A stretch of 64,000 nucleotides of DNA, from positions 4,399 through 68,398 of the forward strand of contig OMXW01000004.1 in the NCBI GenBank assembly GCA_900315085.1. Reading direction: 5' to 3'. Below are positions 1 to 64,000 of the stretch, one piece after another. The notes below the pieces were generated by a model. That model searched no databases. It saw only the letters and a list, made by a program, of their open reading frames with translations, and had not been told where the DNA came from. The translations under genes were made by a program, and so were the position numbers. The first letter of the stretch is position 1. Each line of letters opens with the position of its first letter. The DNA is from an uncultured Eubacteriales bacterium (GTDB taxonomy: Bacteria > Bacillota > Clostridia > Oscillospirales > Acutalibacteraceae).

Positions 1-100
1 CATCATGGGTATCTTCTTCTCAAGACTGATGCTCAGAAGCGTAGCAGGCTTCAAGCCTCTGCGTAAAAAATGGTTGTTTGGAGGTGCTAAGAATGACTAA
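1..100 (+). CDS. secD: Protein translocase subunit SecD, C-terminal end (partial)
   Basis: Frame 2 reads IMGIFFSRLMLRSVAGFKPLRKKWLFGGAKND* (TAA 98-100), overlapping the secF start; assignment mostly by position. Confidence 0.7.
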   Translation, partial: IMGIFFSRLMLRSVAGFKPLRKKWLFGGAKND

Positions 101-1121
101 TGACGTTCAGACAAAGGCAGCAGACGCTCCAATGACAGCCGAACAGGTCAGCGAAAAATTCAACGGCGGCAAAAAGGTAATCGATTTTGTCGGCAAGAAA
201 AAAGTATTTTTCGGACTTTCACTTGCGATCATGCTCATCGGCTTGATCTGCAACTTCATCTTCGGCACAACTCTTGACATTCAGTTCACGGGCGGTGCAA
301 CGCTCACCTACAGCTACACTGTAGACAAGGATCATCCCATCGATCAGGAAGAGCTCCGCAGCTTCATTCAGGAGCACACAAAGGATAAAATCACAGCTTC
401 ATTCTCAACCGACCTCATGGGTAATACAGGTGAGAACGTAAGCGTACAGTTCTCGGGCAACGATTCAATCAAGACCGATATCCAGGAAAACCTCACAAAG
501 GATTTGCAGAAGAAGTATCCTGACAACAACTTCAAGAACCTCGAGGCAAACTCGGTTGACGCATCAATGGGCTTCATGTTCCTGCTCAAGTGTCTTGCCG
601 CAGTAGCTCTTGCAAGTGTCCTCATGGTACTTTATGTAACCATCCGATTCAAGAAAATCGGCGGTCTTTCAGCCGGTGTAATGGCTCTGGTTGCGCTGTT
701 CCACGATATCGCAATGATTTACTTCCTCTACGTTATCTTCCAGATGCCCATCGACTCAAACTTCATCGCGGTTGTTCTTATGATTCTCGGTTACTCACTG
801 AACGATACGATCGTTATCTACGACCGTGTTCGTGAGCAGAGAAAGCTTATGGGCAGAAAGACAGACGTTGGCACAGTATTCAACGTAAGCTGCACCAAGA
901 CACTCAAGAGAACGATCATGACCTCTGTAACCACACTTTCCGCGATTATGGTTGTATACATCCTCGCATTCATCTTCAACATCAACTCGGTAAAGAGCTT
1001 CGCTCTCCCGATGATGATCGGTGTAATCTCAGGTTGTTATTCATCAATCTGCATCGCAGGTCCGCTCTGGGTTATGTGGCAGAACAAAAAGGCTGCAAGA
1101 AAAGCTGCCAAGAAAGCCTAA
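93..1121 (+). CDS. secF: Protein translocase subunit SecF
   Basis: LDIQFTGG motif, GYSLNDTIVIYDRVRE motif, multiple TM segments; ATG at 93 after GGAGGT. Confidence 0.95.
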   Translation: MTNDVQTKAADAPMTAEQVSEKFNGGKKVIDFVGKKKVFFGLSLAIMLIGLICNFIFGTTLDIQFTGGATLTYSYTVDKDHPIDQEELRSFIQEHTKDKITASFSTDLMGNTGENVSVQFSGNDSIKTDIQENLTKDLQKKYPDNNFKNLEANSVDASMGFMFLLKCLAAVALASVLMVLYVTIRFKKIGGLSAGVMALVALFHDIAMIYFLYVIFQMPIDSNFIAVVLMILGYSLNDTIVIYDRVREQRKLMGRKTDVGTVFNVSCTKTLKRTIMTSVTTLSAIMVVYILAFIFNINSVKSFALPMMIGVISGCYSSICIAGPLWVMWQNKKAARKAAKKA

Positions 1122-1498
1122 AAAATATTATCAAATTTCGGGTACTCGCTTCCTTTTATGGAGGCGAGTCCTTTTTTTGCGCCCGCGCTTCCGGCAAAAT
1201 ACATGTCGGGGCAACAGCTGTCAATATGAGTTTTCATCTGCGAAAGGTTGATTCCGATACTGTCGATGTAGTCGTGGATCAACAGCGTGTCCAAAAAAGA
1301 CGCGGTTTTGTCCCAGTCGGAGCTGACCTCTCCGCACAGCTTGGAAGCCTTTGTAAAATCGTCCTTCATCATCAGAGCGTCGATCTTTTCAATTCTCCGC
1401 GTAAAGCTGTCAGCCGTATTTCCGATATACCAAAGCTCTGCGCCGGCGGCAGAAAGGCAAATCAGCAGCAGGGCAAAGGCAATAAATATCCTTTTCAT
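1118..1498 (-). CDS. DUF4363-like small exported protein
   Basis: 126 aa, N-terminal hydrophobic helix, W...LIHDYIDSI pattern; coupled to the DUF421 gene as usual. Confidence 0.7.
   Translation of the reverse strand: MKRIFIAFALLLICLSAAGAELWYIGNTADSFTRRIEKIDALMMKDDFTKASKLCGEVSSDWDKTASFLDTLLIHDYIDSIGINLSQMKTHIDSCCPDMYFAGSAGAKKGLASIKGSEYPKFDNIF
1144..1178 (+). terminator. Intrinsic terminator after secF, inside the 3' end of the convergent gene
   Basis: actcgcttcc-tttta-tggaggcgagt hairpin followed by a T-run. Confidence 0.6.
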
Positions 1499-2169
1499 TT
1501 TTTCTCCTTTTCAATTATCTTATAACTTCCGTCCTCGCTTATTGTCATTATAAAGATGTTCTTGATAGAAATATTATTCTTTTTTAGAATTTTATTGATA
1601 TCCTCTTTTTTGACCTCGCACAGCGCTTCCGAGCTGTCAAGCAGCCTTCCGTCGCTGATTACAACGCTGTCGGGCTTGTTTTCAGAAATCGTAACTCCCA
1701 TGTCCTCGGCGGCGGGAGTTCTTTTTTGCGGTTTTTCAAGCACGCTCAGCGTTCCTCCCGTCTCAACAATACAGTACTGAACGTCGTCCAAGTTAAAAAT
1801 ATTCTGAGCTCTGAGCTGTGCGCAAAGCTCGTCTGTGGTCAGCCTGAGCCGTTTCATCTGACTTTGAAGTATTTTACCGTCGTCAATCACAACTATCGGA
1901 CTGCCGCACACGATCCTTCTGAAAAGCCTGCTTTTCATCATAATAACGCTCGCGGCAATTTCAAGGGCGACAAGGATCATCACGGGAATGATTCCGCTGA
2001 GCAGGGGCTGAGAGGTGTTTTGCATTGGCATAGAAGCAATGTCGGAAATAATCATCGTGACAACAAGCTCGCTGGGCTGCATGTCGCTTATTTGCCGCTT
2101 GCCCATTAGCCTGAGGGCGGCAATAATAAAGACGTAAAGAATAACGGTTCTTATTACGGATATTAACAT
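1495..2169 (-). CDS. DUF421 (YetF/YrbG-like) membrane protein
   Basis: LRLMGKRQIS motif, GSPIVVIDDGKI, IVETGGTLSV; ATG 2169 after AGAGGTGA. Confidence 0.9.
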   Translation of the reverse strand: MLISVIRTVILYVFIIAALRLMGKRQISDMQPSELVVTMIISDIASMPMQNTSQPLLSGIIPVMILVALEIAASVIMMKSRLFRRIVCGSPIVVIDDGKILQSQMKRLRLTTDELCAQLRAQNIFNLDDVQYCIVETGGTLSVLEKPQKRTPAAEDMGVTISENKPDSVVISDGRLLDSSEALCEVKKEDINKILKKNNISIKNIFIMTISEDGSYKIIEKEKK

Positions 2170-2267
2170 TGTATCACCTCTATCATTATTCGTTTTCGGT
2201 GTGGATTTATGCGGCAGCGCAGTAATATTTTTACGGAATCTGCCAATAATAAGTTGGAAATAAAAAG

Positions 2268-2384
2268 ATGTCATCCTGAGCGGTGCCAATGGTAAAATCG
2301 CGAAGCGATTTAGTCGAAGGATCCCCCAATCAGTAAACCGACTTCTATCGGAAGGGGATTCCTCCGCGTTGGTCGGAATGACAT
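2268..2384. repeat. REP doublet (TGTCAT[T/C]C-type, family A)
   Basis: atgtcatcctgagcg...gtcgaaggatc and inverted ggattcctccgcgttggtcggaatgacat; the right half is the reverse complement of 35366-35393. Confidence 0.85.
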
Positions 2385-2442
2385 TTAATGAAATTGCAGA
2401 GTTCTTTCATGCCATGCAGACAATCATAAGCAGGTGATATTT

Positions 2443-3897
2443 ATGAAACATACACTGGATAAAATCAAACTTAGCTTAAACGAAATGTTCTCAAATTCGT
2501 CCGACCTCACAATCAAAGATATAATTCTGAAATCGAATTATAAAATAAAGGGCGCGGTGATTACAATCGAGGGACTGTGTTCAAAGGACGAGCTTGCTCA
2601 GTCAGTGCTAAATCCGCTGATGATGCACGATTTCGGAACAAGCACGCCTCAAGCCGCGCTTGAAACGATTCTGACCTCGGTTTCGGGAAGCTGCGATATG
2701 ACAAGGTTTAATTCCACACAAGAATTAATCGCCTTTATAACCTCGGGCTTTGCCGTAATAGCGCTCGACGGCTGCGACGATATGATTGCAGTCGGCGTTC
2801 AGGGCTATTCCTACCGCAGCGTAAGCGAGCCCGAAAGCGAGGTTGTACAGCGCGGAGCGCGCGAGGGGTTTACGGAGCCGCTCAGGGTGAATATGTCGAT
2901 GATAAGGCGGCGAATGAAAAATCCCGACCTGATTTTTGAGCAGCTCACTGTTGGAACCGAGTCAAAAACCCAGATCATGATTTGCTATCTAAAACACTGC
3001 GCTTCTCCGTCGCTTGTCAAAAAGGTGAAAACTCGGCTGAACGAATGTCAGCTCCCGACAATTTTCGCTTCCGGTTACCTTTCGGAATACCTTGAGGACA
3101 AAAGCACAAGCCGACTTTTTTCAGGCGTGGGAATATCGGAGCGCCCCGACACGGTCTGCGGAAAGCTGACCGAGGGCAGAATCGCGATTATTGTTGACGG
3201 CACTCCGGCGGTAATAATCATCCCGAGGCTCTTTGTTGAGGAGTTTCAGGGAGTAGACGACTACTCCAACCGCAGCTATTACGCCACGCTTATCCGCCTG
3301 ATAAAATATCTGTCGTTTTTCTTCGCGGTGTTCGCTCCGGCGCTGTATGTGGCTCTGGCACAGTTCCACCCCGAGTATATCCCAACGTGGATACTCATAA
3401 AAACCTCGGAATCTCTGGCGGTAACTCCGCTGCCCGTCACGCTTGAGGTGCTGCTGATCACCTTTATTTACGAAATAATGAAGGAGGCAGGGCTGCGGAT
3501 ACCCAAATCGCTCGGACACGCGGTAAGCATAGTCGGAGGCCTTGTAGTGGGGGAAAGCGCGGTCAACGCGGGAATAATCACAGCCTCAACGCTCATGGTT
3601 GTAGCCACCGCCGCAATAAGCAGCTACGTCACATCTCCGCTATATCCGCCCGTCACGATCCTGCGCGTTATCCTGATAATCACAGCGGGAGTGGCAGGAC
3701 TGTGGGGAATAGTGCTCGTAACCGCAGTCACAATAATCAGCATGTGCTCAAAAACCTCGCTCGGAGTGCCGTATATGTCGTCGCTGTCGCCGTTTTCGCT
3801 CAGGTCAATGCGCGACGTGTTCATCCGCGCAAGCTGGAAAAAGCTCGGCTCTCACACAATCAGAGTCCAAAAATTTCCCGAAACGGAGGAGAAGTAA
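2443..3897 (+). CDS. gerKA: Spore germination receptor subunit A (GerKA/GerA family)
   Basis: EPESEVVQRGAREGFTE, SERPDTV, EAGLRIP, SIVGGLVVGESAVNAG motifs. Confidence 0.93.
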   Translation: MKHTLDKIKLSLNEMFSNSSDLTIKDIILKSNYKIKGAVITIEGLCSKDELAQSVLNPLMMHDFGTSTPQAALETILTSVSGSCDMTRFNSTQELIAFITSGFAVIALDGCDDMIAVGVQGYSYRSVSEPESEVVQRGAREGFTEPLRVNMSMIRRRMKNPDLIFEQLTVGTESKTQIMICYLKHCASPSLVKKVKTRLNECQLPTIFASGYLSEYLEDKSTSRLFSGVGISERPDTVCGKLTEGRIAIIVDGTPAVIIIPRLFVEEFQGVDDYSNRSYYATLIRLIKYLSFFFAVFAPALYVALAQFHPEYIPTWILIKTSESLAVTPLPVTLEVLLITFIYEIMKEAGLRIPKSLGHAVSIVGGLVVGESAVNAGIITASTLMVVATAAISSYVTSPLYPPVTILRVILIITAGVAGLWGIVLVTAVTIISMCSKTSLGVPYMSSLSPFSLRSMRDVFIRASWKKLGSHTIRVQKFPETEEK

Positions 3898-4947
3898 TTG
3901 CAGCCTAATATCAAGTTTTCCTCAAAGCGGCTCATGCTGTCGCTGATGCTCTGCTCATGCTCGGTAATTCTTTTACAGAATCATAACGTCTCGCCAAAGA
4001 ACTCTTTCACCGTAAATCTGCTCTGTATGCTCGGCGGTCTGGCGGTCAGCGCGGTAATGTTTTTGCCGTCGGTAATTTTGAAAAAAACGAGGGATACCGA
4101 TTTTTTGACCGTCTCGGCTCAGAGCACGCCAAAGCTCAAAATCCCGCTTGCGGCGGTTTACGCACTCTACTTTGTGTATGCCGCCGAGTATTTTCTGCTG
4201 CCGTACACCGACCTTTTTTGCAAAAAGTACTACCCCGAGGTCAGTCCGTGCGTAATCGGACTTTGTCTGCTTGGCGCCTGCGTTTACGCGGCGTACAAGG
4301 GCGCAAATATTATTTCTCGGTTCGGACTTTTCCTGTTCGCCTTTGCGCTGCTCACAAATCTGCTGATGTTCGGCGGAAGCATTACCTCGCTCGATTTCGC
4401 AAACGACAGCTTTGCGCTAAAAGCGGATTGGGACAGTGCATTGAGCACGGTAATATATTTTTGCGCGCCGTCGTTTATCGCCGTGATTTACGCCTGCCTT
4501 GCAGGTGAAACAAAAAACTTCACGCTTAAACAGCCGCTTTTCGCCCTGTTTTTTACCGCACTTAAATACGCGCTCGTGCTGTTTTTTGTGTCGTTCGCGG
4601 TAGGAGCGTACGCTCAGCGGCAGGATTACCAGAGTTTTATTCTGTCGCGAGTGGCTCACTTTGACGGCTTCGCAGGAATTGAAAGTCTGTTTGTTGCGCT
4701 TGCCACAATGTCGGTTTTTATGATAATCTCGCTGTTTTTGAGCTGTATCAACAAGAGCGCGCAGCAGGGCAGACTGAAAAACTCAATACTGTTCGCGGCA
4801 ATAATATTTGCCGTCAGCTTTATAGCGGAGTGGAATAATTCTGTAAAAGAAATATTTATTAACGATTATATTTTTATTATTTTTACCGCAGTTGTGGCGG
4901 TTCTTATTCCGCTTGCATATATCTTTACGGGGAGGAAAGCAAAATGA
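3898..4947 (+). CDS. Spore germination receptor subunit B (GerAB/APC-like membrane protein)
   Basis: About 10 TM helices, directly after gerKA, GIESLFVAL motif; TTG start. Confidence 0.75.
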   Translation: MQPNIKFSSKRLMLSLMLCSCSVILLQNHNVSPKNSFTVNLLCMLGGLAVSAVMFLPSVILKKTRDTDFLTVSAQSTPKLKIPLAAVYALYFVYAAEYFLLPYTDLFCKKYYPEVSPCVIGLCLLGACVYAAYKGANIISRFGLFLFAFALLTNLLMFGGSITSLDFANDSFALKADWDSALSTVIYFCAPSFIAVIYACLAGETKNFTLKQPLFALFFTALKYALVLFFVSFAVGAYAQRQDYQSFILSRVAHFDGFAGIESLFVALATMSVFMIISLFLSCINKSAQQGRLKNSILFAAIIFAVSFIAEWNNSVKEIFINDYIFIIFTAVVAVLIPLAYIFTGRKAK

Positions 4948-5537
4948 AGCGAAGCATTGCGGCAATTATTATTCTTGCACTAATGCTTTTTACGGGCTGC
5001 AGCAGCTCGCACCGAATTGAAACCGCCGCTGTAATCGAAAACGTCAGCGTCGCAAGGGTGAGCGGACAGCTTATTTACACCTTTTACCGTCTGTCCTCGG
5101 ACGAAAAGCCGCCAAAGACGGAAATCGCCGCTTCGTCCTTTGAGGAGGCGTGCACGCTCGCGCGCGAAAAATATATTCCTCACCTCACGCTCGCAAAGCT
5201 CAGACTTCTGCTTGTTCACCGCGATTTAAAGGACAGCGTAATGCCAAAGGATATAAGCTATATCTCAACGCAGACCTATTTTTCGCCAGTTGCGTATGTG
5301 GCGCTCTGCGACGACGAAACAATAAAAAAGGTGGGGGAAAGCTCGCATATTTTAAACACGGTTGAAGAACAGCTCAAGCTCTGCCAAAAGCGCAGTCCGC
5401 AGGTCAGGCTCGACTACCTTTCAATCTTCAACAGCCTTCAAAGGGACGACGGAAACGGAGTGAATATTGCTTTTATTAATTCTGATAAAGAATTAAAAGC
5501 GGATATTGAAAAAATATCTGTAAAATATGAGAATTAA
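4944..5537 (+). CDS. Short GerC-like lipoprotein
   Basis: Lipobox LFTGC, third gene of the ger operon, only 197 aa. Confidence 0.65.
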   Translation: MKRSIAAIIILALMLFTGCSSSHRIETAAVIENVSVARVSGQLIYTFYRLSSDEKPPKTEIAASSFEEACTLAREKYIPHLTLAKLRLLLVHRDLKDSVMPKDISYISTQTYFSPVAYVALCDDETIKKVGESSHILNTVEEQLKLCQKRSPQVRLDYLSIFNSLQRDDGNGVNIAFINSDKELKADIEKISVKYEN

Positions 5538-5642
5538 TGAAATTTAATTCACTAAAAGACTTTATCTTTTGGACAATTTGTAGTATAATATAACTTAATT
5601 ATAATGTATCGTTATACCCAAATTTACCAAGGTGGTGGCAAT

Positions 5643-6608
5643 ATGTCTGAATTTTCCGTACGCTTATCCGAAATAGTGGAACGGCTGGAGCTTCAAAGCG
5701 TGTATGTGGCTGAAAACTATGAGGACATAAAAATATCCACGGTTGAAATCAACCGCCCGGGACTTGAGCTGACAGGCTACTTTGAATTTTTTGACAACAA
5801 AAAGATTCAGGTGCTCGGAAACACCGAGTTTGCCTATCTGAACAGGTTCGGCTCGGAGGCACAGCGAATGGTAATCGACTCCATTTTCAGCTTCGGACCT
5901 CCCGCGGTAATTATCTGCCGTCACATTGAGCCGTCAAACGTAATACTCGAAAGCGCAAAGCTTCACAAGGTATCTATCTTCAGGAGCGAGGAGACTACGT
6001 CCGACTTAACCGCGCGTCTTGTATCCTTCCTCAACCGTGAGCTTGCACCGAGAATTACGCGCCACGGCGTACTCGTTGAGGTATACGGCGAAGGCTGTCT
6101 GCTTGTGGGCGACAGCGGCGTTGGTAAAAGTGAAACGGCAATTGAGCTTATCAAGCGCGGACACCGCCTTGTAGCGGACGACGCGGTAGAAATCCGCCGC
6201 ACCAGCGCAAGCACGCTCATGGGTACCTCACCGCAGAACATCCGCCACTTTATTGAGCTCAGGGGCATAGGAATCATCAACGCGCGTAAGCTGTTCGGTA
6301 TGGGCGCGGTAAAAACTGACGAGAAAATCGACATGGTGGTAAACCTTGAAATCTGGGACAACACAAAGGTTTACGACCGAATGGGACTTGATAACGAATA
6401 CATGGAGATTTTGGGCGTGGAGGTCCCTACGCTCACCATCCCGGTTAAGCCCGGACGAAACTTAGCGGTAATTATTGAGGTTGCCGCCATGAACAACCGT
6501 CAAAAGAAGATGGGCTACAACGCGGCAAAGGATCTTTTGAGGAGCCTCGGAATGGATTTGGAAGCAATGCCCGAATCAAACAAAACCGTAATTGACAAGT
6601 GGAATTAA
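5643..6608 (+). CDS. hprK: HPr kinase/phosphorylase
   Basis: INRPGL, HGVLVEVYG, GDSGVGKSE Walker A, HRLVADD, PVKPGRN. Confidence 0.97.
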   Translation: MSEFSVRLSEIVERLELQSVYVAENYEDIKISTVEINRPGLELTGYFEFFDNKKIQVLGNTEFAYLNRFGSEAQRMVIDSIFSFGPPAVIICRHIEPSNVILESAKLHKVSIFRSEETTSDLTARLVSFLNRELAPRITRHGVLVEVYGEGCLLVGDSGVGKSETAIELIKRGHRLVADDAVEIRRTSASTLMGTSPQNIRHFIELRGIGIINARKLFGMGAVKTDEKIDMVVNLEIWDNTKVYDRMGLDNEYMEILGVEVPTLTIPVKPGRNLAVIIEVAAMNNRQKKMGYNAAKDLLRSLGMDLEAMPESNKTVIDKWN

Positions 6609-6648
6609 TTCTTTTTTAGAATTATTTATTATATATTGAGAGGGTCTT

Positions 6649-7557
6649 ATGGACAGAACAGAAATCATTTACAATCTTGCAGAAATAGCAGGCTGGGAGG
6701 CTTACAGAAACGAGCCGATGAGCCGCCACACATCGTTTAAAATCGGCGGCGAAGCCGATACATATATCAAAGTCAAGGACATTTCACAGCTAAAAACCTT
6801 AATCAAGGAGTGCCGCGAGGCGGACGTTGACTACTTCCTGATAGGCAACGGAAGCAATATCCTTGTCAGCGACGAGGGAATAAAGGGCGTAGTGATCAAG
6901 CTCGGCGGAGAATTCAAGAATATCTCCTTGCTTGACGACGAAACGATCTACTGCGGCTCGGGAGCGTCGCTTGCTTCTCTTTGTAAATTCGCGCTCAACA
7001 GCGGTCTTTCGGGACTTGAGTTTGCCTGGGGAATCCCGGGCTCGGTAGGCGGCGCGCTGTTTATGAACGCCGGAGCCTACGGCGGCGAGATGAAGCAAGT
7101 CGTTCACAGCGTATCTCACATCACCCCAAAGGGAGAGGTAGGACGAATCGACCGCGACGACCTTGAGTTCGGCTACCGCACCAGCGTTTACAGAAAAAAC
7201 GGCAACATAATCACGGGAGCCGTTTTAAAGCTGAAAAAGGACAGCCCGGATGAAATCCGAGCAAGAATGGAGGATTTCATGGGACGCCGCAGCGACAAGC
7301 AGCCGCTTGAATATCCAAGCGCGGGCAGCGTATTCAAACGTCCCGAGGGAGCCTACGCGGGCGCGCTGATTGAGCAGTGCGGATTAAAAGGAAAATCACG
7401 CGGCGGCGCTCAGGTGAGCGAAAAGCACGCCGGATTCATAATAAATAAAGGCAAGGCAACTGCCTCCGACGTAAGAGGACTAATCCGCGAGGTTCAGACA
7501 ACCGTAGCGGAACAGACGGGCTACCACCTTGAATGCGAACTAATCATAATGAACTAA
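6649..7557 (+). CDS. murB: UDP-N-acetylenolpyruvoylglucosamine reductase
   Basis: HTSFKIGG, GNGSN, GIPGSVGG..MNAGAYG, PSAGSVFKRP, SEKHAGF. Confidence 0.97.
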   Translation: MDRTEIIYNLAEIAGWEAYRNEPMSRHTSFKIGGEADTYIKVKDISQLKTLIKECREADVDYFLIGNGSNILVSDEGIKGVVIKLGGEFKNISLLDDETIYCGSGASLASLCKFALNSGLSGLEFAWGIPGSVGGALFMNAGAYGGEMKQVVHSVSHITPKGEVGRIDRDDLEFGYRTSVYRKNGNIITGAVLKLKKDSPDEIRARMEDFMGRRSDKQPLEYPSAGSVFKRPEGAYAGALIEQCGLKGKSRGGAQVSEKHAGFIINKGKATASDVRGLIREVQTTVAEQTGYHLECELIIMN

Positions 7558-7580
7558 TGCGTATTAACTGAGGAGATTTA

Positions 7581-8447
7581 ATGGAATTTGTAATTGTCAC
7601 CGGAATGTCGGGAGCCGGCAAAACCTCGGCTCTGCACGTTCTGGAGGATTTGGGCTACTACTGTGTAGATAATATTCCTTCCTCGCTTCTCTCCACGCTC
7701 TACAAGCTTTGCTCAAAAACGCTGGACGAGATGATGAAGAAGGTCGCGGTCGTTGTTGACGTCAGGGGAAACGGAAACTACAAGGAGATGAATTCTCAGA
7801 TTGAAGATTTCAAAAACGCCCATTCAAGCGTAAAAATTCTGTTCCTTGACGCGAAAACAGACCAAATCATTGTAAGATATAAGGAGACAAGGCGAAAGCA
7901 TCCGCTTGCCGACAGATTAAAGGACGGCTCTGTAAGCGAGGCAGTCGAGCTTGAAAAGGCGCTTGTTTTGCCTGTCAGGAGAATTTCGGACTATACGATC
8001 GACACAACCTATATGTCGAACAAGCAGCTCAGGGAGCGCGTGACCTCAATGTTCATGGGCGACCCCACAAAGGGAATTACCCTGACCTTTATGTCTTTCG
8101 GATTCAAGTACGGAATCCCGCTTGAAGCGGATGTGATTATCGATGTAAGGTGCCTGCCTAATCCGTTCTACATTCCCGAGCTAAAGCATAAAACGGGACT
8201 TGACAAAGAGGTACGCGATTACGTTATGAACAGCGAAAACACGCGCGAATTTTTAAGCAGAATGATAAGCCTGCTCGATTTTTCGGTTCCTCTTTACTCA
8301 AAGGAGGGCAAAAGCGAGCTTGTTGTGGGAATAGGCTGCACGGGCGGAAAGCACCGCAGCGTAACGCTCGCGCGCAGACTTGACAACCACTTTCAGGAGC
8401 TCGGCTATCGCTGCGTGCTCCAGCACCGCGACGTTTCAAAGAATTAG
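7581..8447 (+). CDS. rapZ: RNase adapter RapZ (YvcJ)
   Basis: TGMSGAGKT, SFGFKYG, DVRCLPNP, GCTGGKHRSV. Confidence 0.96.
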   Translation: MEFVIVTGMSGAGKTSALHVLEDLGYYCVDNIPSSLLSTLYKLCSKTLDEMMKKVAVVVDVRGNGNYKEMNSQIEDFKNAHSSVKILFLDAKTDQIIVRYKETRRKHPLADRLKDGSVSEAVELEKALVLPVRRISDYTIDTTYMSNKQLRERVTSMFMGDPTKGITLTFMSFGFKYGIPLEADVIIDVRCLPNPFYIPELKHKTGLDKEVRDYVMNSENTREFLSRMISLLDFSVPLYSKEGKSELVVGIGCTGGKHRSVTLARRLDNHFQELGYRCVLQHRDVSKN

Positions 8448-8455
8448 GAGGACAA

Positions 8456-9382
8456 GTGTCTTTTTCATCAGATGTAAAAAAGGAGCTTTGCTCGGCGCAG
8501 TCGTTTGACAGGGAGGCGCTCAAGGCTGAGCTTTACGGAATATTGCTGTTCGGAAAAACCTTTTCCGCGGACAAAATAGTGTTCACAACCGAAAGCTCAC
8601 ACGCAATAAAGCGAGCTGCTATGCTGCTTGAAAATCTGTATATGCCGATAATCGAAAAGCAGACCGCTCTCAGGACAAAAAACGGCGGCAGCCACCTCTA
8701 CAAAATGTCGCTGATAGATTCCTCGGAGTGCAAAAGGATTTTTGAGGACTTCGGCCACTCTGAATCCCAGGTTACCCTGCGCGTCAACCGCGCGGTGATA
8801 GGGCGCGACGAGCTTGCAGCGGCGTTTGTGCGCGGAGTATTTTTGAGCTGCGGCTCGGTATCCGACCCCGTAAAGAGCTATCACGCCGAGTTCAGCGTTC
8901 CCTACAAAAACCTGAGCACGGATTTGTGCAAAATACTGACCGAGGTCACCGACTGCGTGTTCACCCCGAAAACAGTTGCGCGCAGCGGCAATTACATCGT
9001 TTATTTTAAGGGCAGCGAGCAAATTTGCGACCTGCTTACATATATGGGCGCGCCGATCCGGGCTATGGAAATCATGGGCACAAAGGCGGTAAAGCAGGTA
9101 CGCAACAACGTTAACCGCCGAATCAACAGCGAGGTAGCCAACATCGGAAAGGTCGCCACCGCTTCTGCAAGACAAATTGAGGCGATTGAACATATAAAAA
9201 CAATAAAGGGCTTGGAATCACTGCCGCAGGATTTAAAAGAAATCGCGTTTCTCAGGCTTGAAAATCCTGAGATGTCGCTGAGGGACTTAGGGCAGAATCT
9301 CAGTCCGCCAATCAGCAGAAGCGGAGCGAATCACAGAATTCAGCGTCTGCTTGAGCTTGCGGATATGACGGAGGAAAAATAA
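8456..9382 (+). CDS. whiA: DNA-binding protein WhiA
   Basis: MSFSSDVKKEL start, FVRGVFL..GSVSDP..YH.E, C-terminal SRSGANHR; GTG start. Confidence 0.95.
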   Translation: MSFSSDVKKELCSAQSFDREALKAELYGILLFGKTFSADKIVFTTESSHAIKRAAMLLENLYMPIIEKQTALRTKNGGSHLYKMSLIDSSECKRIFEDFGHSESQVTLRVNRAVIGRDELAAAFVRGVFLSCGSVSDPVKSYHAEFSVPYKNLSTDLCKILTEVTDCVFTPKTVARSGNYIVYFKGSEQICDLLTYMGAPIRAMEIMGTKAVKQVRNNVNRRINSEVANIGKVATASARQIEAIEHIKTIKGLESLPQDLKEIAFLRLENPEMSLRDLGQNLSPPISRSGANHRIQRLLELADMTEEK

Positions 9383-9655
9383 ATGAACAAAGAACTAACA
9401 CTCGAAGAAGCAATGGCTCAGCTTGAAAGGACAATGAGGGAGCTTGAAAACCCGAACGTCAGTTTTTCGCGCGGAATTGAGCTATACGGCACCGCGGCAG
9501 AGCTGCTGACTTTCTGCTTCAAGGAGTTTGAGACCGCGAACACAAAAATAACTCAGCTCAACGAGGAACTGGAAAAGGCGGAAAAAAGGCTGACCGAATA
9601 TTCGGAATATTCCGATGAAATAACCGACGACAACGCGGAGGATTACTATGAATAA
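9383..9655 (+). CDS. xseB: Exodeoxyribonuclease VII small subunit
   Basis: LTLEEAMAQLE...LE....S....IELY pattern; upstream of ispA. Confidence 0.8.
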   Translation: MNKELTLEEAMAQLERTMRELENPNVSFSRGIELYGTAAELLTFCFKEFETANTKITQLNEELEKAEKRLTEYSEYSDEITDDNAEDYYE

Positions 9656-10520
9656 TTTTACTGAGTATATCGAAACCGAGCTTTACAGCTACTTGCCCGA
9701 CGAAAATTGCAGCGAAAGAGAGCTTATTGAGTCAATGAGATACAGCCTTGAGGCGGGCGGAAAGCGCGTTCGTCCTCAGCTGGTGCTCGAGTTCAACAAG
9801 ATTTGCGGAGGCAATCCCGACGCGGCAATGCCGTTCGCGGCGGCTGTGGAGATGATACACACCTACTCGCTTATTCACGACGACCTGCCCTGCATGGACG
9901 ACGACGACCTGCGCCGCGGCAAGCCCTCAAACCACAAGGTTTTCGGAGAGGATATCGCGCTGCTTGCGGGCGACGCTCTGCTCACCCTTGCATTTGAAAC
10001 GCTTACAAGCGACAAGGCGGTTATCTTCGCAGGCAATTCAGCCTGCTGCAAGGCTGTCAATATCCTCGCGAAGTACTCGGGCGCAAACGGAATGGTCGGC
10101 GGACAGGTTATCGACCTGCTCAGCGAGAACCGCCACGTGCCGCTTGAGCTAATACGCGAAATGGACTACAAAAAAACCGCCTGCCTTATCAAGGCGGCGT
10201 GCGAGCTCGGATGTATCAGCGCGGCGGCGGAAAAGCCTCAGATCCTCGCGGCTTCACGCTACGGCGAGTGCATCGGAATAGCGTTCCAGATTCAGGACGA
10301 CATCCTCGACTGCACTTCAACCGACGAACAGCTCGGCAAGCCCGTGGGAAGCGACTGGGACAAGATGAAATCGACCTATGTATCTCACCTCGGCGTTGAA
10401 AAATGCCGTCAGCTTGTAAACGAGCTGACCGACGCGGCAATCGCGTCTCTCGGAGCGTTCGAGGAGGACACCGAGAATCTTAAGGAGTTCGCGCTCAGTC
10501 TTGCGAACCGAACAAAATAA
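9648..10520 (+). CDS. ispA: Geranyltranstransferase / FPP synthase
   Basis: GGKRVRP, HTYSLIHDDLPCMDDDDLRRG, FQIQDDILD. Confidence 0.95.
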   Translation: MNNFTEYIETELYSYLPDENCSERELIESMRYSLEAGGKRVRPQLVLEFNKICGGNPDAAMPFAAAVEMIHTYSLIHDDLPCMDDDDLRRGKPSNHKVFGEDIALLAGDALLTLAFETLTSDKAVIFAGNSACCKAVNILAKYSGANGMVGGQVIDLLSENRHVPLELIREMDYKKTACLIKAACELGCISAAAEKPQILAASRYGECIGIAFQIQDDILDCTSTDEQLGKPVGSDWDKMKSTYVSHLGVEKCRQLVNELTDAAIASLGAFEEDTENLKEFALSLANRTK

Positions 10521-10541
10521 AACACAGGAAATGGTAAATTT

Positions 10542-12419
10542 ATGAGTGAATATAAGCTTCTTCCTTCAATACAGTCGCCTGCCGACGTAAAGAAGCTTGG
10601 GGAAGATAAAATAGCTGAGCTTTGCGCTGAAATCAGAGAAAAGCTGATTGAGGTAGTCTCCGAAAACGGCGGCCACCTTTCGCCTAATCTCGGCGTGGTT
10701 GAGCTTACGGTCGCGCTCCACAAGTGCTTTGACTTTCCAAAGGACAGCATAGTATGGGACGTCGGCCACCAAAGCTACACCCACAAGCTGCTGACGGGGC
10801 GCTATTCTCAGTTTCATACATTGCGCCAAAAAGACGGAATATCGGGCTTTCCAAAGCGAGAGGAAAGCGTATACGACGACTTTAACACAGGCCACAGCAG
10901 CACGTCTATTTCGGCGGCGTTCGGAATAGCAAACGCAAAGCAGCTCAGCGGCGACAACAGCTACACAATAGCGGTAATAGGAGACGGCTCTCTGACGGGC
11001 GGTCTTGCCTTTGAGGCTGTAAACAACGCCGGACAGTTCAACAGGAATTTCATCGTTGTGCTCAACGATAATAAAATGTCAATCTCGAAGAACGTGGGAG
11101 CCATCCCGCGTTATCTTACGACCGTCAGAATCCAGCCGTGGTACATCAGAATCAAAAACGGCACGGTGCGCGTGCTTTCAAAGATTCCGCTGCTCGGAAG
11201 GTTAATGAAAGCGGTTCTGCGCAAGAGCAAGTCAAGGGTTAAGAACCTTGTGTACAAAAACACCCTTTTTGACTGCTTCGGCTTTACATATCTCGGTCCG
11301 ATTGACGGCCACAACGTAGAGGAACTTGAAAACGCGTTCAAGGTTGCCAAAAAGGAAACCGGACCTGTTTTTCTGCACGTTGTAACCAAAAAGGGCAAGG
11401 GCTACAAGCCTGCCGAGGAAAAGCCGGGCGATTTCCACGGCATAGGACAATTTGATATAGATTCGGGTGAGCCGCTTTCAAGCCACAAGGGATTTTCCGC
11501 CGAGTTCGGAAAGACCATGTGCGAGCTTGCCGACAAGGACGATAAAATCTGCGCAATCACCGCCGCAATGGCAAGCGGAACGGGACTAAAGGATTTTGCA
11601 AAGCAGCACAAGCGCAATTTCTTTGATGTGGGAATAGCCGAGGAGCACGCCGTGACCTTTGGCTGCGGACTTGCGTCACGAGGCTACAGACCGGTTTTCG
11701 CGGTGTACTCAACGTTTTTGCAGCGCGCTTACGACCAGCTTATTCACGACGCCGCGCTCGGAAAAAACCACATCGTGCTCGGAATCGACAGAGCAGGAAT
11801 CGTTGGCGACGACGGCGAAACCCACCAGGGAGTTTTTGACGTTTCAATGCTCAACTCTATCCCGGGTTCGGTGATCTATTCTCCTACCTATTTTGAGGGA
11901 CTTCGCCTCGCCTTAAACGACAGCATTTACAACTGCGAGGGACTTGCCGCAGTGCGCTATCCGCGCGGAGGCGAGCTGTACCGACCCGACGATTTCACAT
12001 CCGAGAGCATCGACTACAACACCTACGGCAACCCGAATGTTGACAACGTAATAGTAACCTACGGCAGAACCTTCTCATACGCCTGCCGCGCCAAGAAAAT
12101 TTTGGATGAGCAGGGAATTGAGGTCTGTCTGCTAAAGCTTTGCAGAATCAAGCCGATAAATACCCAAACCGTAAACTTTGCCTCGTGCTTCAAGAACGTT
12201 TGGTTTTTTGAGGAGGGCATCAAAAACGGCGGAATAGCAAAGAATTTCAGCGATCTACTCGCCCTCACGGATTTCACGGGCAACTATCACATCAAGGCGA
12301 TAAACGATAAATTTGTAAAGCAGATGTCGGTTATTCAGGCGCTCGCTATGCTCAAGCTCGACGCTCAGGGGATTGCGGACGTCATAAAAAAGGATTTAGG
12401 CTATGAAGAAACGACTTGA
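10542..12419 (+). CDS. dxs: 1-deoxy-D-xylulose-5-phosphate synthase
   Basis: GGHLSPNLG, WDVGHQSY, GHSSTSISAA, GDGSLTGG, DVGIAEEH, DGETHQG. Confidence 0.98.
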   Translation: MSEYKLLPSIQSPADVKKLGEDKIAELCAEIREKLIEVVSENGGHLSPNLGVVELTVALHKCFDFPKDSIVWDVGHQSYTHKLLTGRYSQFHTLRQKDGISGFPKREESVYDDFNTGHSSTSISAAFGIANAKQLSGDNSYTIAVIGDGSLTGGLAFEAVNNAGQFNRNFIVVLNDNKMSISKNVGAIPRYLTTVRIQPWYIRIKNGTVRVLSKIPLLGRLMKAVLRKSKSRVKNLVYKNTLFDCFGFTYLGPIDGHNVEELENAFKVAKKETGPVFLHVVTKKGKGYKPAEEKPGDFHGIGQFDIDSGEPLSSHKGFSAEFGKTMCELADKDDKICAITAAMASGTGLKDFAKQHKRNFFDVGIAEEHAVTFGCGLASRGYRPVFAVYSTFLQRAYDQLIHDAALGKNHIVLGIDRAGIVGDDGETHQGVFDVSMLNSIPGSVIYSPTYFEGLRLALNDSIYNCEGLAAVRYPRGGELYRPDDFTSESIDYNTYGNPNVDNVIVTYGRTFSYACRAKKILDEQGIEVCLLKLCRIKPINTQTVNFASCFKNVWFFEEGIKNGGIAKNFSDLLALTDFTGNYHIKAINDKFVKQMSVIQALAMLKLDAQGIADVIKKDLGYEETT

Positions 12420-13209
12420 CGTACTTGTTTATGAAAAAGGCTTTGCCGAAAGCCGAGAAAAAGCCAAGGCTGTCATTATGGCAGGCTTGGTTTATGTTGA
12501 GAACCAAAAGGCGGACAAATGCGGCACCTCCTACGACGAAAACGTAAAAATCGAGGTCAGGGGAAGCGCGCTGAAATATGTAAGCCGAGGCGGTTTGAAG
12601 CTTGAAAAGGCAATCAATAACTTTGACCTTGATTTAAATGATAAAATAACAATGGATATAGGCGCGTCAACGGGCGGCTTCACCGACTGCATGCTTCAAA
12701 ACGGAGCAAAAAAGGTCTACTCAATCGACGTGGGCTACGGTCAGCTCGCGTGGAAGCTCAGGACCGACGAAAGGGTGGTCAACCTCGAGCGCACCAATAT
12801 GCGTAAGGTTACGCGCGAACAGGTTCCCGACGACATCGACTTCTTTTCGGTTGATGTTTCCTTTATATCTTTAAAGCTTATTCTGCCCGTAGCGCGTGAG
12901 CTTATGGCGGAAAACGCTCAGGCGGTCTGTCTTATAAAGCCGCAGTTTGAGGCTGGCAGGGAAAAGGTAGGAAAAAAAGGAGTTGTCCGCGACCCTAAGG
13001 TTCACTGCGAGGTCGTTGCGAATATCTACAACTTTTGCCTTGAAAACGGCTTTGACGTGCTCAACCTCGATTTCTCCCCAATCAAGGGACCTGAGGGGAA
13101 TATCGAGTACCTTATACATCTGCAAAAATCAGACGATCCGAAATCGTACACCGACGTAACACCCGAGCAGCTTGTTGAACGCTCGCACGCTCAGCTTGAT
13201 AACAGGTGA
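12403..13209 (+). CDS. tlyA: TlyA family rRNA 2'-O-methyltransferase
   Basis: S4 N-terminus KRLD, YVSRGGLKL, DIGASTGGFTD, KPQFEAG. Confidence 0.96.
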   Translation: MKKRLDVLVYEKGFAESREKAKAVIMAGLVYVENQKADKCGTSYDENVKIEVRGSALKYVSRGGLKLEKAINNFDLDLNDKITMDIGASTGGFTDCMLQNGAKKVYSIDVGYGQLAWKLRTDERVVNLERTNMRKVTREQVPDDIDFFSVDVSFISLKLILPVARELMAENAQAVCLIKPQFEAGREKVGKKGVVRDPKVHCEVVANIYNFCLENGFDVLNLDFSPIKGPEGNIEYLIHLQKSDDPKSYTDVTPEQLVERSHAQLDNR

Positions 13210-13213
13210 TTCC

Positions 13214-14074
13214 ATGAAAATTGCGATAATTGTTAACCTTACAAAAGAAAAGGCTATTTCCTGTTCGCGCGATATCATAGCTCTGCTCAAAAAGGGGCAG
13301 GCGGAAATATTGATGCCGCCCGACTGCAGGAATTACTATAAAAACGAAGATGTTCAAATCTGCGACTCGATCGAGAGCATGTTTGAGCAGAGCGACGCGG
13401 CAATAACCGTCGGCGGCGACGGAACGATTATTCACGCCGCAAAATACGCCGCACGCTCCGATACTCCTCTTATAGGCGTCAACGTGGGCAGACTCGGCTT
13501 TGCCGCCAACGTTGAGATAAACGAAATTGAAAGCCTGACAAAGCTTCTCAGCGGCGACTACACCGTTGAAAGCCGCACTCTGCTCGACGTTGAGGTAGTA
13601 AAGCCCAAAGGCTCAAGCCATCACCTCGCGGTAAACGACGCGGTCGTGGCGCACGGTCAGCTTTCAAAAATCGTTGACCTCCAACTATGGCTGGATGGCA
13701 CGCCGATTTCAAAATACCGCGCCGACGGACTTTTATTTTCAACGCCCACAGGCTCAACGGCTTATTCACTCTCCGCGGGCGGCCCGATACTCTCGCCGCA
13801 GATGGAGTGCATCCTAATGACGCCCGTGTGTCCTCACTCGCTTTTTTCGCGCTCGGTGCTGTTTGAGGGCAGCGCGGAGCTTGCGGTAACGGTAAAAATC
13901 CCGCCCGAGTGCAGCTGTCTGCTGACGATTGACGGCGAAAGAAACATAAATATTCTTGAGGACGACAGGGTAATAATTCGAAAATCAGAACTGAAGCTGA
14001 AACTGCTTTCGGTCAAATCATATAACTTTTACACCAAACTAAATGAGAAGCTAAAAGAAAGGGAGTTGTCATGA
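13214..14074 (+). CDS. nadK: NAD kinase
   Basis: GGDGT, GRLGF, ND, ADG..STPTGSTAYSLSAGGP. Confidence 0.96.
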   Translation: MKIAIIVNLTKEKAISCSRDIIALLKKGQAEILMPPDCRNYYKNEDVQICDSIESMFEQSDAAITVGGDGTIIHAAKYAARSDTPLIGVNVGRLGFAANVEINEIESLTKLLSGDYTVESRTLLDVEVVKPKGSSHHLAVNDAVVAHGQLSKIVDLQLWLDGTPISKYRADGLLFSTPTGSTAYSLSAGGPILSPQMECILMTPVCPHSLFSRSVLFEGSAELAVTVKIPPECSCLLTIDGERNINILEDDRVIIRKSELKLKLLSVKSYNFYTKLNEKLKERELS

Positions 14075-14517
14075 AAAGCGGACGACACGAAAAAATTCTA
14101 AGCATTATCTCTGAGTATTCAATAGAAACGCAGGACGAGCTGCTCAAAAAGCTAAAGGAAGCAGGCTACAAGGCAACTCAGGCAACGATCTCGCGCGACA
14201 TCAAGGAGCTTCGGCTCGTAAAAACTCTCGGCAGCGACGGAAAATACCGCTACGCCGCAGTATCTAACGGCGCGGATATCCGTTCAACCTTCGCCTCACT
14301 GTTTTCCGGCAGCGTTGTGGGAATTGACAACGCCCAGAACATCGTAGTTGTAAAAACCCTGAGCGGAATGGCAAATGCGGTCTGCGCGGCACTCGATTCA
14401 ATGGACAACACGGTTGTTGTTGGAACGATCGCGGGCGACGACACGATTTTCATCGCCTGCCGCTCAACCGAAAGCGCCGTAAATCTGTGCGATACCCTAA
14501 AGCAAATCCATAAGTAA
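14071..14517 (+). CDS. argR: Arginine repressor
   Basis: TQATISRDIKEL, GTIAGDDTIF. Confidence 0.97.
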   Translation: MKSGRHEKILSIISEYSIETQDELLKKLKEAGYKATQATISRDIKELRLVKTLGSDGKYRYAAVSNGADIRSTFASLFSGSVVGIDNAQNIVVVKTLSGMANAVCAALDSMDNTVVVGTIAGDDTIFIACRSTESAVNLCDTLKQIHK

Positions 14518-14530
14518 AAGGGATGAAATT

Positions 14531-16183
14531 ATGCTGCAAACCTTGTATATAGAAAACATTGCGGTAATTGAAAAAACCTCGATCGATTTCAACTCGGGAC
14601 TGAACGTCCTGACGGGTGAAACAGGCGCGGGTAAAAGTATAATCATAGACGCAATCAACGCCATCATGGGACAGCGCACCTCGCGCGATATCATCCGCAC
14701 TGGTGAAAAGTCCGCCTTTGTCAGCGCGCAGTTTGACAACATCGGAAAATCAGCGGAGGAAAAGCTTGCTGAGCTCGGCTTTGACTGTGAGGACGGAATA
14801 TTGATTTTGCAGAGAACGCTGAGCGCGAACGGTAAAAGCGTGTGCAAAATCAACGGCAGACCCGCCACAGTTTCCATGCTCAGGGCTTTGTCGCACAGCC
14901 TTATCAACATTCACGGCCAGCACGAAAGCTACGAGCTGTTTTCTCCCGAAACTCACATAGACTATATTGACAGCTACGGCGGCTGTGCCGAGCTTCTTAA
15001 TTCATATAAAGAAAAATACGAAGAATTTAAAATTCTTTCAAAGAATTTAAATCAGGCTAACACCGACGAATCCGAGCGCCTAAGAGAAATCGATTTGCTG
15101 CAGTACCAGTCGCAGGAGCTTTTTGACGCGGACTTAAACGTCGGCGAGGAGGAGCAGCTTGAAGCCGAGCGCGGCGCGCTGATGAACTTCGAGAAAATCT
15201 CATCGCTGTTAAACAAGGCCAAGCGCATGCTTGACGGCGATGACTCAAACGGAGGAATCGAAGCGCTTGACATTGCCTCAAACGCAATGCAGACCGCCGC
15301 GGAATACAACGACGAATACTCCGACATCTCCGAAAGCCTGACCGATATTTATTACAATCTCCGCGACGTCAGCGAAAGCATTGGCGACGCTATCGACGGA
15401 CTTGAAAGCGACCCTCAGCGGCTCGAGGAAATTGAGGAAAGACTTGATTTGCTCAACCGCCTGACGCGCAAATACAACTGCCCGTGCGACGAGCTTCCCG
15501 AGCTTGCCGAGAAAATGCAGGCGCGGCTTGAGGAGCTTATAAACTACGACAAAAACCGCGACGAGCTTGAAAAGAAGTGCAAAGCCGCAGAAGCCGAGGC
15601 GCAAAAAGCCGCAGAAAAACTGAGCCGTCTGCGCAAAGAAACCGCAAAGACCTTTGCCGAAAAGGTGAGGGAGGAAATGAGCTTTTTGAATATGCCCAAC
15701 GTAACCCTCGTGCCGTCCTTTGAGGAGGTCGAGTTGGGAGCAAAGGGTATTGACAAGGTCGAGCTTTTGATCTCCGCGAACCCCGGAGAAACTCCCAGAC
15801 CTGTCGCAAAAATTGCCTCGGGCGGCGAACTGTCGCGTATGATGCTCGCAATAAAAACCGTCCTCGCCGAATCCGACGAGGTAGATACCCTCATATTTGA
15901 CGAGGTAGACACCGGTATCTCCGGCTCAGCCGCCGAAAAGGTCGGCTTGAAGCTCAGAGAAGTCTCAAAATCCTGCCAGGTTCTCTGCGTTACTCACCAG
16001 GCGCAGATCGCCGCTCTTGCGGACACCCACTTGCTCATCTCAAAGCAGGTTGACAACGGCAGAACATTCACGGCTGTTACTCCGCTCAGCCATGACGAGC
16101 GCGTAAGGGAGCTTGCGCGGATTATCGGCGGAGTGAATATCACTCAGGCTGCGCTGTCGCACGCCGAGGATATGCTTAAATAA
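14531..16183 (+). CDS. recN: DNA repair protein RecN
   Basis: TGETGAGKS, HGQHE, ASGGELSR, FDEVDTGISG, THQAQIAA. Confidence 0.97.
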   Translation: MLQTLYIENIAVIEKTSIDFNSGLNVLTGETGAGKSIIIDAINAIMGQRTSRDIIRTGEKSAFVSAQFDNIGKSAEEKLAELGFDCEDGILILQRTLSANGKSVCKINGRPATVSMLRALSHSLINIHGQHESYELFSPETHIDYIDSYGGCAELLNSYKEKYEEFKILSKNLNQANTDESERLREIDLLQYQSQELFDADLNVGEEEQLEAERGALMNFEKISSLLNKAKRMLDGDDSNGGIEALDIASNAMQTAAEYNDEYSDISESLTDIYYNLRDVSESIGDAIDGLESDPQRLEEIEERLDLLNRLTRKYNCPCDELPELAEKMQARLEELINYDKNRDELEKKCKAAEAEAQKAAEKLSRLRKETAKTFAEKVREEMSFLNMPNVTLVPSFEEVELGAKGIDKVELLISANPGETPRPVAKIASGGELSRMMLAIKTVLAESDEVDTLIFDEVDTGISGSAAEKVGLKLREVSKSCQVLCVTHQAQIAALADTHLLISKQVDNGRTFTAVTPLSHDERVRELARIIGGVNITQAALSHAEDMLK

Positions 16184-16200
16184 CGAAAGGAAGCTGTACA

Positions 16201-18246
16201 TTGAAGCTATGGACAGTTGCTCCGCTCGATAAAGCGGAGGCTAACGAAATCCAAACTGAATACGGGCTGCCGCCTATAATCGCGATGCTGCTTCAAATCA
16301 GGAACATCAGAACGCGGGAGGAAATTGAGGATTTCCTGTTTAATGAGTCCCAAATCGCCTCACCGTTTGAAATAAAGGACATGGACAAAGCCGCGCGCCG
16401 AGTAACTCAGGCAATTGACAGCGGCGAGCTGATTTGTGTATACGGCGACTACGACGCCGACGGCGTAACCTCCACCGCGCTGCTGTATTCGTACCTTGCG
16501 GCGGTCGGAGCAAATGTGATTTACTACATACCCTCGCGTGAAACCGAAGGCTACGGCATGAACAAAAACGCCGTGGATATCCTGAACGGCAAGGGCGTTA
16601 ACCTTATCGTCACCGTTGACAACGGAATCGCCGCAAATGAGGAAATCGCCTACGCAAAGACGCTCGGAATCGAAACCGTCGTAACCGATCACCACACTCC
16701 GCTAAAGACAATTCCGGACGCGGTCGCGGTTGTAGATTTGCACCAAAAGGACTGTAAAAGCAAGTTCAAGCAGCTGTCAGGCGTGGGCGTTGCGTTCAAG
16801 CTGATTATGGCGCTTGAGGGCGAATACTGCAGCGTTGACGCTCTGCTTGACAACTACGCCGACTTGCTCAGTCTCGGCACTATCGGCGATATCGTCGATC
16901 TGCGCGGCGAGAACCGTGTGTTCGTAAAGCGCGGACTTGAAAGCCTTAAAAACACTGACCGTCCGGGTATTTCCGCGCTGATTTCGGCGTCTGGGCTTGA
17001 AGATAAACCGCTCACCGCAGGCAGAGTTTCATTTACGCTCGTGCCGCGGATAAATGCCGTGGGCAGGCTCGGACAATCGGGAAAATCCGTTCGGCTCCTC
17101 TTGACCGAGGACGAACAGGAAGCGGCAGAAATTGCGGGAGCAATGGACACCGACAACGCCGAGCGCAGGCAGATCGAAAGCAATATATTAGATCAGATCG
17201 ACGAAAAAATACGTAACAATCCCTCGCTTTTATTTGACAAGGTTATCGTAATTGACGGCCGCGACTGGCACCAGGGAGTAATCGGAATCGTCGCATCTCG
17301 AATCAAGGATGCGTTCGGCAAGCCGACAATTATCATCTCCGACGACGGTCAAAAGGCGAAGGCTTCGGGCAGAAGCGTAGAGGGCTTTCCGCTCTGTGAC
17401 GCTGTAGCCTACTGCGCGGATTTGCTCAATCACTACGGCGGGCATCCGATGGCGGCGGGACTTTCGCTTGAGAGCAAAAACATAGAATTATTCCGTAAAA
17501 GAATTAACAAGTTCGCCGACAGCTTCGGAAAAATGCCGTTTGACAGGCTCAACATCGAGTGCAAGCTCAACCCCGCGTATATTTCGGTTGATATGGTTGA
17601 CGACCTTTCTCACCTTCAGCCCTACGGCGCGGGCAACCCAACGCCTGTTTTCGGCTTTTACAACATGAAAATACAGGATATTATTCCTTTATCGAATAAT
17701 AAACACCTCAGACTATCCCTTGTAAGGGGGAACACAAGACTTACCGCAATGATGTTCTTCACGTCAAGTCAGGAATTTCCGTTCCAAAAGGGCGAGACGG
17801 TAGATATTGCCGCCACTCTCGACATCAGCGAATACGGCGGAAACCGCAGTGTGTCGGTCATCGTCAAGGATGTAAAGGCGTCAGCCGACGACACTGAGGC
17901 GATTCTTGAAAGCGGCAGGATTTTTGAGGATTTTTGCCGCACAGCGGTAAAGAATAAGAATGAACTGAGAACAATTCTTCCCGAAAGAGCGGATTTTGCT
18001 GAGGTTTACCGCTATCTCCGCTCGCAGGGAGAATTTCACCACAAGCCCGAGCATATGGTTCATGTGTTCGGAAACAGAATTTCCTACGGTAAAATCAGAG
18101 TGATTCTTGAGGCAATGAAACAGCTTGGGTTGATTGAATTTGCCGAGGGAATCAAGAGCAGCAGGATCAGTCTGCTGAGCGTTTCGGGCAGGGTAGACCT
18201 TGAAACCGCCGATATCATCAGGAAAATCAGGGAGGCTTTGCAATGA
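16201..18246 (+). CDS. recJ: ssDNA exonuclease RecJ
   Basis: YGDYDADG, TVDNG, TDHH, PRINAVGR, GGHPMAAG; TTG start. Confidence 0.96.
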   Translation: MKLWTVAPLDKAEANEIQTEYGLPPIIAMLLQIRNIRTREEIEDFLFNESQIASPFEIKDMDKAARRVTQAIDSGELICVYGDYDADGVTSTALLYSYLAAVGANVIYYIPSRETEGYGMNKNAVDILNGKGVNLIVTVDNGIAANEEIAYAKTLGIETVVTDHHTPLKTIPDAVAVVDLHQKDCKSKFKQLSGVGVAFKLIMALEGEYCSVDALLDNYADLLSLGTIGDIVDLRGENRVFVKRGLESLKNTDRPGISALISASGLEDKPLTAGRVSFTLVPRINAVGRLGQSGKSVRLLLTEDEQEAAEIAGAMDTDNAERRQIESNILDQIDEKIRNNPSLLFDKVIVIDGRDWHQGVIGIVASRIKDAFGKPTIIISDDGQKAKASGRSVEGFPLCDAVAYCADLLNHYGGHPMAAGLSLESKNIELFRKRINKFADSFGKMPFDRLNIECKLNPAYISVDMVDDLSHLQPYGAGNPTPVFGFYNMKIQDIIPLSNNKHLRLSLVRGNTRLTAMMFFTSSQEFPFQKGETVDIAATLDISEYGGNRSVSVIVKDVKASADDTEAILESGRIFEDFCRTAVKNKNELRTILPERADFAEVYRYLRSQGEFHHKPEHMVHVFGNRISYGKIRVILEAMKQLGLIEFAEGIKSSRISLLSVSGRVDLETADIIRKIREALQ

Positions 18247-20438
18247 GCAAATATTCAAATGTAGCGCATTATCAGGATTTTTCCGAGCTTTTGAGCATAC
18301 TTGAGCGCACGGATAATCAGGCTGATATAGAAAAAATAACCTCGGCTTACGAATTTGCCGAGAGCTGTCACGGCGACCAGCGCAGGGTATCGGGTATTCC
18401 GTATATTCTTCACCCGACCTCTGTTGCGTGTATTGTAGCGGAGCTTGGAATGGACTCGGACACGATCTGCGGCGCGCTGCTCCACGACGTTGTTGAGGAC
18501 ACTCCCGTAACGCTTGAAACAATCAGCAAAAAGTTCGGCGTAGACGTAACAAAGCTGATTGACGGCGTAACAAAGATTTCCAAAATCCCGTATTCCTCGC
18601 GCGAGGAGCAGCAGGCGGAGAACATCCGCAAAATGCTAATCGCTATGGCGGATGACATCAGGGTAATCATCATCAAGCTTGCGGACAGACTTCACAACAT
18701 GCGTACAATGGACTGTATGCCCGAACAAAAGCGCCGCGACAAATCGCTTGAAAACATGCAGGTGTTCGCGCCCATAGCACACCGCCTCGGTATCAAAACC
18801 ATCAAGGAGGAGCTTGAGGACCGCTCGCTGCAGTACCTCGACCCCATAGGCTACAAGGAAATTGAGGACACCCTTCTCATGACCGAGGAGGGCAGAGAGC
18901 GTTTTATCGAGTCGATCAAGGAGCAGATCGACGAGAAAATCAAGCATACGATCCCGAATGTGTTCATCAGCGGCAGGGTAAAGAGCATCAACAGCATTTA
19001 CCGCAAAACGATAATGCGCAACCAGACTATCGATCAGATTTTTGATGTATTCGCTGTAAGGGTAATCGTAGACACTGTGCCCGACTGCTACAACGTACTC
19101 GGTGTTGTTCACGACGTTTTCAAGCCGATTCCCAACCGCTTCAAGGATTATATATCCATGCCCAAGCCGAATATGTACCAGAGCCTTCACACCACCGTGC
19201 TCGACAAAAACGCGATCCCGTTTGAGGTTCAAATCAGAACATGGGAGATGCACTACACCGCCGAATACGGAATCGCGGCTCACTGGAAATACAAGCTCGG
19301 AATGAGCGGAAACGCAAAGGGCGACGAAAGAGTCAAGAAGAACATTGAAAAAGTCAAGAGCATGATTCTTGAACAGCTCGAGGCTGAGGACGCGACAGAC
19401 ATCGCCAGAAATATCCGAAACGACTTCGGCGAAAACGACGTTTATGTGTTCACCCCGAAGGGCGACGTAATGAATCTGCCGCGCGGCTCAACACCAATCG
19501 ATTTGGCGTATCTTATCCACACTCAGGTAGGACACCGAATGGTGGGGGCTAAAATAAACGGCAAGATCGTTCCCATAGATTACCAACTTAAAACAGGCGA
19601 TATCTGCGAAATCATCACCCAGAAAAGCGAGCATCCAAACCGCTCATGGATCGATATCTGCAAGACCGCCTCGGCAAAATCGAAGATTCGCCAGTGGTTC
19701 AAGCATGAACGCCGCGAAGAAAACATCGTTGAGGGCAAGCAGATGCTCGAACGCGAGTTTAAGCGGCACGGAATCAATCTGACTGAGGACGAATATCCCG
19801 AGTTTTTCAAGAGCCTTACAATCAAAAAGCAGTACAATACAATAGATGATTTCTACGCGGCAATCGGCTACGGCGGAATCCAGCTATGGAAGATCATGCC
19901 GCGCTTAAAGGACGAATATCAAAAGACCTACGCGCACGATATTGAAAATATCACCGTGCCGCAGGCTCCCGTAAAGCGTTCAAAGGCAAGCTCGGGCGTA
20001 ATAATCGAGGGCAACGATGATGTTCTCGTAAAATTCTCGAACTGCTGCAATCCGCTCCCGGGCGACGAGATCATTGGATATATCACGCGCGGCTACGGCG
20101 TTTCGATCCACAAGAGAAGCTGTACAAACGTTCCGCGGGATTTAAGTCAGTGCGAGGAGCCTCAGCGCTGGGTACAGGCGCGCTGGGAGGAAAAGGCGGG
20201 CGAGGCGTTCCGCAGCACATTGCAAATTTTTGCCAACGACCGCACAGGCTTGCTTGCCGACGTAACGATAAAGCTTTCGCAGATGCACATCTTCATTCAC
20301 ACGCTTAATTCGCGCGAGCTTAAAAACGGAAAAGCGGTTGTAACAATAACGATCGACGTAGCAGGACGCGACCACCTTCGCGGAGTAATTTCAAAGCTCA
20401 GCGACATAAACGGAATAGAGGAGATCAACAGAATCTGA
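18243..20438 (+). CDS. relA: Bifunctional (p)ppGpp synthetase/hydrolase Rel
   Basis: LHDVVEDT, IKLADRLHNMRT, YQSLHT, EVQIRT, TGS and ACT domains. Confidence 0.97.
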   Translation: MSKYSNVAHYQDFSELLSILERTDNQADIEKITSAYEFAESCHGDQRRVSGIPYILHPTSVACIVAELGMDSDTICGALLHDVVEDTPVTLETISKKFGVDVTKLIDGVTKISKIPYSSREEQQAENIRKMLIAMADDIRVIIIKLADRLHNMRTMDCMPEQKRRDKSLENMQVFAPIAHRLGIKTIKEELEDRSLQYLDPIGYKEIEDTLLMTEEGRERFIESIKEQIDEKIKHTIPNVFISGRVKSINSIYRKTIMRNQTIDQIFDVFAVRVIVDTVPDCYNVLGVVHDVFKPIPNRFKDYISMPKPNMYQSLHTTVLDKNAIPFEVQIRTWEMHYTAEYGIAAHWKYKLGMSGNAKGDERVKKNIEKVKSMILEQLEAEDATDIARNIRNDFGENDVYVFTPKGDVMNLPRGSTPIDLAYLIHTQVGHRMVGAKINGKIVPIDYQLKTGDICEIITQKSEHPNRSWIDICKTASAKSKIRQWFKHERREENIVEGKQMLEREFKRHGINLTEDEYPEFFKSLTIKKQYNTIDDFYAAIGYGGIQLWKIMPRLKDEYQKTYAHDIENITVPQAPVKRSKASSGVIIEGNDDVLVKFSNCCNPLPGDEIIGYITRGYGVSIHKRSCTNVPRDLSQCEEPQRWVQARWEEKAGEAFRSTLQIFANDRTGLLADVTIKLSQMHIFIHTLNSRELKNGKAVVTITIDVAGRDHLRGVISKLSDINGIEEINRI

Positions 20439-20893
20439 TGAAGGCGATAATTCAAAGAGTCAGCGGCGCTCAGGTAGCCGTTGAAAATGAAATAACCGGA
20501 AAAATAGATAAAGGCTTTCTTATTCTGCTCGGAGTTGAGCAGGAGGACGATGAAACCGAGGCAAGAGTACTCGCAAAGAAAATCGCGGGACTGCGCGTTT
20601 TCACCGACGAAAACGACAAAATGAACCTTGCGCTCTCGGACATCGGCGGAGGCACGTTGGTAATCTCAAACTTCACGCTCTGCGCCGACTGCTCACACGG
20701 CAGACGACCGAACTTTATAGCCGCCGCAAGACCGGAAAAAGCCGAGCCGCTTTACGAATACTTCTGCGCTCAGCTAAAGGAAAACGGAGTTTCTCAGGTA
20801 GAAAAGGGCGTATTCGGCGCGGATATGCAGGTGTCGCTCGTAAACGACGGCCCTGTGACAATAGACATTAATTCAAAGGATTTAAAGCGATGA
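20438..20893 (+). CDS. dtd: D-aminoacyl-tRNA deacylase
   Basis: MKAIIQRV, SNFTL, GRRP, NDGPVT. Confidence 0.96.
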   Translation: MKAIIQRVSGAQVAVENEITGKIDKGFLILLGVEQEDDETEARVLAKKIAGLRVFTDENDKMNLALSDIGGGTLVISNFTLCADCSHGRRPNFIAAARPEKAEPLYEYFCAQLKENGVSQVEKGVFGADMQVSLVNDGPVTIDINSKDLKR

Positions 20894-21516
20894 TTAAAAT
20901 ACAAATTTACCCTGTGACCATGCTCGCCACAAACTGCTCGTACATCGTTGACGAGGCAACGGGCAAGGCGGCTGTTACAGACCCCGGCGAAAAGTCGGAA
21001 AAGCTGATTGAACAGATAAAAAAGGACGGCGGAAAGCTTGAATATGTTCTGCTGACCCACGGCCACTACGACCACATCTGCTACGCAAAGCAGCTTGCGG
21101 AGCAGTTCGGCGCGAAGATCGTAACGGGAAAGGCTAACGCTGACTTCCTGACGAATCCCGAATACAACCGCACAGGCGTTCACGGAATTGATTTCAAGCC
21201 GTTTTCAGCCGATATTCTGCTCGGCGACGGCGACAAATTCAAGCTGGGCGAAACCGAGTTTACATATCTTTCTACTCCAGGTCACACAAAGGGCTGCGGA
21301 GTATTTCTCGCTGACGGAGTGATGTTCGCGGGAGATACGCTGTTTTGCGAATCCTACGGAAGAACCGACCTTCCCACAGGCAGCGACGAAAAAATGGTTC
21401 AGTCGCTCAAAAAGCTAAAGGAGCTTGACGGCGACTATCAGGTAATTCCCGGTCACGGTCCGCTCACAACGCTTGAGCACGAAAGATGTTACAATCCCCT
21501 GATGAGGATGCTGTAA
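20890..21516 (+). CDS. MBL-fold metallo-hydrolase
   Basis: THGHYDH, TPGHT, GDTLF, PGHG. Confidence 0.92.
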   Translation: MIKIQIYPVTMLATNCSYIVDEATGKAAVTDPGEKSEKLIEQIKKDGGKLEYVLLTHGHYDHICYAKQLAEQFGAKIVTGKANADFLTNPEYNRTGVHGIDFKPFSADILLGDGDKFKLGETEFTYLSTPGHTKGCGVFLADGVMFAGDTLFCESYGRTDLPTGSDEKMVQSLKKLKELDGDYQVIPGHGPLTTLEHERCYNPLMRML

Positions 21517-21517
21517 T

Positions 21518-22966
21518 ATGAACCTGTACGTTAAAAACAATCCGTTCTGGTTTGAGCTTGAAAACCTTACAAGACTGTATTTTCCGAACGAGAAAATCAC
21601 CGTGTACAAGGAGTTTGACAGCGTTGAAAAGCCCTTTGTTTACGCCGAGGTCTTTGATGAAATCAGGGTGAGGGTGAGCATTGGAGCTTTTGACAGGGAG
21701 CTTACCGCCGCTTTGGGCGCGGATAAAAACGAAACGGAGCTTCACACGGTTCAGCTTCTGTACAGACTTCTGCGCGATTTCAGCGGAGTTTCGCAGCCGT
21801 GGGGACTTCTCACGGGAGTTCGTCCGATAAAGCTGCTCAGAAAGCTTTCGCAGGAGCGCGGACAAGAGGAAGCTCAGCGGATGTTCAGCGAGGAATTTTT
21901 TGTCAGCGGCGAAAAGCTGAGCCTTGCGGCGCGTACTGAGGAAAACGAATCAAAGCTGCTCGCGCTCTCAAAGCCCGAATCTTTCAGCCTCTATGTGGGA
22001 ATCCCGTTTTGTCCGTCAAGGTGCAGCTATTGCTCGTTTGTTATGTCGTCTGTTGAGCGCGCAAAAAAGCTGATTGAGCCGTATGTAGGTCTGCTTTGTG
22101 AGGAAATAAAGGCTACGGCGGAAATCGCCTCAGAGCTCGGTTTGCGGCTTGAAAGCGTGTATTTCGGCGGCGGAACACCGACAACTCTGAACGCCGAACA
22201 GCTCAACACGGTGCTTACCGCGGTCAGGGAAAACTTTGATTTGTCAACGAGCCGCGAGTTCACCGTTGAGGCAGGTCGTCCGGACACAATCGATGAAGCA
22301 CGCCTTTGTTCTTTAAAAGAAAATAACGTTAACCGGATCAGCATTAATCCCCAGACGCTCAACCCCGATACTCTCAGGAAAATCGGCAGAAAACACAGCG
22401 TTGAGGATTTTTACCGCGCGTTTGAGCTTGCTCGTAGCTGCGGCTTTGACAATATCAATACCGACCTCATCGCGGGACTGCCCGACGACAGCGCAGAAAG
22501 CTTTAAACACTCGCTCGATGAAATACTAAGGCTTAAAGCCGAAAGCATAACCGTCCACACGCTGTGCATGAAGCGCGCGTCAACTCTTACAACCGAGGGC
22601 GTGACCCTTGACAGAGAGGACGCAAAAAGAGCGCGAGAGATGCTAAACTACGCTCAGGGCGAGCTTACCCGTGAGGGCTATCTGCCGTACTACCTCTACC
22701 GCCAGACGCGCATGGTCGGCAACCTTGAAAACGTGGGCTGGGCAAAGCCGGGGTGCGAGAGCTACTACAACGCCTACGTCATGGACGAAACCCACACAAT
22801 ACTCGCGTGCGGCTCGGGCGGAGTATCAAAGCTAAGGGACTGCCGCTCGGATTATCTTGAACGGGTATTTAATTATAAGTATCCATATGAATATATAGAC
22901 AGATTCGGGGAAATGATTAAGAGAAAACAGGCAATTAAGCGCTTTTATAGCCAATTATACGGTTGA
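21518..22966 (+). CDS. hemZ: HemZ-type radical SAM protein
   Basis: PWGLLTGVRP, CPSRCSYC, GGGTPT, VEAGRPDT, PYYLYRQ. Confidence 0.93.
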   Translation: MNLYVKNNPFWFELENLTRLYFPNEKITVYKEFDSVEKPFVYAEVFDEIRVRVSIGAFDRELTAALGADKNETELHTVQLLYRLLRDFSGVSQPWGLLTGVRPIKLLRKLSQERGQEEAQRMFSEEFFVSGEKLSLAARTEENESKLLALSKPESFSLYVGIPFCPSRCSYCSFVMSSVERAKKLIEPYVGLLCEEIKATAEIASELGLRLESVYFGGGTPTTLNAEQLNTVLTAVRENFDLSTSREFTVEAGRPDTIDEARLCSLKENNVNRISINPQTLNPDTLRKIGRKHSVEDFYRAFELARSCGFDNINTDLIAGLPDDSAESFKHSLDEILRLKAESITVHTLCMKRASTLTTEGVTLDREDAKRAREMLNYAQGELTREGYLPYYLYRQTRMVGNLENVGWAKPGCESYYNAYVMDETHTILACGSGGVSKLRDCRSDYLERVFNYKYPYEYIDRFGEMIKRKQAIKRFYSQLYG

Positions 22967-22991
22967 TTATTGGTTTAAAACGTGTTATAAT
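22963..22991 (+). promoter_or_regulatory. Sigma-A promoter
   Basis: TTGATT-17 nt-TATAAT with extended TG. Confidence 0.7.
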
Positions 22992-23033
22992 ATTTAGAAA
23001 TAATTACATCATAAAACGAAAGGCTGGTTAATT

Positions 23034-23627
23034 ATGGGAAAATTTGATTCATTTTTCGATGACGCTGTTGTTAACGCCAAGGCTGCGGCTTCCGCGGTTT
23101 CAAAAAAGGCAGTAACATTCTATGACGCGTCAAAGCACAAAATTTCAGCCGCTGAAATCAGAGGCGAAATCAACAAGAAGCTCAAGGAGCTCGGCAAGGT
23201 AACCTACAAGTCAGAGGTTCACGGCACCGACCTTTTTGCAGAAAAGGAACAGCTCATTGCCGAAATCAAGGAGCTTATTGAAAATCTCAACATCATCAAC
23301 GGCCACATCGCCGCTATCAAGAGCCAGAGAAAATGTCCGCAGTGCGAGGCAAGAGTTCCCAAGAACTCAATCTACTGCAACATCTGCGGAACAAAGCTCG
23401 AGGACGCTTCCGCGGAGCAGGCTGTAATGGCTTGCGCAAACGCTGAGGAGGCTGCCGAGGCAGCAGTTGAACAGGAAGCTCCCGCAGAGGAAGCTGCCGC
23501 AACAGAGGCTGAGGTAATTGCCGAGACCGTTGAGGAAGCAATTGAGGAAAAGGTTGAACCCGCTGTTGAGGAAGCAGCCGAGGATACGGTTACGGTAGAC
23601 GATTCCTCAGAGGATTTGTTTGTATAA
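23034..23627 (+). CDS. Coiled-coil plus zinc-ribbon protein with acidic Ala/Glu-rich tail
   Basis: CPQC..YCNICG zinc ribbon; low-complexity EEAA C-terminus; SD AAAGG. Confidence 0.8.
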   Translation: MGKFDSFFDDAVVNAKAAASAVSKKAVTFYDASKHKISAAEIRGEINKKLKELGKVTYKSEVHGTDLFAEKEQLIAEIKELIENLNIINGHIAAIKSQRKCPQCEARVPKNSIYCNICGTKLEDASAEQAVMACANAEEAAEAAVEQEAPAEEAAATEAEVIAETVEEAIEEKVEPAVEEAAEDTVTVDDSSEDLFV

Positions 23628-23652
23628 CTTTTAAACTGAATAAAAAACCAAA

Positions 23653-23840
23653 GGGACTGTCGCATTAAGCCAAAAATTTCCATGTCATTCCGAGCGCAAT
23701 TGTAGGGGAGGCGCTTGCCGCCTCCCGGCAGGTCAGCGCATAGCTATCGGGTGACCGCAAGGGTCGCCCCTACCGGGATTAATATTATTAATCAACTCAG
23801 GATGACATTTTATGGAATAATTGCTTAATGCTACAGCCCC
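23653..23840. mobile_element. MITE-like element with 18-bp TIRs enclosing nested REP elements
   Basis: gggactgtcgcattaagc (23653-23670) vs gcttaatgctacagcccc (23823-23840), 16/18 inverted match; no ORF inside. Confidence 0.65.
23702..23773. repeat. GTAG-type REP doublet (REPIN, family B)
   Basis: GTAGGGG-hairpin...hairpin-CCCCTAC, 72 bp; 65/72 identical to 42826-42897. Confidence 0.9.
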
Positions 23841-23902
23841 AAGTTGTGTACGGCGGAAAATTGTGCCAAACACATAATACTGTTATATTTGGGGGATTAA
23901 AT

Positions 23903-25702
23903 TTGTCAAAAAAATATAACGCGGTTGCAAATGCGGAAGAAAACGCGTCACAGGCTTTTGTCAAGGGCGCGGCAATACTGACCGTAAGCATGGTAATCGT
24001 CAAGGTTTTCGGACTGCTTGACAAGGTTATTCTTGCCGATATCTACTCGATGTTCGGCGACAGCTTCGCTTCAATGGGCGTAGGTCTTTACAACAACGCT
24101 TACGAGATTTTTGTACTTATCTTCACGGTCGCAACAGGCGGACTTCCAATTGTAATCTCAAGGCTTATTTCTCAGAATATGGCGGAAAAACGCTATAAGG
24201 ACGTAAAACAGATCCACAAGCTCTCAATTCCGATCTTCCTAACCGTCGGACTTGTCTGCATGCTCGGAATGTTGATCGTCAGCTTTCCGTATGCGTTTAA
24301 CGTAATCAAGTCACCGTATGCCGTTTACGCAATGATGGCGCTTGCGCCCACAATTCTTTTCGGCTGCCTTACTTCAATCTACCGCGGTTACTTTGAGGGA
24401 CAGCGCAATATGTTCCCAACGGCGGTGTCGGAGGTGATCGAGGCGGTTGTAAAGCTGGTTTTAGGCGCGCTGTTCGCGTTCCTTATCATGAAGTTCGGCA
24501 TGGAATCCTACCGCCAAACGCACAGCTTTTTGTTCTTCCACTTTAAAAATCACATGGAGGCGCACAATACAATTTTGGCGTTCTCCGTTGCGGGCAATAT
24601 CTGCGGTATCTCAATCGCAAGCTTCTGCTCGTTTTTATATCTTCTTCTCAAGTACAGGATCGGCGGAGACGGTATTCCAAAGCAGTACCTTGAAGCGTCG
24701 GTTGACGCCAGAAGACAGAAGGAAACACTCGGCATCATCATCAAAACCGCGCTGCCGATCGTCGGCGGCACTCTTGTAATGAGTATCGGTTCAATAGTTG
24801 ACGCGGCTATTATCCAGAACGTGCTGTACAATATGGCGCACAATAACGCAGACGCTCTGTTCAGCCAGTACCACAAGTTCTATCCGCACGAGGTATTCTA
24901 CGGAGAAAAAACCACTATCCACACCAGTCTGTGGGGCTGCTACGGCTCGTCGCTTACGCTTATGCAGCTTGTTACTGCGGTCACTCAGGTGTTCGGTTCA
25001 AGCGCAATGCCCAACGTTACCAGCGCGTGGACAAAGGGCAACAAGCAGGAGCTCAAAAGCTCAATCGATACCGTGCTGAAAATGACTATGATGTTCACGC
25101 TTCCTATGGCGCTCGGTCTTTCAGTGCTCTCGCACGAGGTTATGGGCTTCATTTATTCAAGCCCCGACATAATCAATATCGGCGGCAACGTGCTCACGCT
25201 CATGGGTATCACAACGATCTTTACGGCTATCATCACCCCGATCTGCAGTATGCTCAACGGTATCGGTAAGGTTAAGCTTCCCATGATTCTGTACACGATC
25301 TGCATGCTCGTGAAAATCGGCACCTCATGGATTTTCGTAAGTATTCCCGAAATCAACATCCAGGGCGCAACAGCCGGCTCGCTGATTTCCTATGCGCTTA
25401 TCTGCGTTGTCGGAATGTACCTGCTCGTAAAGTATAGCAAGGTAGTTCCAAACTTCTTCAGCACTACCGTAAAACCGCTTGTCGGAGCGGTCGCAAGCTC
25501 CGCTGCGGCATACTTTGTAAACCTGCTTTTAAAGGATGTTGTCAATCACAGAATAGCTACAATAGTTGCAATTGTTGCAGCGGCTATAGTTTATATTGCA
25601 ATTTTACTAATAATTAAGACGTTTAGAGCAGAAGAAATCAAAATTCTGCCAAAAGGTGAAAAAATTGCAAAAACACTTGAAAAATGGCATCTAATTGGGT
25701 AA
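23903..25702 (+). CDS. MurJ/SpoVB/YabM-family polysaccharide flippase
   Basis: FVKGAAIL, ATGGLP..ISRL, YRGYFEG, many TMs; upstream of mazG as for yabM; TTG start after GGGGG. Confidence 0.88.
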   Translation: MSKKYNAVANAEENASQAFVKGAAILTVSMVIVKVFGLLDKVILADIYSMFGDSFASMGVGLYNNAYEIFVLIFTVATGGLPIVISRLISQNMAEKRYKDVKQIHKLSIPIFLTVGLVCMLGMLIVSFPYAFNVIKSPYAVYAMMALAPTILFGCLTSIYRGYFEGQRNMFPTAVSEVIEAVVKLVLGALFAFLIMKFGMESYRQTHSFLFFHFKNHMEAHNTILAFSVAGNICGISIASFCSFLYLLLKYRIGGDGIPKQYLEASVDARRQKETLGIIIKTALPIVGGTLVMSIGSIVDAAIIQNVLYNMAHNNADALFSQYHKFYPHEVFYGEKTTIHTSLWGCYGSSLTLMQLVTAVTQVFGSSAMPNVTSAWTKGNKQELKSSIDTVLKMTMMFTLPMALGLSVLSHEVMGFIYSSPDIINIGGNVLTLMGITTIFTAIITPICSMLNGIGKVKLPMILYTICMLVKIGTSWIFVSIPEINIQGATAGSLISYALICVVGMYLLVKYSKVVPNFFSTTVKPLVGAVASSAAAYFVNLLLKDVVNHRIATIVAIVAAAIVYIAILLIIKTFRAEEIKILPKGEKIAKTLEKWHLIG

Positions 25703-25743
25703 AATTAGTAACTGTAGGATTTATTATTATCTGGAGAATTATA

Positions 25744-26556
25744 ATGCAATTTACTGAAAAACCCGTATACGGATTTGAGGACCTGATTGAAATCGTAAAG
25801 ATTTTAAGAGCTCCCGACGGCTGCCCCTGGGACAGGGAACAGACGCATAAATCCATACGAGCAAATTTTATTGAAGAAACCTATGAGGCTATCGAGGCAA
25901 TCGACACCGAGGATACAGAGCTTCTGAAGGAAGAACTCGGCGACGTGCTGCTCCAGGTAGCCATGCACAGTCAAATGGAAAGCGAAGAAAACCGTTTTGA
26001 TATGAACGACGTTGTTGACGGCGTCTGCAAAAAGCTGATTGTCCGCCATCCCCATGTGTTCGGCGACAAGAACGCTCAGAACGTTGACGAGGCGCTTTCA
26101 AACTGGGACGCGGTAAAAAGGCAGACCAAATCCCAGGACAATCACACCCGGGCAATCCAAGGCGTTTCAAAGGCTCTGCCGTCGCTTATGCGAAGCGAAA
26201 AAATTCAGCATAAGGCGCGCAAGGCAGGACTTGATTTTGACTCCGTGGAAGGCGCACTGAAAAAGCTCAACGAGGAATGTACAGAGCTTGACATCGCTAT
26301 CCATCACGGAAACGAACAAAATCAGTATGAGGAAATCGGAGACGTGCTTTTTTCAGCGGTCAACGTTGCGCGTTTTCTTGACGTTGACAGCGAGCATGCG
26401 CTTCACGACTCATGCGAAAAGTTTATCAAGCGTTTCGCAATGCTTGAAAACCTTGCCGTAGAACGTGGAATCGACATGGATACGGCTTCAATTACGCAGC
26501 TTGATTCCCTTTGGGATGAAGTTAAAATAAATCTGAAAGAAAATAATGGAGGTTAA
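25744..26556 (+). CDS. mazG: Nucleoside triphosphate pyrophosphohydrolase MazG
   Basis: LRAPDGCPWDREQT, EETYE, EELGDVLLQ, RHPHVF. Confidence 0.95.
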   Translation: MQFTEKPVYGFEDLIEIVKILRAPDGCPWDREQTHKSIRANFIEETYEAIEAIDTEDTELLKEELGDVLLQVAMHSQMESEENRFDMNDVVDGVCKKLIVRHPHVFGDKNAQNVDEALSNWDAVKRQTKSQDNHTRAIQGVSKALPSLMRSEKIQHKARKAGLDFDSVEGALKKLNEECTELDIAIHHGNEQNQYEEIGDVLFSAVNVARFLDVDSEHALHDSCEKFIKRFAMLENLAVERGIDMDTASITQLDSLWDEVKINLKENNGG

Positions 26557-26562
26557 TCTAAC

Positions 26563-26838
26563 ATGAAGAAGTCAGAACTTATTAAAGTAATCGCAAAGAA
26601 GGCAGAAATTTCTAACAAGGACGCTGAGAAGGCACTTAACGCTACAATCGAAACAATCATCGAGGCTGTTGCCAACAACGACAAGATCCAGCTCACAGGC
26701 TTCGGTACATTTGAGCAGCGCCAGAGAAACGCAAGAACAGGCGTTGATCCCAGAACAGGCAACACAATTGAGATCGCAGCTTCTAAGGTTCCCGCTTTCA
26801 AGGCAGGCAAGGGCTTCAAGGATATCGTAAACAAGTAA
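26563..26838 (+). CDS. hup: Histone-like DNA-binding protein HU
   Basis: MKKSELI, GFGTF, ARTGVDPRTG, PAFKAGK. Confidence 0.97.
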   Translation: MKKSELIKVIAKKAEISNKDAEKALNATIETIIEAVANNDKIQLTGFGTFEQRQRNARTGVDPRTGNTIEIAASKVPAFKAGKGFKDIVNK

Positions 26839-26861
26839 TTTAGGGTAATTAATCATCATAA

Positions 26862-26888
26862 AAGGGAGCCGGTAACCGGCTCTTTTTT
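26862..26888 (+). terminator. Intrinsic terminator after hup
   Basis: gagccggt-a-accggctc hairpin plus T-run. Confidence 0.8.
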
Positions 26889-26926
26889 ACATTACGGAAA
26901 ACCGCCAGGTTATCGGAGGTGAATTT

Positions 26927-27166
26927 ATGAGACTCGATAAATATTTAAAGGTTTCGCGCCTTATCAAGCGCAGAACCGTCGCAAATGAGGCGTGCGACGC
27001 GGGTAAGGTAATCGTCAACGGAAAGTCAGCCCGCGCTTCATACGACGTTAAGGAGGGCGACGTGCTCGAAATAACGCTCGGCGCAAAAAGCGTAAAGGTT
27101 CGCGTTACACAGGTAAAAGAGGTTGTCCGCAAGGAGGACGCCGCCGCGATGTACGAAGCGGTGTAA
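26927..27166 (+). CDS. yabO: S4-domain RNA-binding protein (YabO/RqcP)
   Basis: MRLDKYLKVSRLIKRRTVANEACD. Confidence 0.93.
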   Translation: MRLDKYLKVSRLIKRRTVANEACDAGKVIVNGKSARASYDVKEGDVLEITLGAKSVKVRVTQVKEVVRKEDAAAMYEAV

Positions 27167-27224
27167 TCATAATTTAAGAATAAGCCCCGTATATATTAAT
27201 AACAAAATATACGGGGGAATTTTT

Positions 27225-27497
27225 ATGAGTGAAACGGCAAAGCCCAAAAAGCACACGGTCATGCTCGACCACCGCGCAAGGCTGATTATTACGGGCGCGG
27301 AGGATGTAAACGGATTCAACGAGGAAGCGATCTCGGTAAAGACGACCGCGGGGCTGCTGATTGTAAAGGGCAGCAATCTCCACATTGACAAGCTGAGCCT
27401 TGAAACGGGCGATTTGTCGGTTGACGGAAAAATAGATTCGCTGCAGTATATCGGCTCCGATAACTCGCAGTCAAGGCTTAGAAAGCTGTTCAGGTGA
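27225..27497 (+). CDS. yabP: Sporulation protein YabP
   Basis: H...L..R..L.ITG..DV..F, L.VKG..LHIDKL.LE.G; synteny. Confidence 0.9.
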   Translation: MSETAKPKKHTVMLDHRARLIITGAEDVNGFNEEAISVKTTAGLLIVKGSNLHIDKLSLETGDLSVDGKIDSLQYIGSDNSQSRLRKLFR

Positions 27498-27501
27498 AAG
27501 T

Positions 27502-27912
27502 ATGGAGCTGACCTTCGCAGTTCAGTCCTCGGCGTTTCTTCATTCAATTCTGCTCGGAATAATTCTCGGCGCAATATACGGCGTTTTCAAATTCGTTAGG
27601 ACGGCGTTTGATTTGTCAAAGCCGCTGACATTCGCCGCCGATGTGCTCTATATGCTGATTTCCGCGGTACTGATTTATCTTTTTATATTGGCGTACCTTT
27701 CGGGCTATGTGCGGCTGTACCTGCTTCCGGGGATAATAATAGGCTTTGCGCTCTACAGACTGACGCTCGGCAGACTGCTGTGCAGATTTTATAACCCGGT
27801 AATAAGCCTGTTCAGAGCCGTTTTCGGTGCGGTTTCAAAAAAATTTAAAATATTTGCGAAAAAAGTATTGAAAAAACTGCGTCACTTGTTGTATAATAGA
27901 CAGGTGAGTTAA
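27502..27912 (+). CDS. yabQ: Spore cortex biosynthesis protein YabQ
   Basis: Q...F..SI.LG...G..Y..F..R pattern, G.VR.Y; follows yabP. Confidence 0.85.
   Translation: MELTFAVQSSAFLHSILLGIILGAIYGVFKFVRTAFDLSKPLTFAADVLYMLISAVLIYLFILAYLSGYVRLYLLPGIIIGFALYRLTLGRLLCRFYNPVISLFRAVFGAVSKKFKIFAKKVLKKLRHLLYNRQVS
27868..27897 (+). promoter_or_regulatory. Sigma-A promoter for tRNA-Thr, overlapping the yabQ 3' end
   Basis: TTGAAA-18 nt-TATAAT, 26 nt upstream of the tRNA. Confidence 0.65.
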
Positions 27913-27923
27913 ACAGTTTAATT

Positions 27924-27999
27924 GCTGATGTGGCGCAGCCGGTAGCGCAACTGATTCGTAATCAGTAGGTCAGGGGTTCAAATCCCCTCATCAGCTCCA
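27924..27999 (+). tRNA. tRNA-Thr (anticodon CGT)
   Basis: 76 nt; acceptor gctgatg/catcagc, anticodon loop ttCGTaa, T-arm agggg-ttcaaat-cccct, encoded CCA. Confidence 0.97.
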
Positions 28000-28389
28000 A
28001 GTAAAAGAGCATCCCAAAAGGGGTGCTCTTTTACTTTACCTCTAAAATGCTGATGAGGGGATTTGAAGGCGACCGTTAAGAAAACGTGCCGGCGGCACGT
28101 TTTTAGGGAGAGCGATGATGGAAGTTATCCCATAGAAAGTGGACGCAACAGGCGAGGAGGAAGTATTGATGAAAGCATCAGCTCCAAGTAAAAGAGCATC
28201 CCAGCGGGGTGCTCTTTTACTTTACCTCTAAAATGCTGATGAGGGGATTTGAAGGTGACGAGAACGACCGCCGCCGGTGGCGGATGAAGGGAGTTCGAGG
28301 AAGAGCCGAAACAGGGAGTTTGAGGAAACAGCTTTAGCTGCGACGATAAACGACCATGTTTCAATCGGAGACCGATAAGAAAACGTGCC
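27977..28389 (+). repeat. tRNA-Thr-linked fold-back/core cassette (two units)
   Basis: Direct repeat 27989-28069 / 28176-28255; inverted tRNA 3' copies at 28049-28067 and 28235-28253; core 28068-28175 shared with the tRNA-Ser locus. Confidence 0.9.
28000..28035 (+). terminator. Terminator after tRNA-Thr (second copy at about 28187-28221)
   Basis: agtaaaagagcatccc-aaaa-ggggtgctcttttact. Confidence 0.8.
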
Positions 28390-29129
28390 TATGCGGTTTT
28401 TTTATAGAAAATTAAAAGGCACAAATAAACGCTTAAAAACAGCGCTAAATCCAAAAATGTAAGTCAAAGGTTAGTCAAAAAAACGCCTCGGAGTTATTAT
28501 TCGGAGACGCTTTTGATATTGTTAATCATATTTATGTGTAATATGTGGTTAATACTTACAAAGAAGGTAGAAAATATAGGAAAATATATTAAAATGATAT
28601 AAGCATTATTGTTAAAACATTCATTTTTTATTAAGTGGTATTATTTTGTAAGAAACGCGGATGAATATCTTTTATTCATTTTTCATTTGTTAAGGTTTAA
28701 AAGTCTGGTAAACAGCCAATAATTAATATTTTGGGTTGATGCAAAATAATATTAATATATATTAATAAAAATGAATTTTTTATAAATATTTGCTTTGCAA
28801 TATTTTGTTACTCATTAAATCTATATTGCTATAATAACAATATTTGACAAAACATGACTTTATTTGAAATGCTCTCTATAAAAAATATCTGCGCTTGAAA
28901 TTGATTGAATTTGAAATTAATGTGCACCAAAAATTTGTAAATTCATGTCCTAAAATGATATTATAAAACATACTTAGTCAAACTCAATCACCGTCAACCA
29001 ACATAATACACAAAAATAATAAATAAATTGTGAAAATATCATTTATTATGAGAATTTACTTTTTTTGTTTTTTTAGGTAAAATATATACACAGAACAAAA
29101 ATTAACCACTAGGAAAGGAGTTTTGTCAT

Positions 29130-29594
29130 ATGTCAGTTAAGTACAAGGTAGTAATCACAGACGCGCAGAAGACAATAAGAATTCCTAAAGGGCTAAGAAT
29201 GTTAATTAGGAGAAGCTGTATTGCCGCTCTGCAAAATGAGGAAATTGACAAGGATACTCAGGTGAATGTTGTTTTTGTTGACAACGAGCATATCTCAGAG
29301 CTCAACCAAAAGTATTTTAACGACGCTTCGGTTGTATCAAACCTTGTTGTTCCGGAAGACGAAGTGCTCGGATGTATTTTCATCTCGGTTGAAAAAGCTG
29401 TTGAGCTTTCAAAACTTCATATGCAGACCCTTGAACGTGAAATCGGGCACACGGTTGTTCGCGGAGTACTGCAGCTTACGGGGAATAACCCCAAAACCGA
29501 AATCGAGGAAGCCAAGCTTCGCGACCGCGAGGAATATATAATGTACCTTTTAGGACACCCCGCTTCGTCAGCGTACGCTCTAAATAACGCGTAA
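29130..29594 (+). CDS. YbeY-like protein lacking the zinc-binding histidines
   Basis: V.FVDNE.I.ELN.KY, LG.IFISVEKA, LEREI as in YbeY, but HGxLHLxGYDH is replaced by RGVLQLTGNNP. Confidence 0.75.
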   Translation: MSVKYKVVITDAQKTIRIPKGLRMLIRRSCIAALQNEEIDKDTQVNVVFVDNEHISELNQKYFNDASVVSNLVVPEDEVLGCIFISVEKAVELSKLHMQTLEREIGHTVVRGVLQLTGNNPKTEIEEAKLRDREEYIMYLLGHPASSAYALNNA

Positions 29595-29601
29595 TCACTA
29601 T

Positions 29602-29634
29602 AGACCATTCTGTTGCACTGCAGGATGGTCTTTT
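29602..29634 (+). terminator. Terminator after the ybeY-like gene
   Basis: agaccattctg...caggatggtct plus T-run. Confidence 0.65.
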
Positions 29635-29651
29635 CATTATCGAAAGGAAAA

Positions 29652-31544
29652 ATGAATAAAATGGAGAAGAATATCAAATATTTTAAACTGCTTTCCGAAA
29701 AATATCCTACAGTGAGCTCGCTTTCGCGCGAGATAATCAATCTCAGTGCGATTTTGAATCTTCCAAAGGGCACCGAGCATTTTATGAGTGATCTTCACGG
29801 CGAGTTTGAGGCGTTTTATCATATTATCAATAACTGCTCTGGAGTGGTGCGCGAAAAGATAGATATGCTCTTTAGTGACAGTCTTAGCAGCGACGAGCGC
29901 AATGAAATCTGCATGTTCATCTACTATCCGGTCGAAAAGCTAAATCAGCTGAAAAAGCGCGGGGCAAACACCGAAAACTGGTACAAGACCGCAATCAACC
30001 GTTTGATTCTGATTGCCAAAACCCTTTCCTCAAAATACACGCGGTCAAAGGTGCGCAAGGCATTGCCTGCGGACTACGCCTATATAATCGACGAATTTCT
30101 GCACGCTCAGAAGGACGAGGACAACAATCAGGTGCGCTACCACCGCGAGATTTTAAATACAATAATCGAAATCGATCCCGACGGATTTTTGATTGCGCTG
30201 GCACAGCTTGTAAAGCGGCTGGCGGTTGACAGGCTGCATATAGTGGGCGATATTTTTGACAGGGGAGAGTCGGCCGAGAAAATTGTTGAGCTGCTTATGA
30301 CCTGCCATTCGCTCGACATTGAGTGGGGCAACCACGACATACTCTGGATGGGAGCCGCCGCAGGCAGCAACGCGTGCATAGCTAACGTTGTGCGCAACGC
30401 GATTAAGTATAACACTGTCAAAACGCTTGAAAACGGTTACGGAATCAGCCTGCGCAACCTTGCGCTTTACGCGGAGAAAACCTACTCGGGCAAAACTCCG
30501 ATGGACGCCGCGTTGAAGGCGATCGAGGTTATCCAGTTCAAGCTTGAGGGGCATGTAATTCTTCGCCACCCCGAATATGAAATGAACGACCGATTGCTGC
30601 TCGACAAGATAAATCTTGAAAAGAGCACCGTTGTGTCTGAGGGAGTAGAATATAAACTGAACGACGTTGAGTTCCCGACGTTGGTTATGGGCGACTGCTA
30701 CACGCTCGACGAGGAGGAGAGCTTCATCATTGACGACCTGAGAAGCTCGTTCTTGAACAGCGCGACAATGCAAAAGCACGCGGCATTTTTGTATGAAAAG
30801 GGCTGCTTGTATAAACGCTTCAACGGAAATCTGCTGTATCACGGCTGCGTTCCGCTCGACGAAAACGGAAACCTTGAAGAAATATCGCTGTTCGGAGAGC
30901 CTTGCTCAGGCAGAAAATTCTTTGACCTCGCTGAGGAAAAAGCGCGCAGAGCCTTTCTTTCGGGGCAGCGCGACAAGGACGACACCGATTTTCTCTGGTA
31001 CCTCTGGTGCGGCAGAAAGTCGCCTTTGTGCGGACGAAACATCAAGACCTTTGAGCGTGCGTTTATCTCGGACGAAAGCGCGTGGAGCGAGGAAAAGAAT
31101 CCGTACTACAGCTACTACACCACCCGCGAAACCTGCGAGATGATACTTCGTGAGTTCGGACTCGGCGGCAGCGCGTCTCACATAGTCAACGGCCATACTC
31201 CCATAAAAACAGGCAAGGGAGAGCTCCCGATCAAAGCGGACGGCAAGCTGCTTGTAATTGACGGCGGCTTCTGCAAGGCTTACCACAAAACCACGGGAAT
31301 AGCTGGCTACACTCTGATTTTTAATTCGCACGGACTAAGGATCAAGGCTCACGAGCCGTTTGAAACCGTGACAAAGGCGATTGAACAGAACATCGATATC
31401 GTATCAAGCTCCGAGATCATCGAAACCGAAAACCACCGCGTAATGGTGCGCGACACCGACAACGGCGCGGAAATCCAGGAGGAAATCGCCGATTTAAAAC
31501 AGCTTTTAAGATATTACAACGATGGAATACTCATGCCCGAATAA
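29652..31544 (+). CDS. fbp: Fructose-1,6-bisphosphatase class III (Firmicutes type)
   Basis: LNLPKGTEHFMSDLHGE, HIVGDIFDRG, WGNHD, NGHTP, IDGGF. Confidence 0.96.
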   Translation: MNKMEKNIKYFKLLSEKYPTVSSLSREIINLSAILNLPKGTEHFMSDLHGEFEAFYHIINNCSGVVREKIDMLFSDSLSSDERNEICMFIYYPVEKLNQLKKRGANTENWYKTAINRLILIAKTLSSKYTRSKVRKALPADYAYIIDEFLHAQKDEDNNQVRYHREILNTIIEIDPDGFLIALAQLVKRLAVDRLHIVGDIFDRGESAEKIVELLMTCHSLDIEWGNHDILWMGAAAGSNACIANVVRNAIKYNTVKTLENGYGISLRNLALYAEKTYSGKTPMDAALKAIEVIQFKLEGHVILRHPEYEMNDRLLLDKINLEKSTVVSEGVEYKLNDVEFPTLVMGDCYTLDEEESFIIDDLRSSFLNSATMQKHAAFLYEKGCLYKRFNGNLLYHGCVPLDENGNLEEISLFGEPCSGRKFFDLAEEKARRAFLSGQRDKDDTDFLWYLWCGRKSPLCGRNIKTFERAFISDESAWSEEKNPYYSYYTTRETCEMILREFGLGGSASHIVNGHTPIKTGKGELPIKADGKLLVIDGGFCKAYHKTTGIAGYTLIFNSHGLRIKAHEPFETVTKAIEQNIDIVSSSEIIETENHRVMVRDTDNGAEIQEEIADLKQLLRYYNDGILMPE

Positions 31545-31559
31545 CTGCTTTGTAAAGAC

Positions 31560-31599
31560 ATCCCCTGAACAGGAAGATTTTCTGTTCAGGGGATTTTTT
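31560..31599 (+). terminator. Terminator after fbp
   Basis: atcccctgaacag...ctgttcaggggat plus T-run. Confidence 0.8.
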
Positions 31600-31618
31600 C
31601 GGCTCCGTCAGGTAAAAC

Positions 31619-31726
31619 TGTCATTCCGACTAAGCGAAGCGCATGGAGGAATCCCCAAAATAGTAAGCCAGCAGTTTTTTCGGCTCTCCTGCGCAAGGGG
31701 AACTGTCAGCGAAGCTGACTGAGGGG
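31619..31726. repeat. REP cluster: one family A half plus one family C half
   Basis: tgtcattccgac...ggaggaatcccc (31619-31656); ctctcct..aggggaactgtcagcgaagctgactgagggg (31681-31726). Confidence 0.75.
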
Positions 31727-31745
31727 TCGCAACTACAAAAAATAT

Positions 31746-31859
31746 AAAAACTTAAAAATATTTAAGCGTTTTTTAAGGTTAGCGTATTATCATACAGTCA
31801 AACAAAAGGAAAGCAAAAAACAAAATAAAAAAACTTAAAAAATTTAAGAGTTTTTTAAG
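31746..31859 (+). promoter_or_regulatory. Duplicated operator with TTTAAG direct repeats at 11-bp period
   Basis: aaaaacttaaaaatatttaagcgttttttaag (31746-31777) and aaaaacttaaaaaatttaagagttttttaag (31829-31859). Confidence 0.6.
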
Positions 31860-31907
31860 CTTCACCTTTTAAACTTAAACCATAACAGATAGCAAGGAGG
31901 CGTTTTC

Positions 31908-32636
31908 ATGGGTATTCAAACTGTTTTTGAAAGAACCGAGAAAAAATATATTCTTACAATCAGCCAGCGCAACAGGCTGCTTGAGGCAATCGGAAAATAT
32001 ATAAGAGAGGATGAATACGGCGAAAGCACGATTTGCAGTCTGTATTTTGATACAGATAATTTTCAGCTTATTCGCAATTCGATTGAAAAACCTGCATACA
32101 AGGAAAAGCTCAGACTTCGCTGCTACTCAACGCCGAAACACGACAGCAACGTTTTTCTTGAACTGAAAAAGAAATATAACGGCGTGGTATACAAACGCCG
32201 CAGAACTCTAAAATATGATTTGGCGATGAACTACATCAACAACGGCGTACTTCCGGACGATTCACAAATCATGAAGGAAATCGACTGGACGATGAATTTT
32301 TACAAAGACATTCAGCCGAGGATGTTCATCGCATACGACAGAACAGCATACTACAGCAAAACAGACCACGAGCTGAGAATCACCTTTGACCGCAACGTAA
32401 GGTTCCGCGACACCGACCTCGATTTGGCGTCAGGCAGCTACGGCGAAGTGATTTTGGATAAAAAGCTGTGCATCATGGAGATTAAAGCCTTGCAGGCAAT
32501 GCCGATTTGGCTTACCGAGATTTTAAACGAGCTCAAAATTTTCCCGGGTTCGTTCTCAAAATACGGAACAGCCTATCAGCTTACACAGGACAGAAAAAAG
32601 AACGGAGTTTATAACGGAGGTAAGAACTGTGCTTGA
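31908..32636 (+). CDS. VTC/CYTH polyphosphate polymerase-domain protein
   Basis: FERTEKKY, SLYFDT, YKEKLRLR, FLELKKK, LRITFD, MEIK, FSKY. Confidence 0.92.
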   Translation: MGIQTVFERTEKKYILTISQRNRLLEAIGKYIREDEYGESTICSLYFDTDNFQLIRNSIEKPAYKEKLRLRCYSTPKHDSNVFLELKKKYNGVVYKRRRTLKYDLAMNYINNGVLPDDSQIMKEIDWTMNFYKDIQPRMFIAYDRTAYYSKTDHELRITFDRNVRFRDTDLDLASGSYGEVILDKKLCIMEIKALQAMPIWLTEILNELKIFPGSFSKYGTAYQLTQDRKKNGVYNGGKNCA

Positions 32637-33243
32637 TACTTTATTTTCACCAATATTTTCAGGAACTTTTACAATATCATCTTATTTGATTTGCACCGCG
32701 ACCTCGCTGGTGCTCGGAGCAATAATCGCATTTGCGTCGGGTTTCCGCAGCAGACAGAGCAAAAGCTTTTTGCTGGCGCTGTTCTTACTGCCGGCAATAG
32801 TTCAGACGGTAATCATGCTGGTTAACGGCAGCGTAGGAACCGCCGTAGCGGTAATGGGAGCCTTTTCGCTGGTACGTTTCAGAAGCGCACCCGGAAGCGC
32901 AAAGGAAATCGTAAGCATCTTCCTTGCAATGGCTGCAGGACTTGCCACAGCGGTCGGATATGTAGCTCTGGCGGCAATATTCGTAATCATCATTTGTCTG
33001 GTTATCATCTGCGCAAACTTCGTGAACATCAAGGAAAAGGACGATTTGTTCCGCGAACTCAGAATAACAATTCCCGAATCCTTGAATTACGCTCAAAACA
33101 TGGGCAGCCTTTACAAGCTTATCTACAAAATCAGACTCAACAAAGAGGACGATATCCAGGATTTCATCAACGATTTAAGATGCCGCAACGGCAACCTTGA
33201 AATCTCAATCATGATCCCGCCCACAGGCGAGAACATTCTTTAA
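32629..33243 (+). CDS. DUF4956 membrane protein (possible internal in-frame deletion)
   Basis: GAFSLVRFRSAPGSAKEI, NMGSLY.L.Y, LRCRNGNLEI; GTG start. Confidence 0.88.
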   Translation: MLDTLFSPIFSGTFTISSYLICTATSLVLGAIIAFASGFRSRQSKSFLLALFLLPAIVQTVIMLVNGSVGTAVAVMGAFSLVRFRSAPGSAKEIVSIFLAMAAGLATAVGYVALAAIFVIIICLVIICANFVNIKEKDDLFRELRITIPESLNYAQNMGSLYKLIYKIRLNKEDDIQDFINDLRCRNGNLEISIMIPPTGENIL

Positions 33244-33331
33244 TCAGTAAGCATCCTAAAATTTACCATATCACACGGGGAGAGCTGCTCTCCCCACAAC
33301 CCTTTTTACCAACACCAAATCGGAGGAAATT

Positions 33332-35281
33332 ATGAAAAAGATTATGTGCGCGCTGCTTTGCGCGGCGTTTATGATGACGTTCACGGCGTGCTCGCAGAAT
33401 AACGGCAGCTCGTCATCGGGCAAAAGTACAACCGATTCTGCCGGCAACATGACCGTTGACACCGAAAACGTCAAGGAAGGCAGCTACGATTTATCATTCA
33501 CAAAGCGTGACAGCGACTCGTCATATGACGAAAGCGGCGCGGTAACAATCAAGATGGAGGATTCAAAGGCAACAGCCTCGGACTCCTCGGTAAGCGTTGA
33601 CGGCGCAAAGGTTACAATTAAAAAGGAAGGTACTTATGTGATCTCTGGCAGCTGCAAGGACGGCAAAATAATTGTTGACGCGGACGACAAGGCAAAGGTT
33701 CAGCTAGTGTTCAACGGCTTGGATCTCACCTCGTCGGGAAACGCGGTAACGGTCAAAAAAGCCGACAAGGTTTTTGTTACCCTTGCAAAGAACAGCGAAA
33801 ACAGCATAACAGACGGCAGCTCCTACGATGAAAAGATAGACGACACAGCCGTTGACGCGGCAATTTTCAGCAAGACGGACATCAGCTTTAACGGCAGCGG
33901 CAAGCTGACTGTCAAGGGCAGCTATAAGCATGGAATAGTGTCAAAGGACGATCTTGTTTTTGCAGGCGGCAATATCACCGTTGAGGCAAAATCTGCGGCG
34001 CTTGAGGGCAAGGACAGCGTAAAGGTAAAGGACGCTTCTCTCACCGTAACTGCAGGCACAGACGCTATCCGCGCAACCAACACGGAAAAAACAGACAGCA
34101 AGGGCTTTGTATATATCAACAGCGGCACGCTCAAGCTTACCTCGGGCAACGACGGTATCCAGGCGAGCTCGCTTATAAGAGTTGACGGAGGAAGTGTAAC
34201 AGCCACCTCGGGCAGCGGAGCCGAAAACGGCAAAACCCACTCAGAGGGCAACTTCAGGATGGACAGATTCTCGTCCTCCTCCGACGCAGCAGACGCCGAC
34301 AGCAACAAGGGGCTCAAGGCGGCTGACAATATCATCATCAACGGCGGAACGATCGAAATCAACTCCGCGGACGACGGAATACACTCAAACAACACCGCAA
34401 GCGTAAAAGGCGGCAGCGTAAAAATCGCAACCGGCGACGACGGAATCCATGCCGACAAGTCAGTTACGATCGACGGCGGAACCGTTGACGTAACAAAGAG
34501 CTACGAGGGAATCGAAGCAGGTGAAATCACCGTAAACGACGGCAAAATCAGCGTAGTTTCAAGCGACGACGGATTTAACGCCGGCGGCGGCAACGACGGC
34601 AACGCAGGCAGGGATCCTATGGCGGGAGACGCAAGCAAAAAGCTTATTTTCAACGGCGGCTACACCTACGTTGACGCTCAGGGCGACGGAATCGACTCAA
34701 ACGGCTCAATCGAGGTCAAGGGCGGCACGCTCCTTGTAAGCGGCCCCAACAACGGCGGCAACGGCGCGATCGACAGCGGCACCTCGGCCACAATAACCGG
34801 CGGCACGGTTATCGCGATCGGCAGCACGGGCATGGCAGAAAGCCTTGAAGGCAGCGGTCAGTGCACTCTGCAGAGCGATATTGACTCTCAGAACGAAGGC
34901 ACATCCTGCGCGGTCGTTGACAGCAGCGGCAATGTAATCGCCTCGCTCAACGGCACCAAGCTTTATTCAAACGTCGTTGTGTCAACCCCGGCGCTTAAAA
35001 CGGGCGAGACCTACAAGATCATCTGCGGCGGTACGGTAAGCGGCGCCGACGACCACGGCTTTGCCTCAAAGGGCAGCGTTAGCGGCGGCACAACCGTTAA
35101 GGAAATCAAGCTCGACACCGAAAACTACTCCAACGGCGGCAACACCATGGGCGGAGGTCGTATGGGCGGCGGCAATATGGGAGGCGGAGACCGAATGGGC
35201 GGCCCGATGGGCGGTAACGGTTCAATGGGCGGAGGTCCGATGGACAGGGGCTCGGCGAACAATAACTTCTCCGCAAATTAA
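33332..35281 (+). CDS. Cthe_2159-family beta-helix carbohydrate-binding lipoprotein
   Basis: Lipobox FTAC, GTYVISG, repeated DDGIH/DGIDSNG units, Gly/Met-rich C-terminal tail. Confidence 0.88.
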   Translation: MKKIMCALLCAAFMMTFTACSQNNGSSSSGKSTTDSAGNMTVDTENVKEGSYDLSFTKRDSDSSYDESGAVTIKMEDSKATASDSSVSVDGAKVTIKKEGTYVISGSCKDGKIIVDADDKAKVQLVFNGLDLTSSGNAVTVKKADKVFVTLAKNSENSITDGSSYDEKIDDTAVDAAIFSKTDISFNGSGKLTVKGSYKHGIVSKDDLVFAGGNITVEAKSAALEGKDSVKVKDASLTVTAGTDAIRATNTEKTDSKGFVYINSGTLKLTSGNDGIQASSLIRVDGGSVTATSGSGAENGKTHSEGNFRMDRFSSSSDAADADSNKGLKAADNIIINGGTIEINSADDGIHSNNTASVKGGSVKIATGDDGIHADKSVTIDGGTVDVTKSYEGIEAGEITVNDGKISVVSSDDGFNAGGGNDGNAGRDPMAGDASKKLIFNGGYTYVDAQGDGIDSNGSIEVKGGTLLVSGPNNGGNGAIDSGTSATITGGTVIAIGSTGMAESLEGSGQCTLQSDIDSQNEGTSCAVVDSSGNVIASLNGTKLYSNVVVSTPALKTGETYKIICGGTVSGADDHGFASKGSVSGGTTVKEIKLDTENYSNGGNTMGGGRMGGGNMGGGDRMGGPMGGNGSMGGGPMDRGSANNNFSAN

Positions 35282-35320
35282 TCAGCTTTCTCCACTTTTT
35301 TCATAATAATCTCCTTAAAG

Positions 35321-35351
35321 ACAAGGGGCACGCAAAAAGCGTGCCCTTTGT
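35321..35351 (+). terminator. Terminator after the VTC operon
   Basis: acaaggggcacgc-aaaaa-gcgtgccctttgt. Confidence 0.75.
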
Positions 35352-35365
35352 TGTATATTCAGATT

Positions 35366-35759
35366 TGTCATTCCGACCAACGCGGAGGAATCCCCAAAAC
35401 AGGAAACTGACTTCAATTGTAGGGGCTTGCATTGCAAGCCCGCTGCTTGTTGAAAAAATGTTTTATCTGTTTTAATTAATGTCAATTATTGAGATGACGG
35501 TAATCAAGGCTCCTTTTTAAAAGGAGCTGTCAATCACGCAAGGGATTGACTGAGGATTTAACTGCGTTAACATTTCCGTTCTATCAAAGGTTTTTGATGA
35601 AATAAAACATCATCTGCTAAATCCTCCGTCACGCCGCAAGCGGCGCGCCACCTCCTTTATAAAAGGAGGCTTTTTCAACTCATTTTCAAATTTTGTTCTC
35701 TTGATTTACGATTTGACTTTTTCTACAGTATGAGTGCGACCGCAAGGGTTCGTACCTAC
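35366..35759. repeat. Nested REP cluster (families A, B, C) between convergent genes
   Basis: A half 35366-35393; GTAG half 35419-35442; family C doublet 35506-35672; CTAC half 35732-35759. Confidence 0.8.
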
Positions 35760-35761
35760 AA

Positions 35762-37126
35762 TTATTTTGCTTTTCCAATCGCCTTCGCAATAATCTTTAT
35801 CCCGTCCTGGATTTTTTCAATACCGATTCCGGAAAAGCTCAGTCCGATCTCGTTTTCCGACTGATACGGCATCAGCCGTACAGATTCTTCTTTAAGGCTT
35901 TCCGTCAGCTTTTCAAACTGAAAGCTTTGTTTGAGCTGCACCCTTAAATACAGCGAGGTTTCGTTGAAAATCAGCTTGTCAACATCAAGATATTTCCTGA
36001 CGCAGTCGGTGATTACCCTGCTTTTTTCAAGGTAAACCCTGCGCGCCCGTCTGAGGTGAGCGTCAAATTTTTTGCTGTTCAGATATGAAGCGAGCGCAAG
36101 CTGTTCCGTTTTTGACGCGGTCTGGTTTGTGGCGGTTTTGATTTTTCTGTATTTTTCCATCAGCTTTTCGGGGAGCACTGCATAACTGAGCCTGACCGAC
36201 GGCAGCAGAATTTTTGAAAATGAACCGATATATATCGTGTTCTCCGCGTCGTAGTTCTGAACGCAGGGCATGGGAAGTGTGCTGTAGCGCAGCTCGCCGT
36301 TGTAGTCGTCCTCAATGATGTAGGCGTTGTTTTCCTGCGCCCACGAAATCAGTTCAAGCCGCCTTGAAACAGGCATATTGTTTCCGCTCGTTCCCGAAAA
36401 GTTAGGGTTTATAAGCACGAATTCCGGCTTGATTTTATTGAGCGATTCAATCGTCGCGCCGCTCTCGTCAAGCTCTAACCAGCAGATGTCGCAGCCGCAG
36501 CTCTTGAAAACAAGCTCCGACTGAACAAAGCTCTGACGCGCCATAGCCACCCTCGCTCCGCTCACCGCCACCGCGCAAAGCAGCGAAAGAAGCGGCTGCG
36601 TTCCGGCGGCGACGATTATATTCTCCGCGCGCGAGTTAACGCTCCTAACCCCCAGAGCGTAACGCTGCAAAGCCTCCCTGAGCTTGCGCTCGCCCTGCGC
36701 GTCGCCGTATGAGGTCAGCAGATAGTCGCTGTTGATTACCTCGCGCACATTCTTTTTCCACTGCGAAACATCGATTACTTTTTTATCGATACTCTTTCCG
36801 CTGAAATCGTACTCGTAGTAATTTAATTCTTTATCGGAATAATTATCGGGCGTTTCCGAAACCTTCGGCAGCTTGTCAAACTGAGCCGCAACATAATATC
36901 CGCTCTGCGGCTTGGTTTTTATGTAGCCCTCCGCGCAAAGCTGGTCATACGCCGCCTTGACCGTCGTTTTGCTGACGTTCAGGTTTTCGCTCAGCTTGCG
37001 GATTGACGGGATTTTTGTGTTGATTTTCAGGCTCCCGTTCTCAATGTAGTTCCTGATTGAAAAGTAAATCTGCCTGTACATCGGCGTTTTCAGGTTTTTG
37101 TCTGTCTTGATGAAATCATACAGCAA
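35762..37126 (-). CDS. MocR/GabR-family (GntR wHTH plus PLP aminotransferase-like) regulator
   Basis: PSIRKL...L.VSK.TV..AY.QL.AEGY, IIEDDY.GE.RY, YIGSFSK.L.P; TTG start. Confidence 0.93.
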   Translation of the reverse strand: MLYDFIKTDKNLKTPMYRQIYFSIRNYIENGSLKINTKIPSIRKLSENLNVSKTTVKAAYDQLCAEGYIKTKPQSGYYVAAQFDKLPKVSETPDNYSDKELNYYEYDFSGKSIDKKVIDVSQWKKNVREVINSDYLLTSYGDAQGERKLREALQRYALGVRSVNSRAENIIVAAGTQPLLSLLCAVAVSGARVAMARQSFVQSELVFKSCGCDICWLELDESGATIESLNKIKPEFVLINPNFSGTSGNNMPVSRRLELISWAQENNAYIIEDDYNGELRYSTLPMPCVQNYDAENTIYIGSFSKILLPSVRLSYAVLPEKLMEKYRKIKTATNQTASKTEQLALASYLNSKKFDAHLRRARRVYLEKSRVITDCVRKYLDVDKLIFNETSLYLRVQLKQSFQFEKLTESLKEESVRLMPYQSENEIGLSFSGIGIEKIQDGIKIIAKAIGKAK

Positions 37127-37203
37127 GCCGTCACCCCCTTATTAATGTAATAATACCATTAAACCCAAAAGATTTCAATATTATTGCAATCTTCCGTAAA
37201 CGG

Positions 37204-37232
37204 TTGAATTCTTCATCAAAACAAAGTATAAT
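37204..37232 (+). promoter_or_regulatory. Sigma-A promoter for the murD operon
   Basis: TTGAAT-17 nt-TATAAT. Confidence 0.7.
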
Positions 37233-37271
37233 AAACTATGTATGGATATTATTTATAAAAGAGGGATAATT

Positions 37272-38663
37272 ATGAATACATCGGTAAATGATTTTTTTGA
37301 AAGCGTAAAGGGCAAACGCGTTGCCTTTATCGGAATAGGCACGAGCAATCTGCCGCTTATCAAGCAGTTTTCGGACAAGGGAGCGTCGGTAATTGCCTGC
37401 GACCGCAAAGGCTTTGAGGATTTGGGTGAAAACGGCGTAAAGGCAAAAGAGTACGGCGCCCGGCTTAAGCTCGGCGACGATTACCTCAGCGATATCGACG
37501 CGGACATCGTTTTTCGCAGTCCCGGAACACCGTTTTATAAGGATGAGCTTGTTAAGCTCAGAGAGGACGGCAAGGTGCTCACCTCTGAAATGGAGGTATT
37601 CTTTGACCTCTGTCCGTGTACCGCAATAGCCGTAACAGGCTCCGACGGAAAAACAACAACCACAACAATCATCTCCGAGTTCTTAAAGGCTGCGGGAAAG
37701 ACCGTTCATCTCGGCGGAAACATCGGCAAGCCGCTTCTGCCCGAGATTGAGGAAATCAAGCCCTCTGATTTCGCGGTTGTTGAGCTTTCAAGCTTTCAGC
37801 TTATCTCAATGCGCAAAAGTCCCGACATCGCTGTTGTTACAAACCTTGCGCCAAACCATCTCGATATCCACAAGGATATGCAGGAATACATCGACAGCAA
37901 AAAGAACATAGTGCTCCACCAAAACGCGTTTTCAAAGGCGGTTGTCAACCTCGACAACGATATTGCAAACGGCTTTTCCGAGGCTGTAAGAGGTCAGCTC
38001 TGCAAGTTCAGCGTTAAGGAGAAGCTCGGTAACGGCGCGTACCTCGACGGCACAACAATCTGCTACAGCGACTACGGCAAGGTAACAAAGATCATGGACA
38101 TCTCCGACATCAGAATTCCCGGTATGCACAACGTAGAAAACTACCTTGCCGCTATCTCGGCTGTTTGGGGAATCGTTGACACCGACACGATCGTAAAGGT
38201 GGCAAAGGAGTTTGGCGGAGTAGCTCACCGCGCTGAGTTCGTAAGGGAGTACAGGGGCGTAAAATACTACAACGACTCAATCGCTTCAAGCCCCACAAGA
38301 ACCGCACTCGGAACTCTTTCGCTCTACGATTTCAAGATCACGATCATCGCGGGCGGCTACGACAAGCACATTCCGTATGAGCCGCTCGGCCCCGTGATCA
38401 ACGACAAGGTAAAAACTCTTATTCTGCTCGGCGACACCGCTCCAAAAATTGAGGATGCGGTCAAAAACGCGGATAACTACAACGCCGGCGAAATAAAAAT
38501 CATCAACGTCACCAACATGGAGGAGGCAGTTGCAGCCGCGGTTGAAAACACCGCTGAGGGCGATATCGTTTCGCTTTCTCCCGCCAGCGCAAGCTTTGGA
38601 CTTTACAGGAATTTTGAGGAAAGAGGTAACCACTTCAAGTCAATCGTAAACGGACTTGAGTGA
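37272..38663 (+). CDS. murD: UDP-MurNAc-L-Ala:D-Glu ligase
   Basis: SPG, TGSDGKTTTT, GGNIG, VELSSFQL, NHLD.H, YNDS, LSPASASF. Confidence 0.96.
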   Translation: MNTSVNDFFESVKGKRVAFIGIGTSNLPLIKQFSDKGASVIACDRKGFEDLGENGVKAKEYGARLKLGDDYLSDIDADIVFRSPGTPFYKDELVKLREDGKVLTSEMEVFFDLCPCTAIAVTGSDGKTTTTTIISEFLKAAGKTVHLGGNIGKPLLPEIEEIKPSDFAVVELSSFQLISMRKSPDIAVVTNLAPNHLDIHKDMQEYIDSKKNIVLHQNAFSKAVVNLDNDIANGFSEAVRGQLCKFSVKEKLGNGAYLDGTTICYSDYGKVTKIMDISDIRIPGMHNVENYLAAISAVWGIVDTDTIVKVAKEFGGVAHRAEFVREYRGVKYYNDSIASSPTRTALGTLSLYDFKITIIAGGYDKHIPYEPLGPVINDKVKTLILLGDTAPKIEDAVKNADNYNAGEIKIINVTNMEEAVAAAVENTAEGDIVSLSPASASFGLYRNFEERGNHFKSIVNGLE

Positions 38664-38670
38664 TAGAAAT

Positions 38671-39696
38671 ATGGATTTAAAGGAAATGATATTCGCCCTC
38701 TGCGGCACCTGCGGAGTATCGGGAAGCGAGGAGCCCGCGCTTGAATTGGCGGCAAGGCTTCTTGAGCCTTTTGCAGAGGTGACAACGGACGCGAACGGAA
38801 ATCTTTACGCTGAGCTTGAAAACAAAAGCGCAAAAAAGACAATTCTGCTTGACGCGCACATCGACCGAATCGGCTTTATTGTTACAGATATAAACAAGGA
38901 CGGTTTTGTGAAGCTCGACAAATGCGGCGGAATCGACATCCGCGTGCTGAACGACGCGCGCGTAACAACTCAGGACGGAAATATCACCGGTACGATCTGC
39001 TGTCTGCCTCCGCACCTCTCGGACGGAAGCGAGGACAAGGCAACTCCTATTTCCAAGGTATGGGCGGACTTCGGCATGACTGCCGACGAAATCAAAAAGT
39101 ACATCAAAATCGGCGACGCGTTGAGCTTTGTTTCAAAGCCGCGCATGCTTCTGAATAACCGCGTTACCGCTCCGTCGCTCGACAACCGCTGTTCGGTTGC
39201 CGCGCTGATAAAAACCGCCGAGCTCTTAAAGGACGTTCAAACCGAGTACAGGGTGGTAATTCTGCTTTCATCTCAGGAGGAAACCTTCGGTACAGGCGCG
39301 GTAACGGGAGCGTTCAAACTCAACGCGGACGAAGCAATCGCGGTTGACGTGAGCTTTGCCTCACAGCCGGACATTAGCGGACAATACGGAAAAATCGAGC
39401 TGGGCGGCGGTCCGATGATAGGAATATCGCCGATTCTCAATAAAAAGATGACAAACAAGCTCATTTCACTCTGCGAGGCTGACGGAAGAAAATATCAGCT
39501 CGAGCCTATCTCGGGCAGAACAGGCACAAACGCCGACCACATCGCTATATCACGCGGAGGCGTAAAGACCGCAATGGTGTCAATCCCTCAGCGTTACATG
39601 CACACAGCCGTAGAGGTGATTTCGCTCGACGACGTTGAGGCGTGCGCAAAGCTATTGGCGGATTATATTATCAGCGGAGGTGCTTTTGATGATTAA
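38671..39696 (+). CDS. M42 family metallopeptidase
   Basis: AHIDR, LDNR, QEE, AVDVS, RYMHT. Confidence 0.9.
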   Translation: MDLKEMIFALCGTCGVSGSEEPALELAARLLEPFAEVTTDANGNLYAELENKSAKKTILLDAHIDRIGFIVTDINKDGFVKLDKCGGIDIRVLNDARVTTQDGNITGTICCLPPHLSDGSEDKATPISKVWADFGMTADEIKKYIKIGDALSFVSKPRMLLNNRVTAPSLDNRCSVAALIKTAELLKDVQTEYRVVILLSSQEETFGTGAVTGAFKLNADEAIAVDVSFASQPDISGQYGKIELGGGPMIGISPILNKKMTNKLISLCEADGRKYQLEPISGRTGTNADHIAISRGGVKTAMVSIPQRYMHTAVEVISLDDVEACAKLLADYIISGGAFDD

Positions 39697-40735
39697 TTAC
39701 GAATTACTCGAAAGACTCTGCCGCGCAAACTCCGTATCGGGCGACGAGGACAGCGTAAGGAGCATAATAATTGATGAAATCAAGCCCTACGCCGATTCAA
39801 TAAGCGTAGATCCGCTCGGAAGCGTACTTGTTCACAAGCGCGGAAAGAACCGCGCAAAAGCAAAGCTCATGCTCTCCGCTCATATGGACGAGGTAGGGCT
39901 GATGGTGACCGATATAACCTCGGACGGCTACCTGAAATTTGATGAGGTCGGCGGAATTGACCGCCGCGTAATTTACGGCAAAAACGTTATTGTAGGGGAC
40001 AAAATAAACGGAGTAATCGGCTTAAAGCCCGTCCACCTCACAAAGGGCGACGAAAGCTCCGCAATCCCCGAATATTCTGATATGTACATAGATATCGGCG
40101 CGGCTTCAAAGGAAGAAGCGCTGAAATATGTAAGCTACGGCGACAGCGTATATTTTGATTCGGAGTTCACACAAAACGACACCATAATTCAGTCAAAGGC
40201 GATAGATGACCGCTTCGGCTGTCTTGTGCTGATTGAAATGATAAAGAGCGATTTGGAGTACGATACCGACTTTGCGTTTGTTGTTCAGGAGGAAATCGGA
40301 CTTCACGGCGCTACAGCCGCGGCGTATACGATAGCGCCCGAGTTCGCGCTCGTAATTGAAACCACAACCGCCGCCGATATCCCCGAAATCGACGAGGCAA
40401 AGCAGGTCTGCTGTCTCGGAGAGGGAGCGGTTATCTCTGTAATGGACAGGCGCACGCGCTACGATAAGCGTATGGTTGACCTCGCGTTTGAGACCGCCGA
40501 AAAAATCGGAGTAAAGGCGCAGTATAAACGTGCCGTTGCAGGCGGAAACGACGCCGGCGCGATCCACAAAAGCCGCTCGGGAGTAAGAACCCTGGCAGTG
40601 TCGCTTGCGTGCCGCTATCTTCACGCGCCAAGCTGCGTCGCCGACAAGGACGACTGCGAAAGCGTTTTCGCCCTGGCAAAGGAGCTTTCACAAATTATTG
40701 CGGAAGGACGGCTTTGCAATGATAATATCGGTTGA
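39689..40735 (+). CDS. M42 family metallopeptidase
   Basis: AHMDEVG, IDDR, QEEIG, GGNDAG, RYLH. Confidence 0.92.
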   Translation: MINYELLERLCRANSVSGDEDSVRSIIIDEIKPYADSISVDPLGSVLVHKRGKNRAKAKLMLSAHMDEVGLMVTDITSDGYLKFDEVGGIDRRVIYGKNVIVGDKINGVIGLKPVHLTKGDESSAIPEYSDMYIDIGAASKEEALKYVSYGDSVYFDSEFTQNDTIIQSKAIDDRFGCLVLIEMIKSDLEYDTDFAFVVQEEIGLHGATAAAYTIAPEFALVIETTTAADIPEIDEAKQVCCLGEGAVISVMDRRTRYDKRMVDLAFETAEKIGVKAQYKRAVAGGNDAGAIHKSRSGVRTLAVSLACRYLHAPSCVADKDDCESVFALAKELSQIIAEGRLCNDNIG

Positions 40736-41489
40736 TAAGTCTACCGATTTCATCGGTACAATTAATCAGATGACGGCGGACAACCCGTTTGCCTGCCGAA
40801 TTGTTTCACTGTATAAAAGCTATAAACCCGAGCTTGCGTTCGTCGATTACTGGCTTGTGATGGATCATTCGCTCAGATACACGGGTGCAATAGCGCGCAG
40901 CGGCTCAGTGTTTGTTCTCTATCTCACCGAGTTCAGCGACCTCGAGGAAATCTCATCCTTTATGCGCGTTTCCGGCGCGTCGGGTATAATCTGCGACGGA
41001 AAATACAAGCTTGACTTCTTCGGAAAGAATCCGAAAAGCGGAGTAATAATGAGAAAAACCGAACCGTCGGAGGAAAAAAGCGGCGATTTCAGTATTGTTC
41101 AGCCCGATATCCGCGAGGCGTATTATCTTATTGTGCGCGCTGCCGATAAAAACTTCAAGCCGCCGAGCTTTGAGGATTTCTATGTTGACGTGAACCACAA
41201 GCTCAGGCATAAAACAATGAGAATGTACGGCGTGCGCAGAGGCAGAAGGCTTGTTTCGGTTGCAATGACCGTTGCGGAAAGCAACAAGGGCGCGGTTCTG
41301 GGCGCGGTTGCCTGCGACCCGGCGTACCGCAAAAGCGGCTACGGCTCGGCGGTTGTCAGCTATATAAGCAACCGAATCATCGACGACGGAAAGACAGTAT
41401 ACATCCACCGCGCCAAAAACGCCAACGAAAAGTTTTACGATAAGCTCGGCTTTACCGAATTCGGAAGCTGGAGCGAATACTATAATTAA
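40719..41489 (+). CDS. GNAT family acetyltransferase
   Basis: C-terminal VAC.P.YRKSGYG and A..FY.KLGF motifs. Confidence 0.85.
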   Translation: MIISVDKSTDFIGTINQMTADNPFACRIVSLYKSYKPELAFVDYWLVMDHSLRYTGAIARSGSVFVLYLTEFSDLEEISSFMRVSGASGIICDGKYKLDFFGKNPKSGVIMRKTEPSEEKSGDFSIVQPDIREAYYLIVRAADKNFKPPSFEDFYVDVNHKLRHKTMRMYGVRRGRRLVSVAMTVAESNKGAVLGAVACDPAYRKSGYGSAVVSYISNRIIDDGKTVYIHRAKNANEKFYDKLGFTEFGSWSEYYN

Positions 41490-41495
41490 AGGTGA

Positions 41496-42770
41496 TTGTA
41501 TTTGAATTTTTTTGAAATAAATCCGCGTGTTCTTGAGGCGTCGCAAAAGGCTATGGAGCTTTGCACCGACAAACTCAGGGAGATCGAGCGGATCCAGGAG
41601 TATCATCAGACCAAGATGATCAAGGCGTTTCAGAACGCCGGTGTGCGCGAAAGCTATTTTTGCGGCTCAACCGGCTACGGCTACGACGATTTCGGACGCG
41701 ACGCTCTCGACAGGGTGTACGCCTATGTCTTTGACGCGGAGGACGCTCTTGTGCGCCATAATTTTGTAAGCGGAACTCACGCGCTGACCGTCGCACTGTT
41801 CGGAGTTCTTCGTCCCGGAGATACCGCTCTCTGCGTAACGGGAATGCCCTACGACACGATCCGCTCGGCAATCGGTCTTGAAGGCAATTATTCCGGTTCG
41901 CTCAAAGATTTCAAAATCAACTTTGAAATCACCGGGCTTAAACCCGACGGCACGCCCGACTATGAGCAAATCCGCAGAGATATTGAAGAAAAGAAGCCGA
42001 AGATGGTCTACATCCAGCGTTCGCGCGGCTACAGCACGCGCCCAACGCTCACCTACCGTGAAATCAAGAAAATCTGCGACATCTCAAAAGAGGCTTCAAG
42101 GGATTCAATTATCATGCTCGACAACTGCTACGGCGAATTCACTGAGATGGTGGAGCCGCTGTCGGTCGGCGTTGATATGATGGCAGGTTCTCTGATTAAA
42201 AACCCCGGCGGCGGAATCGCTCCCACGGGCGGATATATTGCAGGCAGAGCGGACTTGGTTGAGATGTGCTCCTACCGCCTCACAACCCCCGGTACGGGTA
42301 AGGAAATCGGCGCCACGCTTAACACCTCTCGCGAGCTTTTTATGGGCGCGTACCACGCTCCGCACGTTACGGGCGAGGCAATGAAAACCGCCGTTTTCGC
42401 TTCGGCGCTGTTTGAAATATTGGGCTATGAAACTTCTCCCAAGTACAGCGAAAACAGGGGAGATATTATCCAGCTAATCATGCTTGACAACGAGGAAAAT
42501 CTTATCCGCTTTTGCGCGGGAGTACAGAGCGGCTCGGCTGTTGACAGCTTTGTTCAGCCCATGCCGTCCGACATGCCCGGCTACGAAAGTCAGGTAATAA
42601 TGGCGGCAGGCGCGTTCACGCTCGGTTCGTCAATCGAGCTTTCCGCCGACGCTCCGCTCCGCGAACCGTACGCGGTATGGCTGCAGGGCGGACTTAACTT
42701 CCATGCGGGCAAGCTTGGAATCATGCTCGCGGCTGACAAGGTCCTTAGCGGTGAAAAAGTATTCAGTTGA
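41496..42770 (+). CDS. YnbB / methionine gamma-lyase-like PLP enzyme
   Basis: STGYGYDD.GR, FVSGTHA, IQRSRGY, DNCYGEF, GSLIKNPGGG; TTG start. Confidence 0.92.
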   Translation: MYLNFFEINPRVLEASQKAMELCTDKLREIERIQEYHQTKMIKAFQNAGVRESYFCGSTGYGYDDFGRDALDRVYAYVFDAEDALVRHNFVSGTHALTVALFGVLRPGDTALCVTGMPYDTIRSAIGLEGNYSGSLKDFKINFEITGLKPDGTPDYEQIRRDIEEKKPKMVYIQRSRGYSTRPTLTYREIKKICDISKEASRDSIIMLDNCYGEFTEMVEPLSVGVDMMAGSLIKNPGGGIAPTGGYIAGRADLVEMCSYRLTTPGTGKEIGATLNTSRELFMGAYHAPHVTGEAMKTAVFASALFEILGYETSPKYSENRGDIIQLIMLDNEENLIRFCAGVQSGSAVDSFVQPMPSDMPGYESQVIMAAGAFTLGSSIELSADAPLREPYAVWLQGGLNFHAGKLGIMLAADKVLSGEKVFS

Positions 42771-42792
42771 TTTTTTCTGCCCCAAAAAAACG

Positions 42793-43003
42793 ATGTCATT
42801 CCAAAAAATGGAACTGAGTACAACTGTAGGGGAAGCGCTTGCCGCCTCCCGTCAGACCGGCGCATAGCTACCGGGTGACCGCAAGGGTCACCCCTACACC
42901 ACAAAATGTCATTCCGAGCGCAGTCGAGGAATCCCCCGAATAGTGAACAAACTTCATTATAAAAAGAAAAGATGTCATTCCGACCAACGTGGAGGAATGA
43001 CAT
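42793..43003. repeat. REP cluster (three family A units plus a family B doublet)
   Basis: atgtcattcc at 42793, 42906 and 42972; GTAG...CTAC at 42826-42897. Confidence 0.85.
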
Positions 43004-43009
43004 CTGCTT

Positions 43010-43672
43010 TTATTTCTTCAACGAATTTCTTATATTTCTCTCGGAAAACTGAATCAGGCTGAACAGCGACGACGCGGACTTATCAAAATATCCCGACAAA
43101 ATATCGGGGGAGAGCGCAAGCGCTATTTTTTCATCCTCAATAATATCCTCCGCAAGCATCAAATCAAGCGACATCGACGCTGACGCGGCGTGTTTAAACT
43201 TGTTTTTGTCAAGCGAAAACATCGTTTGCGAATTTGATTTCTCGGAGTTGTAAATCAGCCTGAAAACCTCGTAGTGAGCGCACATCAGATAGTTGCTGAC
43301 CGTGTTTGTCAGCCTCTTGCTTCCGATTTGCGCAAGCAGGTCATAGACTACCGAGCAGGAGTTTGAAATCACCTTTCGGTTTATTTGATTGACCATGCTG
43401 CCGCTTATCTTGCCCGAGTTGCTTTCCTCGGCGTTCTCGGAAACGGGAGCGGAGGTATTATTTCGCTGCAGTGTTCTCCCGAGCAGATAGTCGGTCGTCA
43501 CGTCGTAGTATTCCGCAACCTTAATAAGAAAATCAAGTCCGCACTCGCGGATCCCCTTTTCATAGTGCGATAGCAATGCTTGGGAAATTTCCAAATCGGC
43601 TGCCGCCTGTTTCTGGCTCAGTCCGCGCTCCTTGCGCAAAAAAGTGATAATTCTGGGAAAATCATTGTTCAT
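43010..43672 (-). CDS. XRE-family HTH regulator
   Basis: LRKERGLSQKQAA.DL.ISQALLSHYEKG.RE; SD GAGGTG. Confidence 0.9.
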   Translation of the reverse strand: MNNDFPRIITFLRKERGLSQKQAAADLEISQALLSHYEKGIRECGLDFLIKVAEYYDVTTDYLLGRTLQRNNTSAPVSENAEESNSGKISGSMVNQINRKVISNSCSVVYDLLAQIGSKRLTNTVSNYLMCAHYEVFRLIYNSEKSNSQTMFSLDKNKFKHAASASMSLDLMLAEDIIEDEKIALALSPDILSGYFDKSASSLFSLIQFSERNIRNSLKK

Positions 43673-43780
43673 AGCTTGACACCTCGGCTGAATTAATAGT
43701 ATAATATTCATAGTATGTGCTATTATACTAATAGTATAATATAAAATTAACCGGTTGTAAACCAATTATTCGGAGTTTTT

Positions 43781-44413
43781 ATGAAATCATATGTTATCCA
43801 TTTTATCCGCCACGGAGCGATTGATGAAACTCTCGGCGGAAAATATATCGGCACTACCGACGTACCGCTTTCCGACAAGGGAAAAATGGCGCTGCGCAAG
43901 CTTGACTTTGAGTGCCAATACCCCGGCGGCAAGGCGCTGTTTACAAGCCCGCTTAAACGCTGCACCCAAACAGCCGCGGTGCTTTATCCCGATTTAAAGC
44001 CGCTTGTTATCGCTAACCTGAGCGAATGTAATTTCGGAGAGTGGGAGGGCAAAACCGCCGATGAGCTGAAGGACGACGAGGATTTTCAGAAGTGGCTTGC
44101 AGGCGACAACTCCGTAAAGCCTCCGCGCGGCGAAAGCAACGCCGACTTTGTGCGCAGAATTTGCAGGATGTTCGAAAGCATCGTTGAAGGCCTTATGAAA
44201 ACAGGCACGACCGAAAGTATTATTGTTACTCACGGCGGTGTGATTATGACGCTGCTGGCTGTGTACGGACTGCCCCAGGCAAAGCCGTTTGAGTGGACAA
44301 TGGAAAACGGCTGCGGCTATTCGGTCAGGATAACTCCGATGCTGTGGCAGCGCGGCAAGGTGTGCGAGGTATTTTCAAAGCTGCCGCTCCCAAAGGAAGA
44401 AGCGGACGACTAA
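43781..44413 (+). CDS. Histidine phosphatase family protein
   Basis: IRHG, SPL.RC.QTA, E.NFG.WEG, THGG. Confidence 0.9.
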   Translation: MKSYVIHFIRHGAIDETLGGKYIGTTDVPLSDKGKMALRKLDFECQYPGGKALFTSPLKRCTQTAAVLYPDLKPLVIANLSECNFGEWEGKTADELKDDEDFQKWLAGDNSVKPPRGESNADFVRRICRMFESIVEGLMKTGTTESIIVTHGGVIMTLLAVYGLPQAKPFEWTMENGCGYSVRITPMLWQRGKVCEVFSKLPLPKEEADD

Positions 44414-44444
44414 GTATATAAAGTTCTGAAAGGAAGTTATAAAT

Positions 44445-45503
44445 ATGGCAGATTACAAAATCACACTTTTAAAGGGCGACGGAATCGGCCCTGAAATTGT
44501 AGATCAGGCAGTAAAGGTTCTTGACAAAACCGCGGAAAAGTTTAACTTTACCGTTGAATACGACGAGGCATTGCTCGGCGGCTGCGCAATCGACGCAACA
44601 GGCGTTCCGCTCCCCGATGAAACCGTTGCAAAGTGCAAGGCGAGCGACAGCGTTATTCTTGGCGCGGTAGGCGGTCCCAAGTGGGACAACCAGCCCGGTA
44701 ACAACCGCCCCGAGGCAGGACTTCTTGGAATCCGCGGAGCGCTCGGACTTTTTGCCAACCTCCGTCCCTCTGTGATTTTCGGACCGCTCAAGAGCGCTTC
44801 TCCCATCAAGGATGAAATCATAGGCGACAACATGGACATTATGATTGTCCGCGAGCTCACAGGCGGTATCTACTTCGGTGAGCGCGGCAAGTCGGACGAC
44901 GCTGCGTGGGACACCGAAAAATACTCGGTTGCGGAAATCGAGCGTATCGCGCGCGTGGCCTTTGATATGGCAATGAAAAGAAACAAGAAGCTCACAAGCG
45001 TTGACAAGGCTAACGTTCTTGAGTCATCGCGCCTCTGGAGAAAGACCGTGATTGAAATCAGCAAGGAATACCCCGAGGTTGAGCTTAACCATATGTACGT
45101 TGACAACTGCGCAATGCAGCTTGTTCGCAATCCCAAGCAGTTTGACGTTATCGTTACCTCAAACATCTTCGGAGATATCCTTTCGGACGAGGCTTCAATG
45201 ATTGCGGGTTCAATCGGAATGCTCGCGTCTGCAAGTCTTTCCGGCGGAAAGCTCGGACTTTACGAGCCGATCCACGGCTCCGCTCCCGATATCGCAGGCA
45301 AGGGAATCGCTAATCCGCTTGCAACGATCCTTTCGGTAGCAATGATGCTCCGTTATTCACTGGGTCAGCCCGAGGCGGCTGTCGCAATTGAAACAGCCGT
45401 TGCAAAGGTGCTTGAGTCAAACAGAACCCCCGATATTTACGAGGAAGGAATGAACAAGGTTACTTGCTCACAGATGGGCGACTTGGTGTGTGAGAGCCTT
45501 TAA
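44445..45503 (+). CDS. leuB: 3-isopropylmalate dehydrogenase
   Basis: [50 protein letters not shown]. Confidence 0.98.
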
Positions 45504-45514
45504 AGGAGGCAGCT

Positions 45515-46230
45515 ATGCAGCTTTATGATATGCATTCCCATATTTTGCCCGCCTTTGACGACGGCGCAAAAACCATTGAGGACAGTCTTGCGCTTATTGA
45601 CTGCCTTAAAAAGCAAGGAGTCAGCAATATTTGCCTTACTCCGCACTACTACACCAACGAGCGCAGTTTTGAGGATTTTCTGACAAAAAGACAGCAGGCG
45701 TTTGAGAAATTCAGACCGTACATACCCCAGGATGTGAACATCGTTCTCGGCGCGGAGGTTTATGTAACCGATTATCTGTTCAACAACGACGACCTTACCG
45801 GAATAACGTACGGCAATTCAAGGTATATTCTCACCGAGTATCCGTACAATTCTCAGTTTGGCGAAAAGACAATGCAGAAGTTCTACGCGCTGATTCAGAA
45901 TCATCGTTTTATTCCCGTAATTCCTCATGTGGAACGCTATCGTTACCTGACGGACAACCCCGATTTTATTGAGGAGTTAAAGGACATTGGCGTAATCATC
46001 CAGACTAATGTTTCAAACTACGCCGACAAGGCTCCGTTTTTCAAAAAGCGCAGGCTGATGAAGCTGATTGACGCGGGGTTAATTGATATTCTCGGCACAG
46101 ACGCTCACTCTTTTTCGCACAACACTCCGGAGCTTTATTCTCAGGCGAAAACATTTCTGAAAAATGCGGCAAACATAAGCTTGACAAAATGATGGACGCC
46201 GCCTCAGTAATATTCAATAGTGCAGTTTAA
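45515..46230 (+). CDS. CpsB/CapC-type PHP tyrosine phosphatase, probable frameshift near the 3' end
   Basis: DMHSHIL..DDG, TPH, GAEV, PHVERY, GTDAH; called ORF stops at 46192, but the shifted frame continues ISEKCGKHKLDKMMDAASVIFNSAV* to 46230. Confidence 0.8.
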
Positions 46231-46242
46231 TCGTAAAACAAT

Positions 46243-46456
46243 GGGCTGTCGCACAGGAACGACACTGGGGTCGTTCCCTACAATCCGCAAATAAAAAGTC
46301 CTTCCCTTGAGGGAAGGTGGGCAATCCGCTTGCGGATTGGTCGGAAGGGTGACCTTTACGGAACATTTCCTACATTGTTATTCTTCTGTAATATAGCTTC
46401 GCTCATGTCACCCCTCAGTCTTGCGTATGCGCAAGACAGCTCCCCTCAATGGGAGC
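46243..46456. repeat. REP cluster: MITE-end remnant, CTAC half and family C doublet
   Basis: gggctgtcgca 46243-46253; ggaacgac..gtcgttccctac 46256-46281; ccttccc-ttga-gggaagg...gggtgac 46300-46353 and gtcacccctcagtc...gggagc 46407-46456. Confidence 0.75.
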
Positions 46457-46503
46457 ACATTTAATAATCTTGACAATCATTAATATTGAAAACAAAGTTT
46501 TTC

Positions 46504-46753
46504 AACAAAAAAAGCACCTTGTTAGGTGCTTTTTGTTTGGCGGAGAGAAGGTATGTAGGGTAGTAAGGTGAAGTTGTACCCCGCCTGATGGGTTCACTTT
46601 CTATGAGAAACGTAATCATCAGCGCTCTCCCTAAAAACGTGCCGCCGGCACGTTTTCTTAACGGTCGCCTTCGAATCCCCTTCTCCTAAATCCGCAAACA
46701 AAAAAAGCACCCTGTTAGGTGCTTTTTGTTTGGCGGAGAGAAGGGGATTCGAA
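46504..46753 (-). repeat. tRNA-Ser-linked fold-back/core cassette
   Basis: 48-bp direct repeat 46504-46551 / 46697-46744 (1 mismatch); palindrome 46670-46753; core 46552-46669 homologous to 28068-28175. Confidence 0.9.
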
Positions 46754-46795
46754 CCCCTGGTACGGTGATTACCGTACACATGATTTCCAATCTCC
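46731..46795 (-). pseudogene. tRNA-Ser(GGA) lacking the D-arm region (65 nt)
   Basis: Minus strand GGAGA-ttGGAaa-tcatg, long variable arm, agggg-ttcgaat-cccct, tctctcc-G-CCA; D-arm and 5' anticodon stem absent. Confidence 0.85.
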
Positions 46796-46809
46796 ACTTA
46801 CCGCAAGTT

Positions 46810-46838
46810 ATTATATCAAATAATATCCGAAAAATCAA
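46810..46838 (-). promoter_or_regulatory. Sigma-A promoter for the tRNA-Ser remnant
   Basis: Minus strand TTGATT-17 nt-TATAAT with TG extension, 14 nt upstream of GGAGA. Confidence 0.75.
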
Positions 46839-46942
46839 GTCTTATTTTTGTATTTGTTTATCCGAAGCTCAAAAAATATCTGTTCGGTGTGTATTTTATC
46901 TATTTTTTCATGAATATTTTTACAAAAAAATGTTATAACACC

Positions 46943-46971
46943 TTGATTTTTGCGAATAACTCTGTTATATT
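46943..46971 (+). promoter_or_regulatory. Sigma-A promoter for the amino-acid ABC operon
   Basis: TTGATT-17 nt-TATATT with TG extension. Confidence 0.55.
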
Positions 46972-47007
46972 TATTAGTGACAAATTTTTTAGGGAGATGT
47001 ATTTAAA

Positions 47008-47790
47008 ATGAAAAAGATTTTAACCGCTATTCTTGCGGCTGCAGTTGTCTGCACATCTTTGTTCGCACTTGCGGGCTGCGGCAACTCATCCAAGAACAGT
47101 GACAGCAAGTCATCAGGCAGTTCTTCATCCGAAAAAGGCGAGCTTCACATGGCTACCAACGCTTCCTTTGAGCCCTATGAGTACCAGGAGGGCGGCAAGG
47201 TTGTAGGTATCGACGCTGAAATCGCACAGGCGATCTGCGACAAGCTCGGCTACAAGCTCGTAATCGACGACATGGAGTTTGACGCGATCATCACAGCCGT
47301 AACCTCAGGCAAGGCTGACTTTGGTATGGCGGGTATGACTGTAACCGACGAGAGAAAGAAGTCGGTTGACTTTACCGACCCGTACACAAACGCAATTCAG
47401 GCAATCATCGTAAACGAGAGCGACAGCAAGGTCAGCAGCAAAAAGGACCTTGAGGGCGCAACCGTTGGCGTACAGCTCGGCACAACAGGCGACGTTTATG
47501 TAACAGACGTAAAGGACGCAAAGGTTGAGCGTTTCAGCAAGGGCGCTGACGCAGTTCTTGCTCTTACACAGAACAAGGTTGACGCTGTTGTAATCGACAA
47601 CGAGCCCGCAAAGAAGTTCGTTGAGCAGAACAAGGGCACAAAGATTCTTGACGAGTCGTTCAAGAACGAGAATTACGCAATCTGCCTCAAGAAGGGCAGC
47701 GATCTCACAGAGCAGTTCAACAAGGCTCTCAAGGAGCTCAAAGACGACGGCACTGTAAAGAAGATTATTGACAAATACATCAAAGCATAA
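47008..47790 (+). CDS. Polar amino-acid ABC transporter substrate-binding lipoprotein
   Basis: Lipobox LAGC, ATNASFEPYEY, GMTVTDERK..VDFT.PY, GVQLGTTG. Confidence 0.93.
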   Translation: MKKILTAILAAAVVCTSLFALAGCGNSSKNSDSKSSGSSSSEKGELHMATNASFEPYEYQEGGKVVGIDAEIAQAICDKLGYKLVIDDMEFDAIITAVTSGKADFGMAGMTVTDERKKSVDFTDPYTNAIQAIIVNESDSKVSSKKDLEGATVGVQLGTTGDVYVTDVKDAKVERFSKGADAVLALTQNKVDAVVIDNEPAKKFVEQNKGTKILDESFKNENYAICLKKGSDLTEQFNKALKELKDDGTVKKIIDKYIKA

Positions 47791-47850
47791 TCAGCACACA
47801 ACCGGCGGGTCGTTGTACCCGCCGATTTGCTGTCAGTAAGGAAAGTATAT

Positions 47851-48582
47851 ATGGAAGATTTTTTCTCAGAAATAGCCCAGAGCTTTGAAAAAACGTTCAT
47901 CACCGATGACCGCTGGCTACAGATCCTCAACGGCTTGTGGGTAACGATCCAAATTACCATTGTTGCCGCGATCATCGGCTTAGTGCTCGGATTTTTGATT
48001 GCTATCGTGCGTTCAACCTATGACATGCAGTTAATGGGCAGAAAGTGCAAAAGCGCAGGCGACTGGCTGCTCAAAATCCTAAACTTTATCTGCAACCTGT
48101 ACATAACCGTGATCCGCGGAACCCCCGTGGTTATCCAGCTTATGATTATGTACTTTATTGTGTTTGCAAGCTCACGAAACGGCATTATCGCCGCGTTTAT
48201 CTCATTCGGACTTAACTCCGGCGCGTATGTTGCGGAGATTGTCCGTTCGGGTATTATGTCAATCGACCGCGGACAGTTTGAGGCAAGCCGTTCGATCGGC
48301 TTTGACTACAAGCGCACAATGCTTTATATAATCGTTCCGCAGGCGTTCAAGAATATTCTGCCTGCACTCGGCAACGAGTTTATCGTACTTGTAAAGGAAA
48401 CCTCTGTAGCGGGCTACGTTGCGCTCCAGGATCTCACATATGTGGGCAACCTGATTCGTTCTCGTACCTACGAAGCGTTTTTCCCGCTGATTACGGTAGC
48501 GGTTATTTATCTGATTATCGTACTTATTCTCTCGTTCCTTCTCAAGAAGCTCGAAAGGAGGCTGCGCAACAGTGACCACTGA
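47851..48582 (+). CDS. Polar amino-acid ABC transporter permease
   Basis: [32 protein letters not shown]. Confidence 0.94.
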
Positions 48583-49312
48583 TAAAGCGTTGATCAAGGT
48601 CAATAACCTTGAAAAGTCATTCGGCGACCTAAAGGTGCTCAAGGGCATCAACGCCGAAATCAATAAGGGCGACGTTATGGTTGTTATCGGAGCTTCGGGC
48701 TCGGGTAAGTCCACATTCCTGCGCTGTCTTAACCTCCTTGAGGAACCCACCTCGGGTCAGATCATCTTTGAGGGCGTTGATATCACCGATTCAAAGGTAG
48801 ATATCAATATGCACCGCCGCAAAATGGGAATGGTTTTCCAGCAGTTTAATCTGTTCCCGCATCTCACGGTGCTTCGCAACCTCACCCTCGGTCCCACAAA
48901 GCTACTCGGAAAGAGCAGCGCCGAGGCTGAAAAAGACGCAATGAAGCTTCTTGAAAGGGTAGGTCTGCAGGATAAGGCTCAGTCTTATCCGTCCCAGCTT
49001 TCGGGCGGACAAAAGCAGCGTGTGGCGATCGTTCGCGCGCTGGCAATGAATCCCGACGTTATGCTCTTTGACGAGCCGACCTCCGCACTTGACCCCGAAA
49101 TGGTAGGCGAGGTGCTTGAGGTAATGAAGCAGCTTGCAAAGGCGGGCATGACGATGGTAGTTGTAACCCACGAAATGGGATTTGCACGCGAGGTAGGAAC
49201 AAACGTTGTTTTTGTAGACGAGGGCGTAATCGTTGAACAGGGAGCTCCCAATGAGTTTTTTGAAAATCCCAAGCACCCAAGATTAAAGGACTTTTTGTCA
49301 AAGGTATTATAA
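48572..49312 (+). CDS. Polar amino-acid ABC transporter ATPase (GlnQ-like)
   Basis: [35 protein letters not shown]. Confidence 0.95.
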
Positions 49313-49322
49313 TATTTTCATT

Positions 49323-49351
49323 AAGGGTTCGGTCAAACCGAGCCCTTTTTT
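49323..49351 (+). terminator. Terminator after the ABC operon
   Basis: aagggttcggt-caa-accgagccctt plus T-run. Confidence 0.8.
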
Positions 49352-49491
49352 GTGCAAATTATAATTCTAATATAGAATAATAATTTATTTTGCTTTGTAC
49401 GAATTATAAAAATAATTAGTGTTTTTACTTTACAAAATTGTCAATATATAGTATTATTAATATAACTATAAAAATAATGGAGTGTTATGTT

Positions 49492-50205
49492 ATGCAACCA
49501 AAATACAAGAGAATTCTTTTGAAGCTTTCAGGTGAAAGCCTTGCCGGTGAGGCAAAGCACGGCATTGATTTTGACACTGTTGTAAAAATATGCGAACCAA
49601 TCAAAAAGTGCGTAGATGAAGGCGTTCAGGTTGGCATTGTAGTAGGCGGAGGAAACTTCTGGCGCGGAAGAAGCTCGGGCGATATGGACAGGACCCGTGC
49701 GGATCACATGGGGATGCTCGCAACCACGATCAACGCACTCGGCGTTGCCGACGCTCTTGAGCAGCTCGGAGTTGAGGTAAGAGTTCAGACCGCGATCACA
49801 ATGCGCCAGGTAGCCGAGCCCTACATCCGCAACAAGGCGGTTACACATCTTGAAAAGGGCAGAGTAGTAATATTCGGCTGCGGAACGGGCAACCCGTTTT
49901 TCAGCACCGACACAGCCGCATCACTGAGAGCGGTTGAAATTGAGGCGGACGTAATCATGAAGGCAACAATGGTAGACGGCGTTTATGACAGCGATCCTAA
50001 GAAAAACCCCGACGCAAAGAAGTTTGACGTGATATCTTTCAGTGATGTTCTGAGCAAGGATCTGGCTGTTATGGACAGCACAGCCTCCGCGCTCTGCAAG
50101 GACAACAATCTGCCGATTCTCGTATTCAGCATCGACGATCCCGATAACATTTACAAGGCAGTATGCGGTGAAAACATCGGAACACTTGTAACAAACAAAG
50201 CGTAA
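49492..50205 (+). CDS. pyrH: UMP kinase
   Basis: [32 protein letters not shown]. Confidence 0.98.
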
Positions 50206-50242
50206 ATAATTTGATAATAAATATAAAACAGGAGGCATAAAT

Positions 50243-50797
50243 ATGAACGAACAGCTCAAAAAAGCAGAGGAAAGAATGAACCGACGCATCGATCATCTTT
50301 GCACCGAATATTCCGAAATCAGAGCGGGCAGAGCAAATCCCGCGGTTCTTGACAAGGTAAAGGTTGACTACTACGGCTCTCCTACACCTGTTAACCAGCT
50401 TGCCGCGGTGTCGGTAACAGAGGCAAGAACACTCACTATCCAGCCGTGGGACGCTTCAATTCTCAGACAAATCGAGAAAGCGATCCAGAAGTCGGATATC
50501 GGAATCAACCCCATGAACGACGGAAAGCTTATCCGTCTTGTATTCCCGCCGCTCACAGAGGACAGACGTAAGGAAATCGTAAAGGATGTTCAGAAGCTTG
50601 CCGAGGACTGCAAGGTTCAGATCCGTAACGTTCGCCGCGACACAATTGAAAAGCTCAAGGCAATGAAGAAAAAGGGCGAGCTGACCGAGGACGATTTAAA
50701 GCTTGCCGAGAAAAAGACACAGGATCTAACCGATAAATTCACCAAAAAGACAGATAAAATCTCAGCAGACAAACAGAAGGAAATTTTGGAGCTGTAA
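50243..50797 (+). CDS. frr: Ribosome recycling factor
   Basis: IRAGRANP, DYYG, P.LTE.RRKE, RNVRRD. Confidence 0.98.
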   Translation: MNEQLKKAEERMNRRIDHLCTEYSEIRAGRANPAVLDKVKVDYYGSPTPVNQLAAVSVTEARTLTIQPWDASILRQIEKAIQKSDIGINPMNDGKLIRLVFPPLTEDRRKEIVKDVQKLAEDCKVQIRNVRRDTIEKLKAMKKKGELTEDDLKLAEKKTQDLTDKFTKKTDKISADKQKEILEL

Positions 50798-50798
50798 T

Positions 50799-51551
50799 AT
50801 GGCATTTTTCGGAAAAAGCAAAAAAACCGATGAAAAATCGGACATATCTCAAATAATACTGCCCGCGCACGTGGGAATTATTATGGACGGAAACGGAAGA
50901 TGGGCAAAAAAGCGCGGACTTCCGCGCAAGGCGGGACACCGCGAGGGCGCAAAGACATTCAGAACTATTACTCGCTACTGCTCGGACATCGGAATTAAAT
51001 ATCTTACCGTTTACGCCTTTTCAACCGAAAACTGGAAGCGTCCCGAGGATGAAGTGGGCGCGCTTATGAGATTATTCAAGTCGTACCTTGAGGAAGCGCT
51101 CAGCGACTTCAAGGACGACGATATCGTCGTGCGCTTTATCGGCGACAAAAGCGGATTCAGCCCCGAGCTGCAGGCGCTTATGACCGAAAATGAGGAAAGC
51201 TCGGCTTCGCGAGACGGCATGGTTCTGAATATCGCAATGAATTACGGCAGCCGTGACGAAATTGTGCGCGCCGTAAAAAACATCTCCGCCGACGTAAGGG
51301 ACGGCAAGCTTGACGCGGAAAAAATCGACAGCGACCTTATCTCAGGCTATCTTTACACCGCGGGACAGCCCGACCCCGACTTGATAATCAGACCGAGCGG
51401 AGAATACCGAATTTCTAATTTTATGCTGTGGCAGGCGGCTTACACGGAGTTTGTAATTATGAACAAGCTCTGGCCGGACTTCACCACAGACGATATGGAC
51501 GAAGCACTTAGGATTTACGCTCAGCGCAACAGACGTTACGGTGGGGTCTAA
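50799..51551 (+). CDS. uppS: Undecaprenyl diphosphate synthase
   Basis: IMDGNGRWA, YAFSTENW.RP, R.SGE.R.SNF.LWQ, RRYGG. Confidence 0.97.
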   Translation: MAFFGKSKKTDEKSDISQIILPAHVGIIMDGNGRWAKKRGLPRKAGHREGAKTFRTITRYCSDIGIKYLTVYAFSTENWKRPEDEVGALMRLFKSYLEEALSDFKDDDIVVRFIGDKSGFSPELQALMTENEESSASRDGMVLNIAMNYGSRDEIVRAVKNISADVRDGKLDAEKIDSDLISGYLYTAGQPDPDLIIRPSGEYRISNFMLWQAAYTEFVIMNKLWPDFTTDDMDEALRIYAQRNRRYGGV

Positions 51552-51566
51552 AAGAGGAGGAATCAT

Positions 51567-52394
51567 ATGAATTCACTAAAACCCCGTTTGCTTACGGCGG
51601 CGGTGGGAATACCAGTCGCGCTTGTAATAATGATTCTCACGGAGCTTTGGCACCCGCTTGTTGGAATCATTGTCGGACTTGCAAACGGCATGATGGTTAC
51701 GGAATACCTTAACGCTAAGCGGCTTACAAACTGCTTGCCGCTGACGGTTGCCTGCGTTGCATTTTCTGTGATGACGCCTATTTTAATAGCTACGCCGTTC
51801 TGGTACATAATCGCGGTGCTTTACTTGCTCGGAGCGTTCGGAGTGCTGGTGTATCTTCACCAGAAGCTCACGTTTTCGTCGTTCACCTACGCGGTGTGCG
51901 GTTCCATGCTCATCACCTTCGGAATGAGTGCAATTCCGCTTGCGGCAAACAACAATGCAAGCTCAAGCTTCTTCTTTGTGCTGATCTTCCTGCTTCCTTG
52001 GATGGCTGACGGCGGCGGATATTTCATCGGCTCAAAGTTCGGAAAGCGCAAGCTTTGCCCAAAAATCAGCCCCAAAAAGACCGTTGAGGGAGCCTTGGGC
52101 GGACTTGTTTTCTGCCTTATTTCTGCGCTGCTTATGGGCATTATTTTCCAGCTCATCATCCGCGATTACAGAATCAACTTCTTTGCCATTATTCTTCTGG
52201 CGCTTCTTGATTCGGCGGTTTCAATTTTGGGCGACCTCAGCTTTTCGCTTATCAAGCGTCATCTCAGCATCAAGGACTACGGTTCATTCTTCCCGGGACA
52301 CGGCGGAGTTCTCGACCGTTTTGACAGCATCATATTTACCGCGCCCGTTGTTATTGCGGTAAATGTTGCTATTCCATTTTTGACAGCGGTGTAA
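51567..52394 (+). CDS. cdsA: Phosphatidate cytidylyltransferase
   Basis: ISPKKTVEG, GDL..S.IKR...IKD.G...PGHGG.LDRFDS. Confidence 0.95.
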   Translation: MNSLKPRLLTAAVGIPVALVIMILTELWHPLVGIIVGLANGMMVTEYLNAKRLTNCLPLTVACVAFSVMTPILIATPFWYIIAVLYLLGAFGVLVYLHQKLTFSSFTYAVCGSMLITFGMSAIPLAANNNASSSFFFVLIFLLPWMADGGGYFIGSKFGKRKLCPKISPKKTVEGALGGLVFCLISALLMGIIFQLIIRDYRINFFAIILLALLDSAVSILGDLSFSLIKRHLSIKDYGSFFPGHGGVLDRFDSIIFTAPVVIAVNVAIPFLTAV

Positions 52395-52397
52395 ATT

Positions 52398-53543
52398 ATG
52401 ATAAACAATATTTCTGTTTTAGGCTCAACAGGCTCAATCGGAACCCAGACGCTCGACGTTGTCGACAAGCTCGGAATGAACGTCTGCGCGCTGACTGCGG
52501 CTAAAAATATCGAACTGCTTGAAGACCAGGTAAGAAAATATAAGCCTCGGCTCGCCGTTGTTTTCGATGAGGAAAAGGCTAAAGAGCTGAAATTAAACAT
52601 AAGCGACACAGATACGCGCGTTCTCAGCGGAATGGACGGACTAATTGCCGCCGCTCAGATTGAAAGCGCGGAGCTTGTGCTCAATTCGGTAGTCGGAATG
52701 GTGGGACTTCTTCCTACCATTGCGGCGGCTAAGGCAAAAAAAGATATTGCCCTTGCAAATAAGGAAACTTTGGTCGCGGGCGGCAGCCTCGTGACCGACG
52801 CGGTAAAGGAAAACGGAGTAAAGCTTCTGCCGGTTGACAGCGAGCACTCAGCGATCTTTCAGTGTATTCAGGGAATGCCTGAAAAGCGAGCGCTAAAGAA
52901 GCTTATTTTAACCGCCTCGGGCGGTCCGTTTTTCGGAAAAACAGCCGCGGATTTGCAGAATACAACAGTAGAAGAAGCGCTGAATCATCCCAACTGGAGC
53001 ATGGGCGCCAAGATTACAATTGACTCCGCCTCCATGATGAACAAGGGACTTGAAATCATCGAGGCAGGCAGGCTGTTTGACGTTGACTGCGACCAAATCG
53101 ACGTTGTGGTTCACCGTGAAAGCATTGTTCATTCGCTCGTTGAGTTCACCGATAACTCGGTAATTGCTCAGCTCGGACTGCCGGACATGCGAATCCCGAT
53201 TCAGTACGCAATTACATATCCGAACCGCGAACCGTCTCCCGTAGCGGAGCTCAACCTCGCGCAAATCGGAAATCTCAGCTTCTTCGAGCCCGACTATGAA
53301 ACCTTCAAGTGCCTTACCGCATGCAAAAAGGCGTTTAAAATGGGAGGCGTCGCTACCGCAATCGCAAACGGCGCAAACGAGGAGGCAAACGCTCTGTTCC
53401 GTCAGGGCAAAATCAAATTCTTAGATATCGGCGAGCTGGTTTCCGGCGCGGTGGATAACGTCGAAAACTTCACGCCTAAAACCGTTGACGACGTGCTCAA
53501 AGCTGACGCTTTGGCGCGTAAATATGTAACTGACAGGGTATAA
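52398..53543 (+). CDS. dxr: DXP reductoisomerase
   Basis: LGSTGSIG, LANKE, PVDSEH.A, HPNWSMG.KIT.DS, PDMR.PI. Confidence 0.98.
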   Translation: MINNISVLGSTGSIGTQTLDVVDKLGMNVCALTAAKNIELLEDQVRKYKPRLAVVFDEEKAKELKLNISDTDTRVLSGMDGLIAAAQIESAELVLNSVVGMVGLLPTIAAAKAKKDIALANKETLVAGGSLVTDAVKENGVKLLPVDSEHSAIFQCIQGMPEKRALKKLILTASGGPFFGKTAADLQNTTVEEALNHPNWSMGAKITIDSASMMNKGLEIIEAGRLFDVDCDQIDVVVHRESIVHSLVEFTDNSVIAQLGLPDMRIPIQYAITYPNREPSPVAELNLAQIGNLSFFEPDYETFKCLTACKKAFKMGGVATAIANGANEEANALFRQGKIKFLDIGELVSGAVDNVENFTPKTVDDVLKADALARKYVTDRV

Positions 53544-53549
53544 TATTAT

Positions 53550-53622
53550 ATGTCATTCCGACCGGGCAGGAAAACACAGGTTTCTGCATTGTGAGATCCT
53601 TCGACTACGCTCAGAATGACAT
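53550..53622. repeat. Family A REP doublet inside the dxr-rseP operon
   Basis: atgtcattccgacc...gatccttcgactacgctcagaatgacat. Confidence 0.8.
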
Positions 53623-53689
53623 CTTCATTTAGCAAAATAGGGTATATGGAATAAATCATCTTGCGGAATAAATTTTTGGAGATGTATAA

Positions 53690-55081
53690 ATGCAAATATT
53701 AATTACAATAGCATTAATCGTAATAGGAGTTCTTCTTTTTGAATTCATAATCTTCGCGCATGAGTTCGGCCATTTTATCACCGCAAAACGCTCGGGAGTT
53801 CAGGTGAACGAGTTCGCGCTCGGCATGGGGCCAAAGATTTTCAGCTTTACAAAGGGTGAAACAAAGTACTCGCTCCGACTTTTTCCCGTAGGCGGCTACT
53901 GCGCAATGGAGGGCGAGGACGAGGAAAGCGCAAATCCGCGCGCGTTTGTAAACGCCAAAATCTGGAAGCGAATGATTATTATCGTCGCAGGCGCATTTAT
54001 GAACTTTGTAATCGGATTTATTTTTGTATTCATTCTTACGCTTTTCACTCCTCAGTTCGGCACAACTACGGTTGAGCAGTTCGCTCCCAACGCGGCGTCT
54101 TCCTGCTCGGGACTCAGACAGGGCGACCAAATCATCTCGGTTGACGGCTACAGAACATTGAACACCAAGGATTTGCAGTTTGCGATCCAGACGCTCAACT
54201 ACAAAAACGTCGATCCCAAGTCGCTTGAAATCTACAGTGAGGACTGCACACAGCAGCTCACCTCGCTCTATTCCAAGCTCGTTACCGACAACAAGCTCTC
54301 CGACGAAAAGAGCAGTGAGCTTTACAATAACGTTTTGATGACGTACTCCGATAAAATCAGCGTTGCTTCCGACAAAGACAAGGCTTACAGCCTGATGAAA
54401 CAGGGAGTTGACGAGCTTTACAAGGTTTCTGGAATAAGCAAGCCAAAGGACTTCAAGTACCCCGAAATTGAAGTAAGGGACGAGAGGATCCGCTTCACGG
54501 GCGACGTCAAGGTGCTCCGCGACGGCAAGGAAACCGAGCTCAGGGACGTAATGTTCTTTACCTATTATAAGGATGAAAAGGCAAAGGAAGAACAAAAGTA
54601 TTCCGTAATGATGGACTTTTATGTTTCCGCAAAAGAAAAAAACTTCGGCACTGTAATTGAGGAATCCTTCACAAATACGCTCACAATGGCGCGTTCGGTG
54701 TGGAAATCGCTTGTGATGCTCGTTCAGGGCAGATTCTCGTTTAACGAGCTTTCCGGTCCGGTAGGCATGACAAAGGCGGTTGAAACCGTCGCCTCGGAAG
54801 GTCTTAACAACGGAGGCTTCGGCGTGGCGGTGTTCAATATTCTAAGTATTATGGCTCTTATTACAGTCAACCTCGGTATAGTAAATATGCTTCCGTTCCC
54901 GGCTCTTGACGGCGGAAGATTTGTGTTCCTGCTGATTGAGGCTATTTTCCGCAAGCCCGTTCCGCGCAAGGTTGAGTATATAGTCAACGCCGCGGGTCTG
55001 GCGCTGCTGCTGGGATTCATAGCTGTTATTTCGGTCAAGGATATTTTTCAGCTTGTCACGGGAACTTTCCCCACAATTTAG
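53690..55081 (+). CDS. rseP: RseP/RasP site-2 protease (M50) with an insertion in the PDZ region
   Basis: HEFGH, GGYC.MEGE, GL..GD.I..VDG, NMLPFPALDGG. Confidence 0.92.
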   Translation: MQILITIALIVIGVLLFEFIIFAHEFGHFITAKRSGVQVNEFALGMGPKIFSFTKGETKYSLRLFPVGGYCAMEGEDEESANPRAFVNAKIWKRMIIIVAGAFMNFVIGFIFVFILTLFTPQFGTTTVEQFAPNAASSCSGLRQGDQIISVDGYRTLNTKDLQFAIQTLNYKNVDPKSLEIYSEDCTQQLTSLYSKLVTDNKLSDEKSSELYNNVLMTYSDKISVASDKDKAYSLMKQGVDELYKVSGISKPKDFKYPEIEVRDERIRFTGDVKVLRDGKETELRDVMFFTYYKDEKAKEEQKYSVMMDFYVSAKEKNFGTVIEESFTNTLTMARSVWKSLVMLVQGRFSFNELSGPVGMTKAVETVASEGLNNGGFGVAVFNILSIMALITVNLGIVNMLPFPALDGGRFVFLLIEAIFRKPVPRKVEYIVNAAGLALLLGFIAVISVKDIFQLVTGTFPTI

Positions 55082-55090
55082 GAGGATATT

Positions 55091-56134
55091 ATGGCGAGTA
55101 AAATTCAGGTTAAAGCGGGAAACGTATGCATAGGCGGCGGAGCTCAGGTTTCCGTTCAGTCAATGCTCAACGTTCCCTCAACAGATATAGAAGGCTCGGT
55201 CAATCAGGCAAAAAAGCTTGAAGCGGCGGGCTGCCAAATAATCCGCGCGGCGATCCCCGACATGGACGCGGTAAAGCTTATTCCCGCTCTGAAGGAAGCG
55301 GTAAGCGTTCCGATTGTCGCCGACATTCACTTTAACTACAAGCTTGCGCTCGAGGCGTGCGCGGCAGGTATCGATAAAATCCGCATAAACCCCGGCAACA
55401 TAGGTTCTGACGACAGGGTAAAGGCGGTTGCCGACGCGTGCAGAGCGAGGAATATTCCAATCCGAATCGGAGTAAACTCAGGCTCTCTCGAAAAGGAGAT
55501 ACTCGCAAAGTACGGTCATCCAACGCCTCAGGCGCTCTGCGACAGCGCGCTTTATCACGCGTCGCTGCTTGAAAAATTCGACTTCACCGACATTGTGCTC
55601 TCAATGAAAAGCTCAACCGTTTCAACAATGATCCAAGCGTATGAGCTTGCAGCACAGCAGTGCGACTATCCGCTTCACCTCGGCGTTACCGAGGCAGGCA
55701 CAGAGCGCATGGGAATAATAAAATCCGCCGCGGGAATCGGTTCGCTGCTCCTCCACGGAATAGGCGACACAATCCGCGTATCTCTCACAGCCGACCCTGT
55801 GCGCGAGGTTTACGCCGCGTACGATATACTTAAGGCGCTCGACATCAAGAAGGACGGAATCCAATTCGTATCCTGTCCAACCTGCGGCAGAACAAGAATT
55901 GACCTCGTAAAAATCGCGAACGAGGTTGAGGAGCGGCTTCGCGGCTGCAACAAAAACATCAAGGTAGCCGTTATGGGCTGCGTTGTAAACGGACCGGGAG
56001 AAGCCAGAGAAGCCGACATCGGAATTGCCGGCGGCGACGGCTGCGGTCTTGTGTTCAAAAAGGGCGAGGTGCTCTACAAGGTTGACGAGGACAAGCTTGT
56101 TGACGCCCTGATGGACGAAATCGAAAAACTATAA
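55091..56134 (+). CDS. ispG: HMBPP synthase
   Basis: VQSM, ADIHF, RINPGN, HLGVTEAG, CPTCGR, MGCVVNGPGE. Confidence 0.98.
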   Translation: MASKIQVKAGNVCIGGGAQVSVQSMLNVPSTDIEGSVNQAKKLEAAGCQIIRAAIPDMDAVKLIPALKEAVSVPIVADIHFNYKLALEACAAGIDKIRINPGNIGSDDRVKAVADACRARNIPIRIGVNSGSLEKEILAKYGHPTPQALCDSALYHASLLEKFDFTDIVLSMKSSTVSTMIQAYELAAQQCDYPLHLGVTEAGTERMGIIKSAAGIGSLLLHGIGDTIRVSLTADPVREVYAAYDILKALDIKKDGIQFVSCPTCGRTRIDLVKIANEVEERLRGCNKNIKVAVMGCVVNGPGEAREADIGIAGGDGCGLVFKKGEVLYKVDEDKLVDALMDEIEKL

Positions 56135-56153
56135 GCATCAGAGAAGGAAATGT

Positions 56154-59100
56154 ATGAAAACAATCGGTGAACTTTTTACCTCGCTCCCGAACGGCGCGGC
56201 AGTTTCTTCCGCAATCGCTCAGGGCGAGGTAACAAAGGTCAATATACATAATGAGGTAAGGCTTGTCACGCTGTGGGTCACCTTTGGCTCGCTGATCAAC
56301 CGTGACGAGCTGATTGCCGCAGAAAAGCTTTTTTCATCCGCGCTCGACGCTTCGGTAATAATCAAGCCGTATTTTGGCGAAAAGCTGTTTACGGCGGATT
56401 ATTTTCCGCAGCTATACGCGGCGGTCAAGCGTGAAATTCCAAGCATAAACGGCACGCTCAATAACGCCGAGGTACAGTTTGACGGCGAAGCGCTCACAAT
56501 CACCCTTCAAAACGGCGGAAAGGCTATTTTGGAGGCGAAGCGGTTTGACGAAATCCTGCTCAGATATATCCGCGAGGAGTTCGGCTTGAATCTGCGCGTG
56601 AATTACACTGGCACGTTTGAAGCCAGCGAGCAAAGCGACGAGTACAGGCAGGTAATGCAGAGCGCAAAAAAACAGCAGGAGCGCGAGCAGCTTCAAAAGG
56701 CAGCCGAATTCTTCAAGGCTGACGAGGAGGTAAGCGACCAGATCCGCGAACGTCAGGCTGAGGACGCGCTGACCGAGGTTGAGATCCGCGAGGGAAAATT
56801 CACCACTCCGCAGATCATCCAAAGCTCGGTTCGTCCGCTGTACGGAAGAAGTATACGCGGCTCAATAGTGCCGATCGATTCAATCGCGAACGCCGCAGGC
56901 AGCGTAGTAGTCTGGGGCGATGTGGTTGAGGTTGAAAAGCGCACCACCAAAAACGGAAAAAACAACATTTTTACAATAGATATTACCGACTACACTGGTT
57001 CAATTACCGTCAAGGTGTTCGACAGCATAAACGCCACACAGCCGATTGACGGCTTAAAAGCCGGCGCGACGGTAGTTGTAATGGGCAAGGTTCAGTACGA
57101 CGAGTTCATTAAAGAGGTCGTGCTGAGCGCAAACTCAATCGGCACCGCGAAGAAGATAAAGGTAGTAGACAAAGCCGAAACAAAGCGCGTTGAGCTCCAC
57201 CTGCATACGAATATGTCGCAGATGGACGCGCTCACTCCCGCTGGCGAGCTTGTTAAGCGCGCCTATAACTGGGGACACAAGGCGGTAGCGATCACCGACC
57301 ACGGTGTTGCGCAGGCATTCCCCGACGCAATGCACGCCGCCGACGATATAGCATATTCCGGCGGAGAAATCAAGGTCATCTACGGCACAGAAGCCTACTT
57401 CATGGACGACCTTGTAGAGTCCGTCACGGGCGACAAGAACGAAAGCTTTGAGGGCACCTTCATCTGCTTCGATATCGAGACGACCGGGCTTTCACCCTTA
57501 AAGGATAAAATCACCGAAATCGGCGCGGTCAAGGTCGTAAACGGCGAGATAACCGATATCTTCTCAACCTTCGCCAATCCCGAGATGCCGATACCCCAAA
57601 AGATTACCGAGCTTACGGGAATTACCGACGAAATGGTTAAGGACGCGCCCTCTCAGAGTGAGGCGGTCACAGCGTTCCTTGAATTTGCGGGCGATAATAT
57701 TCTGGTTGCTCATAACGCTCCGTTCGATACCTCGTTTATACGCCGCGCGTGTCAGAATATGAACCGCGAATATAACTACACCTCAATCGATACCGTGGCA
57801 ATAGCGAGAGCGATTTTGCCCGACATCAAGAACGTCAAGCTCGACACCGTGGCAAATTATCTCCGTCTCGGAAAGTTCAACCACCACAGAGCTACCGACG
57901 ACGCGGAGATCCTCGCAAAAATCTTCATCAGCCTTTGTTCAAGACTGAGCGACGATTACGGTATAAAGGAATCCGGCGACATCAACACAAAAATCGCGGG
58001 CGGCGACTTCAAAAAGCTGCCGACGTATCATCAGATAATTCTTGCAAAGAATAAAACAGGCTTAAAAAATCTCTACAAGCTGATTTCCTACAGCCACCTG
58101 AACACCTTCTACAAAAAGCCGAGAATACCAAAAAGCAAGCTCGTTGAGCACAGGGAGGGGCTGATAATCGGCTCGGCGTGCTGCGAGGGACAGCTTTATA
58201 AGGCTATTCTAAAGGGCGCGCCGTGGGGAGAGCTGAAAAGCATAGCCTCATTCTACGATTATCTTGAAATCCAGCCCTCGGGCAACAATGAATTTTTGAT
58301 CCGCAACGGCACGTTCAAAAACGTGCAGGAGCTACGCGAAATAGACAAAACAATCATAAGGCTGGGCAGAGAGCTCAACAAGCCCGTCTGCGCAACCTGC
58401 GACGTTCATTTTATAGATCCGCACTGCGCCGAGTACCGTAAAATCCTGCAGGCGGCGCTGAAATTCAAGGACGCCGACAATCAGGCTCCGCTGTATTTCA
58501 GAACCACCGCCGAAATGCTAAAGGAATTTGAGTGGCTCGGCAAGGATAAGGCATACGAGGTCGTCGTTACAAATCCGAACAAAATCGCGGAGATGTGCGA
58601 TAACATCAGACCTATCCCCGAGGGAACCTTCCCTCCGAATATCGAGGGCGCTCAGGAGCAGCTCATCGATATCACATGGAAGCGCGCCAAGGACAAATAC
58701 GGCGATCCGCTTCCCGAAATCGTTCAGAAAAGACTTGAAAAAGAGCTGAACTCAATCACAACCTACGGTTTCTCGGTGCTCTATATGACCGCTCAGAAGC
58801 TTGTTGCCGACAGTGAGGCGCACGGCTATCTGGTAGGAAGCCGTGGATCGGTAGGCTCGTCGTTCGTAGCAACGATGTCGGGTATCTCCGAGGTCAATCC
58901 GCTCTGTCCTCACTACATTTGTCCAAAGTGCAAGCACAGCGAGTTCATCACCGACGGCAGCTACGGCTCGGGCTTTGACCTGCCTCCTAAGGACTGCCCC
59001 GAATGCGGCGAGCACATGGACCAGGACGGTCACGAAATCCCGTTTGAAACCTTCCTCGGCTTCAAGGGCGACAAGGTCCCTGATATCGACCTCAATTTCA

Positions 59101-60515
59101 GCGGAGAGTACCAGTCCAAATCCCACCGCTACACAGAGGAGCTGTTCGGAAAGAACAACGTATTCAAGGCGGGCACGATCTCAACCGTCGCCGAAAAAAC
59201 CGCGATCGGCTTTGCAAAGAAATACCTTGAGGAACGCGGCTTGAGCCGCAACAAGGCGGAGCTAAAGCGGCTTGCAAAGGGCTGCACGGGCGTTAAGCGT
59301 ACAACGGGTCAGCACCCCGGCGGCATGGTTGTTGTTCCGCGCACAAACGAGGTCTACGACTTCTGTCCGGTTCAGCACCCCGCGAACGATATGACCTCTG
59401 ACAACATCACCACGCACTTCGACTTCCATTCAATCCACGATACGATCACCAAGCTCGACGAGCTCGGACACGATGTTCCTACCATCTATCACTATCTCGA
59501 GCTGTTCACGGGAATCCCGGTAATGAAGGTCTCAATGAGCGACCCCGACGTTATGTCGCTGTTCACCTCTCCAAAGGCGCTCGGCGTAACCGAGGAGGAT
59601 ATCGACAGCAAAACGGGCACATTCAGTATTCCCGAATGCGGCACAAGCTTTGTTCGCGGAATGCTCATTGAGTCAAAGCCCAAGACCTTCACCGACCTTC
59701 TGCAGATCTCCGGACTGTCCCACGGAACCGACGTATGGCTCGGCAACGCTCAGGATTTGATCCACAACGGAACCTGCACGATTTCTGAGGTTATCGGAAC
59801 GCGTGACTCAATTATGACCTACCTAATGCACAAGGGACTTGACAGCTCAATGGCATTTAAAATCATGGAAATTGTGCGTAAGGGCAAATCAACAAAGCTC
59901 CTTACCGAGGAGCACTTCAAGGCGATGCGCGAGCATAATGTTCCCGAGTGGTACATCGACTCGTGTATGAAAATCAAGTACATGTTCCCCAAGGCTCACG
60001 CAGCGGCGTATATGATAGCCGCGCTCAGACTTGGCTGGTACAAGGTTCACAAGCCCACCGAATACTACGCGGCGTACTTCACCGTCCGCAGCGAAAATCT
60101 TGACGGCGCGCTGCTTATGCAGGGACACACCGCGGTTAAGGCAAAGATGAACCAGATAAAGCAGATGCAGAATAATCACGAGTCCTCCGACAAGGACGAC
60201 AAGGATTATCAGACGCTGCAGATCGTCAACGAGATGCTGGCTCGCGGAGTTCAGATCCTGCCGATTGACATCTATAAATCGGAAGCAAAAATGTTTGTAG
60301 TTGAGGACGGAAAAATCAGGCTGCCGTTCTCGTCACTTCCCGGCGTAGGCGAAGCCGCTGCCATCTCACTTGCGGAAGAGGGCAAAAAAGGGGAGTACCT
60401 GTCAATTGAAGATATGCAGGTAAAAACCAAGGTAACCAAGGCGGTTATTGAAACTCTTTCGTCGGTCGGCGTGCTGAACGGACTTCCCGAGACCTCGCAA
60501 ATGTCTTTGTTCTAA
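56154..60515 (+). CDS. polC: DNA polymerase III PolC-type
   Basis: RVELHLHT, AITDHG, exonuclease FDIETTG, GSRGSVGSS, PDIDLNFSG, YMFPKAHA. Confidence 0.98.
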   Translation: MKTIGELFTSLPNGAAVSSAIAQGEVTKVNIHNEVRLVTLWVTFGSLINRDELIAAEKLFSSALDASVIIKPYFGEKLFTADYFPQLYAAVKREIPSINGTLNNAEVQFDGEALTITLQNGGKAILEAKRFDEILLRYIREEFGLNLRVNYTGTFEASEQSDEYRQVMQSAKKQQEREQLQKAAEFFKADEEVSDQIRERQAEDALTEVEIREGKFTTPQIIQSSVRPLYGRSIRGSIVPIDSIANAAGSVVVWGDVVEVEKRTTKNGKNNIFTIDITDYTGSITVKVFDSINATQPIDGLKAGATVVVMGKVQYDEFIKEVVLSANSIGTAKKIKVVDKAETKRVELHLHTNMSQMDALTPAGELVKRAYNWGHKAVAITDHGVAQAFPDAMHAADDIAYSGGEIKVIYGTEAYFMDDLVESVTGDKNESFEGTFICFDIETTGLSPLKDKITEIGAVKVVNGEITDIFSTFANPEMPIPQKITELTGITDEMVKDAPSQSEAVTAFLEFAGDNILVAHNAPFDTSFIRRACQNMNREYNYTSIDTVAIARAILPDIKNVKLDTVANYLRLGKFNHHRATDDAEILAKIFISLCSRLSDDYGIKESGDINTKIAGGDFKKLPTYHQIILAKNKTGLKNLYKLISYSHLNTFYKKPRIPKSKLVEHREGLIIGSACCEGQLYKAILKGAPWGELKSIASFYDYLEIQPSGNNEFLIRNGTFKNVQELREIDKTIIRLGRELNKPVCATCDVHFIDPHCAEYRKILQAALKFKDADNQAPLYFRTTAEMLKEFEWLGKDKAYEVVVTNPNKIAEMCDNIRPIPEGTFPPNIEGAQEQLIDITWKRAKDKYGDPLPEIVQKRLEKELNSITTYGFSVLYMTAQKLVADSEAHGYLVGSRGSVGSSFVATMSGISEVNPLCPHYICPKCKHSEFITDGSYGSGFDLPPKDCPECGEHMDQDGHEIPFETFLGFKGDKVPDIDLNFSGEYQSKSHRYTEELFGKNNVFKAGTISTVAEKTAIGFAKKYLEERGLSRNKAELKRLAKGCTGVKRTTGQHPGGMVVVPRTNEVYDFCPVQHPANDMTSDNITTHFDFHSIHDTITKLDELGHDVPTIYHYLELFTGIPVMKVSMSDPDVMSLFTSPKALGVTEEDIDSKTGTFSIPECGTSFVRGMLIESKPKTFTDLLQISGLSHGTDVWLGNAQDLIHNGTCTISEVIGTRDSIMTYLMHKGLDSSMAFKIMEIVRKGKSTKLLTEEHFKAMREHNVPEWYIDSCMKIKYMFPKAHAAAYMIAALRLGWYKVHKPTEYYAAYFTVRSENLDGALLMQGHTAVKAKMNQIKQMQNNHESSDKDDKDYQTLQIVNEMLARGVQILPIDIYKSEAKMFVVEDGKIRLPFSSLPGVGEAAAISLAEEGKKGEYLSIEDMQVKTKVTKAVIETLSSVGVLNGLPETSQMSLF

Positions 60516-60527
60516 GGAGGAATTGTA

Positions 60528-61919
60528 TTGAAAAATATCATAACCATGAAGAATATCCTTATTGCAATTGCTTTCACCGTATTATTGCTTTTTGTCAAGG
60601 ATAATTTAGGGATCATTTTTGTGATCGCGGGCGCTATTCTCGCAATTCTTACTCCGTTCTTCATCGGTTTTCTGTTCGCGTATATTCTTAATTTCCCGTA
60701 TAAGCTTTTACACGACGGACTGTTTAAGAACATGGGCAAAAAGCATAAGTTTTTGCTCGGAGTAAAAAAGCCGCTTGCAATTACAATAACATATCTCGGT
60801 TCTTCGGCAATCGTAGTTGCGCTGATTATCACCGTTGTACCTCAGCTTGCAACCAACCTTGCTACTCTCGTTAAAAACACTCCAAAATACGGTCAAACCT
60901 TCTACACCTACTATCAGGACATTGTAAACTGGATCAACAAGACGTTCAACGCTGAAATCCCGATCAATTTCACCCAGGAAGAAATGATCAACAATGTTCT
61001 CAAGTTCTTCACGGGCAAGCAGAACGTGAACGCCGCCGATATTACAAAGACGATTTTGGACAGCCTGCCCATGATTTTCCAGAACTTCTTCGGCTTCCTG
61101 TCATCGGCAACAACAGGCATTTACAACTTCATCATGGGTGTTGTTATTTCCGTATACTTCCTCGCGTTCAAGGACAATCTCAGTTATCAGATGAAAGAGC
61201 TGGCAGTCGCGTTTATTCCAATCAAGTTTTTGCCTAAGCTCTATGAAATAGTTGACATCACCGATACAAAATGCGGTCGTTTCCTCGTTGGCGACATCGT
61301 TGACTCGGCGGTATTCGGTGTCGTGCTGTTCGTATTTCTTTCAATCTTCGGAGTTCCTTACGCTCCGCTGATTGCGGTAATCTGCGGCGTATGCAACATT
61401 ATCCCGTTCTTCGGTCCGTGGATAGGCGGCGTTCCCAGCGCGTTTATTCTTGCTCTGGTCGGAGCTCAGCCGCTTATCACCTTCGTGATCATCGTATTCA
61501 TTTTGCAGCAGATCGACGCAAACGTTACCCGTCCCAAGATTATCGGAAACCATGTAGGACTTTCGAGCTTCTGGGTACTGTTCAGCGTAATCGTTGGAGG
61601 CGCGCTTTTCGGAATTATAGGTTTTATCTTAGGCACGCCGATTTATGCGGTCATCTATTCGCTTATCGGCAAGCGCGTAAGAAACAATATTCAGGAAAAA
61701 GGCAAGCTCGGACAGGAGGCGCTTGACTTCCAGGTTCTCAAATATTCCGAAATCGCGGCTGAACAAAAGAGAATCCGCGAGGAAAAGGAAGCCGAGCAGA
61801 GAAACAAGCTCAAAAAGCTGATTCACTTTACCAAAGGCGACAAGGATTCCGATGACGATTCGGATAACGAGAAGCATGAAAAGACATTCGTAGAGATTAC
61901 CGAGGATAACAAAAAGTAA
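60528..61919 (+). CDS. AI-2E (PerM) family transporter
   Basis: PF.IG...AYIL, N.IPFFGP.IG, LQQ.D.N...PKI.G, charged C-terminal tail. Confidence 0.9.
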   Translation: MKNIITMKNILIAIAFTVLLLFVKDNLGIIFVIAGAILAILTPFFIGFLFAYILNFPYKLLHDGLFKNMGKKHKFLLGVKKPLAITITYLGSSAIVVALIITVVPQLATNLATLVKNTPKYGQTFYTYYQDIVNWINKTFNAEIPINFTQEEMINNVLKFFTGKQNVNAADITKTILDSLPMIFQNFFGFLSSATTGIYNFIMGVVISVYFLAFKDNLSYQMKELAVAFIPIKFLPKLYEIVDITDTKCGRFLVGDIVDSAVFGVVLFVFLSIFGVPYAPLIAVICGVCNIIPFFGPWIGGVPSAFILALVGAQPLITFVIIVFILQQIDANVTRPKIIGNHVGLSSFWVLFSVIVGGALFGIIGFILGTPIYAVIYSLIGKRVRNNIQEKGKLGQEALDFQVLKYSEIAAEQKRIREEKEAEQRNKLKKLIHFTKGDKDSDDDSDNEKHEKTFVEITEDNKK

Positions 61920-61941
61920 GTTCATTCTTAAAGATAGTTAA

Positions 61942-61978
61942 GCAAACCGCACAATAATAATTTGTTGTGCGGTATTGC
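61942..61978 (+). terminator. Hairpin terminator upstream of the his promoter
   Basis: gcaaaccgcacaata-ataat-ttgttgtgcggtattgc. Confidence 0.55.
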
Positions 61979-61979
61979 C

Positions 61980-62008
61980 TTGACAGGGTGATTTTATTAT
62001 GGTAATAT
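61980..62008 (+). promoter_or_regulatory. Sigma-A promoter of the his operon
   Basis: TTGACA-17 nt-TAATAT with TG extension. Confidence 0.6.
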
Positions 62009-62048
62009 ACTAAAGTGTTATTAAACTAAAGCGCTATGAGAGGACAAT

Positions 62049-63224
62049 ATGAAAAGATATACGAAGATTACGCCCGAGGGCACAAAGGATTTTCTTTTTG
62101 CGGAATGTTCCGCAATGGACGACGTTTGCGGCAAGGTTGAAAAAGTATTCCGCACCCGCGGATTTAAAAAGGTAATAACCCCCGCAATCGAATTTTATGA
62201 CGTATTCGCGCTTCCCTGCAGCGGAATTATGCAGGAGGCTATGTTCAAAACCGTAGATAACAAGGGCAGACTTCTTGTAGTCCGTCCCGATTCCACGCTG
62301 CCGATAGCGCGCATGGTGTCGTCAAGACTAAAAAACAGCCTGCTGCCCGTAAGACTCTACTATAAGCAGGCGGTGTACCGCAATAATCCAACGCTTACCG
62401 GCAGAAGCAACGAGAACATGCAGATGGGCGTTGAGCTTCTGGGAGTAAAGGGTATCCGTGCCGATTTGGAAATTCTCACCACAGCGGTAGATTCGCTTGC
62501 CGCAGTAGCCGACGATTTCAGAATAGAGCTCGGCCATGCTGAGGTGTTCGACGCGCTGTCCGAGAACCTCGACATCGACGAAGCGTACAAGGAAAAAATC
62601 AGAGTATCAATCGAAGGAAAAAATTACTCCGCGCTCAATAATCTGCTCGACAAACTTGAGCCGTCAAATGCGGTCAGCGCAATCAGAAGCCTTCCGTCAC
62701 TTTTCGGCGGCGAGGAAATATTTGAAAAGGCGCTCAAAATCTGCGAGGGCACAAAGGCAGTGAGCGCGCTCGAGTATTTACATAAAATATACACCAGCCT
62801 GACCGTGCTCGGTTTAGGCGAAAAGATAATTGTAGATCTGGGCCTGGTTCAGCGCAACGACTACTACACGGGAATCGTGTTCTCCGGCTATGTGAGCGGA
62901 ATCGGCGACGCGGTGCTTTCCGGAGGCCGCTACGACGAGCTGCTCGGCGAGTTCGACCTGCCAATGGGCGCGGCGGGCTTTGCCGTTGACACAGACGCCG
63001 TAACAATGCTGCGTCTGTCAGACAACAACATCAGCTACTCCGACAACCCCGAGGTACTCGTTTTTGCCCACGACGGCTGCGAGATGGAAGCGATCACAGA
63101 GGTTGCAGAGCTCAACATGAACGGAATCAAGGCGCAGTTCAGCGTACTGCCCACGCTTGAGGAAACAAAGAAATTTGCCTCAGAGCGCGGAATAGCACAA
63201 GTAAAGGAAGTCAAAAAAGTATGA
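62049..63224 (+). CDS. hisZ: ATP phosphoribosyltransferase regulatory subunit
   Basis: TPEGTKD, RPD.T.PIAR, Q.GVEL.G, YYTG..F..Y, GGRYD; precedes the short hisG. Confidence 0.95.
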   Translation: MKRYTKITPEGTKDFLFAECSAMDDVCGKVEKVFRTRGFKKVITPAIEFYDVFALPCSGIMQEAMFKTVDNKGRLLVVRPDSTLPIARMVSSRLKNSLLPVRLYYKQAVYRNNPTLTGRSNENMQMGVELLGVKGIRADLEILTTAVDSLAAVADDFRIELGHAEVFDALSENLDIDEAYKEKIRVSIEGKNYSALNNLLDKLEPSNAVSAIRSLPSLFGGEEIFEKALKICEGTKAVSALEYLHKIYTSLTVLGLGEKIIVDLGLVQRNDYYTGIVFSGYVSGIGDAVLSGGRYDELLGEFDLPMGAAGFAVDTDAVTMLRLSDNNISYSDNPEVLVFAHDGCEMEAITEVAELNMNGIKAQFSVLPTLEETKKFASERGIAQVKEVKKV

Positions 63225-63850
63225 AGCCAATTCGAATTGCTCTGACAAAGGGCAGACTTGAAAAAACCACGGTTGAGCTGCTTGAAAAAATCGGCTACAA
63301 CTGTGACGAGATAAAAAACAAGGGCAGACGTCTTATTCTGTCCGTAGGCGACGGAAAGTTTGAGGTCGTGCTTGCAAAGGCAGCCGACGTAATCACATAT
63401 GTAGAGCACGGCGTATGCGACTTAGGCGTTGTTGGAAAGGATACGATACTTGAAAACGGAACCTCGTTTTACGAGCTGTTAGACCTCGGCTTCGGAAAAT
63501 GCCGCTTTGCCCTCGCAACAAAAAAGGGACATGATTTTTACAGCGGCTACAACACCAAAACAATCGCCACAAAATACCCGAACGTAACGCGCGCGTTCTT
63601 TGACGACAAAAACATGGACGTGCGAATCATAAAAATAGAAGGCTCGGTTGAGCTTGCGCCGCTCGTAGGACTTTCCGACGGAATAGTCGATATCGTTGAA
63701 ACAGGCTCAACGCTCAAAGCCAACGGACTTGAGGTTATCGAGTGGGTAACCGATATTTCCGCAAGACTTATCGCAAACACCGCGAGCCTCAAGCTGAGAA
63801 AGAAAGAAATAGAAGAATTGCAGAGAAAACTGGAGGCTGTAACACAATGA
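63221..63850 (+). CDS. hisG: ATP phosphoribosyltransferase (short form)
   Basis: IALTKGRL, DV.TYVE.G, ATKYP, GSVELAP..GL.D.IVDIVETG.TL. Confidence 0.97.
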   Translation: MKPIRIALTKGRLEKTTVELLEKIGYNCDEIKNKGRRLILSVGDGKFEVVLAKAADVITYVEHGVCDLGVVGKDTILENGTSFYELLDLGFGKCRFALATKKGHDFYSGYNTKTIATKYPNVTRAFFDDKNMDVRIIKIEGSVELAPLVGLSDGIVDIVETGSTLKANGLEVIEWVTDISARLIANTASLKLRKKEIEELQRKLEAVTQ

Positions 63851-64000
63851 TTACTACCGTAACCGCAGACGGCTCAAAAGAATATGAGTTTATTGAATAC
63901 CTAAAAAAGAGAGCGCAGAACTCCGACAAAAACGTTATCCCCACGGTTCAGGAAATAATTGACAATGTGCGTGAAAACGGCGACAAGGCAGTACGGGACT
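63847..64000 (+). CDS. hisD: Histidinol dehydrogenase, N-terminal part (partial)
   Basis: ATGA overlap with hisG; ...V.EIIDNVRENGDKAV.. motif. Confidence 0.85.
   Translation, partial: MITTVTADGSKEYEFIEYLKKRAQNSDKNVIPTVQEIIDNVRENGDKAVRD

Follow-up and report, generated by a model that had tools for sequence, protein, structure and literature searches.

Two tRNA genes in the window, which is the whole stretch of 64,000 nucleotides analysed here, were each found to be followed by the same kind of non-coding unit. The unit behind tRNA-Thr consists of the following parts:

27924-27999, plus strand: tRNA-Thr(CGT), the host gene, called by ARAGORN/Rfam; T-loop to CCA at 27977-27999
28000-28035, plus strand: terminator-like hairpin of unit 1
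28036-28048, plus strand: linker of unit 1, 13 nt, unpaired in the fold-back, opposite the acceptor end and CCA
28049-28067, plus strand: antisense arm of unit 1, 19 nt, complementing tRNA-Thr positions 54-72
28068-28114, plus strand: constant core of 47 nt equal to the Ser copy; tandem-GA stem P2 around hairpin P3 (28081-28103)
28115-28175, plus strand: variable 3' core and tail, shortened at the junction in the Thr copy
28176-28186, plus strand: direct repeat of the tRNA-Thr 3' end, positions 66-76 in the Thr copy
28187-28253, plus strand: left part of unit 2, with the repeated hairpin (28187-28221), a linker and a second arm (28235-28253)
28254-28368, plus strand: module B, an insert of about 115 nt with a CC-NGN-GG hairpin
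28369-28389, plus strand: remnant of a second core, the left half of P3

The unit behind tRNA-Ser consists of these parts:

46731-46795, minus strand: tRNA-Ser(GGA) as assembled, with about 31 nt of the 5' half absent; T-loop to CCA at 46753-46731
46697-46730, minus strand: terminator-like hairpin
46687-46696, minus strand: linker
46670-46686, minus strand: antisense arm, matching tRNA-Ser positions 54-69
46552-46669, minus strand: core and tail, with P3 at 46634-46656; the tail abuts tRNA position 63
46538-46551, minus strand: direct repeat of 14 bp, tRNA-Ser positions 63-76
46504-46537, minus strand: second copy of the terminator-like hairpin

The preliminary description of this DNA had placed one cassette behind both tRNA genes, each copy with an inverted arm specific to its own tRNA, and this was borne out. 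The Thr arm (28049-28067) is complementary to 27977-27995 at 19 of 19 positions, and the Ser arm (46670-46686) pairs with tRNA-Ser across 16 nt. The two cores are identical over exactly the 47 nt that had been reported, and 88% identical over 92 nt. Repeat detection returned the described periods of 187 and 193 bp: the Thr direct repeats are 187 nt apart from start to start (186 past a loop that is 1 nt shorter), and the Ser repeat covers 48 nt with a period of 193. The Ser copy has the canonical form of the family, whereas the Thr copy is atypical, with a repeat that begins at tRNA position 66 and a tail about 7 nt below the family norm. The Thr repeat leads into the second arm and from there into a second, interrupted core with the extra module (28254-28389). 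Folding the Thr region 27970-28215 as DNA gave z = -9.9, and none of 200 shuffles was equally stable.

Module B inserts into the unit cores of relatives at the P2/P3 region, in either orientation. Besides the window copy at 28254-28368 it was seen at loci L032, L373, L004, L005, L041, L296, L313, L327 and L027, and it also builds separate tRNA-linked units (L037).

The tRNA-Ser(GGA) gene was called by neither ARAGORN nor Rfam because about 31 nt of its 5' half are absent from this assembly. At the gap (46791-46795, minus strand) all four other runs carry tRNA-like loose letters, 31-32 nt in two of them and 8 and 14 nt in the others. The gap is probably an assembly collapse or a strain-specific loss.

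The joints of the units (terminator-arm-core and core-repeat) recurred in Logan contigs of other runs, those of the Thr copy in 3 DNA or unlabelled runs from 3 studies and those of the Ser copy in 4 runs from 4 studies. Since they were seen in runs from other studies, they are not an artefact of this assembly alone. Among the Logan contigs of other runs, no contig spanned either whole unit with both flanks, and no pair of empty and filled alleles and no proven circle was seen at the two loci. Unit contigs had about twice the depth of the flanks in runs X6 and X10 and equal depth in X2, which at most hints at copy-number variation. The Thr and Ser cores (28056-28120, 46617-46681) form inverted repeats of 65 nt at 97% identity; 18.5 kb separate them, and inversion of the intervening segment would be possible. 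In run X3 one contig joins the Ser flank to the right half of the Thr unit, which may be a graph effect. This contig and joints that go back 193 were considered as signs of inversion or circles and rejected, because short-read graph effects can produce both.

None of the 54 main ORFs of the window matched an integrase, transposase or recombinase family at E<=1e-8, in line with the earlier statement that the window encodes no recombinase. Two of the 54, of 197 aa each (4944-5537 and 23034-23627), had no Pfam family at this threshold. Housekeeping and sporulation genes flank the units, and they are those of a clostridial gut bacterium. An Rfam search of the window returned only tRNA at the gathering threshold, with 17 sub-threshold chance matches in 27900-28500. 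A hammerhead ribozyme, considered for the CTGATGA...GAAA spacing in the Ser core, was rejected by eye because the motif is unconserved in core alignment A1. The window also contains other families of dispersed palindromic repeats, namely GTAG-type REP pairs and a TGTCATT type (2354-2386, 23692-23773, 35366-35415, 42816-42998, 46300-46500, 53579-53625).

Architecture and extent of the family

A covariance model of the core was built from 30 cores and run on 41 genomes. It matched 10 times in the source genome (G000), which together with truncated or arm-only copies holds about a dozen copies. All 24 other genomes of the genus were matched, 1 to 28 times each, and none of the 16 genomes of other families. 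From the regions of most of 150 listed matches, with 54 further matches outside the listing, 101 genus units were recovered, 66 of them first units; as the units are related, counts over them are not independent. A T-loop-to-CCA end lies at most 130 nt upstream in 66 of the 101 listed genus units; the remaining copies, judged by eye, lie inside arrays or at contig edges or are displaced. The targets are the ends of tRNA and tmRNA genes, with 22 tRNA-end types represented, and tandem arrays of 2-3 near-identical units were observed in a one-contig genome. The order of parts in a unit of about 190 bp is tRNA positions 63-76, terminator-like hairpin, linker, antisense arm, covarying core, tail, and positions 63-76 again.

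The arm follows its own tRNA. In the 66 listed first units it matches the own tRNA at 98-100% over positions 54-62, where invariant positions are partly forced by the unit finder and the informative ones are 57 (0.98 for the own tRNA vs 0.50 for other tRNAs), 59 (1.00 vs 0.42) and 62 (1.00 vs 0.79). The match drops from 0.94 to 0.68 over positions 63-68 and is near background by 72. In 59 of these units no other tRNA fits the arm better than its own, with a tie in 10 of them. At positions that vary between genomes among similar tRNA ends, the arm has the letter of its own tRNA in 114 of 120 comparisons, some of which pair different isoacceptors. The changed base 62 of Gly-TCC (G010) and Ser-GCT (G024) is mirrored in their arms, and the arms of tmRNA copies match their own T-loops (L115; G010:C93). 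Some linkers at the same tRNA are common to several species (Arg-CCG, Gly-TCC and Gln), so the pattern is in part inherited, and the arms show inheritance as well as updating. Mismatches between arm and tRNA show no strand bias (G-T 11, A-C 8), and the wobble test was uninformative. A perfect fold-back that includes the CCA complement was found at L058, and fold-backs without a terminator in G020.

A repeat of the 3' end is present in 56 of the 66 listed first units. It begins at position 63, giving 14 bp, in 43 of these 56, and positions 61-62 are CC in nearly all tRNAs. Since the repeat usually starts at 63 without the CC of the tRNA, the joint looks enzymatic. Among the same 56, the base before the repeat is A in 44 and the distance from arm to position 63 is 113-118 nt in 44; the tail ends directly before position 63 in a conserved AAC(A/G)TA-like motif. 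Repeat identity most often stops at CCA (mode position 76). The repetition of the tRNA end together with the terminator, as described earlier, holds at Thr and Ser but not across the family: the second copy does not share the terminator in 38 of the 56 listed units, shares it in 15 and shares it partly in 3. Because the terminator is usually absent from the second copy, it travels with the unit. No terminal inverted repeats were detected in the units (4.02 vs 3.94+/-0.11 nt).

The end of the core had been described as an unrelated segment of 20-30 nt; it is neither a guide nor a spacer unique to its copy. Tails are near-identical within arrays, their similarity groups by genome (0.48 vs 0.40), and they share the conserved end. 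Tail searches gave only chance matches in 50,697 phage records and no meaningful ones elsewhere in the source genome.

Related copies were found outside the genus, in forms that differ from the genus units (Faecalibacterium, Coriobacteriia and more). A pattern scan of GTDB contigs returned at least 120 loci; among the 130 matches listed, 106 had a fully paired variable stem, and of those 106, a called tRNA lay within 200 nt in 65, an arm scoring at least 10 was present in 52 and a repeat in 46, while an arm was present in 0 of 8 broken-stem matches among those listed. Carriers among the matches listed include Faecalibacterium, Collinsella, Slackia and Adlercreutzia (Coriobacteriia included) and an alphaproteobacterium. 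In these other lineages the repeat starts at 56-60 (17-21 bp) in 38 of the 49 units with a repeat, among 65 units listed. In metagenome contigs a T-loop-to-CCA end lies upstream of 65 of 103 distinct cores, and 60 of these 65 have an arm match of at least 11 of 13 positions; the repeat starts at 62 in 27 of 50 metagenome copies and at 63 in 13, counted over redundant loci. The start at 63 is thus no universal rule. When 301 genomes were drawn evenly from the phylum, convincing copies (paired stems, by eye) turned up in about 4, and hence the family is patchy. The bare pattern occurred in 35 of the 301, mostly by chance, and was rejected as a measure because the reversed control matched in many genomes too. 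Plasmid and phage collections yielded one partial plasmid match and one chance phage match.

Several copies depart from the regular form. In the source genome, tRNA-Ser(CGA) and tRNA-Gly(TCC) are followed by remnants that consist of an arm alone, and other units are displaced and have no tRNA (contigs C46, C82, C60, C151 and C94); the arm on C94 fits the T-loop of this genome's own Arg-CCG and its linker is common to other species. At L103 (minus strand, about 2700-2900 from the end) a tRNA-Ser array runs into a Gln-type repeat, terminator and arm, which suggests either that cores from separate tRNA loci have recombined or that the assembly is chimeric.

The core, its grouping and the search for an enzyme

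The core consists of a tandem-GA stem (P2) around an A-tract hairpin (P3) with a CC-NGN-GG cap. In P2/P3, 99.7% of cells are paired and 7 of 13 pairs show double changes; slid controls reached 40-57%, and shuffled controls were also far below. C-GNA-G triloops with a stem of at least 4 occurred 23 times on the sense strand and 6 times on the antisense strand of 91 units (shuffles 1.3+/-1.2), and GNRA tetraloops 11 and 3 times (shuffles 2.4+/-1.5). C-GNA-G triloops have special stability in DNA rather than in RNA. As the triloops enriched on the tRNA-sense strand are of this DNA-stable kind, the result leans towards a single-stranded DNA form.

Cores group by genome and not by tRNA. On a core tree of 64 rows, with few columns and only 8 well-supported branches, genome labels required 35 changes vs 48.3 when shuffled (0 of 200 as low), and tRNA labels 48 vs 50.5 (21 of 200 as low). 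Core identity was 0.74 within a genome and 0.67 at the same tRNA type across genomes, with a baseline of 0.66.

The search for copies linked to a protein gene, which the preliminary description had proposed, turned up no mobiliser tied to the unit among the ORFs around units. Clustering 758 ORFs (L031-L167) revealed nothing beyond syntenic host genes and genes resembling prophage or island recombinases, named by eye, and 1146 ORFs from 313 loci gave the same two kinds, again by eye. Pairs of cores 1.2-1.7 kb apart enclose passenger genes and not mobilisers (L050, L432, L449, L489). At L432, L449 and L489 the block of tRNA-Leu and unit stands in tandem around the passenger gene, a HAD-like hydrolase by eye, and at L050 a gene of 211 aa lies between two unit copies.

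Candidate enzymes in trans were sought in the 41 genomes, most of which are incomplete assemblies, so that absence means not found in those searched. Y1_Tnp was found in 19, Cas1 in 14, RVT_1 in 15 and IS110 in 6 of the 41, and none covered all high-copy genomes. Y1_Tnp was not found in G002 (one contig), G010 and G024; Cas1 was not found in the source genome G000, G002, G010, G016 and G024; RVT_1 gave no match in high-copy G010 and G016 and occurs in only 9 of the 24 other genus genomes; IS110 was not found in G002, G016 and G024. Thirty Y1 loci held only one tRNA-linked unit, beside an ordinary IS200-type gene, and the two RAYT-like genes of the source genome (C141, C38) adjoin GTAG-type REPs. 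At L345 (G008:C32) an IS110-family element begins at the very foot of P3 in a unit, as though it had targeted that unit.

Tyrosine integrases were searched for in the source genome only, and are present there. Units adjoin integrase-like genes, named by eye, at prophage ends (13 viral loci), and no integrase was tied to the unit at bacterial loci. Four tRNA-Leu-related ends of the source genome (C41, C121, C78, C130) each lead into one and the same island-end sequence with short direct repeats. On C41 and C121 this sequence comes after the repeat of the unit, which suggests that islands land there in the unit repeat instead of the tRNA; C121 carries an integrase. On C121, tRNA-Leu(CAA) passes straight into the arm without its 3' end.

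The idea of a tRNA-targeting element with a flank templated from its target stands in part. The units are gene-less repeats targeted to tRNA genes, the arm follows the target and there is no enzyme in cis; the terminator, counted earlier with the target, travels with the unit.

Relation to tRNA-linked repeats and mobile elements

The first description of E. coli tRNA-linked repeats dates from 1978. In the available portion of PMC8144298 (2021), these TLRs lie behind a tRNA or rRNA gene, 1-5 per locus, end in an 18-19 bp copy of the upstream gene's 3' end and are said to be without known function; rtT is also treated in the accessible part of 10.1101/2024.07.17.603846. The E. coli TLR/rtT sequences (the 178-bp repeats of tyrT-tyrV, rttR/rtT) are gene-less and tRNA-linked and repeat the 3' end, as the genus units do, so the earlier statement that no named family has this layout was too strong. 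We read 13 sites of E. coli K-12. Inverted arms to the own tRNA were present at tyrV (10 nt), the tyrT-tyrV spacer (8), serX (8) and argV (8), and weak or absent at 9 of the 13 (proK, argQ, argZ and six lys). The tandem-GA motif CGAGCG...GCGAGAG occurs at tyrV, tyrT-V and proK, and sense-strand C-GNA-G triloops were present at 13 of 13 sites, antisense ones at 3 of 13. The E. coli repeat begins at 58-59 (18-19 bp), whereas that of the genus units begins at 63 (14 bp), and the E. coli arms are short and split by a hairpin. The E. coli sequences lack the P3 hairpin of the genus units. Model R1 gave no significant match on the E. coli TLR loci (best E=5), and the Rfam rtT model had no match in the window. 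With no cross-match of models between genus units and rtT, and only short motifs in common, common descent is not shown. The unit is built like an E. coli TLR and sits where the positional definition of TLRs places them, with differences in repeat length, arm quality and core. The literature search returned no account of target-matched inverted arms, and the available portions of PMC3733652, PMC8632094, PMC6429828 and PMC5737381 contain no description of them; older papers (Williams 2002, Bosl and Kersten 1991, Rudd 1999, Egan and Landy 1978) may already mention the E. coli arms.

REP/BIME-RAYT (TnpA_REP) and IS200/IS605 elements resemble the unit as non-autonomous hairpins of single-stranded DNA type with a pairing sequence 5' of the foot and tandem amplification. 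The accessible part of PMC3333891 describes, for IS200/IS605 ends and REPs, a guide 5' of the hairpin foot and nick-primed amplification of units. The strand-biased triloops and the arm-hairpin layout of the unit would fit a single-stranded DNA hairpin with a 5' pairing tag. However, the pairing sequence of REP/IS200 is a constant tetranucleotide, whereas that of the unit is 10-20 nt and target-specific, and the unit differs further in targeting tRNA/tmRNA ends, in its 14-bp repeat and in having no Y1 gene that tracks it. No RAYT gene flanked by the unit's hairpin was found. In the source genome there are 13 CC-NGN-GG hairpins with at least 4 further pairs, and all 9 with at least 6 are unit cores behind an arm. 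Because these 9 all sit behind arms, REP-like spread away from tRNA genes was not encountered.

Other systems differ more. Islands and prophages that integrate at tRNA/tmRNA genes duplicate the tRNA 3' end up to CCA (available portion of PMC9897764); such integrative islands (attL/attR) carry an integrase and cargo, whereas the unit has neither, places one core at many tRNAs and has an inverted arm. The casposase of A. boonei reads its target from the tRNA T-loop region and makes a 15-bp target duplication that overlaps the tRNA end by 5 bp (accessible part of PMC5137440). Unlike casposons and MITEs, the unit lacks terminal inverted repeats, and Cas1 was not found in the high-copy genomes. Unlike CRISPR-like arrays, it has no unique spacers that match mobile elements, and its source genome yielded no Cas1. 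The recombinase of IS110 bridge-RNA elements does not track the unit across the 41 genomes searched.

Proposed origin, alternatives and meaning

We tentatively favour, at a little under an even chance, the reading that the gene-less hairpin unit of about 190 bp is a non-autonomous mobile element, inserted between T-arm positions 62 and 63 by a trans-acting enzyme that nicks and joins single-stranded DNA. The active form would be the single DNA strand of tRNA sense. The arm, immediately 5' of the P2/P3 hairpin, would pair with T-loop and T-stem and help to set the cut, a placement that also holds for the guides at IS200/IS605 ends and in REPs. The AAC(A/G)TA-like motif at the element's 3' end would be joined to nucleotide 63, and duplication of positions 63-76 would produce the 14-bp repeat. 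Fold-back synthesis with the terminator hairpin as primer may write the target-specific portion of the arm, either during insertion or afterwards, and this portion would in time decay where it lies opposite the acceptor end. Arrays may grow and shrink through recombination or rolling copying between repeats. We infer all enzymatic steps of this insertion mechanism. Counting against the reading, the searches in cis and in trans turned up no enzyme, the contigs of other runs showed neither an empty and filled allele pair nor a proven circle, the joint lies elsewhere in other lineages, and some linkers are inherited.

Unlikely, in our judgement, is a domesticated RNA resembling rtT, with old and mostly static units whose cores are homogenised by gene conversion and whose arms are kept matched by fold-back correction. 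Gene conversion alone could group the cores by genome, which weakens that grouping as evidence of mobility, and the presence of the family in 24 of 24 genus genomes and the inheritance of some linkers speak for this alternative, as does the enrichment of GNRA tetraloops alongside the triloops. A minimum free energy fold of the Thr read-through RNA is predicted to pair the 5' strand of the tRNA with the downstream repeat, and there are reports that rtT and three rRNA-linked TLRs exist as RNAs in E. coli (available portions of PMC8144298 and 10.1101/2024.07.17.603846). Static units are, however, hard to reconcile with 1-28 matches per genome, unstable arrays and deleted terminators, and cores, tails, linkers and terminators are not more alike at the same tRNA type across genomes. 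The core is thinly covered by assembled contigs of one RNA run (X15), though contigs cannot show expression, and this alternative does not account for the origin of the joint at 63 at 22 tRNA-end types.

The mobile-element reading can be widened to a class of gene-less elements, spread over several phyla, that would renew their antisense guide on every target and use it, together with a trans-acting recombinase, for insertion at one set base in the T-arm of any tRNA or tmRNA gene. This would be a natural form of integration guided by nucleic acid, with the E. coli TLRs as worn remnants. We consider this wider form unlikely.

Units at prophage ends beside integrase-like genes, and the island-end sequence behind unit repeats on C41 and C121, would accord with a minimal island or att relic. 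Here an attP-like circle (63-76, terminator and core) would have been recombined into tRNA ends by tyrosine or serine integrases borrowed from prophages or islands, and may serve as a spare landing site. The identity block that stops at CCA and the element-borne terminator agree with it too. We nevertheless hold it to be quite unlikely, since attP needs prior identity with each target while one core serves many tRNAs per genome, the inverted arm is unexplained, and bacterial loci gave no integrase tied to the unit (tyrosine integrases were sought in the source genome only).

Target-primed reverse transcription yields a precise 3' joint and an untidy 5' end. The unit has a precise 3' joint and an untidy 5' linker, and all its targets are 3' ends of stable RNAs, as if a borrowed reverse transcriptase copied unit RNA from a nick at 62|63 and a T-loop-like cDNA end then jumped to the target and wrote the arm. 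A retro-element of this kind is very unlikely given the distribution of RVT_1, the predominance of DNA-type triloops and cores that are full length and not 5'-truncated. Ranked lower still, as hardly probable, is enzyme-free template switching resembling tandem-inversion duplication, with a snap-back at the terminator, copying to the T-loop, a microhomology switch to another core and a return to the tRNA; perfect and near-perfect fold-backs exist, and the repeat of other lineages begins inside the conserved T-loop, where microhomology exists, but the right joint in the genus is without the CC that microhomology would keep (43 of 56 listed units) and the terminator is mostly unduplicated. A CRISPR-like array, with the constant part as repeat or scaffold and the tail of 20-30 nt as an acquired spacer guiding against foreign nucleic acid, is almost certainly wrong: tails vary between loci and arrays occur, but the tails are near-identical in arrays, end in a conserved motif, group by genome and match phage records only by chance, and Cas1 was not found in the source genome.

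The Thr and Ser loci are a real observation, and they are built as a known but unexplained kind of repeat. The genus units add to this kind a fixed junction, a per-position profile of the arm, grouping of cores by genome and strand-biased triloops of DNA type. In this lively branch, which reaches 28 model matches per genome, features hidden in the worn E. coli copies become visible, namely an antisense arm matched to its target, a fixed junction and hairpins of DNA type. This makes the old TLR question directly testable: which enzyme acts, whether on DNA or RNA, and whether the arm guides. The units supply homology for rearrangements between tRNA loci. If the arm does not guide, they still multiply att-like tRNA ends and break assemblies at tRNA genes. 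If it does, they would be a compact integration system that can be re-targeted and is directed at the safe landing sites most common in bacteria.

Follow-up and report, generated by a model that had tools for sequence, protein, structure and literature searches.

The closest described counterpart of the repeat reported here is RtT (rttR; RF00391), a set of 178-bp repeats in the tyrT-tyrV operon of E. coli in which spacer, inverted arm and folded core follow a tRNA end and a direct copy of its tail closes the unit, the units standing in tandem. RtT, long known in E. coli, is treated in the papers found as an RNA rather than as a retargeting mobile element, and its mode of action is called unknown in a 2024 preprint (10.1101/2024.07.17.603846). 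The genomic islands of tyrosine integrases also combine an intact tRNA gene with a displaced direct 3' fragment and form tandem arrays; the integrase leaves the tRNA fragment in direct, not inverted, orientation, and Islander discards candidates that are shorter than 2 kb or have no integrase (PMC4383910). REP/REPIN-RAYT systems and non-autonomous elements of the IS200/IS605 type share with the present repeat a gene-less, modular and palindromic build, strand asymmetry, spread within a genome and strictly paired stems. A short sequence 5' of a hairpin that could pair with the target adds to the likeness to these systems, and IS110 bridge-RNA elements are similar in holding a target-matching segment inside a conserved scaffold.

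The window analysed here, a stretch of 64,000 nucleotides on contig OMXW01000004.1 of an uncultured Eubacteriales bacterium, carries such a repeat behind a tRNA-Ser(GGA) and a tRNA-Thr(CGT) gene (Table 1). It is built like RtT and, by score, is not a member of that family. In each K-12 RtT repeat the arm ends in GAA opposite T54-C56 and the direct copy begins at position 58, and a short GA-rich motif is common to RtT and the core found here, whereas the RtT arm mismatches positions 57-58 and its core measures ~85 nt, compared with 108-118 nt in the window. RtT has 1-14 matching places per E. coli genome and the K-12 copies examined all lie at tRNA-Tyr, whereas the present family spans 30 tRNA end types. 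RF00391 gave no match at E ≤ 1 in any of five carrier genomes, and none in the window, with a positive E. coli control. From integrase islands the units differ in their length of 0.2 kb, the lack of an integrase, the added inverted arm and the presence of one core at many tRNAs; the displaced fragment, which starts from position 63 (Ser), 66 (Thr) or 59 (subfamily B), does not span the T-loop. Strict targeting of the tRNA T arm, a duplication of ~50 bp, locus-specific arms and the absence of a linked Y1 gene set them apart from REP/REPIN-RAYT systems, and the long target duplication, the lack of an extra tRNA match in the core and the absence of an IS110 transposase from four of five carrier genomes (it was matched in the fifth) set them apart from IS110 elements. 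No description of the present repeat family was found in a literature search that covered few subscription journals.

Table 1 Coordinates of the features of the tRNA-Ser and tRNA-Thr loci in the window
Feature	Position	Strand	Details
tRNA-Ser(GGA)	46731..46795	(-)	T54=46753, A76=46731; as assembled without 28 nt of the D arm
Promoter-like -35/-10	46838-46810		Upstream of tRNA-Ser(GGA)
Ser terminator palindrome 1	46696..46730	(-)	Apex of the long fold-back
Ser spacer and arm	46670..46695	(-)	Inverted copy of tRNA-Ser positions 69→54 at 46670-46685
Ser core, subfamily A	46552..46669	(-)	118 nt; conserved ~55-nt hairpin with 3-nt loop, then variable part
Ser direct copy of positions 63-76 and terminator copy 2	46504..46551	(-)	Tail copy at 46538-46551
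tRNA-Thr(CGT), intact	27924..27999	(+)	T54=27977
Thr terminator, 12-nt spacer and arm	28000..28067	(+)	Arm 28049-28067, inverted positions 72→54
Thr core 1	28068..28175	(+)	Right end shortened; direct copy from position 66
Thr direct copy of 66-76, terminator copy, spacer and second arm	28176..28253	(+)	Second arm at 28235-28253
Thr second core, other module type	28254..28400	(+)	Right end approximate

A sequence-only reading of the window had described at each locus an imperfect palindrome with the terminator at its apex (Ser 46670-46753; Thr 27977-28067), the distal arm of which copies the tRNA back to the T-loop, switches there to a core and is disrupted opposite the discriminator and CCA end. 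Both palindromes were recovered at these places, with the core standing directly after GAA at both loci. The Ser arm is the exact complement of tRNA positions 54-69, with zero mismatches; beyond position 69 a 4-nt insert is followed by pairing with 70-74, and C75 has no partner. The Thr arm pairs with 54-72 and its 12-nt spacer lies opposite the discriminator/CCA. The interval given by that reading for the Ser locus also takes in a second part, the direct copy and terminator at 46504-46551, which its text did not discuss. The Ser unit has a period of 193 bp, its two terminators differ in one loop base and the open reading frames of the window include none within it. Its fold-back has an RNA fold z of -7.8, with 0 of 200 shuffles folding as well. 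The suggestion that the arm could pair with and unfold the tRNA in read-through RNA is borne out by prediction, the arm replacing T arm and acceptor stem at the Thr locus (-74.5 kcal/mol with the arm, -55.6 without). The order of parts at the Thr locus is the same as at the Ser locus, but there are two units, the second with a differing module that recurs in the complete genome G002, where it follows tRNA-Arg and tRNA-Thr. The first 47 nt of the Thr and Ser cores are identical and the sequences diverge thereafter, the variable part being of near-constant length and ending in YA.

An Rfam scan of the window returned only tRNA-Thr above a cut-off, and low-score matches at the Ser locus were due to the tRNA or the terminators. 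Both ARAGORN and Rfam miss tRNA-Ser, because the assembled gene is without 28 nt of its D arm; the gap, near 46790-46792, is flanked by a 3-nt microhomology, and the D arm is present at the other tRNA-Ser(GGA) loci compared. As the D-arm letters appear as a loose end at 46792 in each of the four DNA runs and in three of the four RNA runs, and contigs with the upstream flank of this very genome begin with extra letters at this site, the deletion is probably an assembly slip. Comparable fused or clipped tRNAs occur elsewhere in this genome (G000; C59, Lys/Gln; C121, Leu). At 46250-46480 the Ser unit is adjoined by two further dispersed palindromic repeats: one is a REP-like hairpin of the GTAG type, the other is MITE-like, and C79 of the same genome holds a near-identical copy of the latter; strain variants and a 41-nt skip are visible here in sequencing runs.

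A scan blind to the core found an arm (at least 10 of 12 nt matching) at 9 of the 33 tRNA-like 3' ends of this genome, and all nine arms end opposite T54; random 130-mers gave 7/1320. To these a core search added a Leu locus, clipped at its end, and four copies that do not lie at an intact tRNA. In G002, where 47 tRNA genes were examined, units stand behind nine tRNAs and two tRNA fragments, in arrays of up to three full 198-bp units. Scanning the species collection for the exact core gave 49 loci, two of them chance matches and 46 with GAA directly before the core; one locus (L065) has no arm. The arm pattern followed by G is present in 53/61 genomes of the genus, where a few of the matches are not at tRNAs, and in 26/301 genomes of the class (reversed control, 1). 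Presence is patchy at orthologous tRNA-Ser genes, with the full unit in four relatives, the arm alone in one and absence from several. Sequencing runs containing the stretch are goat or bovine metagenomes where the habitat is named. A metagenome scan matched 117 stretches, of which four passed the filter, three of them behind tRNAs, a sample too small for tracing a partner gene. Phage records gave no match and plasmid records a single 40-nt match, and matches in IMG/VR, considered as phage-borne units, proved to be host-side copies at prophage edges or chance. One contig of a phage collection (L158) has a tRNA cluster in which tRNA-Gly is followed by a related unit.

Several variants of the layout were seen. 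Units also lie in tRNA operons without a terminator (L042, L089, L091, L093, L102), where an antisense arm of 15-20 nt must be part of the same transcript as the tRNA. On C82 of this genome (6840-7150) the core behind the tRNA-Gly arm is of a different kind and is repeated in tandem, at ~133 bp per unit. Cores on C79, C151 and C60 are cut at the hairpin or terminator, apparently by the ends of another insertion element, and C60 holds a displaced piece of a tRNA-Ala unit.

Junctions were compared in a non-redundant set of 40 units next to tRNAs, which represents 23 distinct 3' ends and omits units without an upstream T-loop and, by hand, nine chance, duplicate, truncated or aberrant loci. Pairing of the arm covers positions 54-58 and 61-63 in every unit and position 59 in 35 of them, and the variable position 57 (27 G, 13 A) is tracked throughout. 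Arms match their local tRNA at a mean of 13.25 of 14 positions, compared with 9.9 for other tRNAs, and follow species-specific alleles of the same tRNA-Ser (L002 vs L004). Matching decays beyond position 67 and falls to 10-38% at 73-76, and isolated arm:tRNA mismatches have no G-U bias (5 G-U, 5 A-C, 15 other). The sequence-only reading had allowed that the GAA at the junction might belong to the core and resemble the T-loop by chance; since the variable positions 57, 62 and 63 track the local tRNA in 40/40 units, it cannot be dismissed in this way. The junction itself can be placed only between 57|56 and 54|53, a 3-nt ambiguity, because T54-C56 is invariant in tRNA. The core-initial G of the 40-unit set is an effect of selection, and the cognate arm abutting the core is not.

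In an additional search for arms followed by A, C or T, which removes this bias, 14 of the 30 units stop at 54, five at 53 and 11 reach 51-49; where units reaching 51 or 50 had a direct copy, it starts at 59 (7/7). Class-wide, the direct copy starts from 59 in 14 of the 18 units having one, and none was seen at 10/28 loci. Subfamily A copies start mostly from 61-64 (62/63) and omit the T-loop, the arm of subfamily B runs to position 51 with a direct copy from 59, and the copies of related subfamilies start from 59 or 56-58; the Glu unit of G002 is a further exception. In 31/35 units, position 66 of the direct copy is reached 116-121 nt from the start of the core (search range 95-135). Junctions are thus precise yet specific to each subfamily, not universal. 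Within the subfamily the junction is constant across 23 distinct 3' ends and in the core-blind scan, which supports the earlier proposal insofar as it set aside random slippage; the variation in junction position that was said to count against it is seen in part, in the form of other fixed junctions in other subfamilies. In several subfamily B units (L281, L285, L286, L288, L291, L292, L317) a sense copy of 51-53 also tracks the local tRNA, so that the core takes up the position of T54-A58 within a copied T arm, mostly behind a UGAGA/UAAGA-like loop.

The conserved part of the core is strictly paired. In a covariation set of 27 hand-picked diverse copies, whose structure was drawn from the same alignment and in which related sequences can exceed shuffles, the inner core helix is paired in 269/270 cells, with changes on both sides at 6 of the 10 pairs and no G-U step. 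Core hairpin loops have 3 nt, with a central G in 45 of 51. Strict Watson-Crick stems, 3-nt loops and unbiased mismatches fit DNA hairpins better than RNA helices, and we lean towards single-stranded DNA on these grounds. Subfamily B counts against a DNA element, since it favours the tRNA-sense strand (34 G-U vs 10 A-C), on which it has several helices and an RNA-like UGAGA/UAAGA loop. The variable half of the core has no folding signal (z about -0.3). Hidden or C/D-box-type guides were considered there and rejected, with no excess match to the local tRNA (longest match 6.0 nt, vs 5.7 for other tRNAs; complement 5.7 vs 5.9). Variable cores at different tRNAs of one genome are more alike (0.55; 27 pairs, drawn from few genomes and not independent) than those found at one and the same tRNA across genomes (0.48; 135 pairs; shuffle baseline 0.37), and the nearest neighbour of a core lies at a different tRNA for 39/58 units. 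Cores thus move or are converted between loci, with the arms staying cognate.

Searches for an associated enzyme were negative. Clustering of 377 neighbouring ORFs yielded none that travels with the unit, and no mobile-element gene recurs beside units except the integrases of separate islands. Y1 transposases do not track the number of units (mean 3.2 hits in 33 genomes with units, 2.9 in 28 without); no core motif was found beside six Y1 loci, and G002, which has many units, gave no Y1 or IS110 match. A reverse transcriptase was matched in two of five genomes, a patchy distribution. Two weakly matching Y1 ORFs flanked by GTAG-type palindromes (L143, L145; G000 C141, C38) are RAYT-like and not tied to tRNA units. 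Four DNA runs contained no joint of an excision, an event that the sequence-only reading had proposed to look for in reads, and no pair of empty and filled alleles within one species was present among the genomes compared. One contig from an RNA run (X16) closes on itself after exactly 193 nt; we give it no weight, because a tandem array, a circle or graph simplification could each account for it.

Our preferred explanation, to which we give an even chance, is that this gene-less unit passes from one tRNA gene to another in the form of folded single-stranded DNA, with the target templating both copies and a predicted nicking enzyme setting the junctions. The target strand would be cut inside the T arm, before 62/63 in subfamily A and before 59 in subfamily B, and the 3' end of the core would be joined to the downstream tRNA tail, which would become the direct copy. 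The upstream end would then be extended over tail and terminator, fold back and copy itself as far as the T-loop, giving the arm, before being joined to the 5' end of the core next to GAA; the tRNA gene would stay intact throughout. Crossover between direct repeats would build the arrays, and modules would be exchanged among the cores of different loci. Under this explanation the target gene must supply both copies, because a donor bringing the tail of another tRNA would break the acceptor stem. The two terminators within one unit are often near-identical, and at L091, inside an operon, the duplication seems to take in host spacer, both as expected if the target is copied. An AGCAA spacer motif, found in 11/58 units at seven tRNA types, is not accounted for by pure fold-back copying and counts against mobile DNA, as do the negative enzyme searches and the lack of an excision joint and of an empty and filled allele pair. 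A more ambitious form of the explanation, which we put forward tentatively as somewhat short of an even chance, would make the family a widespread, self-reprogramming gene-less mobile DNA, in which a conserved folded scaffold carries a guide arm complementary to the T-loop, an enzyme acting in trans cuts at one set position of the T arm, and guide and flanking repeat are rewritten from each new target, RtT being a stranded member.

That the unit is instead a functional RNA like RtT is unlikely in our judgement, and is the alternative that survives best. Arm and direct copy would pair into a helix resembling the acceptor/T helix of a tRNA, its CCA end free, or the arm would pair with the T-loop of its own tRNA, tuning processing or turnover, and recombination would spread the unit. 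The Rfam closing stem of RtT consists of arm and direct copy, as does the closing helix of the predicted Ser unit fold, in which the last two bases are free; yet a direct copy from 62/63 leaves arm positions 54-62 without a partner in the unit's own RNA. An RNA role keeps its share of probability because arm pairing fails opposite the CCA end and because of the RtT precedent, RtT RNA being described as tied to tyrT processing and the stringent response (10.1101/2024.07.17.603846). RNA-library contigs cover the unit in two of four runs, and one of them (X15) covers 46504-46726, with 46820-46974 without cover, which points weakly to such a role, although contigs give neither transcript ends nor strand. 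The lack of G-U wobble in the main hairpin, the unstructured variable half and the patchy presence at orthologous tRNA-Ser all speak against it.

We regard as improbable a process without a dedicated enzyme, in which replication template switching at terminator palindromes makes or corrects the arms and gene conversion spreads the core. The negative enzyme searches would be expected, quasi-palindrome correction is an established process, and the shared 47 nt and subsequent divergence of the Thr and Ser cores, like the mosaic modules in general, fit conversion. Correction from the apex should, however, perfect positions 73-76 first, yet these match worst and the far end best; the right junctions are base-precise with no homology 5' of them, as at position 59 class-wide; and units also stand at tRNAs without a terminator (L042, L089, L102).

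A T-loop tyrosine-integrase crossover, the enzymatic route named in the sequence-only reading, would make the units minimal islands, scars or folded single-stranded attachment sites used in trans, and we consider this very improbable. A tRNA with a displaced direct fragment is the signature of an island, and subsites are known at the T-loop and at the T/acceptor junction (PMC4383910, 10.1101/2020.11.02.365908); ORFs judged from sequence to be integrases of larger islands lie within 1 kb at six loci. The crossover is nevertheless contradicted, because the direct copy omits the T-loop and integration leaves a direct fragment, creating no inverted copy; no integrase lies in the unit or consistently beside it, one core family at 23-30 tRNA ends is at odds with the site specificity of integrases, and a circle bearing the tail of one tRNA would break a different one. 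A self-splicing intron or retro-element was rejected, with no catalytic motifs recognisable by eye and the reverse transcriptase missing in three of five carriers.

Sequences that resemble the attachment arms of islands were observed right after the direct copy at several loci (G000 C41, C121; L005, L080, L094, L099, L100, L105), which suggests that the duplicated tail of the tRNA serves larger islands as an integration site. At tRNA-Arg(ACG), a mini-island of 728 bp (G000 C51, 46038-46790) has an anticodon-loop fragment and no integrase, and contains two small ORFs that by eye resemble a RelBE-type toxin-antitoxin pair.

Units of this kind are lost to island finders that ask for an integrase and a minimum of 2 kb, and their direct copies duplicate landing sites for integrases. 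If an enzyme writes the ends from the target, it would amount to a new way of targeting tRNA loci and might serve as a tool. The RtT layout is now seen behind dozens of types of tRNA; its ends track the target and its junctions are specific to each subfamily, so that the origin and function of RtT become testable by comparison.
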